DNA from: Octopus vulgaris
Taxonomy: Eukaryota
Direction of reading: 5' to 3'
DNA: 64,000 nucleotides
Assembly: GCA_951406725.2 (NCBI GenBank)
Contig: OX597828.1
Coordinates: forward strand, 64,046,001 to 64,110,000
The position numbers and the translations under genes were made by a program. The stretch's first letter is position 1. Every line of letters begins with the position of its first letter. The notes beneath the pieces are model-generated. The model did no database searches. It saw only the letters and a list, made by a program, of their open reading frames with translations, and was not told the origin of the DNA. Of the stretch, positions 1-64,000 are shown piece after piece.

Positions 1-61
1 TCGAGAATCAGAAACAGTTATTTCCCTTACAAACCTGAGCAACGCCGGGCGATACTGCTAG
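1..61 (+). mobile_element. Helitron 3' terminus (element extends beyond window start)
   Basis: CCTGAGCAACGCCGGG subterminal hairpin followed by CGATACTG-CTAG|T (CTAG 58-61); same terminus at 1630-1657, 46555-46581 and (minus) 17192-17220. Confidence 0.8.
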
Positions 62-91
<30 letters not shown>

Positions 92-93
<2 letters not shown>

Positions 94-300
94 CTTTACT
101 CTTACTTGTTTCAGTCATTTGACTGTGGCCATGCTGGAGCATCGCCTTTAGTCGAACAAATCGACCCCAGGATTTATCCTTTGCAAGCTTAGTACTTATT
201 CTATCGGTCTCTTTTGCTGAACCGCAAGTTACGGGGACGTAAACATTAGCATCGGTTGTCAAGAGATGTTGGGTGAGGGGAACAAACAGACACACAAACA
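92..300 (-). mobile_element. 3' half of tRNA-derived CORE-type SINE (family A)
   Basis: Matches 48768-48950 and the reverse complement of 39240-39416 (cttgtttcagtcatttgactgtggccatgctggagc...ccccaggat...ggttgtcaag). Confidence 0.75.
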
Positions 301-304
301 CACA

Positions 305-362
<58 letters not shown>

Positions 363-439
363 ACACACATACGTATATATATCTATCTGTGTATCTCGCT
401 CTCTAAACACACATACACAGATAAGCATAGACACAACGG

Positions 440-612
440 AACCCTTATTTGGTTGTCTGACCTGCTAGAAATAGTAACCACATCATATCGCTGCAAATAT
501 ATAGGGCCACACTGAACAATGTATTCCCCGGTGTACGAAGGTACGAGAAGGCCGTGGCTCTGATCATTGGTCAATTTAATCAGGACAGACCCAGAGTTAA
601 ACAACCACAACA
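440..612. repeat. Dispersed SINE-like repeat (family D), degenerate
   Basis: gacctgctagaaatagtaacc motif and gttaaacaac end recur at ~7985-8170 (opposite orientation), ~14225-14260, ~18678-18720 and ~28110-28290. Confidence 0.5.
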
Positions 613-1064
613 CCAACAACAGGCTCCATATAATTCCATGGATATGTTTATACACAGAAACAGACACACAGATATACAAAGACAAACGTTTTATACATTT
701 CTAAATCTAGTTAAGGCAACATAAACATGGAATATTTACTACTAATTATATACACACAACTAAACACTCACAGTTACACACACACGCACAGAGATAGAGA
801 GAGATTGTTAAATGGATACATACGTACATTCATACACACTGGTATAGATGCAGCGAGCTTTACCGTAATTGATATATGCAAATACTTAACAGACATAATC
901 ATTTTATTATACACACCAAAACTATACACCCGTATATATACAATCAAATACATCTGTATATATTATATATATACATCTGTATATATTATGAATATACGAT
1001 TAAACGCATCTTCCTTTTGATCTACTCATACTCATACTTGAAATGCTTCCATTGTCGTTTTAGA

Positions 1065-1945
1065 GCTATTTAGACTTTTGAGGTGTTTAGATACTGAAAA
1101 TTTCTATAGATGTCTAAGTCGTGTTTAGATGTGTAAGATGTGCTTAGACTTCTATGTCGTGTTTTGAAGTCATGGTTTGATGTGTTTAAATGTGTTTAGA
1201 TGTCTATGACATTTTGCCTATGACGTGTTTAATATATCTTTAGTTATCTCACTTGCGTTTTGAAATCTATATATATAAAGCTGAAGTTGTCTGTGTGTGG
1301 CAGGTTTGGTAGCCTTCAACCAACACTATCTCCTCCGAGACCGTGCGGCGCAAGTTGACCAAAATTGAGAGCATGATAGAAGAAGGCTTGCTCTTCCTTC
1401 CGTAGAAGAAAAAATTCAAACCGGACCATGTTAACACCAAAAATTATTTACATCAAAAAGGTGCTTGTTTTTTCTATATATTTCCCTATTTTTTACGATT
1501 TTTTTACCGCTGTGTTGCCATTTTTCAGTGTATTTCAATCAGAAAAATGTTTACTTAAAGAGAATAACAAGCTACATAATGCAAGATTCTTACTTTTCAA
1601 AAATTCCAATTCTAAAGGGTCGAAACAAACCCGAGCAACGCCGGGCGATACTGCTTGTTTAAATCTATTTAGACTTTTTACGATGTCTTTAGGCGACAAA
1701 GTTGTTTTTATGTCTCATTCGTGTTTAGATACATAAGATGTGTTTAGAGGTTTCAATAATGTTTTTCATCTTAGATGTTTTTACATACCGAACGTGTTTT
1801 GATATTGAGAATATCTATAGACATCTAAGTCAAGCTTTGATCTTTCAGATGTGTTAAGATGTCTATGATGTGTTTAGATATCCAAGGCGCTTTGGTTCAG
1901 TCGTGTTCAGATGTCTTATACGTGTTCAGATGGTCTCAGATATGC
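1065..1945. repeat. Degenerate short-period tandem array (TGTTTAGATG-like), interrupted by a Helitron
   Basis: Many variants of gtgtttagatg/tgtctatga on both sides of 1266-1657. Confidence 0.65.
1266..1657 (+). mobile_element. Complete non-autonomous Helitron (~390 bp)
   Basis: A|TCTATATATATAAAGCTG 5' end; CCCGAGCAACGCCGGG hairpin; CTTG|T 3' end (CTAG variant); inserted between A and T with no TSD. Confidence 0.8.
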
Positions 1946-2323
1946 TTCCTTCTTTAGAGACACCGACTGGGAGGGAGGGTTAGCTGAGGTTTTATTTTGA
2001 TATGAAGTGTGACAAACATAAATTTCTCTCTGGAATGAGCATGTTTTTTCCTCAAATAATCTTCTGCCTATTATTGCATGTGTCAGGTTTAGGGTAAAAA
2101 AAAATACAGAAAAAAGTTTATTTACTGGCTAGAAGGACTACAAGGCCTTCGTAGTAGGCTTGCAGTCGCAGTTTATGAAGAGGTGATAAAACCTGGAGCC
2201 ATACTCAGTCGGCTTTATGGCACATTAACGATCAGATCAGCTTCTCAGATTCAAACAAGATCACCTCTTGCGTGCTCTTTTGCCTCGCTTGCATATTTTC
2301 GTGTGCGCGCGCACACACACATA

Positions 2324-2362
<39 letters not shown>

Positions 2363-2549
2363 GTTTACATACATATAAATACGCATACTTACGCGCACAC
2401 ACAAACAAACACATATTGTTCATCGGTAATTGCTTTGATTGCATTTTTCCAAAAAGAAAACTAATTAATACTATTATTAAGTGATACAATTGTCCTTAAA
2501 CTCTTAAAATTTTTACATTTTGAGTAAAGAGGAAGAAAAGAAAGAAGAT

Positions 2550-2584
<35 letters not shown>

Positions 2585-2603
2585 TAAAATGAAATAATGT
2601 GTG

Positions 2604-2637
<34 letters not shown>

Positions 2638-2834
2638 TGTATGTATGTATGTGTATGTATTGAAATTACATAAATGAAAAAGAAATCTATTCTTAGCCAC
2701 CAGTGCATTATCAAACGTTGAAATTCCTGCACCTGGTTCCAGTGGAAATTTATTTATTTAAACCTCGCACACTATTTGGAGCAGATCCAGTAATAAGAGG
2801 AGGGAAAGGGAGAGATTGATAAATAGAGAGAGGG

Positions 2835-2876
<42 letters not shown>

Positions 2877-3091
2877 TTTCAGCATATTACTTCATACACG
2901 TTTGGTCTTCCTAAATCTACCACTGGCTTATTTATTACAAAAACAGAAAGAAAAGCTAATGGACGAAGGCGTGGAGGAGTTACTAATGCGTTTAATCGTC
3001 AATTGTTGAGGTAGCGTGTTCGACCTTATTGCATGGCAAATTGGACAAATCTCTTCAACCACAACCGGGTGTCAATTCAAGTCTTGTGAGT

Positions 3092-3253
3092 ATTTCGTCT
3101 GTCATTACGTTCTGAGTTCAAATTCCGCCGAGATCGACTTTGCCTTTTATCATTTTGAGGTCGATAAATTAAGTACCAGTTGCGTACTAGGGTCGATCTA
3201 GTCGACTGGCCCCCTGCCCCAAAATTTCGGGCCTCGTGCCTAGAGTAGAAAAG
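3092..3253 (+). mobile_element. 5'-truncated tRNA-derived SINE (family B) with 18-bp TSD
   Basis: B-box gagttcaaattcc, core gtcgactttgccttt...gtcgataaattaagtaccag; flanked by aattcaagtcttgtgagt at 3074-3091 and 3254-3271. Confidence 0.85.
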
Positions 3254-3454
3254 AATTCAAGTCTTGTGAGTGGAATCTGGTAGTCGGGCATTCCATCGAT
3301 CCATCCGAGTTCTTCGATAGAAAGCTTTAATATCGTAGCCACAGACATCTAAAGTTTATCTCTGAGACGGTAATGGAAGCGTTCCAAGTTGAAGATCAAA
3401 AGGGAGATGTTTCTGCGGGTTTATTCATAATATATACAAATGTCTTTTGCGTGT

Positions 3455-3720
3455 GTATGTTATTATTTAGGTGTTTCCATCATCGAACTTCGGCCAGGCT
3501 GGGCACCGCCTTGAAAAATTTCGCTAAACAAATCCGCCCCAGGTCTGCTACTTGTACTACAATCAGTGCTCTTTTGCCGTACTGTTAATATGTGAGAACA
3601 TAAACAAACCAACACCAGTCGTCATGCATTGGTAGAGGAGAATCACAAACAATGATACATGCACATATTTAATCTCTGTCTGTTTGTCTGGCTGGCTATC
3701 GATATATCTATCCCTATGTA

Positions 3721-3766
<46 letters not shown>

Positions 3767-3890
3767 CGTGTGTGTGTAAGTGTGTGTGTGTGTGTATACA
3801 TGTATATACGACGGGCTTCTACATAATTTCCATCCCCTAAATTCACTCATAACGTATCGGTCGGCTCGGGATTATGGAAGAAGGCTATGT
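3455..3890 (-). mobile_element. Degraded SINE family A copy with internal (TG)n
   Basis: caccgccttg...aaacaaaccaacaccagtcgtca... and acgacgggcttc...ggtcggctcggg match other family A copies. Confidence 0.6.
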
Positions 3891-3910
3891 TTAATATAGT
3901 GAATATATGA

Positions 3911-4458
3911 ATGTATTAAGCGTTTACTTATATGTGGTCTGATCAATAGGTATCCGGACTGTTACCATAGAAACGAAGCTAAAATACGAAAAGTAAAGCT
4001 GCCAGGCGCAGATTGACCTTGAACTCTGCTATGCATGTGCACTAAGTTTTAACGTCCTAGCTCACTTCTGGTTGCGAGTCTCCCAGAAAATTCGTCGCTA
4101 GCGACACATTTGTGGCCATCTTGGAAACGTCTGAACTACTCGTAGATTTGTGTGCAACTCATGCACTTCTCTTCATACGCTTTCTGTAGCCTTGCGTAGA
4201 CCTCTAAGCAGGTGTCGCCATGACAACTTTCTCTGTCATTATCAATGCGATGATCACACGCTACACACGTTCCTTCCAAGCATTGCTGTAAACAACGGAA
4301 GTCAGCTAGAACATTAAAACTTAGTGTGCATGCATAACAGAGTCCAAGATCAATCTGTGACAAGCAGCTTCACTGTGTGCTTTAAGTTCGTTACTATGGT
4401 AACAGTCCAGATACTTACTGATCAAACCTCGTATGTATTATATAAAGTACGCTTACAT
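3911..4458. mobile_element. Fold-back/MITE-like element with ~165-bp imperfect inverted arms
   Basis: Arm 3911-4074 (ggactgttaccatag...gcactaagttttaacgtcctagct) is the reverse complement of 4293-4458 (agctagaacattaaaacttagtg...ctatggtaacagtcc). Confidence 0.75.
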
Positions 4459-5434
4459 CTATCCCCGTTCCTATATGTGTATGTAGGTTTCAATTCAACT
4501 TTGTTTCTATCTGTCTATTGATGTATCTATCTACACGTAGTTGTGTATGTATGTAGGTGTGTCGAGTATATGTATGTGTGTCGATGTGAGTCTAATTACG
4601 TGGTAGGGTGGACTGAGCCGGTAAGTCCCAGAACCAATCTTGGACAGCGCGCTTTGTCACGCTTCTTATGCCCGAGGTTGATATTAAAGCTACAAATTCC
4701 TGTGGAATTCTAAGCCGTATGCGGTTATTCAATGAATTCAGTTGATGGAACCATAAGAAGAGTCATCGCATCAACCGACGAAGGATCTATTTATAAATAG
4801 GTTATTTTATAGCAAAACGTATATCCATTAGGTTGATGATAATTTTCGATTCCTCTTACAAGGATCATCAGAGATTAACCATCATTTCCTTGATGTTGAG
4901 GTTAGTGATTATCTCCCATGCCAGTTCAGATTGAGTATTGAGTAAACTATGACCAAAGCAACACACCGTTTGTTTGCATTTTTGTTTGTTAAATACGATT
5001 GGCAATTATCTGAAGGAAATTTGACTGCTATTTATTCTTCGACGATTTTGTCAAAAAAGTTATCCAGAACAAAGTAAATCTCGCTACCGTGAAGCTTTAT
5101 GCTCAATTCTCTCTCTCTCTGTCTACCTCTCACTCACTGTTTATCTCTCTCCACCTTCTCCTTCGCCTCTCTCTCTCCGCTTTGTCTCTCACTTTCCTAT
5201 GAGCGCCCATGTAGAGATTGGCTGCAGACATTCGACACCATTCATTCTCAGTGTCTTTAATTTACTCTCATTCATATGACGTCATAATAATAAACTGTGT
5301 TGCGATGCTCTTTCTGAAAAAAGAACAGAAATTCGAAACGTCAAAGAAACCTCTTGCCTCTTGCCTCTCGTCTACACTGATCACATTTTGCATTCTGTGT
5401 TCATAATCTCATCACGTGATACATACGTACATAC

Positions 5435-5594
<160 letters not shown>

Positions 5595-6031
5595 AGAACA
5601 TAGACACACACATATATGTAAGCTCATATATATATATATATTCCCTGCTTATCTGTTATATGTGTGTCTGTATGTATACAGATACTCAAGCATGCATTAT
5701 ATTAACATAGGTATGAACTCACAGAAGCATGTATATGTAAGTGTATATATGTACGTATATGAAAGTGTGCGTATGTCAAAATATTATGAGCTGCATTAAC
5801 CTTTAACAGAGACTATTGGTTTACACAAGAGATTGAAAGGAAAACTAAACTCGACGCCATTTCAAATTGGCTTCCATTACAACAGAAACAAGCAGAAAGT
5901 TTCACTTTGGCATTTGCTCGTTGTTGTTGCTGTTGTGACTGCTGTTGTTTTTGTTGTAACTTATGTTGTAGGTCTGACACTATTTACATATCGTTGCTCT
6001 ATTTCTTTTCGTTCATTTTGCATTTAAGCGC

Positions 6032-6089
<58 letters not shown>

Positions 6090-6090
<1 letters not shown>

Positions 6091-6290
6091 TGGCAGCACC
6101 AATCGAACGCCGGATGAAATGCTTAGCGGTATTTCGCCCGTCGCTACGTTCTGAGTTCAAATTCTGCCGAGGTCGACTTTGCCTTTCATCATTTCGTGGT
6201 CGATGTAATAAGTACCAGTTACGCTCTGGGTGCGATGTAATCGACTAGTCCTTCCCTTAAAATGTTGAAGGCCTTGTGCCTAGAGTAGAA
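6090..6290 (+). mobile_element. SINE family B copy following (ATT)n
   Basis: gaaatgcttagcggtatttcg...gagttcaaattctgccgaggtcgactttgcctttcatc...ccttgtgcctagagtagaa. Confidence 0.85.
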
Positions 6291-6357
6291 TTAATTGTTA
6301 TTGCTGTTGTAATAGAAGCAGTACTACCTGTAGCAGTAGTAGTGTTATAATCACTTC

Positions 6358-6486
<129 letters not shown>

Positions 6487-6610
6487 AATATTAGGGAATA
6501 AATCCAAACTTACAGGGAAAAATTAGATTTAGGATTAAATTCAATTTTATATTATAAATATATTATATTATATTATATTAAATTAGAGATAAAACCCCTA
6601 TTAGGCAAAT

Positions 6611-6650
<40 letters not shown>

Positions 6651-6671
6651 GTATGTATGTTTATACATACA

Positions 6672-6838
6672 CGTGCTGTTGGCGATTTCTTTTCCTTCTT
6701 CGAACTTCTCCCTTTCTCCTTTCCGACTAAGAGCTATGCTCGAAACGTCAAACTCTCTCTTTTCACCGAACGTCAAGCTAATATACTTCTTGCGCAGGTC
6801 TTCTTGTCCGTTAATTTTATTCGTTTATTTGCACTGAC
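6672..6838 (+). mobile_element. Solo Penelope-like terminal-repeat fragment with degenerate minimal hammerhead motif
   Basis: ttccgactaagagctatgctcgaaacgtcaaac (6721-6753) and downstream ttcaccgaacg parallel the 3' end of the PLE at 56987-57045. Confidence 0.6.
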
Positions 6839-6841
6839 TAT

Positions 6842-6886
<45 letters not shown>

Positions 6887-6913
6887 CACACACAGTGCAT
6901 GTGTACGTGAGCG

Positions 6914-6959
<46 letters not shown>

Positions 6960-7028
6960 TATATAAAGATTCATGGATCGAGGTATAGGAAGAATGTTAG
7001 CTCCGAGCAATCCATGGTAGAGACAGAG

Positions 7029-7077
<49 letters not shown>

Positions 7078-7791
7078 GAGGGAGAGAGAGAGAGGGAGAG
7101 AGAGAGAGAACCAGTAAAAACAGAGAACGATAGATAAATAGTTTGATAGTTATTCAAAGAAAATAGCGAGTCAACGTGAAGACTAATTAAGCGGAGAAGT
7201 AGTTTAATGAAGCCGTCCTGTACATTACTTCACCTTGGTTAGATTGTGTCTGGTTAATTTCTTCCTTTCATCGTCGAGGGAAATGAGAAGAATACAGACA
7301 AGGTCAACTCCAACATCTCCCACCCACCACCACCACCACATATGCACTCCCCACAAATACACGTATATGTATATACACACACAAATATGCACTCTCCACA
7401 AACACACTTCTACATACACACACAGACACACGAAAAAATAGGCACACAGGTAACAAACGTGTCTTTAATTCCGAAAATCTTGCTTAGTAAAGTTATCATC
7501 CTGTGTTGTGTTTAGATTTTTAAACACTCTTAGAGGGAGGTTTTGTCAAGTAATTGCATGGATTACTTCAGTTTCTTTGAAGAATTTCAACTCAGTGCAT
7601 TACATACATGAGGGCCACCGCCACTTCTGTTAATGTACAGAACATTTCCCTTCGTTACTTTTTCCTCAGCCACATTCAACGATGGAGAGAAATATTGGCG
7701 ATCTGTTGTCCATTTTTGTAAATATTGCATCAACCATTTGACTTGGGAAATGTTAACGTTGTATATTGTTGTTGGGGCTTTCTTTTTATGG

Positions 7792-7965
7792 GTGGAGGTG
7801 TGTAGCTCAGTGGTAACAGTTGCACTCATGATCGCATGTTTTGGTTTCGATTCCTGATTGAGCAAAACACTTCATTTCACGTTGGCTATATATAGTCCAG
7901 GGTAATCCTACGAGAAATTGGTGCCCCATCCAGGGGGTGAGGTATATGCTATGGCTCGGGAAAGA
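7792..7965 (+). mobile_element. Degenerate tRNA-derived V-domain SINE (family C)
   Basis: gtggaggtgtgtagctcagtggt A-box, ggtttcgattcc B-box, tggtgccccatccagggg; related to 52711-53023. Confidence 0.55.
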
Positions 7966-8940
7966 TCTTTGATCCCTTTTTTTTGTTTTCTTAGTTGAAT
8001 CAGGTCAACCCTCAAGAAGTAGACTTACAGTCAAAGCACTTTCACCCGTGACATGATCATCTCAAGTATTTTTAAACTACATCTTTATTAAGCTGATAGA
8101 ATATGATCTGAATAATATTTGGTTGCTATATCTAGTAATTGAAGGACGAGGTAGACGCCTACTTATTGCTTCTTCAAGACAATTTGTTTCGCTACAGAGA
8201 TAACAAATTATGAAACGGAGATCTAACTGCTGTTTCTGCCACGTCAAATGTCACCATATAGGACCACTCGTTCGCCCGGCGTTCAGTTAGTTGACTTGAG
8301 CGTTTAGAAACTGTCACGTTAGTGGCTGGGTATTCCCGAGTTAATGGAAATGGTTAAATGGAACTGCGGTCTACACATTGAGAAATAACTGGATATATCA
8401 GGCACCTGTAATCTCAGAGATGTATTTCTCACTGAGCACCAGTGTGACACACTGTGATAAGGCCATCACCATTGAATTACAGGTACTGTTCATCCGAAGG
8501 GCTTCCGTACACTTTCCGTTTACTCAGTTATGAGTTGATTCCAGGAGGCAATAGAGAAAGAAAGTAGGCAACATGTTATGAAGCGGATTTGAGAAAACGG
8601 GAAAACTCTAGCCTGCGATCATTTGAGGTGACCCTCCCGAGAGACAATGTTGTCTCGACAAGAAACTAATCCACAACAAATACTCTCTAAAGAAAAACCA
8701 TCAATTCAAAATAGATTTTTCCCGAATGGGGAGGCACTTTCACCAACGTTTTTATTTTCTTTCCAATGTGTTATTCCTCCGAGTGACGTGGACGACGCTG
8801 ATTCGTTGAAATATTTAACACTTCACAATCGCATAATACTAGCATTCTTTTCTTTTTTTTTTGTGGGGTGGGGAAATGGATACAGAAGAAACTATCTGAA
8901 ACCGATGTATATATATATACAAATACACAATTAAAGAAAA

Positions 8941-8975
<35 letters not shown>

Positions 8976-8982
8976 GGTAGAT

Positions 8983-9170
8983 TAACAGAATTGTTAGCGC
9001 GTTAGACAAAATGTTTAGCGTCATTTCTTGCAGCTCTTTATAACGCTGAGGTCAACTTTGCCTGTCACTCTTTCGGGGTTGATAAAATAAAGTACCAGCC
9101 AAATACTAGAGTCGATGATATCGAATACTCTCTATCTCCTCAAAATTGCTGGCCTTCTACTTGAAACAGA
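8983..9170 (+). mobile_element. SINE family B copy, degenerate
   Basis: gaggtcaactttgcct...ggggttgataaaataaagtaccag. Confidence 0.7.
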
Positions 9171-9558
9171 CACCATTCTTCTTCTTCTTCTTCTTCTTCT
9201 TGCTTTTGTTATTATAACATTTCATTTTGTCATTTGAGGCGTAGGTAATCTTAGCACATTCTAAGCACCAACCGTTGCCTCTTTTCCTCTCCTTTCTTCC
9301 TCAAAGAATTTGTCTGTCAGTAGTAAGAAGACGCGATAAATATTTCTTGCAAAAGCCATGAGACACGTTGAACAAGAGATGAGCTTCCGGCGAATTGTCT
9401 CTCAGCTTTCTTTTCAGTTTTTGATGTTATAATTTCATTTTTGTTATATTCATGAAACAACCTTGAGAAAATGGTGAAGGTCACTTCTACGAAATTCTCT
9501 CCCCATAAAAAAAGTGTGTGCGTATGTGTGTGTCGTCTTCGTGTTATTTATAATTTTT

Positions 9559-9666
<108 letters not shown>

Positions 9667-9754
9667 GTGTGTTTGTGTGTGTGTATCTTCGTCTGTTTTG
9701 ATGACTAGTATTCAATAGTTTGATGAACTGAATTTTACTTTATTAGCTTTAAGT

Positions 9755-10030
9755 GGCCGAGTACACCACAGACACGTGTACCCATAACATAATTTCCGGG
9801 CCAACTCCGCGTGCCTGACCCGGTGTGTGAGGACAAACTGACATTTGAATTACTTGTGCAATCCATTTGAGGTGTTTCACACAGTTTCGGTCTCCCCATT
9901 TTTATTCAAAAGCTCGAGTTAGTTCATTGCTATGGTAAAGCACACTTGCCTAAGATGCCATATAACAGAATCGAACCTTGTGACCTCATGGCTGGGAAGC
10001 TATCTCCCTAACCATTCGGCTATGTTGCGT
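9755..10030 (-). mobile_element. Composite SINE remnants (family A head 9880-10030 plus another dispersed repeat 9755-9870)
   Basis: cacttgcctaagatgcca...atcgaacc...gctgggaagc...ctaaccat; 9755-9870 resembles ~8335-8490 and the reverse complement of ~20950-21030. Confidence 0.55.
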
Positions 10031-10107
10031 CCAAATTTACGTTTATGTTTTAGTATAGAAGACGGATAATTTTTGATTTTTTTATAATTCCATAATATTG
10101 ATCTTCA

Positions 10108-10240
10108 GCATAATCGTTAGACAGCCGGACGAAATATTTTACGGTATTTCTTCCGGCTCTGTACGTACCGGGTTCAAATTTCACCGAGGTCAATGTAGCT
10201 TTTTATCTCTGCGGGATCGATAAAATAAAGTACCAGTCAA
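10108..10240 (+). mobile_element. SINE family B copy
   Basis: gggttcaaatttcaccgaggtcaat...ggatcgataaaataaagtaccag. Confidence 0.7.
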
Positions 10241-10539
10241 GGACAGAGCTCTCGTGTTGTTCCTAAATCCGAAATTATAAGTAATCCGCAAAACAAGAGA
10301 AATAAACCAAGGAAAACAAAAAGACAAAAAAATTAAGATTGGCAGAAATGTTGAGTAACCGACTGTGTCTGGCGGTCAGAATATTCTGCTGTATTATCGG
10401 AAAAAACTTGAAGGAATGCCGTAGATGTAAATATTTGTAGCAAAGTACCAAAGTTGTAAAAACTAAAAGAAAAATACTAAATAAATAAGAATTTAAGTGG
10501 GTGTTGGTGGTGGCGGAGTGGTGAGAAGAACGATAAGCA

Positions 10540-10675
10540 AAGCAAGAATCTAAATAGCGACTCAGGTTTGTGTTGCCGCCATTCGCCAAGTTTCAGTTCT
10601 CTGACGTCATTGATAACCTTGAGAAATGACTGAAGGTCAAAGCCGTCACGTTTTCTCATTGTCATAAATGGAAGA
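10540..10675. promoter_or_regulatory. Candidate cis-regulatory motif cluster in unique sequence
   Basis: Perfect CRE TGACGTCA 10602-10609, YY1-like GCCGCCATT 10575-10583, GATAA, AGGTCA half-site, CATAAA; motif matches only. Confidence 0.25.
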
Positions 10676-11854
10676 CACTCATGCCAAATGATTTAGAAGC
10701 AAAAATGAATATAAGAATAAAAATAATAATCGGAAAGGCTGTGCGGGTGGTAAGTAGCAAAGAGCAAAGTGTAGGAAGCTAACGAGATAAGGCTGCATAT
10801 TCAGTTTCGAATGGAGGTCGGGTCTGATTCACCTCTCATGTATTGGCAATGTCCTTGAACAAGTATTTTAAGGACATCACACAATCCGTTAATAAGTATT
10901 TGGGGGTTTATGAGAAAACCATTTTATATCCCTTTATAGTTAGCGACTAATGGCGTAAAAGAAATGGATGAACGACACAACATCCCGTCCCGGTATTTTA
11001 TAAATCTGTGTCCATGTCTCTAATCAGGGAAGTTTCTTACCCTAACAAGAACAACATGATCACCGCCAATTCCTCTTTAATGGTAATTATTAATAAATGA
11101 ATTCTTTTGAATTTCATTGTTGAAGACTGAGACTTTGGATTGCTTTACGTTTACATCTATTTTTAGAGATAGATGTCTGTTAGTTCCTATCCAGACTCTT
11201 TCTGAAACTGTAATGAAAGGGAATCTCGGATATTTCTTACTTTTCTAACGACAGATGACATTTCATTCTGCCCCACTTTGCCTGTCTGTCTGTGTGCCTG
11301 CCTGCCTGCCTGTCTGTTTGTCTTTTAAGACATTTATCAGTAAAAAGTGAATAATAATAAAAATAATCGATAATTTCGAAGGGTGTCTTTCGCCATCGAT
11401 TGACAGCTCTTCAAAACTATCTTCAACACTGACTAACATATCTCGGTTAGAATTGAACCTGCATATCAACAAATTTAATTTAGCTAAAAGTTTATTAGCA
11501 AAAGACAGCAATGCATGATCTAGTTTATAATTTGTTGAAGTTGATAAAGAGAGAACAGAAACCTAACTGTACGGTGGCAGTGGCTAAGACAATTAGTTGT
11601 AAAATATGACCCAGCTACACTAAGATCTGAAAAAGAACCGCAGTTTAAAAACAGTAGGTTGCTCTGAGAAGCATTGCAGTAAGATTAATGAGCAATCTTG
11701 AGAGCTTGTTGCGTTCAATTTTTGCGGTGATCCTGAAGTTCAGAAGGAATTGGTGAAACGTTTTCACTGACGACTTTCCGAGAATCTACTGTTACAAGAC
11801 AAATTATAAGTTATGATTTTGACATACAAAGAGACACAACTTAACATCGGTTTA

Positions 11855-11894
<40 letters not shown>

Positions 11895-12052
11895 AAACTT
11901 CTTTGAGGTTCCCATTTCGCAAATCCCACTCACATGGTATTGGTCAGCATGTGGAGTTAAAGTAGCAGATCTATGACAAAAGTGTCACGTAGTGAGATTG
12001 AACCTGAGACCACGTGGTTACGAATCTAACTTCCTAACCACACAGCTATACC
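11895..12052 (-). mobile_element. SINE family A tRNA-like head
   Basis: gattgaacctgagaccacgtggtt...cctaaccacacagc is the reverse complement of the tRNA-derived head. Confidence 0.65.
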
Positions 12053-12457
12053 TCGATATGCTTCCCCCGCCTTAATATATATATTTCAATTCCTTGGAGG
12101 AAGAAAGAGCAGATTTAAAGATGCTGTTTCACAACCTAAAAATACCTGCGACACTTTTCCCAACTCCATATATGGATAGAACTGAACGCATAAAATATCA
12201 GACATATTCATTTATTTATTCACGTATGTATTTAGACGGTGTTGTCGTTATTTTTGTCAGTCGTGGGACACAGTTGACAGTTGACAGCTCTCTTATGCAA
12301 TGTCTTTAAAGCCTGGCATTTGCACAAGGAAAGCAATGACATTGGTTTCATTGAAAGTCAACTAAAAACGAAAAAACCTGGAGGAAGCAAGCTGATGTTT
12401 TGTTTCATGGCCAAGAAGATTGGCAGCAAAAGGATGTAAAGACCCAGACCTCGGCTT

Positions 12458-12840
12458 TATGCTTTCTAATTTAGGTACAAGGACAACAATTTTGAGAGGA
12501 GAAAGATCTTGCTGATTACACCGGGAAGCTGGGGGTGGGAAGGAACGGTGAATTCGGCGAGATTTGAACTCGGAACGCAAAGAACCAGAAAAACTTCGGC
12601 AAGGCCTTTCCGACAACGCACTAACGATTTTGTCAATCCACCACCCTAAATAATGGTTTCTAATTTAGGTACAGGAACAGTAATTTTTGCAGGGAAGAGT
12701 TTGACCAATGCCATCGAAGCGGTACCTGACTGGTTCTTGATATTATTGACTTTGCTGGGATTTGAACGCAAGACGTAAAGAGTCAGAACAAATATATTTT
12801 TTGACCGCCTTTCTCACAAACCTGCTAGCTCTCCGCCTTA
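12458..12840 (-). mobile_element. Two tandem degenerate SINE family B copies
   Basis: tttctaatttaggtaca repeated at ~12462 and ~12657, each followed by gatttgaac B-box complement and ending ccaccc/ccgcc. Confidence 0.65.
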
Positions 12841-12914
12841 CCACAAAACCAATTGCAACAAAATAATATTTGAACTGGTAATTACATTGCAATAATTATT
12901 AGGCTTATTGAAAC

Positions 12915-12949
<35 letters not shown>

Positions 12950-13034
12950 TGCTGCTGCAGCTTGAGGTGCACGTCCGAATTAACAGGGCAAGTGCAGCAT
13001 TGCATTTAGTGTTCATTGTTATTGTTATTATTTG

Positions 13035-13225
13035 ATGGCAGAATCGATAGAGTGTCGGACTAAAACCGCCTTGCAAGATTTGATCGGGCTCTTTCTCTGT
13101 CTTCAAATGCTTCCGAGGTCAGCCTAACCTTTTAGCTATTCAGAGTTGATAAATCGTCTTCCAGTCACATACTGTTAATGTTTTCGACTATAATTGGTTC
13201 TACATTTCCTACATTTCAAGCCTTA
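13035..13225 (+). mobile_element. SINE family B copy, degenerate
   Basis: tggcagaatcgatagagtgtcggac...ccgaggtcagc...gttgataaa. Confidence 0.55.
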
Positions 13226-13239
13226 TGTTTATGCACAAA

Positions 13240-13261
13240 ATTATTATTATTATTATTATTA

Positions 13262-13314
<53 letters not shown>

Positions 13315-13395
13315 TAGTTTTATTTTTATAGCGTGCTTTCACTTCACTACCGAGCGCAGCTCTGTGTGCCTTGGGTATCCTTATTATTATCATTA

Positions 13396-13484
<89 letters not shown>
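13240..13484. repeat. (ATT)n microsatellite cluster
   Basis: Direct reading. Confidence 0.9.
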
Positions 13485-13485
<1 letters not shown>

Positions 13486-13874
13486 GTGATAGTAGTGTTG
13501 TTAAAAATACCGATTAGGGTTAAGGTTAATAAAAGAAGTTGTAATATTTAGGTTAAGATATTTGCCCAAACCTTTCAAGCAACAGTTTTACAACCGATCT
13601 ACCAATAATCTTTCCCGCCACCATCAGGTCACGGATAACGCGTAAGGTATATCCATGTATAAATGTATACGTATTTGTGGGGATGTGTGGATGTGTGGTG
13701 TGAGTGTGTAATGTGTTTTGGTGGGAAACTGAGAGGCGAGAGGTCAAAGGTTGGTGAAAACCGGTAAAAACGAAATTTATATTTATGAACATAATCAAAC
13801 AGCAATAATTATACATAGTCGGTAGGTAAGCAACACAAAATCATACAAGTTATATATATATATATAATATATAT

Positions 13875-13931
<57 letters not shown>

Positions 13932-15360
13932 AAGAAAGAGAGAGAAAGAGAGAGAGCAAAGAGAAAGAGAAAGAAAAAAGAGCCAGACAGACAGTTGATC
14001 TCGGAATTCCTGAACAGTAATTGATTAAGGATAATATATTTTCCTAAAGCACTTTCCTAATTACTTCACCTGTACCACCTAGGTAATCAAATTTGTTTTT
14101 TTCTCCTGCTTGCCAGGTGCAAGAAATGTATGTATGCTTGCATTTATGTATGTGTGAACATAGATGTATGCTGAATAGTTTATCAATTTTGAGCTTGTAT
14201 GAGCTAAAGTTGTCTACGTGAGGTGGTCGTTTCTCCTACTAGAAATATCAGTTATAACACCGTCAAAGTACAGTTCAATGTCTTAACAAACAAGTCATTT
14301 TGGATTATAAAGGGTTAGACATGCTGTTCTTACAAAAAAAGAGAAAAGATGTGATAGCACCTCTGTTAGGGAGGGGCGCCATCGTTAGGATCCCGTACAA
14401 TACAAGAAAATACATCACAATATCATAATTAAATGATAATTGGTTAGAAAGTGCGAATATGATTTATCATATCGAAAAGTATATTTAACTTCGTTTTTTC
14501 TTGGTTAATATTTTTAAAAGATCAACAACAAAAATTGATAAATACAAACGAGATTAAAAAGCGAAAGTTGAAAATGTGAAAAATTTAAAGAGGAAATTAA
14601 AGATTAAGCTTTAAGATTAGAAATTAAGTGTTAAGATTAAAGAATTAAAATTAAAGAATAATTAAGCAAGACTTACCACTACTTTAGCCATTGTGCTTAG
14701 TATTTCTTGAGATCTTTCTCTTTGTTATTTTTAGTTTTGTTTGTGGTTTTTGTTGATTAAATTTTCTTTAATTGGGAAGAATTAGGTGTAGAACAACTTG
14801 GTATCACTGATAGAATTTGTGATGAAAGGAAACAAAGCTAATATATAATTTATATATATATATGTATGTGAGTATATATATATATATTTATATGCTACTA
14901 TAAAAGAAGTCGAAAGTTTGGAGAAGTTTGGAAGAATATGTTCCTTACGATAAACCGCAACTGCATATATAGCAGTAACCCGATAGGTGGATGAATAAAA
15001 AAGTATATACGTGTGTATGTGTAAATAACAAATGGATGGAAAAATAAGAAGTAAAAAACAAACAGTAGAAATAGTGATAGAACTAAATAAATAAAAAAAG
15101 AATGAGAGAAACGAGCCAACCAAAATGGATAGCAGAGTAACGCCTATAAAAAGCGGTCCATGTGATTTCTGTCCGTCTTAGTATAAATACTGTGCCATTT
15201 GCTCACTGCAAAAAAAGAGAAAAGACAACCATTTGCGCATTCATTCATTCAGCGCGCCGGCAACTTTAGATTGGTTCCTGACTTTTAAGCTTTCTTAAAA
15301 CAACTGGGATTTTCCTTCAGCACTTTGTACTACTTCCTTTACATAAGCACAGACATACCA

Positions 15361-15407
<47 letters not shown>

Positions 15408-15557
15408 GGAGTGTAAATGCTTACTAACATCCACGAAAAGCACGGCTTTTGTTTGACACGTGTTTATTATTCTTCGTTTTATTCTGTTTTTACTTAACAT
15501 TTTCTATTTTAATATTTTTATCCTAACGCTTTCATTTTACCCTAACATCTCCTGATA

Positions 15558-15670
15558 TTCTTCTTCTTCTTCTTCTTCTTCTTTTTCTTCTTCTTCTTCT
15601 TCTTCTTCTTCTTCTTCTTCTTCTTCTTCTTCTTCTTTTTCTTCTTCTTCTTCTTCTTCTTCTTTTCTTC
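15558..15670. repeat. (CTT)n microsatellite
   Basis: Direct reading; source of the poly-Arg pseudo-ORF. Confidence 0.95.
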
Positions 15671-16099
15671 CTTATTATCTTGGGCTCTCTATTTCTTTCT
15701 CCTTCCCTTTCCCCCCCCCACTTACTCCACCTAACCCATCTACCTTTACCTAGGTGCATTCAGATATTTTCATTCCAATACACAAGTGCTCTCTTTCTCT
15801 CTCTTGTATGCCAGATAATTGCAAGCAGAGAACAATTTCACTTATTGTACAAACTCAAGATAAAAATACCAAAATATGTGACGACTTGGATGTGCATGTA
15901 CACACATACACATATATATATATATATACATACATATCTATATATACATATAGGTATATATATAATATATACCTATATGTATGGTATGCTTATGTTTGCA
16001 TGTCAAAATGCATACTTTTATGTATCTATATCAGAGTATATGTAAATATGTGCGTATAGAAATACGTACATGTTTATTTGTGGTTGCCTTTATATATGC

Positions 16100-16156
<57 letters not shown>

Positions 16157-16316
16157 CATATATGTATATATAGACACATGTAAATTTGTGTATATGTACA
16201 TAATTATGAATTTATGTATGTATCTGTCAGTCTGGGTTGTCTTCTGTGCTGCTATTTTCGGTTTTGAAATATTGCTGGAATATTATGGTTTTATTGCAGA
16301 AAGAGGAAGAGAAGAC

Positions 16317-16365
<49 letters not shown>

Positions 16366-16484
16366 GGTGGTATGGGGGATGAGAAGGACTCTCCGAATGA
16401 AGACTTCTTTTTGTTAGGTGTACTTTATCAGATAAAATGTATTTCTTCTTTGAAGCATTCTTAGTTGATGTATGCAACCATTAG

Positions 16485-16842
16485 CACCACTACACACCAC
16501 AACATAACACGCCGCCAACCGCTACCACCACCACTATCACCACCGACACACGCACCACTACACATACCTACATCACTTTCTTCATCTCCATCGTTCTCGC
16601 TTCGCATTACTGCCTTCACCACCACCACCACCACCACTACCACCACCACCACCACCACCACTACCACCGCCACCACCACCACCACCACCACCGCCACCAC
16701 CACCATTGCCCTCCTCATCTCCATCGTCAACACCATTAACATCATCGTCAGCATCATCATCCTCATGATGGTGATGATCATTATTATCATTTTCGTAATC
16801 ATTTTCGATCGTCATCATTATCATCATCGTCATCATCATCAT
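16485..16842. repeat. (CAC)n/(CAT)n low-complexity tract
   Basis: Direct reading. Confidence 0.9.
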
Positions 16843-17191
16843 TGCCTACCCTAGCAGTATAATATTTGTGAAATCCCAAAGGTGTTAAGATGCTGGAACA
16901 ATTAGTGATGTCTTGCAGTGTGTTACTATATAGCGGCGGCGGCGGTGGCAGTAGTGGTGGTGATGACGATGATGATGATGATAGCAGCGGTGATGCTGGT
17001 TATTGTGGTTGTGGTGCTGGGGGAGGGTGGGTGTTAACAAGATTAATTAGCGAGTGTCGGACCAAAAATACTTTTCTTTCATGTGTTTAGTTTTATTCCT
17101 TTACGTTGTGAGTTCAAATCACGTCGCTACCAATTGTTGATTTCTTTTAAATTGTTGTAACGTCGTTAACATGTATGTGTGTATGAATATA

Positions 17192-17710
17192 CTAGCAGCA
17201 TAGCCCGGCATTGCCCGGGTATGTAAGAGCCCCTGGAGCAGACATGATGCTCGCTGTGAATTTTAAAAAAATTCCTGCCAATTTGTGAAAGATATTGTCG
17301 AAAATATGTCATCTTGAATTTGAATGCGATTTCCCAAAATGGCATGAATTTATCGATTTTTTCTGATAGTAAGGTATTGCATGGAAAACTAACGACAGAA
17401 TTAAATTTCTTAGGGTAGCATTAAGCTTCACCATGAATTTGGTGAAAATCGATTGCAAGTTGCGAAAACTACAACAGAAAATGTGTTGCAAATAAAAAGC
17501 TTAGATTCTCGACCCCATGTCGAATTTATCAATTATTTTCAGAACTGGGGGAACTTTTCAAAATTTTCGCTGCGTTAGTTTTGAATTATGACATTGGGCT
17601 ATGTGTGTGTCAAGTTTCATCAGAATCGGTTGAAAGCCGTGGTCAGGGTGAGGGTACAACCTGACAGACACACAGACACACATACAGACAAACTGCCGTT
17701 TATATATAGA
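17192..17710 (-). mobile_element. Complete non-autonomous Helitron (~520 bp)
   Basis: Minus strand starts TCTATATATAAACGGCAGTTTGTCTG and ends CCCGGGCAATGCCGGG hairpin + CTATGCTG-CTAG|T. Confidence 0.8.
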
Positions 17711-17719
17711 GAGAGATAT

Positions 17720-18360
17720 ACCGGAGTAAGCACATAAATGTGAAACAAGAAAAAACAAGAAAAAAGAGTACTCAAATACCAGAGGTAGAGTAATATGCTT
17801 TATTTAAAAGCAGCAGAAATATAACAAGCGGGTGAGGTGATGTCAGATACATTGACTAAGAGCTCTCTGTGAGCAGTTGAGCAGTAGTTGGCTGTGAAGT
17901 GAGGTCTGAGTTCCGTTTTGATGCTTTGAACTTGGTCCTTGTATTGGGGAGACAGGAGTTCTATACGTTTTAACCAGCCCTCGATCATAAAGACAAAAGA
18001 GGTCTGACTGATGCTTTGTAAAGAGTTTAGCTTTGAAGAATATTGACTTTCAATATGTCCTTGATCGGCCAGGAAGAGCTGTGGCATCTAATGTTTGAGA
18101 CAGGGACCATATTTTGGAGATAGCCTGTTGTAAATAAACTTAAAGCGTGAGAGGGAAACATCATATTCAGTTGCAAATTTAGAGACTTCAATTCTACATA
18201 GCGTGTTCGAACCACGTCGGGATTGGTTTTGATGTTCCTCAATCTAGAGTCAGTGAAATTAGTACCAGTAATACAATGAAGTTTACTCAATTGACTATGC
18301 TGCGTGTTTCCGAGTATCCATGTAGTTACTTTATCTGCTAAAGACGGTAGGCACAACACA
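17720..18360 (-). mobile_element. Retroelement fragment, possibly Penelope-like N-terminal region plus terminal repeat
   Basis: Two overlapping non-repetitive minus ORFs (18027-18359, 17800-18087) suggest a frameshifted coding remnant; no diagnostic motif seen. Confidence 0.3.
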
Positions 18361-20048
18361 TACTTAGCCTCATACTGGGTAACTATGAGGGTAATACAAG
18401 AGTGGCAGCATAGAATTGTGAATAATAAAAGGTAAATCTATCCCAGAACGTGAAATATAATGACATCTAAATAATAGTCGATATGTTTTATTTCACAGAT
18501 GAAATAATTTACAAAGCGCAAAGCGGGGAGATGTTCATATGTTTTTCAAGAGTATAACTGATGTATGTGAAAAGGAATGACTCCAGCCAGGAATTGAAAC
18601 CGCGTCCCGAACGCAGCTCATCTGGGAGGATCATCACAAGGTCTTCTAATCAGTAAAAAGCGTACCTAATTGTCAATGACCCTACTAGAAATAGCAACAG
18701 AATTTCCTTCAGATTCACAGTTCTTAGAATCGACAATGAACCAACTAAAGTGTATGATGGAGGTGATGGGAGCAGCAACGTTTTGCTGATTGTGGGGAAT
18801 TGACATCAGATCCAGATAACGGAATCTGCTGGCGACAACCTAGTGAAGACACGTGGCTTCGTGTTTAGAGATTTTGGGTTCGGCATCATAATGTTACGGG
18901 TTCAATTCAGAGAAGAAGCGACACGTTATTTCTTTGAGCAAGCCTCTTCAGTCTACTCAGCAATACTGAGTAATAGTCGGGTGCCAGAACGGCCCTTTCT
19001 ATCTTCAATTACGGCATCCTGCTTATTCCACTGAGCCAACAGTGAGGGAGACGAGGGGGCAGCTGTATAGGCTCGTGACTCTATAGGCACCTGAAACAAT
19101 TTGAGAAAGTATGGTACATGGTACCAAGTCGTACTCGCTCGCGCGAGTAGTGAAACGCAAACAAACTGTATCAACGACTACAATGTTCTTTCAGGAGTCT
19201 TAGATTGCAATACCAGGAGTGAAAAATACTGAGGCCATGGAGTTTCCTGATCAAATCCAGGTGGCACCTTCTAACCCATATCAGTTGAAGACCTGCTCCG
19301 TATTTCTTTATATTCAAATCTAGTCATTTTATATTTATTTACTTTATGAAGGGAGTGGGAAGAGGTAGAATCAAGGCAAATAAAATATATTAATTTAAAT
19401 ACGAGTTGGGGGTCAATATGATTCACTGTCCCGTTTCCTTAAAAATGTTTAATGACTACTAGAACCTTCCATGAAACCCAATTTCGACTTACGTTCGGGC
19501 CCCATTCCTACTCCTGAAACCCTAGAGGACGCTATAATCTCAAAATCCGAATCACGGACATTGCCAACAATAGTTAACATTTTGATTAGCTTTCGTGTTA
19601 CTAAACCAGAAAAATGTAACAGTTTTCGGTTTACATCAACCCTTGTAGTAATTGCTATTTAATTCTGGATCAGATCTAGTCGAGCGAGCCTACAATCGAA
19701 GACATGACAGTCTTGGCCGCTTTGACTTTTTAGGATCGTCTCGGTCAAGATCTTATAATTATTAAGACTAGGAGCAGATCAATCGAGTCCAGCGCCCCTC
19801 CTTCATTGAAGCCTTCGTGATATTCCTTCCAGGTGAGCTCAGTCACGAATAGGATTTCAACAGGATTTCACAAATCTAAGGAATAATGAACGCCACAGCG
19901 TCACCAACTCTCTCCATTGGCTCTTTAAATTATCTCATGTAGTAAAAATATAAACAGTAAAACAAAAATACCAGTTATTTATTAGGGCTGATAAGACATT
20001 ATAGTATTTCATATTCTCAGGTAGACTTACTAGATATACATACATACA

Positions 20049-20082
<34 letters not shown>

Positions 20083-20119
20083 CATAAGTATAGCTATATC
20101 TGCTTAAATATATGCGTGC

Positions 20120-20185
<66 letters not shown>

Positions 20186-20397
20186 ATATATAATATACAG
20201 TGTATACCTATGTGTGTGCGTAACTGATATACCTGCATAGTTACCTTGAAGTGAGTGTTACAACGACAGCAAAAACGTCAGGAATGAAAGATCCGACTTA
20301 GTGTAAACGATATAAGCCCTAAAACAACATAAGTGCATCTGTGTGTGTATGTATGTATGTATGTATATATGTAGGTATGTATATATGTATGTATGTA

Positions 20398-20435
<38 letters not shown>

Positions 20436-20462
20436 TAGGTAGGTAGGTGGATAGACAGGTAG

Positions 20463-20493
<31 letters not shown>

Positions 20494-21189
20494 TGTATGT
20501 ATGTATGTATGTATGTATGTGTGTGTGTATATGTATATTATTGTATTTCGGAACGGTCATTTTTTTTACCATATGAACGCATGCACTATATATTCGTTCT
20601 TCACTGGTTTATTACTGTTCTTATTCTAACTCGTGTCCATTGTCCGGAAATCTTTCGTCACACATCCGTGACCTCTTGCGTAACACTTTCCGTCTTCGTG
20701 TGTGGCTCTTGCTTTGTTTGTTCCATTATATATATATGTATACACGTATGCATATGTGTGTATGTGTGTGTATAGCTGAAGAATGGCCAGATAGTCAAGA
20801 AGTTCGTTTCGTAATCACTCTTAGTATTTTGGTTAACTGACATTGTCAGAGAAGGAGAAAACTGAGGAAAACTTGGGTTTCTCCAAACCCAATGAAATTA
20901 GGTGGATGGAAACTGCACGGAAGCCTTTTAAAATCAAGAACACAGCATTGTCACAGACCACGTCACGCTGATTTTACCTGAGAATTACGTTAAGTTTACA
21001 CGTGTTTCTGGTATACTCAGCCATTTACTCGCTAATTCACAAAACGTGGATGAGCAAACAAACATCTGGATTCTGATCAAGATCCATTTATACACACATA
21101 CACACGCATACACGCGCGCGTGCGCATACACACACACACACACAAACATACGTACACATGAATGTATGCATGTATGTAATGATTGGGAG

Positions 21190-21655
21190 AGAAAGTTGCG
21201 TTGTCTTCCCTGAAGAAACGGTCATTAGGGAATTCCTTCCCCACTTCATGTCTCACATCGTTTGTTTTAGAAACAATGTATCTATATTCGCATTTCACCC
21301 ATTGTATGGATTTGCAACATTCAAATGTCTTTAATTATCTTGGTTGACCCTTCGTTGTGCAATATACACAGGCTCCCCCCCCCCCCCCCTTCAAATTCGT
21401 CATTCTCAATTTCAAATTTGTTATCAACTTCAGTTTTGACATTTTCAATCTCAATTGTCCGATTGTTTCTCTTGATTTCCTCATCGTCAACGCAATCGTT
21501 CTCATTGCAGGATGGTCCTGATTTTCTTTTAATGATTCTTTATGGGCGTCAGTGATTACTTGTAAAATTTAAAAAAAAATTTTAACATTATAAAGTTTTT
21601 TAAAGGATTACAAGTTTTATCCAATAAAAATTGTCGCACCTTTCATTACCGTGAA
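21190..21655 (-). mobile_element. Highly decayed Tc1/mariner-like fragment
   Basis: Minus translation PNDRFFREDNAT resembles the F-x-Q-D-N-A second-Asp motif; possible terminus near 21625-21655. Confidence 0.35.
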
Positions 21656-23044
21656 TATACATATATGCCGTATCTTACCTGTACGCAAAAGGTACTTGCA
21701 ATACTATGCTGTACTGTGCTCCTGCTTGCATTTTAACTTCCACCTTCCTGAGTAAAGATGCCCCAAAGCCAAGACGCTTAGGATGTCTTAAGCACATCGG
21801 TCTGAAACACTAGTTGAACGCTGGGTTAGTTATAACTTCTTAAGTTCTTGTTCATTCCTTCCTCACGAGACCCTTTTGGAACTCTTCTCAGCTGTTTTTG
21901 CTATTGCACTAAGAAATCTAGTCACGTTTTCCCCAGTAATATATAAACATATTACAGTCGTATACAAATTAAGCAAATGAAAATAAAGGAAGAAAGTTTT
22001 AGAGGTGACTTGCGAGGTTCTTTGGGATTTAGAGTGAAGATTTTAAAATACGATAAAGAAAGAGAAGAATCGTTTAAAACTTAAGTATGTGAGTTTCAAC
22101 AAACTTGGTTCTTATCGTTGATTTTAAAAAAAACCCAAAGGAATCGAATAATGAGACATTTTCTTGCTTGCCATTACTAATTTTTTTAATTTCCCTCTTG
22201 CAGTCGGATCTTTCGCCACTTTCGATCTTTTCAACTTTTTATCGTTGAATTATTTCCATTCCAGATTTTGGCTAAACCACATCCATATTTTGCTGTCTAG
22301 GTGTATAAATAGTAAATTTATATACTTTAAAATTTATATATTTTTAAAACAAATCCCTTTACCCTCACTATCATATTTAATTCTATATCTCTCTTCAATT
22401 TGTTTTTCCCTCTATTTCTCCCCAATTGTTCCTTTACATTTATTATTAAATATGGACATTCATTCCCGTGTTTCTAAGCAACCTTTACATTATATTTTCC
22501 AATATATTCCTTCTAGCCAAAACCTCTTCCCTACAATTCGCTTCCTCAGTTTTCTCCTTCTCCGCTCTGAGCGATACATCAGATCCAGTTCTCTCTGCGG
22601 TTCTCACTTTTTGGTTTTCATTATTCGTATTATGTTGTGTACAAGGGTTATGCTGTCGTCCAGCGAAAACCTTTCTATCCTATGGCAGAAACAAAAACAG
22701 CTCTAAATATTGAAATATCTTTATTGTTCCTCTTCTAAACATCAATCTCGTTTCATTCGCCACACACGTTCAAAGATCGACAAAGGGAAGCTCGGAGTGT
22801 AGATAGGTAAACGAGTCGGATTCCAAAATATCATCTGCTCCAATAGCATATATGTGCGTATGTGTGTGTATGTGCGTTTGTGCATACAAGTGTGTGTATG
22901 TATATATATATATATATATATAATACATGTATATATATATGTGCGTGTGTGTTGCGTACGTGTCAGTATGTATGGATGCGTATGTTGGTGCTTCTACACA
23001 TAAAGGAGTAAGAATATATATACACACGCATATATATTATATTT

Positions 23045-23272
<228 letters not shown>

Positions 23273-23510
23273 AAAGTTATAGGTATACTTTCATATACTC
23301 ATACATGAAAGTCCATAGAGGTATATATAGTTATTCGTGTGTGTGTGTGTGTGTGTGTGTGTAATTATGTTAGAGTACATCTGAATGTGTGTGCATAGAT
23401 ATAGAGATATAAAATAACATATTTAGTTGTCAAAACAGGAATAATACAAATACAAACAGGTGCTGGAAAGATTGGTTTATATACACACATTACATACATA
23501 CATACATATA

Positions 23511-23612
<102 letters not shown>

Positions 23613-23887
23613 GTATGTATGTATATATATATATATATATATATTGTGTGTGTATGTGTGTTTGTGTGTGTGTGAAATATGTATGTATTCATGCAAATTA
23701 TAGAATTACTGCAAATATATTTTCTGCCTTACATTTATGTGTATGCTTATATACACCTCTCACGTGCATCTTTTTAACACACACACAAACACAGTCACAC
23801 ACATGCACACACGTATATATTTACATATAAACATATATTTGTACGAATATATATGAATAGATACAAATATATATAGATATATATTTT

Positions 23888-23930
<43 letters not shown>

Positions 23931-24277
23931 ATATGTATATATACACACGCACACACGTGTATGTATGTATGTATGCATGCATGTATGTATGTATGTATGT
24001 ATGTATGTATGTATGTATGTATGTATGTATGTATGTAGACGTATATAGGAAATGTTGGCTGGTGTAAAAACAATAACGCATCGCCATGTTAGCGACATTC
24101 CGTTCAGTCTAAATATCTGACTTTCGGGTAGATGTGTGGGTAGGAAAGGTCAACAATACACGGAAGTTAGATAAATATTAAGGTCATTGCGTGGTGGGTG
24201 GTAAGACTGGTGCCAATGTAGAACGCTGGAGAGTGGCTGGAAGTGGGGAGAACGAATAACAACAGCAAAAACAATAA

Positions 24278-24492
24278 TCTTTTCTGCTATAGGCACAAGG
24301 CCGGAAATTTGGTTGAGGGGAATAGTCGATTACTTCAACCCCAGTGTATAACTGGTACTTATTTTATCCACACCGAAAGGATGAGGGATAAAGTCGACCT
24401 GGCCGGAATTTGAAGTCAGAACGTAAGAACGGATGAAATGCCGTTAAGCATTTGGCCCGGAGTGTTAACGATTCTACCAGCTTTGCCGCCTT
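24278..24492 (-). mobile_element. Full-length SINE family B copy
   Basis: ctggtacttattttatcc...aaaggatgagggataaagtcgacct...aatttgaagtcagaacg...gccgcc. Confidence 0.8.
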
Positions 24493-24879
24493 AGAAACAC
24501 CAATAATAATAAAAACAATAATGCTTTCAAATTATGTCACATGGCCAGCAATGTCGGGTGAGAGGTAATTGGTCGGCCCATTTCTAAGAATATTCTTTAT
24601 AATGTTGGTAGCTTTTTGAAGGAAGATTTTGGTCTCAAGTGAAAAAAACCCTTCCGTTTCTGCGCTTCTCAAACGCTTTTTCTTCTTACAATTCGTCTTT
24701 GTTCAATTTTATCATGTGGTGGCCATGGACGGGTTTTTCTTTGTTATCGCCTTAGCTTTACTCACTACTCTTACGTTACACCTTAATTACTTTAATAATT
24801 CCTCTGGTTTCTCGTTTCCCTTGGCAACTCAGTTTCTGTTATTATATTCGTTGTCATAGTGACAACAGAAACCTGCTTT

Positions 24880-25330
24880 TGTTGTTTTCTTTTGTTTGTT
24901 GGGCCTGGAATGAGAAAGAGGCAGTGCCGCAAGGCCCTTGTGGCTGTCCTAGACAGATGAGACTGAAGCCATTAATGTGTCACTTGAGCCTTTGTAAGTC
25001 AGCAGATACGGGGCAAGTTATGATGTGGAGGCAATGGAATTCCAAAAGGTGTGATCTGGGAAGGAAGGATCGGTGCGGTGTTTTCTGCAGGGCTTATGTA
25101 AGGGGTTGACTCAAAATGTTGATGGAATGAGGGGAGACAACTGGGACAGGAATTCCTGAGCGGGAGGTTATAGCACGATGAACCCACCCAACTTCAAGTA
25201 GCAGAGGGTATTATAGTAAGGATAGGAGAAGCAGTGTAAAGGGGAATGGGCCAAAAATGTGATCTTCGTCTGGGAGGGATTTAATGTCTATCAAGTAGAT
25301 GGCCCTTTTCCCGATGCGGTCAAGAATGCT
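24880..25330 (-). mobile_element. 3' fragment of a CR1/Jockey-group LINE, decayed
   Basis: Minus frames give YPYYNTLC and (L)WNSIA-like C-terminal motifs typical of these LINEs. Confidence 0.45.
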
Positions 25331-26535
25331 TTTATGAGAATGCCTCTATGTGCAGCAGCAGTAGCAGCAGCAGTAGCAGCACCGTCCCGCATCTGTTCAC
25401 CTTTTACATTCATTGCCTTAGTTTCTTTTCTGTTCTGTTACCTGCCGGTCGAGGTCAACTTTACCTTGTTTTACGGATCCTGGGATTCTTTCCACAAAAT
25501 AAGATGTTGCAACGCCAGTGACTTTTCAATCTTTGTTTTCCTACATCAGTAACGATGGATTTTCTCTTACGATGTGGTTAGCAGTGACAGATTGAGAGCA
25601 ACGTGACAGAGTTCACATCTAGCATCCTCCCTGCCGCTGCTCAATGTTTTTAGGCTGCTACTGATATATCTCTGTATTTCAACACAGTACGCTCATAAAA
25701 GATATATCACAAAGCTTTTTGCATTAAATATGATCCACAGATGACCTTTGTTCCGTATTACTTTATTTTTAGCAACCATATTTAAAATATTAATGTAAGA
25801 TGTCTAAAATAGTTGTAGTTTTCCCTTTTTCTATACGTTGCCCTTTCTCTGCGTCTAATTCGTTAACTGAAGTCAATATTTACCGGACCTGGTGCTCTTA
25901 ACTCTGTTTATTTAATAAATGTATTTCCAAACCAAATGTGATTATAAATTCCTTGCTAAATCTCTCTATTGCCTCTCTGTTTATCTTCTGTTGTTTCTTA
26001 TCTCCAGCCTACAACTTGAGATAACCTCCATAAAGAGGATGATTAATTATGATTCCACCACATTGCCTGTATTCAATTGGTTGAATAACTTACTAAGAAC
26101 ACCGGGAAAAAGATCCTCACTCCATGCTTCAGTATTCTGAGTTCAAATCCCACCCTAGCATATTTTTTTTATCTTTCAAGGCTCAATAGAGTCTTAGTGA
26201 AATACTCGGAGCAATTAAATCTGTAAACCTCCCTCAAGTTCTACATTACGTGTCTGTCTTTGTGGTCTACTCAAATATGGCTGTCAGTCCCTGGTAAGAA
26301 CTAAGAGGAGGTACTCATTTTTGGAGTACTCTGCTATATCAAGGTTTCATATATGAAGTACTTGAAGGTTGACTGACCCCATATCGAGGATCTAGTCTTG
26401 TTTTATTGCCATTCTCTAATGTTAGTGTTGGTTAATGTTATCTGTTTATCAATCTATGCTCATTCATGTTATTTCATACCACCATTTTCTTCTGTTTATT
26501 CGCCGTTCTTTGCCATATTGCATCAACTTACACTT

Positions 26536-26600
<65 letters not shown>

Positions 26601-26989
26601 TCTTTCTCTCAATACAGATTGTTCTCTCACATATTTCTCCTCCCTCTCAATACGCACACTCGTCTCTTACTCTCTCTCTCTCCTTCATACAACCGCCGCA
26701 CACTCTCCCCACACACACATACACATGTCCATACACACACATATGCATCTCTCCTTCACTGTAAAACACATACTTCTTTATTTTACGCTTTAGAACACAT
26801 TCGTCTCTTTCACTCTCTCTCGCCCTCTCTCTCTCTCTCACACACACATACACACACGTTCATATACACTCGTTTCCTATATTTCACAGATTTAGACACG
26901 GTTCTCTATCTTTGTCCCTGTCTGTCTCTCTTTCTCTCTTTCTCTACAGTGATAGCCTTATCTCTCTTTCAAACCTCATACTAACGTTC

Positions 26990-27024
<35 letters not shown>

Positions 27025-27513
27025 TGTCTCTCTCATTCCCATAAATCTCTCTTTCTCTCTCCCCTCGCTCTCTCTCTCTCTCTTTCTCTTCCTCCCACCA
27101 ATCTCTGCTTCCTGTTGCATCCTATTGTTTTCAGACAAACTACGACAGATACAATCGTACCTCCAGAATACGGTGTGCGTGCGAGTGATGGTGGAGGTGG
27201 TGGTGCTGAAGGGTAGCGGTGGTGGTGGTGGCGGGGATGGAGGAGTATTAACTGTGTTAAATGGTGATGATGTTTGAGTAGTGTTGTGGTCGTCGTAGAG
27301 GCGATGGCATAACAGGGTTGTTGTTGGTGGTGGTGTCGACGTTGGTAGTGGTGGTGAAAGTCGTTAACAAAACAAACCCTATCTCCAGTTGCAAGGGTTA
27401 GCAAGAGAAATATGGCGAAACTGAATGCTACGCCTTCTTGACGTAACTTAACGGGAAAATGAGGCTGGAATTTCAGCATTCTACTAATTGATGAGCAACA
27501 ACTGCACACTCAG

Positions 27514-27563
<50 letters not shown>

Positions 27564-27656
27564 AGGCTCATAGAGCTACACTCAACTATGCTTGCTCATG
27601 AACATATGAATATTCACAGATTGTGTGCGTGTTTATACATATGTATATATGTATGC

Positions 27657-27700
<44 letters not shown>

Positions 27701-28452
27701 TATATATATATGTACACTATATATATATATACACACTATGTATACATACACTATATATATACATTATATATATATATATATATACACACAGATACCTATG
27801 GCTCTCTATATGTATATACATCCACATATACATACACAGGTGTGTATGTGTGTACGTACACATACAACACACATATAGACAGATCTCTTGGTAAACAATC
27901 AGCCAGATGTTAGCCAGGAGAGAGTATTGAGGTATGTTTTCATCGTGTATAGGTTTCCATCATTGCCTTCTCGCAACCTTGAAATGATTAGCCACCACTA
28001 CCACTACCACCACCACCATCACCACCACCACCACCACCATCATCACCACCATCATTATCATCCCCACCCCCACGACTAGCATACTTACCAAAAATATCAA
28101 ACACCAGCTTGGTTAACCGTTGTTAGAAAGAGCAGCGAAATCTCCCTCAAATCATGCACTACATCTTGAAAAGAGGAAGCCCTACATTGTATAGCTTAGT
28201 CGAAGATAACGATTCCTGTTTGAAATGCTTTTGATCTTATTTTTGCTCGATCAGGGTTGACCTGTGGTTAAACAAGAAATCCAACAACAATAACAATCAA
28301 CGCTGCTAACATTATGAAACACAAACAAGGAAAATTATCGCAACCCACGGCTATAATCTTCACCAGTTTGATTGGCTCCATCACGGATAACCACCAACAT
28401 CGACACCACCAACAACATCTTCAACAAGAAAAACAATTGCAGCACCAACTAT

Positions 28453-28492
<40 letters not shown>

Positions 28493-28539
28493 TGAGCAAA
28501 AAGAGATTTGCAAGAACATGAAGAACGACACAGTGCCTA

Positions 28540-28570
<31 letters not shown>

Positions 28571-28637
28571 AGAAGAATAATAGCAATATGGAGGTTGATG
28601 TATTTACTTCAACACCAGCAGTATATATACGTACACA

Positions 28638-28687
<50 letters not shown>

Positions 28688-29899
28688 GTATTAAGAGTAA
28701 CAAGACACAATTGCTGTATGCGTATATCACTTCTTGAACAACGTACAAAGAAAGACAAGTATAACATAGCAGCATTAACAAACATAACCCGCCAATGAAT
28801 GTATGTCTTTATAACACACCGTTTGTGTATATTAACTTTAACGTATATTAACACACAATTCTATACATCAATATTATTTACACCACAAACTGTGTTTCAA
28901 TATGAAAAAAATAAACTTATATAAATAAATTTAAAGAAAAATCAAGCTCGGGAACATCATTTTTAAAAGCTGCTAACAAGTAATATTGAATGACGTTGAA
29001 ACAGAATATCGAATGACTCCACTGGTTTGTGTTAGCAAATAGAAATTACAAACATTTCAAAATTAGAATTTCTCTGTAAGGAGACCACTTTCTGATGGAA
29101 AAAATTTTCCTAGACGTCTGATCTCTCTTTTACTGCATAGAAACCAATGTATTTCACTACACGAACTGTTCATGTGGTCATATTGTGCACGAACGATGTA
29201 TTCGTCTCGTCGCCTTCCGCAAGGAAGGAAGCAAATTTATTTTACTCAGTCTGGTGGCCATGGCTGAAGAGTTTATACGGTAGAAAAGGACCAGGAAGTT
29301 TGAAGCAAGGGCTCTTTTCACTTCCGACCAAACTTTTATCAACTTCTTTAGGTTCCAGTTAAAGAAGAAATTCAGGACCGAGAAAACATGTGAGCCAACA
29401 ACAAATTTAAGCAAAATGGGAGAAGTTAACATGTGGGAACCGGTTGAATGGGTTTACTTGCAGCATGAGACCAACGCTGGGAAATTGCTTTCCCTTTGGC
29501 AGAATAATCTGGGATCTGTGCGGTTTCTCGAGTGGCCCTGTAAGAGTTACATCACCATTGTTTCTCTTTCTTTTCATTTTTGGATTGGGTCATTTCTTTT
29601 TATGGAAAGGAACAGACCCATCGTTTGAGGATTTCCCCTTCTCATGTCATCCTTCCATCGCAAAAGACAAGTTAACTTTTGCTTTCTTAAGAGTTAAGGA
29701 AACACATTGAAGGCCCGCATAAAATATTATCTACCTTTTTCATTTGATGCTGGTATCAATTACTTCCAAATAATTTCAAGGGGAGATAATTTTAATACAT
29801 CAAGAATTTACATTGTACATCATTTAATATACCCTTATTAATTTTTCTAAGATACATACCACTCGCTTCTCTGAATCATTTCTCTCAGAGCATTTGCTT

Positions 29900-29961
<62 letters not shown>

Positions 29962-29967
29962 AGTGTA

Positions 29968-30036
<69 letters not shown>

Positions 30037-30504
30037 ATGTACATATATGTATGTATATTTATGTATGTATGTATACAGGTATGTATTATGTTGGTATGTA
30101 TATGTGTAGAAATCTCTGTAAAATACCGGGTCCCGTGAAAAGATATCGTGATTAAAAGTGTCGGATGTCAAAAGATGAAAAATTGGTTGGGTTTAATGAC
30201 CGAACGGTATTCAAGAGAAAGCATTCTCTGCTAAGCTCCTTTACCGAAGATTACAAGAGATACCGACTTAACCTGCTCCATCAAAGGGAACCAAAGTAGA
30301 TAAGAGTTAAAGGTATGTTAGATGGTGGCAGCAGGGGTGTTTGGCATTTTATGAATGTGGCTAATATCAAAGCGTTCTTTACTGTTTATCATTCTGTTGT
30401 TGCTGTTGTTGTTTTAGATAATGGCGTCTAGCTTACAACATGGAGGAATTATCATTTATCAAGGATGAACGCAGTTTCCTAATCACCATAATCGACGGTA
30501 TCGG

Positions 30505-30895
30505 AGTCTTCGTCGTCGTTGACGTAATCATCGTCCGCTCCTCCTCGTCCTCCTCCTCCTCATCGTCGTCGTCGTCGTCATCATTGCGATCATCAGAATC
30601 ACTGACTTTGAGCTCGGCCGGCAATTCCAATAATCCTCGTTACAATCACGAACGGCATTATCCATCAGCATCATCTTTACCATGTTCGTCACTGCTGTCG
30701 TCATCATAATCACCACCACCACCACTACCACCATCACCGCTACCACCACCACCGCCACCGCCGCCGCCACAACCACCACCACCACCACCACCACTACCAT
30801 CACCATCACTATCATCATCATGCACCTTGATGTTGTAATATTCAAGTAGAACGAGAACAGCGATATCTACTGCTGCTACTACTACTACTATCACT
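30505..30895. repeat. Trinucleotide low-complexity tract (TCG/TCC/CAC/CAT)
   Basis: Direct reading. Confidence 0.85.
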
Positions 30896-30962
30896 ATATT
30901 TCCAGCAAAGTTTCAAATCTTGAAATAGCTTTCAACTGCGAGATGCCGACAGCGACATTGAT

Positions 30963-31016
<54 letters not shown>

Positions 31017-31044
31017 GGGTATACTGGGCTTATACTGGGTATAA

Positions 31045-31636
31045 TAAGGGCAGGAGTAGCAAGATTATACCTACCTAGAAAGGCGGAAGAGGGTTAATAT
31101 CAGTAGAAGACTGTGTGGAGTTAGCTTGAATAGATATAGACACCTGTGTAGGTGACAGTGAAGACGGTTTATTCAGAGCTGCTAGAGTCACAACAAGGCA
31201 TAAGGAAACCAAAGACCCAAACGAACTTAAAACTAGAAAAAAGAACAGAAATTATATGACTGGCAGGAGAAAGCGTTGCAGGGTAGATTCCCAAAGATAC
31301 TTGCCGAAAATAATTGTAGTGAGACATAGTTATGGTTGCAGAAAGGAAAGCCGAAGAGGGAGGCAGAAAGTTTGTTAGTAGTTGCACAGGATCAAGCATT
31401 AAAGACTAACTGGATAAAAGCCATGATAGACTAAAACCAAATAGATTCCCAATGTAGATTATGCGAATCAAAAGAGAAAAGCGTCACTCACATAGTAAGT
31501 GAATGCAGCATGCTGGCACAGGAATTAGTACAAGACATGACAACCTAGGGAGAGTAATCCACTGGGAGCTATGTAGAACGCTAGGATTTGAACACACTGA
31601 TAAATGGTATGAACATGAACCTGGTAAAGTACTAGA
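31045..31636 (+). mobile_element. R4/Dong-like non-LTR retrotransposon fragment (post-RT and CCHC region)
   Basis: LYLPRK..GRGLISVEDC; VAQDQALKTNWIKAMID*..QCRLCESKEKSVTHIVSEC; RHDNLGRVIHWELC...WYEHEP; stops and frameshifts present. Confidence 0.8.
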
Positions 31637-31814
31637 AATGAGAGAATGAAATATAACGATGTAACACAAGCATGTACACACACATATATAGAAACATATG
31701 AAATGAGATTTCTACCAACAAATGAATTATGAGAATGAACTTTAGGAGAATGATGAGTGAAATGTTGAAACCGTAAGGAACTTAGGGTCGGAAATTTGGA
31801 GATGAGAAAGTTCA

Positions 31815-32465
31815 ATATAACAGGGAAATGGAAAACAAAAAAAAAATATATATATATTACAGATGAGGAAATGGAAAAGATGCTTAAGAAAATAACAAAT
31901 TGTAAAATACTTAGACCAGATGCTGCTAAGGGATTCTGCAGAGGAAAGACAGAGTTAATACAGAAGAACAATGAACGAAGAAGAGAGAGGTGAAGTCAGT
32001 AATAAAAGACTTTCCATTACTCTTGAAATTATTGACTGACCTCTTACCTGATGAAGTGTATAACTTTCTGTGGGAGTGGAATCTATTGCGAAAGAGGTGT
32101 AGGAAGAAGTGAAAGGGAATTGTTGAGTTTCTGTGTATTGATAACAGAATATCAATTGTATTAGGAATACGAAGGAACTTTGCTGTTGATCGGAGCGACT
32201 GTAAGAAAACGTACGATAGATCCACACTGTGGATTCTAGAACTGACAGAGGGCGCTCCGAGTCAATGAAATGATTTACAAGTTTATAGAACAAAACTGAT
32301 GAGATTTTGGGAAATAGAATTAAAACGCAGCAGTAAATCATTAGCAAAGGTGATAATGCACAGGATAATATTGCAAGGAAAAAGACGCTTCCATTACTTT
32401 TCATCATTGCTTTAATCCTTCTGATAAGCATGCTGAGAAAATCCAGGGTGAAAATAACCCCCCAC

Positions 32466-32521
<56 letters not shown>

Positions 32522-32900
32522 ATAACCTTAAACAGTATGAAAAAAAGAAAACAAAACTGGATTCTCTGATCGAAACAGCAATATTCTTTAAAGTATATGT
32601 CACCTTGCAAAGCTGTCTGGCGTCTGTTAATGGTGCTGCTGACACCAATTCTAGTACTCTCTCTCTCTCTCTCTCTCTCATTCCCCCGAAAATATTGGAA
32701 GTGAAAATCGCTGGTTATGATGACCTCGATAATTGGTAGTAAATGATAAGAAACAAAATGAGTCGAGAAAAATAAGTTAAAAAGGATAAGGGCACGATTA
32801 AGATGTGGGGTGACTCATTAAATGTCGTAATTAAAATATCAGAATCGAAATCTGAGCTTTGCAGTTGAAGTATTATTAGATTGGAAAGCCATAATAATGG
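31815..32900 (+). mobile_element. Rearranged R4/Dong-like RT and endonuclease scraps
   Basis: LPLLFIIALILL (2380-type SPLLF motif) near 32385-32420 and IDNLKQY (MDDLKLY-like) near 32518-32540; RLE-like remnant 32690-32870. Confidence 0.5.
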
Positions 32901-33286
32901 AATATACCTCTAAATTCCTGTAATGAAGAAAGTATGGTTACGTCCATCACAGAACCCGGTGCCAGAGGAAGAGCATGGAGGGTTGGAATAGGTAGGCCTA
33001 AGGTGGACGAAATACTGTTTCACTACTTCCATTTATAGTTTGAATTCAAATGTCGACAATGAGAGAATGAAATATAACGATATAACACAAGCATGTACAC
33101 ACACATATATAGAAACACGTGAACCCATTCACACACACACACACACATTTATGTTACGGATGGAAGTAATGCCTTTCATTCAAGCATTTATGCGAGGAAT
33201 TTATTGTTAGGAGAGAAACAAATAATGAAAAGGCAAAAAGAATTTCAGAAGACAATACGAAGACATTACGATAGACAACCTTCAAG

Positions 33287-33366
<80 letters not shown>

Positions 33367-34254
33367 TACCAGAACTGGTGTCAGCAGCACCATTAACAGA
33401 AGCCAGACAGCTTTGCAAGGTGACAGATACTTTAAACCAACCAACATGGCGGGTAGTCATTTATGTGACGATGTCATAAGCTAAATATAGAGTTTAGGAG
33501 ATATACAATAATATCACGACGTGATATTGCGAAGTTGATTGCGGTATGGGGGTAGGGTGGGGTGGGGACTCAAAACGTGGAAGAGTAAATATTCGCAGAT
33601 TTTACTTCTTTTTCTCTCACTCGTTATGGAACTGTCAAAAACACACACACATACATACATACATGCACGCACCCCCTCATACACACATGTACATACGAAC
33701 ACATATATGTTATACAATTCGCTGACATTGATGTGGATTGCTGCGTTTCTTCATGATTCTTGAATCATAATCTTTGGGGGTTCTTGATGAAAATGTTCAT
33801 GACTTGAGAGACGCAACAAGAATATCAGAGAGAGAGAGAGAGAGAGAGAGGGTGGCGAGATGAAGAAAAAAACATTGGGTGAAGCTGGATGTATTGAAAG
33901 GTTTGGTATTTTGTTAGATCAGACCCGTCACACAATACCAACATACAAGAAATGTGATCTTTTTGCCGCTGTCCAAACTTATCCGAGGAGAGTTCGTTAG
34001 AAAACATTCGATCAATGTTTGAAAACCAGCGCTGTTTTTCAAACGGAGTGGGCATGCGGGAATCTAAACTGAAACAATCTCTTCACTAGATGTATGAATG
34101 TTTTTAAACAGTTAGGTTAGTACTCCAATATTGGGTAACATGTGAGAAAAACATATCAGGAAAAGTTTTCAACACAATACACAGATATCATAATCATCCA
34201 GATCGCCAAAGCACATTTTTATTATCGAAAATATCTAATCCTTAATTCAAACCA

Positions 34255-34452
34255 ACGAAGTGAGTGGGACTTTGGAACATGGTAGAATCATCTGAGAGCT
34301 GGACAGAATGCAGTATTTGTGCCGACAGAGACACAATGAGTTCAATTCAAGCCAAGATGAGCGACAAAATTGATCGCAGCAGGATTTGAACCCAGAACCT
34401 ACAAAGCCAGGATGAATATGGTGGTCAAATAGTTTTACCAGCCCACCGCCTT
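34255..34452 (-). mobile_element. SINE family B copy, very degenerate
   Basis: ggatttgaacccagaac and ccagcccaccgcc. Confidence 0.45.
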
Positions 34453-34764
34453 TTTCATAACAACGTTGATTTATATCAACACAAAATAAAATCATGTTTC
34501 TGTGTTTACCAATTTATCTATCCTTATTTTTGTATGCGCTTAACCCACATCTGAGAATTTTCAACCTGGTTTTCGTTCGGCCTGTCTGTATATCTGACTG
34601 TTTCTCTTTCTCTCTCTCTTTCTTTCTCCCCCTCTCTCTATTTATATATATCCATACATCTCATTTTTTTCCTATGTTTAATCTATACATACTCACTACG
34701 GTAACAATATACCTTTCTAGCTTTGTACGTATGTTTATATATATACACACACACATATATATAT

Positions 34765-34796
<32 letters not shown>

Positions 34797-35162
34797 GGGG
34801 GTATGTATATATACGTGTTTTTGTATTTATATACATACACACACATGCGAACACATGCACAATGCACACACGTAGTAGTACATGTGTGCTTGCTTCAGTG
34901 TGTTTCCGTTTGAGCGTCTAGGAGTGTATATAAATGAGTGTGTATAAATAAGTGTATATAAATATGTGATTGAGTGTATGTGTGTGTGTGTGTTCATCTG
35001 GAAGCGTTTCAAAAGTCTTCAATTGCTAAATGCTCGTTTGAAGGTCCCGATATTTTGCGAATGGAATGTCGATCTTCATCTACTTAAACTGATTGCATCT
35101 CCACTTCTATTTGTTCAACCATTTCAGACCTTACCCTACCTTTCACAGATTGCACATATCTT

Positions 35163-35319
<157 letters not shown>

Positions 35320-35459
35320 CTGTTCTTTCTGTTGTACTAATTGTAATGCCTACTATCATTGTGAAGCTGAGTGCAGCTTTGTGTACCTTGCTTTGGTGCG
35401 ATGGTTTGTCTTGGTGCTGTATTTTCTATGAAATTGCAAGCCTCAGAGTATGGAAGCTA

Positions 35460-38200
35460 CAACACCTTTATTCCCATCGAGAGTTCCTTAAACTACTAAC
35501 TGCAGCCTCCACGTATTTCGATAGTTCTGGTGTTTAAAACTTTGCGGCTAAACTGAAATAAAATTTTCTTTGACTCCAGCTTTTGAGTTCCCCGCTTCTT
35601 GCCCGATGTTTCAATTATAGTTTGTACGTTGCGCACATTTATAAACTCCGGAGATTTATGAAGTTGTCTGTCCGTATTTTTTCTCTTTCTGACCATTCAG
35701 TGCAACTGTTATTACAGAGATTATTTCTGTTTTCATTCCTTCACATTTTGGTTATCGCTATTTCAAGATATTTATATTTGGATAACTTCTCCAATTCTTT
35801 GAGAGATACGTTTGTTAGGACTGGTATCTCTGGCAGTCATAGACAATATCCAATTCCCTGCTTGTGGGAATTGATATATCTCAAAGTATGAAAGCCCACA
35901 ACCCTGTCATGGTTGTAGATTTATCTTCTGATGGATGTGGCCAGCCGAGGCAGTTCCTTAACGCTATTGTTTTCATATTCCTCTTGAAGACATTACTTTT
36001 ATTTCAATTCATTTTGAAAATAATGAAGAACTTGGTTCAATGACTTTGTCCTTACTAAGTTGGTGTCTGGAAAATAAATCATGAAATTGTGATGGAAGGA
36101 ATCAATTTAGATCTATTTAACGCTTTTGTTTCCGTATTTTTGGTGAATCACACTGATTTTGTTTCAATAATAAAGAGGTTATTAAAATATTAAACTGGTA
36201 CTGGAACAAATTTACATAAACATTTGAGAGTTTTAATTTAAATCACTTTAATATGGAAACTGGGGTTGATTCCAGACGGGTCGAAAGGGTTAAACGGTTT
36301 GCATTCCTCCTCTATGTATTTTGAAATTACTTAATGTTTTCTGCTTCATTATATTCTTAATGGATTTGATGAGGAAATCTTTGGATTCTGTGCCGAAATC
36401 AAATATTTTTCAACTTCATCTTTGACTTTTACTCATCTCAGTCGGTGTAAAAGATTGCTCGTTGTCTATTTCGCCTGATTCCTTTTGTTTCTTTTTTAGG
36501 AATAGGCCATGTAGGGTTTTTTCTTGCTATCGTTTTCGCATGGCATTCTGTAGCACTATTTTTAGTTCAGATTTTTGTCTTTTTTTCTCATTTTCTGTTG
36601 CCGTTTCTCTGTTCCTCTCCCGACTGTCTGTCATTTCAGCCGCTGATTTATATTTGTCGGCTTCCTTGAAGACAGAAAAACATTATTTTTTATATATTTT
36701 GCTCATGTTTTGCAGCAGTCACTAATAATTTCCCCATTATTCTTTACCAGATATTTTTTCAGTCCTGCTGTAGATATTTAAGAATAGATTTCTTGCTGCA
36801 GAATCCCCTATCTTCCTGTATACGCGATAAATATAATCTTTCTGTGTCAGGTTTTGGCTGGTGTATTCTAACTACAGATATTATTTGCTTTGTTTTTCCG
36901 ACTAGTTTTTATTATTTCACTGAACGCCTACTTGAGAGTATAATAACTCTTACTTATTACTGATACAGCTGTAGTGTTAATGTTTATGAAATTACATTTT
37001 CAACTTATGTTTTAAGAACTACTCTAATGAATCTGTAATATTCTTTCATGGCCTCTCCTTTCATTTGTGTGCGCTTTCCTATTATATTTTCATTTATTTC
37101 CTATTTTGTAAATCTGTATTTCACTTAATCCTCTAATCATTCTTTCTTTAATCAATATGACATCAGTGATCTCAATTAGTTTTCCTCTCTTCAAAGTTAT
37201 TATGGCACATTTTCCAAAGTAAATCTGATTTGAATTCTTTTAGTAAATCTTTACTTTATCTGCAGCAGTGTTTCACATTGTTTATCATGTGAAACGTACA
37301 GCTTGAGATTGTCAAAATACAAAAGATGGTCATTTGTCCATATTTTCCTATAGCATTCCTACCCAAATCCAATCTGGTTTAGTATGTTAGTTGAAGGGAT
37401 TAATCTCAAATAGAATTTGAATGGAGAGGGAGAGAGTTCGCTTCTATAGGCTTCTTTTATTGGAGAAAGGATTAGATATTATACTGTTCACAGTTTGTCT
37501 ATATCTACAGATTTGTTTGCTATTTCCATCGTATTAAAAGTTCTACTTTATGAATGATTAAAGTTTCCATTCTGCCCTTCCCGGTAACGCCATCAAATGC
37601 CTTCCGGTTATCACTCCATGCTCTGCTTGGACACTTATTTCTCCCCCTAAATTGTTCACTTGACCACTAATTGCTCTTAACAACCATATGACTGATTGTC
37701 ATTTCATCACTGATGGACACACACAAGCCTCTGTCCCACAGATGTGCTCTGTCCTATTTCTGTCTTTTCTATCGCTACAATAATAGCCTCTGTTTTTCAG
37801 AGCTGCATGGTCTCCTACCACTGCCACTCAGATATTTCTAACCCATTCATCTCGCCACCACTCTTCGCCCTTGCTGCGTCCAGCCCCAGCATCACCTACC
37901 CACTAATCCCAGTACTTTCTCTCCAAAACATCGTCCCCTTCAGAATATTCTTTCTGCTCCTGTGTTTCCTGAAAATGTTGACCTCTATCAGAATAAACAG
38001 AGCATAAGACATCAACCTTCCGGATCTTGAAGGGTCTGCAAATGTAATGGGCACTACCCCTTTCTGAAGATTCAGCAAGTAAAAATACGTCAGGCCCTTT
38101 GCTTCAACCTTTTTCTTCTTTTGGAAATGACCATTTTATGTCAGCAGGTATTTATTTATCTTCTGTTACAATATTTCAGTTCGGCTCTGTATGCTGAAAA
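35460..38200 (-). mobile_element. Decayed R4/Dong-like LINE with nested insertion
   Basis: Minus-strand HLLYFDNLKLY (~37297-37330), SLPLH..LIP (~37395-37440), KIGDS (~36800-36815), HDRV (~35900-35912) appear in the expected order. Confidence 0.6.
35958..36293. mobile_element. piggyBac-like MITE, partial tandem dimer
   Basis: Right end GAAAGGG|TTAA; left TTAA|CGCT; internal second TTAACGCTTTTG at ~36117 followed by repeat of tttcaat...aataa..aaga..tggaa..aaat..aattta.atc. Confidence 0.55.
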
Positions 38201-38991
38201 CAGGCAGATTAAGAGCCTATAGATTGTTGGGTGTGTCGTTTCTTTAATCTTTGAGATTAAGATAGATTTCTATACAGAGAGGTAATCAGCGGTTGTCTAA
38301 GGTTCAGTTCCGTATTAAGTATTTCCGTTTGCACCCACCTTATATGTCCTGTAAATATTATATCCACAAATGGCTGATATTATCAAACCCATGGTGCTTT
38401 CCGTTTGTTTATTTTGGTAACGTCTGCGTTACTTGCTGTGCTGATAAGGCCTTCTGCGATTGTTCAGGTGTTCTGTCGGTTGTCTTGCATAACATCGCTG
38501 ATTATATTTCTCTTCATCTCATTTCTCCCATTCTTCCTGTTGCTGCTGCTGCATTCATTGCAGCCATCGACAGCAAACCCTCATAGATTTTAGTCGGCAG
38601 CATTAAGCTCAATTCAGTTAGGAATCTTTTTTTTTTCTTTTCGGAATTAATCATGCAAGTGTAGCATGTAGAATATGAATGAAATTAATGTGTTCATTGT
38701 TTCTTTTTCAGATCTTTAAAAAAAATGTCTCATTCTTGGTTCGAGGAAAATATCCGCAGGAATAAAAGTCTGGGCCCCGATGAGTTGTAACTGTACAAGA
38801 TAAAGGCCTTTCACAGGCTAGATTTCCTTCAGGATCCTAAGAGCTTTTGCTAAATATTTCACCCTTAAAATATTGTACGATTTGCTTCTGCTGGAACAGC
38901 CGTAAGCCTAGGAATCGATCATGGCCGATTCGAAAGAATGAATCACTCATAGCTTACACCATGAACACCTACCTACCTACTTACCTACCTA

Positions 38992-39151
38992 TGCAGGTGT
39001 GGGTGTGTTGTAAGTAGCTTGCTTACCAATTACATGGCTCCGGGTTCACTCCCACTGCGTGGCACCTTGGGCAAGTGTCTTCTTCTATAGCCTCGGGCCG
39101 ACCAAAGCCTTGTGAGTAGATTTAATAGACGGAAACTGAAAGAAGCCCATC

Positions 39152-39233
<82 letters not shown>

Positions 39234-39412
39234 TAGTTTGTCTGTGTTTGTCCCCTCACCATCACTTGACAACAGATGTTGGTGTGTTTAAGTCCCCGTA
39301 ATCTAGCGGTTCGGCAAAAGAATAACTCCTGGGGTCGACTTGTTCGACTAAAGGCGGTGCTCCATTCAAATGACTGCAACATGGCCGCAGTCAAATGACA
39401 AACAACTAAAAT

Positions 39413-39416
<4 letters not shown>
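38992..39416 (+). mobile_element. Full-length tRNA-derived CORE-type SINE (family A) with internal (TA)n(TG)n
   Basis: tRNA-like head with B-box gggttcactccc, CORE-like ccttgggcaagtg, internal microsatellite, A-rich tail; resembles octopus OR-type SINEs (from memory, unverified). Confidence 0.8.
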
Positions 39417-39455
<39 letters not shown>

Positions 39456-39958
39456 GTTTGTTTTTATGTTCAGTTGTAATAAAAACAATTTTACATGAAT
39501 CTGAAAGGTTACTCTATAGTTTTGCGGAGTTCAAATTTAATTTTCTTTAACAATAGCATTGAGAGTGACTTCGAAGTTTTGACCAGCCAACCCATCATCG
39601 GACTATCTTATATGCATGTATGTACATATTAAACATTAGACCATAAACACCATACACGCACACATAAAGGATAGCTCACTTACACACACTGGCAGAAACA
39701 AAAGCAACATAGACATCGCATACATATACACATTGCTTACACATGCACATGCCACATAGACTTTGCATAGCCGTGCAGAGCACACACGCTCGCGCGCACT
39801 CACAAATACCTCCTTGTTTCATTCGACCTCTCCCATTTGTTTTCCATTTGTTTCTTATATTCTTATATCTGTCACTACTACACAGCTTCATCTTCATGCG
39901 CTGCGCCACACTTTTATTCTCTTCTCTTATATGTATATATATGTGTGTATGTGTGTGC

Positions 39959-40076
<118 letters not shown>

Positions 40077-40134
40077 CTTTTATTTATATATATATATATA
40101 ATATATATATATATATGTGTGTGTGTATATATAT

Positions 40135-40158
40135 ATACATAGATGCAGAGACGACGGC

Positions 40159-40224
<66 letters not shown>

Positions 40225-40248
40225 GCCGTCGTCTCTGCATCTATGTAT
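40135..40248. repeat. Perfect 114-bp palindrome centred on (AT)n
   Basis: atacatagatgcagagacgacggcgcc-(AT)n-ggcgccgtcgtctctgcatctatgtat. Confidence 0.95.
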
Positions 40249-40341
40249 CTACTCCACAAGTATTTCCCTTCTCTTCCCGCAAGTAGATTCCCCCGCCTCA
40301 CATTCCACACACACACACACACACAGACACAGACACACACA

Positions 40342-40419
<78 letters not shown>

Positions 40420-40660
40420 ACCACATTCCCAATATCATACAACAATCCACGTTCAGCATTCAGTTTCGCTAATTCTGCAGAAATGAAGGAAAACTGTTTT
40501 TCGCGGATAAGAAATGTTCGCAGCCAATTCTCCCCTGCTGTAGATTAGAACAGATGCACCCACAAGCAGACGGGTAGCAGCAACTCTGCACATCGTGTAC
40601 ATAAAACTGATTACACCTTTTACTCCAGTGTACTGGTGCCGATATTAGAATAGTTGTAGG

Positions 40661-40719
<59 letters not shown>

Positions 40720-40862
40720 TATATATAAAATAATATGTTACAATTACTCAACAGTCAAGATAAAACTCTGAGTTTCAGATACCGAAGTGGAAATCCACAA
40801 CACCATCTCTTCGGTTATCTGGCCATCTATATATATATATATATATATATATATAACAGGTC

Positions 40863-40908
<46 letters not shown>

Positions 40909-40920
40909 CGAGAGAGAAAG

Positions 40921-41036
<116 letters not shown>

Positions 41037-41166
41037 AAGATAAATATATATATATATGCTGGTGGCAAATAAATTCTACGAAATTTTTTGCCACCCTATA
41101 TTGATTAATTATATATATATATATATTTATCTCTCTCTCTATGCACACACACATATATATATGCAT

Positions 41167-41201
<35 letters not shown>

Positions 41202-41462
41202 AACTGTACGTATACACATATATCAAGGTATGCAGGTATTTTTATATATATGTGTGTGTGTGTGTGTGTGTATTTAAAAGTATTTTGCAGAATAAGGCCG
41301 GTGGAATGTTTCCACAGATAGACCATTGCACTACGTGGTTACACAGACACACACACGTACATACCGGTACACAGACACACATATACACAAGCGCATACAC
41401 AGTCACGTACACACACACGTACACACAAGTATAGTTGTGCACGTGTGGATGTGTGTTCGTAC

Positions 41463-41507
<45 letters not shown>

Positions 41508-41615
41508 TACATGCGCACACATATATGTATGTGTATCTGCAAAGAAGAGTGAGAGAAAGAGACAGGGAAAGAGATAAGACCTATGTGCATGTAACCAAAG
41601 AGAAACATATATATA

Positions 41616-41660
<45 letters not shown>

Positions 41661-41819
41661 TATATATACATATACATATATATACATACACATATATTAT
41701 ATATGTATATATATTATATATACTTACGTGTGTATGTGTGTGTTTTTAGGTGTACGCGCGTATGTGTATATAGATAGATACATCAAGGAATACGACGCTC
41801 CCTCCCCTTTGCAGAAAAG

Positions 41820-41995
41820 GCGAAGGAATTCTTCCACTGAAGCCATGATTCCACTGCATCAACATCGATGGGATGGCCATGCCTTGCAAATACCAGACCA
41901 TCGGTTGCCAAAACTATTCTTTAATTCTGAGATGAGCGAGGAACAAAGTTTTAGGGTGAGGTGGGGATCACAAAAGGTGTTGTTAAAGATGTAAT
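41820..41995 (+). mobile_element. RTE-clade LINE C-terminal fragment
   Basis: QHRWDGHALQIPDHRLPKLFFNSEM resembles the RTE LRWxGHxxRMxxxRLPK motif. Confidence 0.7.
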
Positions 41996-42719
41996 TAAAG
42001 AATATGGAACAAAAAGATAACATTAAACAATAAAATAAAAGTATCAATGTATAAGAGTGAAAACTATTATCGATCAACTGATACACATGGGTGTAGATCC
42101 TTTCTAACAGAACCCTAACAATATTTTGATACGGCCCGATTGATATCGCCGAACGATAAGTAAAACTAACAGGTCACATATCCGGGCCACCAGAACAATG
42201 CAATTCTCGAACAGGTGTCAAATGGACATCACCAGGAAAAGAGAGAGATGACACTGAAAACTACGCGGCGAGTAAGATATAAGAACCGATATGAGAAAGG
42301 ACAATATCACATGACCAGATATAGAAAAAAAAAACTGCCAACAGAGACCGTAAATTGACGGTACACTGAGCTGAAGAATACAGGAGGAGCTAAATGGAAC
42401 TGAAGTGAAAGCTATGTGAAGTTTCAAGTACAGAGACTCTTCCTTAGAGAAAGAACAAAAGCCTGATTTGCTATCGGAAACGTGTAGGATCCAACATCAG
42501 TTTATGTTGGATGTGGGTTGACAGAAGCCTTTATAGAGCAGTGATTATCGAGTCGGTGAGGCCAACAGAGAGAATGCGTTGTGGGAACTTATTCAGACTG
42601 TTTGATCTGGCTGTGATCAACATTTAAGGACATCGATGTAATAGAGAGACAAGGGACAGTTATATGTATGGGCAAATGCGGGACCACAATAAAATATATC
42701 TTGCCATCTTCTGAACATA

Positions 42720-45700
42720 CAACAACACCCATGTATTAGCTTGGTTTCGGCCATTATCGGCCCAGGCCATGACAAACTCAATAGCACCACATGGGAAAGC
42801 CTTTTAGTTAATTATTTCGGGACACCATGGACCACTCAAGCAGAGAGTTGTTGTTGTTGGTTGTATCCAGATGTGGGTGGTTTATCCGGTATTTCCCGAA
42901 GGAATTTATCCATGTACCGTTTGAAGGTTGTGGGGTCTTTCTCTACTTTAATTTCTTTTGGGATAACACTGAAAAGTGCAGGACCATTGCAGTGAAGAAA
43001 TTGTGTCACAATGTTCTTATGTGATGTGATCTCGACCTTTGTAGGGGACGTATTTCACGAAGGCCTAGTCTTGTGTGAATTGTAAACATTATACCGATAT
43101 CATTTGGATACTATTGGTGGAATATTTTCCACGTGGTGCAAATAATGTATCGTTCACGGCGGCGTTGCAGAGAATAGAGCTTCTGCTGTTTAAGTCGAGC
43201 CCAATAATGAAGTCCCATCATACCATTTATTTTTTGTGATTGAGCTTTGTGGTGCTTCGATCCTCTTTATGTCTTGTTTTTCGTAGGGGAACCACAATAG
43301 GCAGCAGTATTCGAGGTGGGGCCTAAAGAATGTGGAGAAGAGAAGGATGATGGTTTCATGGTCCCTAGATTGGAAAGTTCTGAGGATCCATGAGCACATT
43401 CTGCGGGCTATATCGAATTTTTTTGTTGATGTGCACACTTCAGCTAGGGTTGCTGTCGACAGTTACGCCTAAGTCTCTGATTTAATCCGACGGTACTGTA
43501 TATGGTTGTTTGAGTGCCCACTCTTCCAAAGTGGATGAACTCAAATTTTTCTTCGTTCGACTGCATATTGTTTTTTTTTTGTGCCCATTGGGTTACTGTG
43601 CATAGGTCCGATTGAAGTATTGTTCGATCACATGCACCCTTAATGACTTTCTGGAGCTTAGAGTCATCTGCAAATATTCTTATGGTGCTATGTTCAATAG
43701 AATCTGCAATGTCATTGATATAGACAATAAAAAGAAGTGGATCCAGCACAGTACCCTGCTGAACTCCGCTGATGACTTTTGCTAGTCTTGAGTGGATGCA
43801 TCAACCACAACATACTGGGTCCTGTTTGTTAGGAAATACCTAATCCATTGAAGTAGCTTTCCACCGACTCCAGCGTTGGGTAGTTTTCTTAACAGTATAT
43901 TGTGGTCGACTCTGTCAAAGGCCTTGCTGAAATCAATGTATATGACATTCGCGTTGGAGGCCTCACCTAGTGCATTTAAGATGTCATCAAAGTGGTGGAG
44001 GAGCTGTGTTAGACAGTCCCTCCCACCACGAAAGCCATGCTGGATACATTTTGGATGATTTTGTTCTAGGATTCTTGATCTCAACACTCTCTCAAATACT
44101 TTGGTGATATGTGAGGCGAGTGAGATTGGACGGTAGTTTGCAGGGAGCGATTTATTCCCCCTTTTTAAAGATAGGAACGACTGACTGGGAGAGAAGGTTT
44201 TGAGGGCTAAAACCGGCACCCAGTGATTTTCCTCCAGGGATTAGCAAGAGAAGCTGCAAGTTTCTGTCTGCATTCCTTCAGCACTCTAGTAGGGAACCTG
44301 TCCGGACCCACTGCTAAATCAGGTTCGATTTCTTTTATTACTGCTAGGATAGCAGTGGCGTCGAAGGTTATGTTGGGAAGGACATGTTGAGGATTCACAG
44401 AAGCAAAGCTGCTTGAGTCAACTGAATCAGGGTCACTGAAGACAGAGCAATATTGACTTTACAAGATCTCAGCTATATATTTGACATCACTGTGAAGGAT
44501 ACCGATAGAAGAACCTGTGGTCCTATGGGTTTTTGAAAAGGAGTAAAAGACCTTAGGATTGTCGTTTATGAGGGTTCTCATACAGTTCTGCAGTTGTTGC
44601 TTCCTTGATTCTAAAGTTGCTAATCTTCTCGATTGGGGTGATGCTGATGGTGGTATTTTAGGGTATTGATTTTTCGGTTTGTTCTTTTTATTCTCCTCGT
44701 GAGCGATTTTCTCTGTTTTTGGAATTTTGCTTCTACTGTTGTTTATGAGTCGTGAGGGTGTATGATTTGAGCATATGTGAGTGACTGCGTCCTCAAATAG
44801 TTGCCATGCGTTTGTGTTTGTTGTGGTATTGAAGGAAGCAATCCACTTGCGATAAGTCTTGAGTGATCGCCCTCCATTTGACTTGTATAAATTCCTGTTA
44901 TCAAATGGGTGCACTGGAGTTGGTGATTTATGCCAAATGTTTGGATGCTGAAGATTGAGGTTACAGAGTACTATGTTGTGATCGGAGAGGAGGGTTCTTT
45001 CCACTGTGATGTTATGAATCGTGTTGGCATGGCTGCTTAGCACTAGGTCCAAGACACTTTGGCTATTTCTGGTTGGTTCATGGACGAGTTGTGAGAGGAA
45101 AAAATTATCCATAAATTTAAAAAGTAACTCCACTGCTGCTTTGTCTGAGCTTGAGGTGAGGGTTCCTGGTCTAACAATATTAGTGGACCAATCTACAGAG
45201 GATAGGTTGAAGTTGCTCATCATCAGAATATTTCTTGGGTTACATTGCAGGAGGAAAGATTTGATCTTCTCTAGGCACTCTTGGAAATAGTGTTAAGGGT
45301 GCTTGTGGGAGTCTGTAGAGCCCAATTACAGACAGGTCTTTACCCTTGTTGTGTTCAGAGACTGATTTGCAGTAGCCGTTGGAGAAAATGTCTTTGGCAT
45401 CTGCGCTGAAAGAATCATGGAGGGAAACAGCAACCCCACCCTTTCTTCGGCCTGCCCGATCAGCGCGAATGGCAGTGAAGCCTCTGATTTTCAGTTCAGT
45501 CCTCTAAATGAAGATCGTTAGGTGGGACAAAAAAAAAAGGATTGGGTGTGAGTGTGCAGCAATCTATCCCTCAATGTAGGGTATTTTCCATTTTTGAGCC
45601 TTAATGGCTGGGTTGATCCCTTGGGCATTAAGGAGGAATGTCGTTGTTAAGGCAGCAGGTTTTTTGCGTTTCTTCAATGTCTGCACATGCTTGTTGTTGT

Positions 45701-45780
45701 TGCTACTCAGTGGCAGTAGCAAGGATAGTTTTTGCCTTGGGTTGGTAGTAGAGGTTGAATACTTCTCTGGATTTCTTTCG
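42720..45780 (-). mobile_element. Decayed CR1/L2-group LINE ORF2 (APE endonuclease + RT), near full length
   Basis: LLNAQGI, RRKGGVAV, SNFNLSSVDW, HEPTRNSQSVLDLVL, LSDHNIV; NYRPISLASHITKVFERV, QHGFRGGRDCLTQLL, YIDFSKAFDRVDH, QGTVLDPLLF, IFADD, RPHLEYC, LYSLQRRRERY; multiple frameshifts. Confidence 0.92.
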
Positions 45781-45800
45781 CCTACACACACGCACACACG

Positions 45801-45907
<107 letters not shown>

Positions 45908-46008
45908 GTATGTATGTACGACCACTGATCATTTGGGTCTGAAAAGACATATGTAAAGCTAAGAGCTTTAGGCACGCGAAACCTTCAGTAACCTAATGAA
46001 CCGGTCAT

Positions 46009-46069
<61 letters not shown>

Positions 46070-46072
<3 letters not shown>

Positions 46073-46581
46073 AAATGGTAATATTGCCATCGATTCCATT
46101 TGTACCATTGTTAAGACGCCTTCTGATCTCAGAGAGGCAGTGTTCCCAGATCTACAAGCTAATTATCAGAATATGGATTGGATTGGCCAAAAGGCTATAC
46201 TGGCCCCGACAAATAAAACTGTTCACCATATTAATGATGAAATGCTAAAACTCATTCCTGGGGAAGTCTATGTATATCAGTCTATCGATACAACTCCTCA
46301 CCCACAGGACGTCATCAACTATCCAATAGAGGTAGTCAATTCCTTTGAGCACCCCGGACTACCACCACACATTCTCAAACTTAAAGTTGGTGCCCCTATA
46401 ATGCTCATCAGAAATTTGGTTCCCCCAAAACAATGCAATGGCACACGTTTGATCGTTAAGTCCTTATCTCTCACCGTAAACTTATATCAATATTTGCCTG
46501 AATAATCATCATAATTCAGTGCAATCATTAACAGTACTTTCAAGCAATTCAGCCCCGAGCAACGCCGGGCAATTCTGCTAG
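46070..46581 (+). mobile_element. Internally deleted Helitron: helicase fragment joined to 3' terminus
   Basis: PIF1-like ORF fragment followed within ~80 bp by CCCGAGCAACGCCGGG hairpin and CTAG|T (46578-46581). Confidence 0.88.
46140..46505 (+). pseudogene. Helitron PIF1-family helicase fragment
   Basis: KAILAPTNKTV, YPIEVVNS, GLPPHILKLKVGAPIMLIRNL, CNGTRL motifs. Confidence 0.9.
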
Positions 46582-46604
46582 TGCATATATATATGCATTG
46601 CAGC

Positions 46605-47235
46605 TTGCATATACAGAACCCAGAGGTATTGAAATCCCAGATTCACAGGCAGTGGAAAATTTGGGGATCAGTACGTGCAATGATGCATAATTTTATATGC
46701 ACATTACCAAGATGGCAGCAAAGTGCAGAAAACTGACAGGATGGATACTATGGACCTTCAAGTCAAGAGACCAAGAAGCTATGTTGACCCTGTGGAAAAA
46801 ACCTTTATTCTCAGCTGCCTGGACTACTTCTCCCAGCTATGGTCACCAAAATAACAGCGGAGCCTAAACAGTCCAATGTCGCTACTTAAAAAAATCGAAA
46901 CAGTTCAGGAGATGAGCGACAGGGTGAGACCGACAACATTACGACTTTACTTTCTGGAGCGAAGGCGCGACAGGAATGGAATAATCTACATATGGAAAAC
47001 TCTAGAAGGGCTAGTAACTAATTTCGGCATTGAGTGTTATACAAATGCCGGAACTGGACGTCATTGTATTGTACCAAAGGTAGCATTCACTCCATCTAAA
47101 TTCAGGACCAAGTACTGCACTAGCCTAGGATTCAAAGGCATACAGCTCTTCAATGCCCTGCCACAAAAATTATAAATCTGCATAAGATGGAAGTAGATGT
47201 CCTCAGAGAGGAACTAGACATCCGCCTCTCCACAA
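46605..47235 (+). mobile_element. CR1/L2-group LINE 3' fragment
   Basis: WILWTFKSRD, LDYFSQLWSP, LRLYFLERRRDR..IYIWK, QLFNALP; same region type as 42950-43440 but a different subfamily. Confidence 0.8.
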
Positions 47236-47995
47236 TACATGTGTTTATATACGTGCGTCTAAATACATAGACACACGAGAGAAGGAGATTTAGTATATAT
47301 TGTAGCATCCTAAATTCATAATATCTACACGTGTTTCGCTTGCGGACACTAGTACGTTGTGCTAGAAATCTTTACATAGACGATTGCATAATCACATTGA
47401 AACGCCAGATCCTCAGAAGAAAATGAAAGTTTAATCAATAGTTTTTGTGCGTTGTACCGGAGAAAACTTCCATATTTTACGGCGACTAAAATTAAAATTA
47501 TTTCATATTTAAATAGAGAGAAAAAAATTCACAACACATATAATTAATTTACATTTCGAAATCTGAACTGTTTTGTAATTCAAAACTTCAGAAAAACAAA
47601 CGTTAGCACATACACATAGTAATATACACTTATACAGGTAATACAGAAACACACACACAGGCACGCGCGTATAAATGTGTGTATGAGAGTGTATGTATGC
47701 TTGTGACTGTGGAATCATGTTTGCAAAGACGGTGTTTCTGAAGAATATGAGATTATGGCAGCATTTCAGGTAAATCTGCCAATTATTTAGTAGAATGGAA
47801 AAGAAAAGCAACTTTCATACCGCATCGACATCAACACAGATAAATTGAGTGTGTGCGTGTGTGAGTGTTACTGTGTATGTGTCCATATCTATCTATCTAT
47901 ACACATTCACATGTATATATACATACGTATACATATACGTACGTGCGCGCGCACACACACACACACATATAATTAGATTGGTAAGCTGCTATATA

Positions 47996-48104
<109 letters not shown>

Positions 48105-48138
48105 GTTACACCTGATTGATTTGGAAAATTGTTTTCCC

Positions 48139-48238
<100 letters not shown>

Positions 48239-48414
48239 GAAAAAGAGAGAGAGACAAAGACAGAGTAAAGACTGTTTGCCAACATAACAAGGTAGTCCTG
48301 ATTTAGGACGAATTTAGCCCCAGGAGTCATCGTCTCCAGCTGGCTATACGACACGATCTGTGTCCTTATATTTTCGAACAAGGAAATCTTACACCCCAAC
48401 TCAGCTCAAAACAA

Positions 48415-48555
48415 TATGTGTATATATATATGCATCTATATGTATATACATATGTGTATATGTATCTATACGTATATACATATGTGTATATGTATCTATA
48501 CGTATATACATATGTGTATATGTATCTATATGTATATACATAATGTGTATATGTA
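48415..48555. repeat. 30-bp minisatellite (atatgtgtatatgtatctatacgtatatac) about 4 copies
   Basis: Direct reading. Confidence 0.85.
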
Positions 48556-48656
48556 TGTATGTATGTATGTATATATATATATATATATACATACATGAGA
48601 GAGGTGTGTGTGTTTTCAAACACACACAAATAATTAGATTGGTAAGCTGCTATATA

Positions 48657-48689
<33 letters not shown>

Positions 48690-48700
48690 ATCTCTCTCTC

Positions 48701-48759
<59 letters not shown>

Positions 48760-48767
48760 TCTTTTAT

Positions 48768-49118
48768 TTTCTCTTACTTGTTTCAGTCATCTAACTGCGG
48801 CCATGCCGAAGCACCGCCTTAAGTCGACCAGATCGATCCCAGGACTTATTCTTTGTTAGCCTAGTATTTATTCTGTCGGTTTCTTTTGCTGAACAGCTAA
48901 ATTACGAGGACGCAAACACGCCAACATCAGTTGTCAAGCGATGGTGTGGGGATGAATAGATATATATACGACGGGCTCCTTTCAGTTTCTGTCTACCATA
49001 TCTACTCACAAGGCTTTGGTCAACTCGAGGCTATAATAGAAGACACTAGTCCAAGGAATTGAACTCAGAACCACGTGGCTGGGAAGCAAGCTTCTTACCA
49101 CATTGCCATTCCTGCGCC
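48768..49118 (-). mobile_element. SINE family A copy
   Basis: Reverse complement of 38992-39416 with a small internal deletion; ends cctgcgcc. Confidence 0.8.
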
Positions 49119-49140
49119 TGTATGTATGTATGTATGTATG

Positions 49141-49193
<53 letters not shown>

Positions 49194-50111
49194 ATTAATG
49201 TCAAGGTGAGCTACTCCTGCTTGAGAACATTGCGTATATACATGTTAGCATTGCACGCACAAACAAACGTAAAAATGCCTCCGCACCACCCCAACCTGCG
49301 ACTTCCGAAACCCCACCTTGTGCCCTCTAGGAGGATCCTGCCTTTCAAGGACCGTAGTGCACAAAGCTGCGCTTAAACCTCTGATGGCATTGTTAGGCAC
49401 TATAAAGCTAATTACTAATCACTATGACATCTAACAGCATTACTAGGCCCTGTGAGAGGTAGTGACTTCCAGGGAAGCTACTCCCAGCATAAGCATTCAT
49501 TCAGATCCAGGGACAGAAAGAACTCTACTTCTCTGCCTCCTTTTCTCTAGAGACTCCGTGACCTCTGAGACGAAATACGCAGCATCACGCGGACTATTGT
49601 CGACAGTGCACCACCATATTCAACCGGCGCCTCCAGCTCCCAACTCTGACTCCGTGAAAAACTGCATGTTCTCCAACAACCCGCAGTATCCATCAACAAC
49701 AAATACAATTTACCTTATTGCTGTCACCAGAGGAATACTTGTCTGGTAAATTTCAGGTTACTGACTGCCAAAAACCCGGATATACCGCCTTAGTACCAGC
49801 TGCTACTTTGTACACCTGCACCAAGATCACCACCACCAACTAACTCCATGAGCAGGACCGCCAATTACCAATCGCAAACGCGTCTACAAACCCATATATA
49901 CAACTATATACTTGCACATATCGCTCCTTCTTAATTCCCCTCCAACAACCCGATCAATTTCCTGTCCACCATGCGTTTTTTTACTGCTACCGTTATACCA
50001 GCATCAAACCACGACACCGCGTGACCGTTCTCGACCGATTGCAGCTCACCTTTCGGTAGTAACTTTTGTCATTCAGTTTCAAAATGGCTGAAGGCCATTA
50101 CGCTTGAAACT

Positions 50112-50171
50112 CAAGGGTACCAATGAACGCATACATATATGTATATATGTATCCGTTCATTGGTACCCTTG
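50112..50171. repeat. Near-perfect 60-bp palindrome with TA-rich centre
   Basis: caagggtaccaatgaacg-c-atacatatat-gt-atatatgtat-c-cgttcattggtacccttg. Confidence 0.92.
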
Positions 50172-50179
50172 TATATCTA

Positions 50180-50310
<131 letters not shown>

Positions 50311-50491
50311 TATATAGATAGGTAGATGTATTCTTTACAGATTTGCAAAATGCATCCCTACCAATGATAGGCTCCAGCATGGGCATGTCTAAGACAAATA
50401 CAAACTCAACAATTTTACAGCTAACAGCTGAAAAATATTTAAAAAAATACTTTGCAAATCACATCACGCACTTCCTTGTAGAATACGTAAC

Positions 50492-50706
50492 CTTTTCTAC
50501 TCTAGGTTCAAGGCCCGAAATTTTTGGTGAGCGGGGCCAGTCGATTAGATCGATGACAGTACACAGCTGGTATTTAATTTATAGATCTCGAAAGGATGAA
50601 AGGCAAAATCGACCTCAGCGGAATTTGAACTCAGAACGTAACGGCAGACGAAATACCGCTAAGCATTTTCCCTGGTGTACTAACGTTTCTGCCAACTCGC
50701 CGCCTT
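50492..50706 (-). mobile_element. Full-length SINE family B copy
   Basis: aaaggatgaaaggcaaaatcgacctcagcggaatttgaactcagaacgtaacggcagacgaaataccgctaagcat...ctcgccgcc; possible eroded TSD starting cttccttgta. Confidence 0.85.
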
Positions 50707-50834
50707 CCTTGTAAAGTGTATAACGATCAGATCTGGCCGAACCGGTATAAGATAGCCTTCAATCTTTATGTACGACTCTAAGGTTGCAGTGTTTTGTTCA
50801 GTATCCATTCATCCATACGAATGTAACTATGCAT

Positions 50835-50921
<87 letters not shown>

Positions 50922-51687
50922 ATTTTAAAAAAACCGAACAAGAAAGGGATGAGAATGAAAACATACGGACAGAAGGACGATACAAAGACGGACAAGAAAA
51001 CCAGGAAGGAACATTCGTGGCTTTCTATTCATCAGTCAAGCTTCCAATCATCACTACAGTTTCGGCCTGTTACACTTGAGACTGTTCAAAATCGGTAGGC
51101 CCCAAAATCTAAGCTATGGGCTTTAAATTTTTGGAAGAAAGCGAGTGAATATGTGCGACGGTACGTACAAAAAAAAAACGTGAAAACGGAGAAAATTTTA
51201 CACGCTTACAAATAAAAACAAGAACAGATTATATATATATATATCCTTTTAAGATCTAAGAGCTCTACCAAACTACTGTATTCTAGATCCCAAATTTTCA
51301 GCTGTCGCAAACATATGGCTAAGTTCCTGTTAACGAAATGGAAAGTACCACCCTTTCCAAAGTGAGTAGCTGTACCACAGATTCTAGGTTTCTAGCTTTT
51401 CAGCCTTATGTTTTACGGTCAAAGGATAAATAACTCTAATTCCTCCCTTTTACTTCTTTCTGTTTTGCTTTTCGTATTCTAGTTTTTCAACCTTCCACCC
51501 TTATTATTTCTACTCGCCTTTTCTCAGCTTTTCTCTCATCCTATCGTTAAATTTTTAGCTTGTTATGCCATATGAGCAGTGCCTGAAAATTGTACCAAGG
51601 CACTAGCCGCGTTAAAAACTGCTGTCTGACATGCTTTCATCGCATGACACTAATAGTATCACATAAAAACGTATATTGTGTTTATTA

Positions 51688-51726
<39 letters not shown>

Positions 51727-51728
<2 letters not shown>

Positions 51729-52636
51729 CTGCGTTTCCTTTTATAATGCAGGTTAATCATTCCTCAATAAAATCGAAACCCCCAGTCCGAATTTTTGAAA
51801 TTTTTACCAGATCTGTAGGATCATGTATCCCATGTTTCATGTACTTTTCGTCTAAATTGGAGTACATTTAAAACAGAAATGAAGAAAATTACGTTTATAG
51901 GATGTTTCTTTTTATTATGCAAGTTAAGAAATATTACGTAAACTACATGTTTATGTAATTTACACAGAACACTAGATAAGCAGACCATTAATATATATTT
52001 GTATCTTCCACCGTATAATTATATTCACAAACAACTATGTATATATTTTAACCATGTATATATTTTACATCTTTATATACGCCTCCTTTACGATCTATAA
52101 CTTTAAATATTCTCTCATCAACTGATTTTCTCAATTTCTCAACAATCTCACTTTTAATATTACTTGCAGCAGCTTTTATTGCTTCACACAGAAAATCTTT
52201 GTTTGGATATTGTTTACCATTAGAGTTTACATCGTTTTAAATAACTGACCACAAATTCTCTATTAGGTTTAGATCTGGAGATTGGCGGGGGAGGAGGATT
52301 CCATTATCTTATGTTCTTTGAAACGTTTCTTAGCTAAATGGCTAATAGTGCGTTTGGCAGAGTGTGAAGGGGCATTATCATGCATAAAAATACTCTTTAA
52401 CTTGGGACTTCATGATGTTGACTTTTACCAATGGAAGAAGTTGTCATCTAGAAACTTGCAGTAATTTTCAGCATTTATTTTGACTCCATCAGCAACCTTA
52501 ACTGGACCTATACTGTCTCCTCCAACTATACCAGCCCGAAACATAATCCTACATATCCCGTAAAGATTTAAAGAAAATCGGACAAGAGGTTTTGATTTTA
52601 TTGAGCAATGATTGGCCTGCATAATAAAAGGAAACA

Positions 52637-52639
<3 letters not shown>
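51727..52639 (-). mobile_element. Internally deleted Tc1-family DNA transposon with TIRs
   Basis: TIRs cactgcgtttccttttataatgcagg / cctgcataataaaaggaaacagtg extending ~85 bp; minus-strand IFMHDNAPSH and SPDLNLIENLWS transposase motifs (~52075-52550); TA-repeat flanks. Confidence 0.88.
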
Positions 52640-52680
<41 letters not shown>

Positions 52681-52710
52681 ACATGTATGTGTGTGTGTAT
52701 ATATGTATAT

Positions 52711-53023
52711 GACAGATTTTTTGTTTGTTCCTTCCCAAGCCATGCCTGGCTCATAAGGGCCAGTTTCCTGGTTTCATTGGCGTATATGTTCCCCACCTGG
52801 ATGGACGCCGGTCCATTGCGGGTGAGCTGCAAGATACAGGAGGAAATAGTGAGAGAACGTTGTGGCAAAAGAGTCAGCAGTAGTTCACCATTACCTTCTG
52901 CTGGAGCCGCGTGGAGCTTAGGTGTTTCGCTCATAAACACACACATCGCCCGGTCTGAGATTCGAACCCGCGATCCCTCGACCGCGAGTCCGCTGCTCTA
53001 ATCACTAGGCCATGTGCCTCCAC
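52711..53023 (-). mobile_element. Full-length tRNA-derived V-domain SINE (family C)
   Basis: Minus: gtggaggcacatggcctagtgattag (A-box) ...gggttcgaatctc (B-box) ...gcaatggaccggcgtccatccagg (V-domain-like). Confidence 0.8.
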
Positions 53024-53074
53024 TTATGACGGGTCCATGAAATTCCATTGAAAAGGTATTGCTCAAAATGTTAC

Positions 53075-53170
53075 AATAGAAGAAACTTTCCCAAATTGAC
53101 ACGCAACGGAACCGAACCCGAGAATATGTGGTTGCCAAAGAAACATCTTAACCACACAGCCATGCCTTGA
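53075..53170 (-). mobile_element. SINE family A head fragment
   Basis: accgaacccgagaatatgtggttg...cttaaccacacagccatgcc. Confidence 0.65.
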
Positions 53171-53562
53171 TACAACACAAGGCAACATCTTCGTGTTTGC
53201 ACAACAGACTTCGTTGAGCGATGCTTTGGTTCCGATCGGTAATCACGAACTAATTTACATATGACCATAACCAAGAAACTTGGTTTTCTTATGTCTTATT
53301 CCGAATATGGTTTAGTAATGAAGGAAAGCCTGGCAAATAAAATAAACAATAAAATAAGATGATACAAGTATAAGATATAATACATAACAGAGTTATTACT
53401 CACGCATTAACGTTTGTTATGAGTTTCTTCCAGGCAAGATCAAATCACAACACACTGCTTCTCTTCTTACAAAGCACATACATTCACACATGCACACATA
53501 TACACACACACACATATTTATTTATTCATACGTGTGCTTGTGTGTGCGTGCATATATATATA

Positions 53563-54111
53563 TTCCGTCGCCTCCAGCTTGATCCCACCACCCGCCCCAT
53601 TTTCCCTAACCCACCCCTGTCCTCTTTCAAACGAGCCCGCAATCTGCGTGACCTCCTGGTCCACAGCACCCTCTCCCCTTCCCCCTCAGCCCCACACGGA
53701 TCATTCCCTTGCTCTAGATCCCGCTGCAACACTTGCCCCTTCATCACCAACACCACCGCTGTCACCGGCTCCAACCTGCATACTGTACGCATTAGGCACT
53801 CTTTTACGTGCACCTCGTCTGGCCTTATTTACTGCATTAAATGCAACCTATGCGGGATGCTGTATGTAGGTCAGACGGGACGCCGGTTGTCCGACCGTTT
53901 CACTGAACACTTGAGGGACGTTCGCCTACACTCTTTTTCTCCCGTCGCACGCCGCTTCCGCTCGGCCGGCCATTCCCGAGATGACATCTCAGTGTTTGGT
54001 CTCGCCCCCCACAATGGTCGCCCACTTTCCAGGCTCCACTTGGAGCAACGCTACATCTTCACCCTACAAACTACCACCCCACACGGACTTAACACAGCCC
54101 CCTCCTCTTGA
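53563..54111 (+). pseudogene. Penelope-like GIY-YIG endonuclease domain, uninterrupted C-terminal ~180 aa
   Basis: FKRARNLRDLLV, CSRSRCNTC, FTCTSSGLIYCIKCNLCGMLYVGQTGRRLSDRFTEH, RLHLEQRYIFTLQTTTPHGLN. Confidence 0.93.
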
Positions 54112-56986
54112 GACCGTTTTTTTTTTTTTTTTTTTTTTTTCCGGACACACCACCCACACCCACCCACCCACCTACCTCCCACCCACCTACCTACCTCCCA
54201 CACGCCTGTTCACACACACACATACGTAGACCCATCTACGTACATACATTCACACATTTAATCACACACACTTACAGACACACATGCACATACACACACA
54301 CATACATACACACACGCATACATACTTACACACACACACACACAGACATACATACACACATACACACACACATACATACGCACATACATACACACACACT
54401 CACACACACACACCGCACGTACATACCTCACACACACACACATGCACACATACATGTAGGCACATACATACATACATACCCACACATGCACACCCGTACA
54501 CTGAATGCACACACACATACACCTTTTTGCATCCAGGCAGCCCCCCTCTTTTCTGCTTTCCGGTTTTGGCTGATGGATCCTCGGTTCCCGCGTAGCGGGG
54601 CGTTCGAGGGCCTTTGCGCTCGCGCGCCTTGGCGCGCGCTGGGGCTCGGTCGGCCCCTTTGGGCTTGCGTTGCACTGCTTGTGCGTTGTGTGCGTGAGCG
54701 CGCTTCGTGTGTGTGGGCTTGCTTCGGATGTGCGCTTGCGTATGCTTGCATACATACCCACACACTCGCATGCATCCCTACCCACATACATACACGCACA
54801 CCTACTCACACACACACATACACACACACACACACACACATACACACACATACCCACTTCAGACATACACACACACAGACATACACCCATACACCCACAC
54901 TCACACGCATACACACACACACATACACACGCACACGTACACATACACACACACACACACCCACATACATACATTACACTTGTATACGCACACACTTACA
55001 TTCATACACACACACACCTACACAGCCATACCCTCACTCAGACACACACATCTACCTACACACACACAAACACACACTGACACACACCCATACATAGATA
55101 CATCTACACACTCACGCCTACACACATACATACACACATACATAAACACACACACATACACATACACACACATACGCACACACGCATATACTTATACACA
55201 TGCACACACACACACATACATACACCCATATACATACACACACACATACCTACATACTCCTATACGCACATACATACACACAGACATACACACATACACA
55301 CTCACACAAACATACACACACACATACTTACACACACACTCACCTGCACGCGCACACACATGCATGACAAACACTCATACACTCACACTCACATACGCAC
55401 ACACCAACATAAACACGCACACGCACACACACACCTACACTCCCACACACATACACACGCACCTACATACACACACGCACGCATACACACGCATACACAC
55501 ATACATTACACACGTACACACACACCTACATACACATGCACACACACACACACACAAACATGCACGGACACACCCAGACATACATACATACACCTATATA
55601 CACACGCCTACACACCTACATACACACACATATACACACGCCCACACAGCTACATACACACACATACATACACACATACACGGACACACCCATACATACT
55701 TACATACATACACCTATACACACACGCCTACACACCTACACACACACATGCACACACACACACATGTACGCACATACACACACATATACGCACACACATA
55801 TATACCCACACACATGCACACACACACACATACGCACATACATGCACGCATGCACACGCGCACACCTACACGCATACACACACACACACGCACGTACACA
55901 TACATACATACACACACGCATACATACACCCATACACATACATGCATCCTACACACACATACATACACACTCACACATACATACACACACACGCACTCAC
56001 TCACACACCTGTATGTTCGCGCACACACATGCACATACACACACTTCCCCACACCCACACGTACATACATACACACTCATACACACATACACACACACAC
56101 ACACACGGACATACATCTATGCACACACATATATACACACATACTCACATACATTCATCGGACACACTGCCACCCAGACATACACACAGACACACTCACA
56201 CATCCACACGCACACATACGTACGCGCACACTCGCAGGCTCGCGCACACACGCGTTTGCGCCGGTCCGCGCACGCATGCGCCCGCATGCACCTCGCCCTT
56301 GGACCCGACGAGACCTCCCGCCCGTTCCTGGGATGTCGCTTGTCGTTGGGTTTTCCCACGCCCGTCTCCGCGGGACCACTCTTCCATCTTCCCCTCCGCT
56401 GGAGTCCTTTTCCTAAACCCTCCCCCCTTTTTTTTTTTTTTTTTTTTTCGTTACACACACGCGCACACATACACACACATTGCTTAAACATATACATCAC
56501 TCTTACACACATTCAATCTACTCGCCACTAATACTACCACGACACTGGACACACACACACACTACTACTCAACACACGCTGGCACGCTACATACGCCCCC
56601 ACCCCTTCCCCTCCCTCCCTTCCTCCTTCCTCCCTTTTCTCACTACTGACCTTTGTCTGCTATGCTGCTGCTATGCTGACCACCGTCTCGCCCTACCTCA
56701 CACGCCTACACACAGACGCACACACTAACACATACATATATTTTTTGTTTTTTTACCTCGCCTCACACACACACATACACACACGCACACGCACACACTC
56801 ACACATACACACACATCTGTTGCGTTACCAACCTTGTCTCCACTCTTTTGCCTTTAAAAACCCACTTTGCTCTTGTTATCGTAAACATCCGCCTTTCACC
56901 ATGTGCTACTGCTAACACCAGCCGTTTTTTTCTCTATCTCCGTTGCCCGCTCCGGGATCTTTCTTTCCTCTCTCTTCCTTCTTTAT

Positions 56987-57021
56987 GTTTCCGACGAAGA
57001 GCTCCGCTCGAAACGTCATAC
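56987..57021 (+). ncRNA. Minimal type-I hammerhead ribozyme motif of the PLE terminal repeat
   Basis: gttt-CCGACGA-a-GAGC-tcc-GCTC-GAAA-CG-TC-atac; core variant C4, 4-bp stem II, palindromic ACGT in place of stem III. Confidence 0.6.
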
Positions 57022-57107
57022 CTCCCTGCTTCCATTTCCTGAGCGCCTATTAATAATAATACTGTAATTGTTCCCTTGTTGTTGTTTTTTTGTTTCCCGT
57101 TTGGATT

Positions 57108-57162
<55 letters not shown>

Positions 57163-57431
57163 CTGAGTTACGGGGATGTAACCGAACCAACATTGGTTGT
57201 CAACCAATGAGGAAAAAGTGCTTCATAGATCAGCACACACATTCATACATGTATGTGTGTGTGTATTATTTATAAATATATCATACACATATACACACAT
57301 TCATACAATTTATACCTAAATTTTTTTATGTGCGAAAATGCCTTTGACGGTATCTATGCATGTATGTATAGATAGATAGATAGATGGATACATACGCATG
57401 TGTATATGTATATAAATATATATGCGTACAC

Positions 57432-57479
<48 letters not shown>

Positions 57480-57741
57480 AACGCACATGTACACACAGGT
57501 GTACACACCTACACACGCACGCACATATCTAAGCTCATATCCTATTTAGTAGATCATGTACTGTATATATGATACATAATCAGTAGGTCTTGCCGTGAAG
57601 AAAATGCAGAGATTCAGATCTGCAGGTCTGCGGCAGTTAACAGCGTCAGCACATCCGGTCTGATCCAGCAGAAACATTAAAGAGTGAGACAGAGACTGGC
57701 GTTTATACATGTTATACTGCTGATAGCAGTGCGTTTTTATT

Positions 57742-57875
57742 TGTATGTATGTATGTATGTATGTATGTATGTATGTATGTATGTATGTATGTATGTATGT
57801 ATGTATGCATGTATGTATGTATGTATGTATGTATGTATGTATGTATGTATGTATGTATGTATGTATGTATGTATG
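57742..57875. repeat. (TATG)n microsatellite
   Basis: Direct reading. Confidence 0.95.
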
Positions 57876-58144
57876 TGTGCACATATCTATGTATGTATGT
57901 GTTTCTACATGTATACATGTAAATTTGTATGTATGTGTGTATGTATATTTGTATGTATGCTTGCATATGTATATTTGCACGTGTTTGTTTATATGCATGC
58001 ATATACTATCATGAACAAGGCTATATGTGTTTCTATGTATGTATTTTATGTATGTTTGTGCATATATGCACGTATATAAATACGGACCGCATGCATGTCT
58101 AGCTGTGTGTGTGTGTATATACGTATGTGTATATATATTTGGAA

Positions 58145-59200
58145 GAACAATACTCCGTTGTGGGCGTCAGTTGTAGACTATCCTCAACAGCTGAGGGCAG
58201 AAATATCCTCTGGCCTTGTAGAGAAGGGTCAGGTGGGGGAATGCGGACCAAGCTAAGCTAAGGATGTACTTTCGCCCGACGAAGACCTTGGCGGTAGCAA
58301 GGCCTAGCAATTGGAACACCGATACACTCATTTGAGGAATGAATACAGGTTTTGTATGTCTTCGTTGCGTGTGAATGAGGCACAGTTAGGGAAATTTGGG
58401 GAAGAATAAAAGGATGTGTCATCTGCAAAAAGCTTGCTCCTATACTCAGCAAACTATTTAATCTCTCATCCTCTACGGATATATAATCTGATATTTGGAA
58501 TCCCCTCCCCCCTCCCCTCGGCCTGACCCAGGCAGCTATCGATCTAATGTTCTCACTTCTAACATCTTTAACATAAGAGAGACATTGATGTCTTGAAAGA
58601 AGGAAGGGAATAGAAGACAAAATGTAGCGTTGAGGATCACCAGAGTTAATTGAAAGTAGAGCAGAAAGTGTTCCTGTAAGATATGCCACATTGATAGAAT
58701 CAGATGGGAAGATATCGATCCGAGAGATTAGAGATGGATGGAGCCCGAAGGTAGGAAGTTTTGAAAGGAGATTTGAGTACTGGACGCGAATCAATGGCTT
58801 TGCTGTTGTCTAGAGTTCCATGTAAGCCGCGTTGATAGTCTTCGAGGAGAGAAACTGAACGTTTTGGAGAAGATGATTCTTAATGGCTGTCTTATATTAG
58901 AAGTGAGAACATTAGGTCGATAGTTGCCTGGGTCAGATGATTTTCCTCGCTTGAGGTCATGCTGAGGGGAGGAGGCACCCAAATATCTGAGTATATGTCC
59001 TTAGAGGATGAGAGATTAAATAGTTTGCTGAGTATAAGAGCAAGCTCTGGGGTGTAACTTTTGAGAAGGGATCGGTGATCCTACTCAAAAGTTGCTCTTC
59101 GGGGTTTGTGGAAACGAATGGGATAAATTTGTAGAGGATTAACCAAGGTTTTGTTGTGCAGAGTTAGTGCTTTCATATATTAAGAATGAAAGTTTGGTTT
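58145..59200 (-). mobile_element. Decayed CR1/Jockey-group LINE RT fragment with internal inverted duplication
   Basis: KRGKSSDPGNYRP, LLSKLPTFGLHPSL, INSGDPQ..ILS, FADD (58418-58430), RPTTEYCS-like end. Confidence 0.75.
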
Positions 59201-59289
59201 TTAGGTCTTTCACAAGTTAGAGTCTCATAAAGCCGGAGATTAGCTCGGAATCAATTATTTATAAGCGACTGAGAGTACAATAATCCCCT

Positions 59290-59480
59290 CTGGAGAGCCT
59301 AATTACTAAGTGCTTGGCCTCGTTGTTAAGATGTTGGATGCCAGGTCGTAAGATCGTGATTTCAACTCTGAGGCCCGGCAGTACGTTGTTTACTTAAGCA
59401 AAATACATCGTTTTCTGTTGCTTCAGACCAGCTACAGTACCAACAGCAGCTATGGGTTAACCCGCAAGTGGGGAACAGTC
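59290..59480 (+). mobile_element. Degenerate SINE family C-like copy
   Basis: ttggcctcgttgttaag...gatcgtgatttcaactc...ttaagcaaaatacat. Confidence 0.4.
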
Positions 59481-60371
59481 GTCGCGTTTAACTTGCGTGG
59501 TGGTGGGAGTATCTTAATACCTTATTCTGTTATACACCATAACAACTAGAACGCTGAAATGGTTCTATCAGACCCAAGACTTAAAACTAACAAAAAAAAT
59601 ATCAAAATAAAATAACACAAAATGCATTCCAAAGTTAAACATAAAAACATTAAGTGAGATTTGAACTCGAAACGGTACACATCAGAGGTCAAGAATTCGG
59701 TTAAAGGCTTCGGGAACTGGCAGGAAGAAGAGTGGTTGATATCCTTTGGCCAGAGACCTGAAATGCATTTAAACGTGACAAGGTGTTGGCGGCGGTGGTG
59801 GTTGTCGTTGTACTTGTAGTGGCGTTGGTTGTTGGGGTGGTTACGGTGGTGGTATTGTGGCGATAACAGTTGTAGAGCTAGTGGTGTTGGTTGTGTTAAA
59901 CAAAACGACTTGTAATGTCTAATGTAGTAAGACAGGAATTTATTACCGGAAGTTACATATTTCCTGTGATAGTAACAGATTCAATAAAGCCACACGTGGG
60001 AAGGAATGGATGAGGGAAAAGAAGAGGGAGAAGGAGAGAGCGGAGGAGGAGAAGAAGAAAAAGGTGTGTCGATGTTATGTCAAGTCTTTCCACCTCTCAC
60101 ATCATATACCTACTTGTTACTTGCCGGTTGTGGGTGGTGTTGCTTGCTGTTCACGAGGATGGTGATGATGATCATGATGCTCTCGCTGTTAAGCAATACC
60201 TTGGGAGAAACTATTTAATATTTTATGCTGCGTTGTGTATGCATGTGTGTGTGTATGTATATATATAAAATCAAAATAACAGGATATCAAGTAGTAATAC
60301 AGTACGACCGTTTCAACTTAAGTACATAATTCATCTGAATCTTACTTTATACACATACAAATGCATGTATG

Positions 60372-60423
<52 letters not shown>

Positions 60424-60551
60424 GAGACCTACATATATGTTTGTTTATACATGCATATATATATATATGTATGTAGGCACGTGCGTTTACACATATTTGG
60501 AATTCTTTTTTACACAACCACTTTATCTGAATAAATATTTTGTCCAAATAT

Positions 60552-60586
<35 letters not shown>

Positions 60587-60892
60587 CACACACACACACA
60601 CACTCACACATGCGCACGCACATGCACACACGTATACACACAAACCCATATACGCTGTTATATTAGATAATATTTCTACAGAAGCGACTCAAAGTTATCG
60701 AAGGTATTATTTAGTGAGTCAGCACAAAACCGAGAGCCTGAGTTACTCTCGTGGTTGGCTCAGCCAGCACGAAATTATATACACTCTGCTTTGCATAGAG
60801 AATTCCTTCATCTTCCAGTTTGTAGAATCATCGTCATCACCGTCGTCATTATTATCAGCATCCTTATTATCATCTTAATACATAAGCTCTCG

Positions 60893-61080
60893 AAATCATT
60901 AGCGGTATTTCTTCCGGCGCTTTACGTTCTAAGTTCGAAAAATGTCGAGGTCATCTTTGCCTTTCAACCTTTTGGGATCGATAAAATAAAGTACCAGTCA
61001 TATTCTGGCGTCGGTGTAATCATCTAGTTCCCCTTCACCAAAGTTTAGGTCTCCTGTGCCTTTCATAAGTAGAAAGGATT
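60893..61080 (+). mobile_element. SINE family B copy
   Basis: ttagcggtatttcttccggc...gaggtcatctttgcctttcaacc...ggatcgataaaataaagtaccag...gtagaaaggatt. Confidence 0.75.
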
Positions 61081-61635
61081 ATTATTATTGTTAAAGAAAT
61101 AGCATAGGATCCGACATCGCTTCAAATATTTCAAATTGATTCTTGTCAGGGAATCTCTGATGAGAATTTAATGTTTGAAACGTTTGTCCACGCGTTGGCT
61201 TTTATTTGCGCAATACAGTATCTAACCCGTTGTTAGAATAGTTGAAGTACACCGAGTCCATATATCGGAGCTTCTTAATCTTTGGTTTAGAACCCCCCTC
61301 TCTCCCTTCTATCTCTCTCCACACACACACATATATATACATACCAATAGCTATATATGTATACTTATACATGTAGGCCTGTGTTCTTTTTCACATATCT
61401 CTTAAACATGCAAACGAAATCCCATACGTGTTATGAAACATACTTTAATTGTGTTCAACAACAGCGAACTCTTCAATTACTCCGGTTCTGTGTTGCGTGT
61501 TACTAGGTGCATTCTTTTCCATATCTTAATAATATAATTAACTGCCTGCCTTCCTAGAGTTAACATCGCGGGACACTCTTTAACGGCGGATGATATAAAC
61601 GGAACGACTCCTATGTTTATGTATGTGTATATGCT

Positions 61636-61784
<149 letters not shown>

Positions 61785-62501
61785 ATATATTATATATGTA
61801 TCTATTGATGTGTGTGTTTGCATACATGTATATGTTAGCCTGTGTTTTCTTTAGAAGCTTATCTCCACTGAAGATAACTTTCAATCGACAGTTCCCTGGG
61901 AACATGTAAACACTTATTTCTCTTCCTCTCTCCTCTCTCGATATATATATATGTATATATATATACATGTGTATGTGTGTGTATATTATACGTCAAGATA
62001 CATATATGTATGTGTGTATTAGCAGCGTTGCAACAATGAAATTATTAAAGAAATATTCATATACGAAAAATGGTTGGAACCAATTTTAAAGACTGAAGCA
62101 GATTTTATAAATAGCAAAGGAACTCAAAATATCTTAACGAGAAATCGACGAGACAGGACTGAAAATTGTTGAAGAGGACAGAAATAGAGAAAGAAGAGAA
62201 GGATTAACAGAAGGCAGGATTGAGAGATCAAAATAAATTAAAATGCTTTGAAGATTTATGTAATAGTATGGAAAAGTTTGGAATCTGAAGACAAGTGAGA
62301 AATGCCATTTACGATATCTTTGCACGTTTATGCAGCTTTCACGTAGAAATGGCATGACGGAGATTAATACAGTTCCGACTCCTAACACCAGTATATATAG
62401 ACGATAAGGCGGTTAAACCACGAACCAAATGCATAATTTCACATACTTACATACGTATATACATACATATTTATGTGTGTGCATACATACAAATATACAT
62501 A

Positions 62502-62544
<43 letters not shown>

Positions 62545-62626
62545 CAAATTAATAAATAAAACATATACATATATACATACATATATGTACGTACCTACAT
62601 CTACATGTATATATACATGCATATAT

Positions 62627-63295
62627 GGGTACAGGACACCCAAAAAAAGAAACGTCGAACACAATGAGAAACGAAAACATAAACACAAAACCAAGGAACT
62701 GGACATTTTTCTTAAACAACGAAAAAATAGAGTACAGGACATATAACACAAGGAAAATTCCCCTTCTTCAGTCGCCACCGTTTCATCTACTCCGCGTTTT
62801 GAAGGTGTAGGCGAGACGCGACTTCGGTGAAACGTTCCTTCCCGCAAAAAGCAAATTAAATAAATTTTGAGATTTTTTTGCGGAGGGATAAAATGGTAAC
62901 AAAAACAGGACAGTAACGACAGTACAAAATATAAACAGTAAAAGACAGGACAAGGAGAATAACAGTAACACAGACAAGAAGGGCTGTTAAGCCAAACAAG
63001 ATAAAATATTACGAACGCTATTTTTGAGAACGGCAAAGGAGCCACAGAAAATGCCGTCTACACTTGGGGGAAGCAAGGTCAGAAAAGACAGTAGTTTCCT
63101 CATCGCTGACCAGCGACGGGACAGGGGAGGAGGAGTAAGAGAAAGGGAAGGGGAGAGAAAAAACAGGAATAGTTGTAGAGAAAACCAGAAAGAATGAAGA
63201 ATGAGAGAGAGGGAGGGAGAGACAGTAAGGTAGAAGAAAAGGAAACCAGAAAGAAGGAAGGCTGAGAAAGGGAGGGGGACAGAAAGGTTAAGAGT

Positions 63296-63300
<5 letters not shown>
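62627..63300. repeat. Purine-rich insertion between TA tracts, probable retroelement terminal-repeat fragment (class uncertain)
   Basis: Sharp boundaries in TA-rich repeats; architecture resembles 50925-51228 (A-rich run, ttcntcagtc, ..ttt(c/t)g..). Confidence 0.35.
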
Positions 63301-63361
<61 letters not shown>

Positions 63362-64000
63362 GTGTGTGTGTGTGAGTGCCTTCATCCTTTCCTTTTGTGG
63401 AACATTTTAGCGTATTACTTAAATCTCTGAAATGCATTGTTTGATTTCCTCAATACTGTCGCTTCAAAGACTCTTTCTTTTAATTTGATTGTAGTACGAA
63501 AGGTAAAATCTTCAATATATTCAATTCTCTTTCTGTTCTCTTATATTTCTGTTACTTTACACGTTCTCCAATCTTCCACATTGATTCTTTGTTTCATAAA
63601 TTATCTCTCAAAAAACTCTATCATCGTGTTAAAAAGCAGAACATACTTCAGAACCAAGCGAAACTAAATTAACCCAGAATTGATCACGAGAGTGACACAC
63701 ACGCCAAGTATGTTTTATTGATAATGTTTTATTATTATTATTATTATAGAGCTTCTTCTATTGCATAATCCAAATTTATTCTGCCCACGATTGGTCCTTG
63801 CAAATCAGTGCATAGCTTATACACTATTTGTATAAACTTTGGATTAACGGATTGGATTTTATACATATAACAAGAAGAATGAGCTGCCGGCAGACGAAAA
63901 TTAGTTTAGAAAAATGCAAAAGGCAACATAGGATAACAACAACACGAAAGCACTTTTCTGTCTGCGATACTCAACTTACCCAGAAAAACCTCAATACTAT

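What the first reader, a model, noticed from the sequence alone, without database searches (positions are those of the whole stretch)
54530..54750. A-depleted, G-U-rich structured island in the Penelope-like tail: possible fossil of ADAR hyper-editing written back into DNA
Seen: 54541-54740 has only 7 A in 200 nt by my count, while both flanks are ACAC/ATAC tracts where A is close to half the bases. Reverting G to A turns parts of it into text like the flanks (gcgctcgcgcgccttggcgcgcgct -> acactcacacaccttaacacacact; tgcgttgcactgctt -> tacattacactactt). It also folds on the sense strand with many G-U pairs: tgcgctcgcgcgc pairs with gtgcgtgagcgcg, ggcgcgcg with tgtgcgtt, and ggggct/ggcccc and cctcgg..cccgc/gcggg..tcgagg form hairpins. 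Established: ADAR A-to-I editing reads as A-to-G, targets duplex RNA and is exceptionally extensive in coleoid cephalopods; PLEs reverse-transcribe their own RNA. Inference: duplex segments of the element RNA were hyper-edited over one or more retrotransposition cycles, building a CpG-rich structured domain out of a microsatellite. The alternative is a selected cis-acting RNA structure.
Basis: partly seen in the sequence, partly recalled or inferred. Interest (0 to 1): 0.78.

Follow-up and report, generated by a model that had tools for sequence, protein, structure and literature searches.

The report
Retrotransposon RNA duplex losing its adenines
The A-poor island is one arm of a roughly 200-base inverted repeat in the tail of a young, multi-copy jumping gene; it is predicted to pair with a second arm 1.5 kb downstream, and across older copies that pairing was kept while paired A's turned to G about four to five times faster than elsewhere, likely but not provably because host RNA edits were copied back into DNA.

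Summary
In detail: 7 A in 200 nt, the lowest in the window. The island lies in the 2.9-kb 3' tail (pLTR) of a young Neptune-like Penelope element with several hundred near-identical copies. The predicted duplex (147 pairs, z -7) persists along the master lineage with compensatory changes, beating all neutral simulations, and shifts from A-U/G-U to G-C. A>G at A-U pairs is 13-14 events against about 3 expected, none after a 5' G, mostly in the partner arm. This fits slow ADAR write-back (about 45%), or selection or CG-repeat creep. No RNA evidence could be obtained.

The parts
53563..54111 (+). 3' end of the PLE ORF (Zn-finger-like linker and GIY-YIG endonuclease); this copy is 5'-truncated at 53563 behind a (TA)n tract
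   Evidence: full 950-aa ORF in other copies
54140..54523 (+). CA-rich tract upstream of arm 1
54524..54750 (+). Arm 1 of the inverted repeat = the A-poor island (predicted pairing 54528-54750)
54751..56208 (+). CA-rich tract forming the loop (0.56-1.55 kb in the 13 copies folded); competes for the GT-rich 3' part of arm 1
56209..56406 (+). Arm 2 of the inverted repeat; carries 12 of the 16 lineage A>G changes
56992..57019 (+). Minimal hammerhead-like motif typical of PLE pLTRs (cleavage not tested)
   Evidence: PMC4209133 passages
57020..57110 (+). 3' tail of the element, ending in a (TA)n tract (57111-57157)

Best explanation
The island is one arm of a roughly 200-nt inverted repeat in the tail of a Penelope-like retrotransposon, likely made by a fold-back duplication, and is predicted to pair in the element's RNA with a second arm 1.5 kb downstream; along the element's single master lineage the pairs moved from A-U through G-U to G-C, the A>G step likely being host ADAR edits copied into DNA by the element's reverse transcriptase. 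Shown: the two arms, their complementarity in every copy folded, the A-poor GT-rich state of the oldest copies, the T>C-driven gain of C, the compensatory series and the A>G excess on the reconstructed lineage. Inferred: the fold-back origin; that the duplex forms in vivo; that it is kept by selection; that ADAR causes the A>G step (about 45%), as a slow leak of single edits and not as bursts. The island's A-poverty is mostly older than the traceable history and is kept cheaply, because the element's own substitution bias has an equilibrium of about 5% A. The most likely role is a scaffold that loops out the CA tract and ties up the G-rich arm with one specific partner; this role is a guess.
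For: Duplex arm1:arm2 in the window copy: 147 pairs (102 G-C, 28 A-U, 17 G-U), -212 kcal/mol, z -7.2 against 25 shuffles of arm 2; z -5 to -15 in 13 of 13 copies. Co-fold -218 against -174 for the two arms alone. Consensus fold of 29 copies: 130 inter-arm pairs, 3 pairs inside arm 1, 90% of cells canonical (25-66% when slid), 18 pairs with changes on both sides (4-11 when slid). ORF tree of 53 copies rooted on a sister family is a ladder. Along it A-U 47>29, G-U 56>19, G-C 75>103, energy -208 to -250 at all 25 nodes folded; the observed end states beat 60 of 60 simulations in each of four neutral settings. A>G at A-U pairs 14 per 40.6 sites against 0.07-0.09 per site in synonymous and UTR controls (P about 2e-5), 4 per 10.5 in the non-repetitive blocks (P about 0.01), 0 per 5.9 after a 5' G; 13-14 against 2.6-3.3 expected under three other alignments. 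G-U>G-C 31 per 37.4 against 0.33-0.42. 5 of the 7 A's left in the island follow a G. The 3' half of the three oldest copies tested reads like the flanks when simply reverse-complemented (-1.34 to -1.57 bits per base, no edits) and worse after the best 20-23 G>A edits (-1.74 to -1.76).
Against: No hyper-edited copy: 1 A>G in 800 cells of an arm-2 35-mer (first 100 of 355 matches); private A>G against T>C at A-U pairs 11 to 6 in 26 older and 0 to 2 in 18 young copies. 8 of the 13-14 events are next to CGC; without them the excess is 5-6 against 2.6-2.9 (P 0.05-0.16). A's after a 5' U are not favoured (1 per 9.9). With pairs fixed from the 8 oldest copies only, A>G is 4 per 34 (not significant) and 87 of 140 pairs survive, as under neutrality (89); only 64 of those 147 pairs share the register of the full consensus. 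In whole-region folds arm 1 pairs only partly with arm 2 (75 of 226 nt in the window copy; 20-114 nt in nine copies, none in one) and partly with the CA tract. Column homology in the repeats is uncertain and inflates simulated damage. Deep nodes of the tree are weakly supported. The reverse-complement fit is not above dinucleotide shuffles.
Confidence: 0.62

Rival explanations
1. Same duplex, no ADAR: selection for a stronger and more partner-specific helix (A-U to G-U to G-C), helped by the element-wide T>C bias and by creep of CG repeats, produces the A>G excess.
For: G-U>G-C is 2-2.5 times control; placement of changes preserves the duplex; 8 of 13-14 A>G events are beside CGC; pairing with the neighbouring CA tract falls from about -55 to -12 kcal/mol along the series; no private A>G excess in young copies.
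Against: A-U to G-U weakens a helix, yet runs about 4-5 times above control; several such G-U pairs were not followed by T>C in the event log; A's beside CGC outside the duplex almost never change (0-1 per 18-21); none of the events follows a 5' G.
Confidence: 0.3
2. One reading: a sense-strand CA microsatellite was hyper-edited in one or a few cycles and folds into local hairpins.
For: Island G's face partner U's in the middle block (9 of 45 pairs at the root); best G>A reversion of the 3' half scores z 3.3; the editing that made the root state cannot be seen.
Against: No A-rich or multi-edited copies; A count flat and T>C dominant along the lineage; the island is 31% T against 14% in flanks, which A>G cannot make; 5' half reversion no better than shuffles (z 0.5); local hairpins lack covariation.
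Confidence: 0.05
3. The inverted repeat is an inert relic, kept in register only by arm-to-arm templated correction during reverse transcription or repair.
For: Mismatched pairs are restored fast; sister family B is abundant without any such repeat; the outer 30 pairs were lost.
Against: Templated copying would give Watson-Crick pairs, not new G-U pairs from A-U; changes come one at a time and internal loops accumulate.
Confidence: 0.08

Closest known systems
Neptune-clade Penelope-like elements (EN+ PLEs with C-terminal GIY-YIG)
   Same: RT followed by CX2-5CxxC linker and GIY-YIG, tandem pLTRs, minimal hammerhead motif near the 3' end, insertion in (TA)n (PMC8557442 and PMC4209133, passages).
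   Different: pLTR of about 2.9 kb of CA tracts holding a 200-nt inverted repeat; the sister family in the same genome (68% identical protein) and 33 metagenomic relatives have no comparable repeat by my scan (scores 36 and 24-98 against 157).
ADAR A-to-G hypermutation fixed in retroviral and RNA-virus genomes (RAV-1, avian leukosis virus, Drosophila sigma virus)
   Same: A>G in duplex RNA, 5'-G A's spared and left over-represented, changes inherited through replication (review PMC8586724, passages).
   Different: There: clusters in single genomes. Here: single changes spread over about 11 nodes of a retrotransposon lineage, each tending to be followed by T>C in the partner; no clusters; not shown to be ADAR.
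Edited inverted repeats in transcripts (inverted Alu pairs; heavily edited Penelope RNA in lizard; very high hyper-editing in Octopus bimaculoides)
   Same: Long duplex from inverted arms within 2 kb, the usual ADAR substrate (PMC5625713, passages).
   Different: The duplex is built into one element and travels with it, so edits can be inherited; editing of this RNA was not observed.
Compensatory evolution of RNA helices through G-U intermediates (as in rRNA; recalled)
   Same: A-U to G-U to G-C series at several pairs.
   Different: Directional, in a selfish element, over 0.1 substitutions per site of ORF divergence.

Membership tests
Neptune-like PLE | Single ORF with RT then C-terminal GIY-YIG | tested here: met
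   950-aa ORF; Pfam RVT_1 E 0.0012 and GIY-YIG E 0.0014, both below curated cut-offs; 813 homologues at E<=1e-20
Neptune-like PLE | CX2-5CxxC linker and CCHH motif | tested here: met
   visible in the translation and alignment; definition from PMC8557442 passages
Neptune-like PLE | Tandem pLTRs with minimal hammerhead motif; (TA)n targets | tested here: met
   6.17-kb tandem unit; motif at 56992, 12,888 matches genome-wide across families; flanks
Neptune-like PLE | RT phylogeny within Neptune rather than Nematis | not tested
   no reference set was used
ADAR hyper-edited retro-copy | Clusters of A>G in single copies | tested here: not met
   (at most 3 private A>G in one old copy)
ADAR hyper-edited retro-copy | Sense-strand A>G excess confined to duplex | tested here: met
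   14 per 40.6 paired A's against 33 per 375 in unpaired UTR controls; not seen with the old-only pair set
ADAR hyper-edited retro-copy | 5'-G depletion at changed A's | tested here: inconclusive
   0 per 5.9 after G, but 1 per 9.9 after U; 14 events only
ADAR hyper-edited retro-copy | A-to-I editing seen in the RNA | not testable with these tools
   only assembled contigs, none on record as RNA
Conserved RNA duplex | Compensatory changes and retention above neutral | tested here: met
   weaker
Known Rfam family (ribozyme, SECIS, other) | Score at gathering threshold | tested here: not met

The most novel reading that the evidence does not exclude
A retrotransposon carries its own ADAR substrate, and host A-to-I edits are inherited through its reverse transcription one at a time; with the element's T>C bias this forms a ratchet (A-U to G-U to G-C) that strips editable A's from the duplex and leaves a dated, stepwise genomic record of RNA editing written back into DNA.
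Probability: 0.45. Interest if true: 0.8.

Novelty: new variant of a known kind. Interest (0 to 1): 0.6.

Why it matters
Whether RNA edits are ever inherited through retrotransposition in animals is hard to test because one rarely has ordered ancestors. This family offers a ladder of subfamilies, a defined duplex and unpaired controls in the same element, so the question becomes directly testable with germline RNA-seq. Even without ADAR, it is a long-range, compensatorily maintained RNA duplex in a Penelope pLTR, which my eight literature searches (open-access library only) did not find described, and it shows a strand-specific T>C bias of the replicating lineage.

Tried and rejected
RNA evidence: no RNA holder listed; contigs from 8 runs laid, 3 gave nothing; listed differences were C>T, T>C, T>G, T>A, G>T only; contigs cannot show editing, so this is not counted. 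Rfam: only low-score repeat-driven matches. My first idea of a fixed-start non-autonomous element was wrong: other copies run on upstream. My interim reading that the structure was local and built only by T>C was dropped: derived C's stabilise the local fold more than random placement (0 of 400) but not more than context-matched placement (11.5%), and the local hairpins do not covary. Island T>C (35 per 75) is not above the synonymous rate (22 per 62, P 0.22). Forty hammerhead-anchored loci were mostly short copies of other families and uninformative. Context of G-U pairs at the root does not tell A>G from C>T origin (P 0.08 and 0.19). Earlier scan notes: none. One row was mis-oriented and ignored; three duplicate loci were dropped and twelve; 12 of 65 long loci lacked enough ORF for the tree and 9 more lacked arm 2; 15 near-identical young copies were left out of the consensus fold; 47 of 80 metagenomic loci lacked an ORF end or 500 nt of tail. 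Supplements were not read.

Full report
Observation. The island is there: 7 A in 54541-54740, the lowest of any 200-nt window, between tracts of 38-41% A. Its local fold is unremarkable (z -1.31 sense, -2.77 antisense for 54520-54770) and matches no Rfam family.

Setting. It lies 430 nt after the stop of a 5'-truncated GIY-YIG ORF, in a 2.9-kb tail that ends with a minimal hammerhead-like motif and a (TA)n tract. Full copies have a 950-aa RT-EN ORF and form 6.17-kb tandem units. The family is young: the 150 scored protein matches are 96-100% identical, 357 places match the ORF end. The linker, CCHH motif, pLTR and target fit Neptune-like PLEs as described in PMC8557442 and PMC4209133 (passages seen).

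No hyper-edited or A-rich copies. A 34-mer of the island with A allowed at every G finds 272 places, with T allowed at every C 267; of the first 100 listed 3 and 4 differ. In 66 aligned young copies, 20 of them picked as likely variants, A>G affects 1 of 20 A sites, G>A 10 of 81, C>T 13 of 74, T>C 12 of 77.

Older subfamilies. A diverged tail led to a series of older copies. An ORF tree of 53 copies rooted on a sister family is a ladder with longer private branches towards the root, i.e. one master lineage of about 0.1 substitutions per site; deep nodes are weakly supported. The island is A-poor throughout (14 A at the root, 11 at the tip) while C doubles (32 to 64); of 102 changes 35 are T>C, 9 C>T, 5 A>G, 8 G>A. 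The oldest state is rich in GT and T runs; its 3' half reads like the flanks when reverse-complemented, without edits, in the three oldest copies tested, while in two intermediate copies G>A reversion with 22-28 edits scores as well or slightly better. T>C is an element-wide bias: synonymous T>C 55 per 198 against A>G 13 per 121 (P 2e-4), with an equilibrium near 5% A, and it is not seen on private branches. So most of the A-poverty is old and needs no special upkeep, and the CpGs came from T>C.

The missed partner. The second GC-rich patch (56209-56406) is the reverse complement of the island. The predicted duplex has 147 pairs in the window copy (z -7.2) and z -5 to -15 in 13 of 13 copies. 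Node by node the energy stays at -208 to -250 kcal/mol while A-U falls 47 to 29, G-U 56 to 19 and G-C rises 75 to 103; the real end states beat all 60 simulations in each of four neutral settings (repeats inflate the simulated damage). The outer 30 pairs were lost and the inner block was extended. Caveats: in whole-region folds the GT-rich part often pairs with the nearer CA tract, and one of ten copies showed no arm-2 pairing (partial pairing also); with pairs fixed from the 8 oldest copies alone, retention equals neutral expectation, though that set is largely in another register. The sister family and 33 of 80 metagenomic relatives with a usable tail show no comparable repeat.

The A>G excess. 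At A-U pairs defined at each node, A>G occurs 14 times per 40.6 sites against 0.07-0.09 per site in synonymous positions and unpaired UTR (33 per 375); 4 per 10.5 in the non-repetitive blocks; 13-14 against 2.6-3.3 under three other alignments. Twelve of 16 events in the arms are in arm 2. G-U then goes to G-C at 31 per 37.4. None of the A>G events follows a G, and 5 of the 7 A's left in the island follow a G, as ADAR's preference predicts (PMC8586724, PMC5625713, passages). Against: 8 events lie beside CGC and the rest alone give P 0.05-0.16; 5' U is not favoured; private A>G is not in clear excess (11 to 6 old, 0 to 2 young; 1 in 800 cells). The last counts exclude bursts but not a slow leak, since the lineage rate of A>G in the duplex is about that of T>C, which is itself about 1-2 per 1000 per young copy. 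In the middle block island G's face partner U's, so earlier editing of the island is possible but cannot be told from C>T in the partner.

Mechanism. Inferred: a fold-back duplication made two arms around a CA tract; the transcript forms a long imperfect duplex; A's in it are occasionally deaminated and copied as G by the element's RT; the frequent T>C change then seals G-U as G-C, and lineages that keep the pairing persist. Function is unknown by test; my guess is a scaffold that loops out the CA tract and binds the G-rich arm to one partner. PMC11167929 (passages) shows that PLE RNA structure matters for RT initiation in another clade, near the ORF start, not here. The retrozyme preprint 10.64898/2026.07.22.740005 (abstract, introduction, part of methods) and PMC2873906 (passages) gave background only.

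Verdict. Real feature, partly wrong story, better object: a maintained long-range duplex in a PLE tail (about 80%) with an A>G ratchet that is ADAR write-back at about 45%.

Noticed in passing
element ORF, master lineage (L035 and relatives): Strand-specific bias on the replicating lineage: synonymous T>C 55 per 198 against A>G 13 per 121 and A>T 13 per 78 against T>A 2 per 128, absent on private branches; may explain the C-rich, G-poor sense strand.
   Followed up: partly
window 53552-53563 and L041 (G000:C14:25126321): Two copies are 5'-truncated at the same base behind a (TA)n tract; shared origin or a preferred stop point.
   Followed up: no
G000 genome-wide; window 56992-57019: 12,888 exact matches to the minimal hammerhead-like motif, most on short copies of several PLE families; the core here reads CCGACGA rather than CUGANGA.
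   Followed up: partly
L031-L033 (G000:C10:97804000-97830000), L042-L043: Head-to-tail arrays of full 6.17-kb units; many young copies have a frameshift near the ORF start (884-aa open frames against 1008).
   Followed up: no
L051-L070: A second, more abundant Neptune-like family (68% identical protein) with a C/T-rich ORF extension, short CA tail and no inverted repeat.
   Followed up: partly
window 43782-45292 (-): Fragments of an L2/CR1-type LINE (RT and endonuclease-like frames, by eye).
   Followed up: no
window 46011-46505 (-) and 52425-52560 (-): Helitron/PIF1-like helicase fragment and Tc1/mariner-like transposase fragment (by eye; labels recalled).
   Followed up: no
window 48000-48800: Local duplication of a stretch between microsatellites (two frames share the same text).
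   Followed up: no
L281 (metagenome): Highest inverted-repeat score among metagenomic relatives (98), apparently extending beyond the hammerhead-like motif.
   Followed up: no
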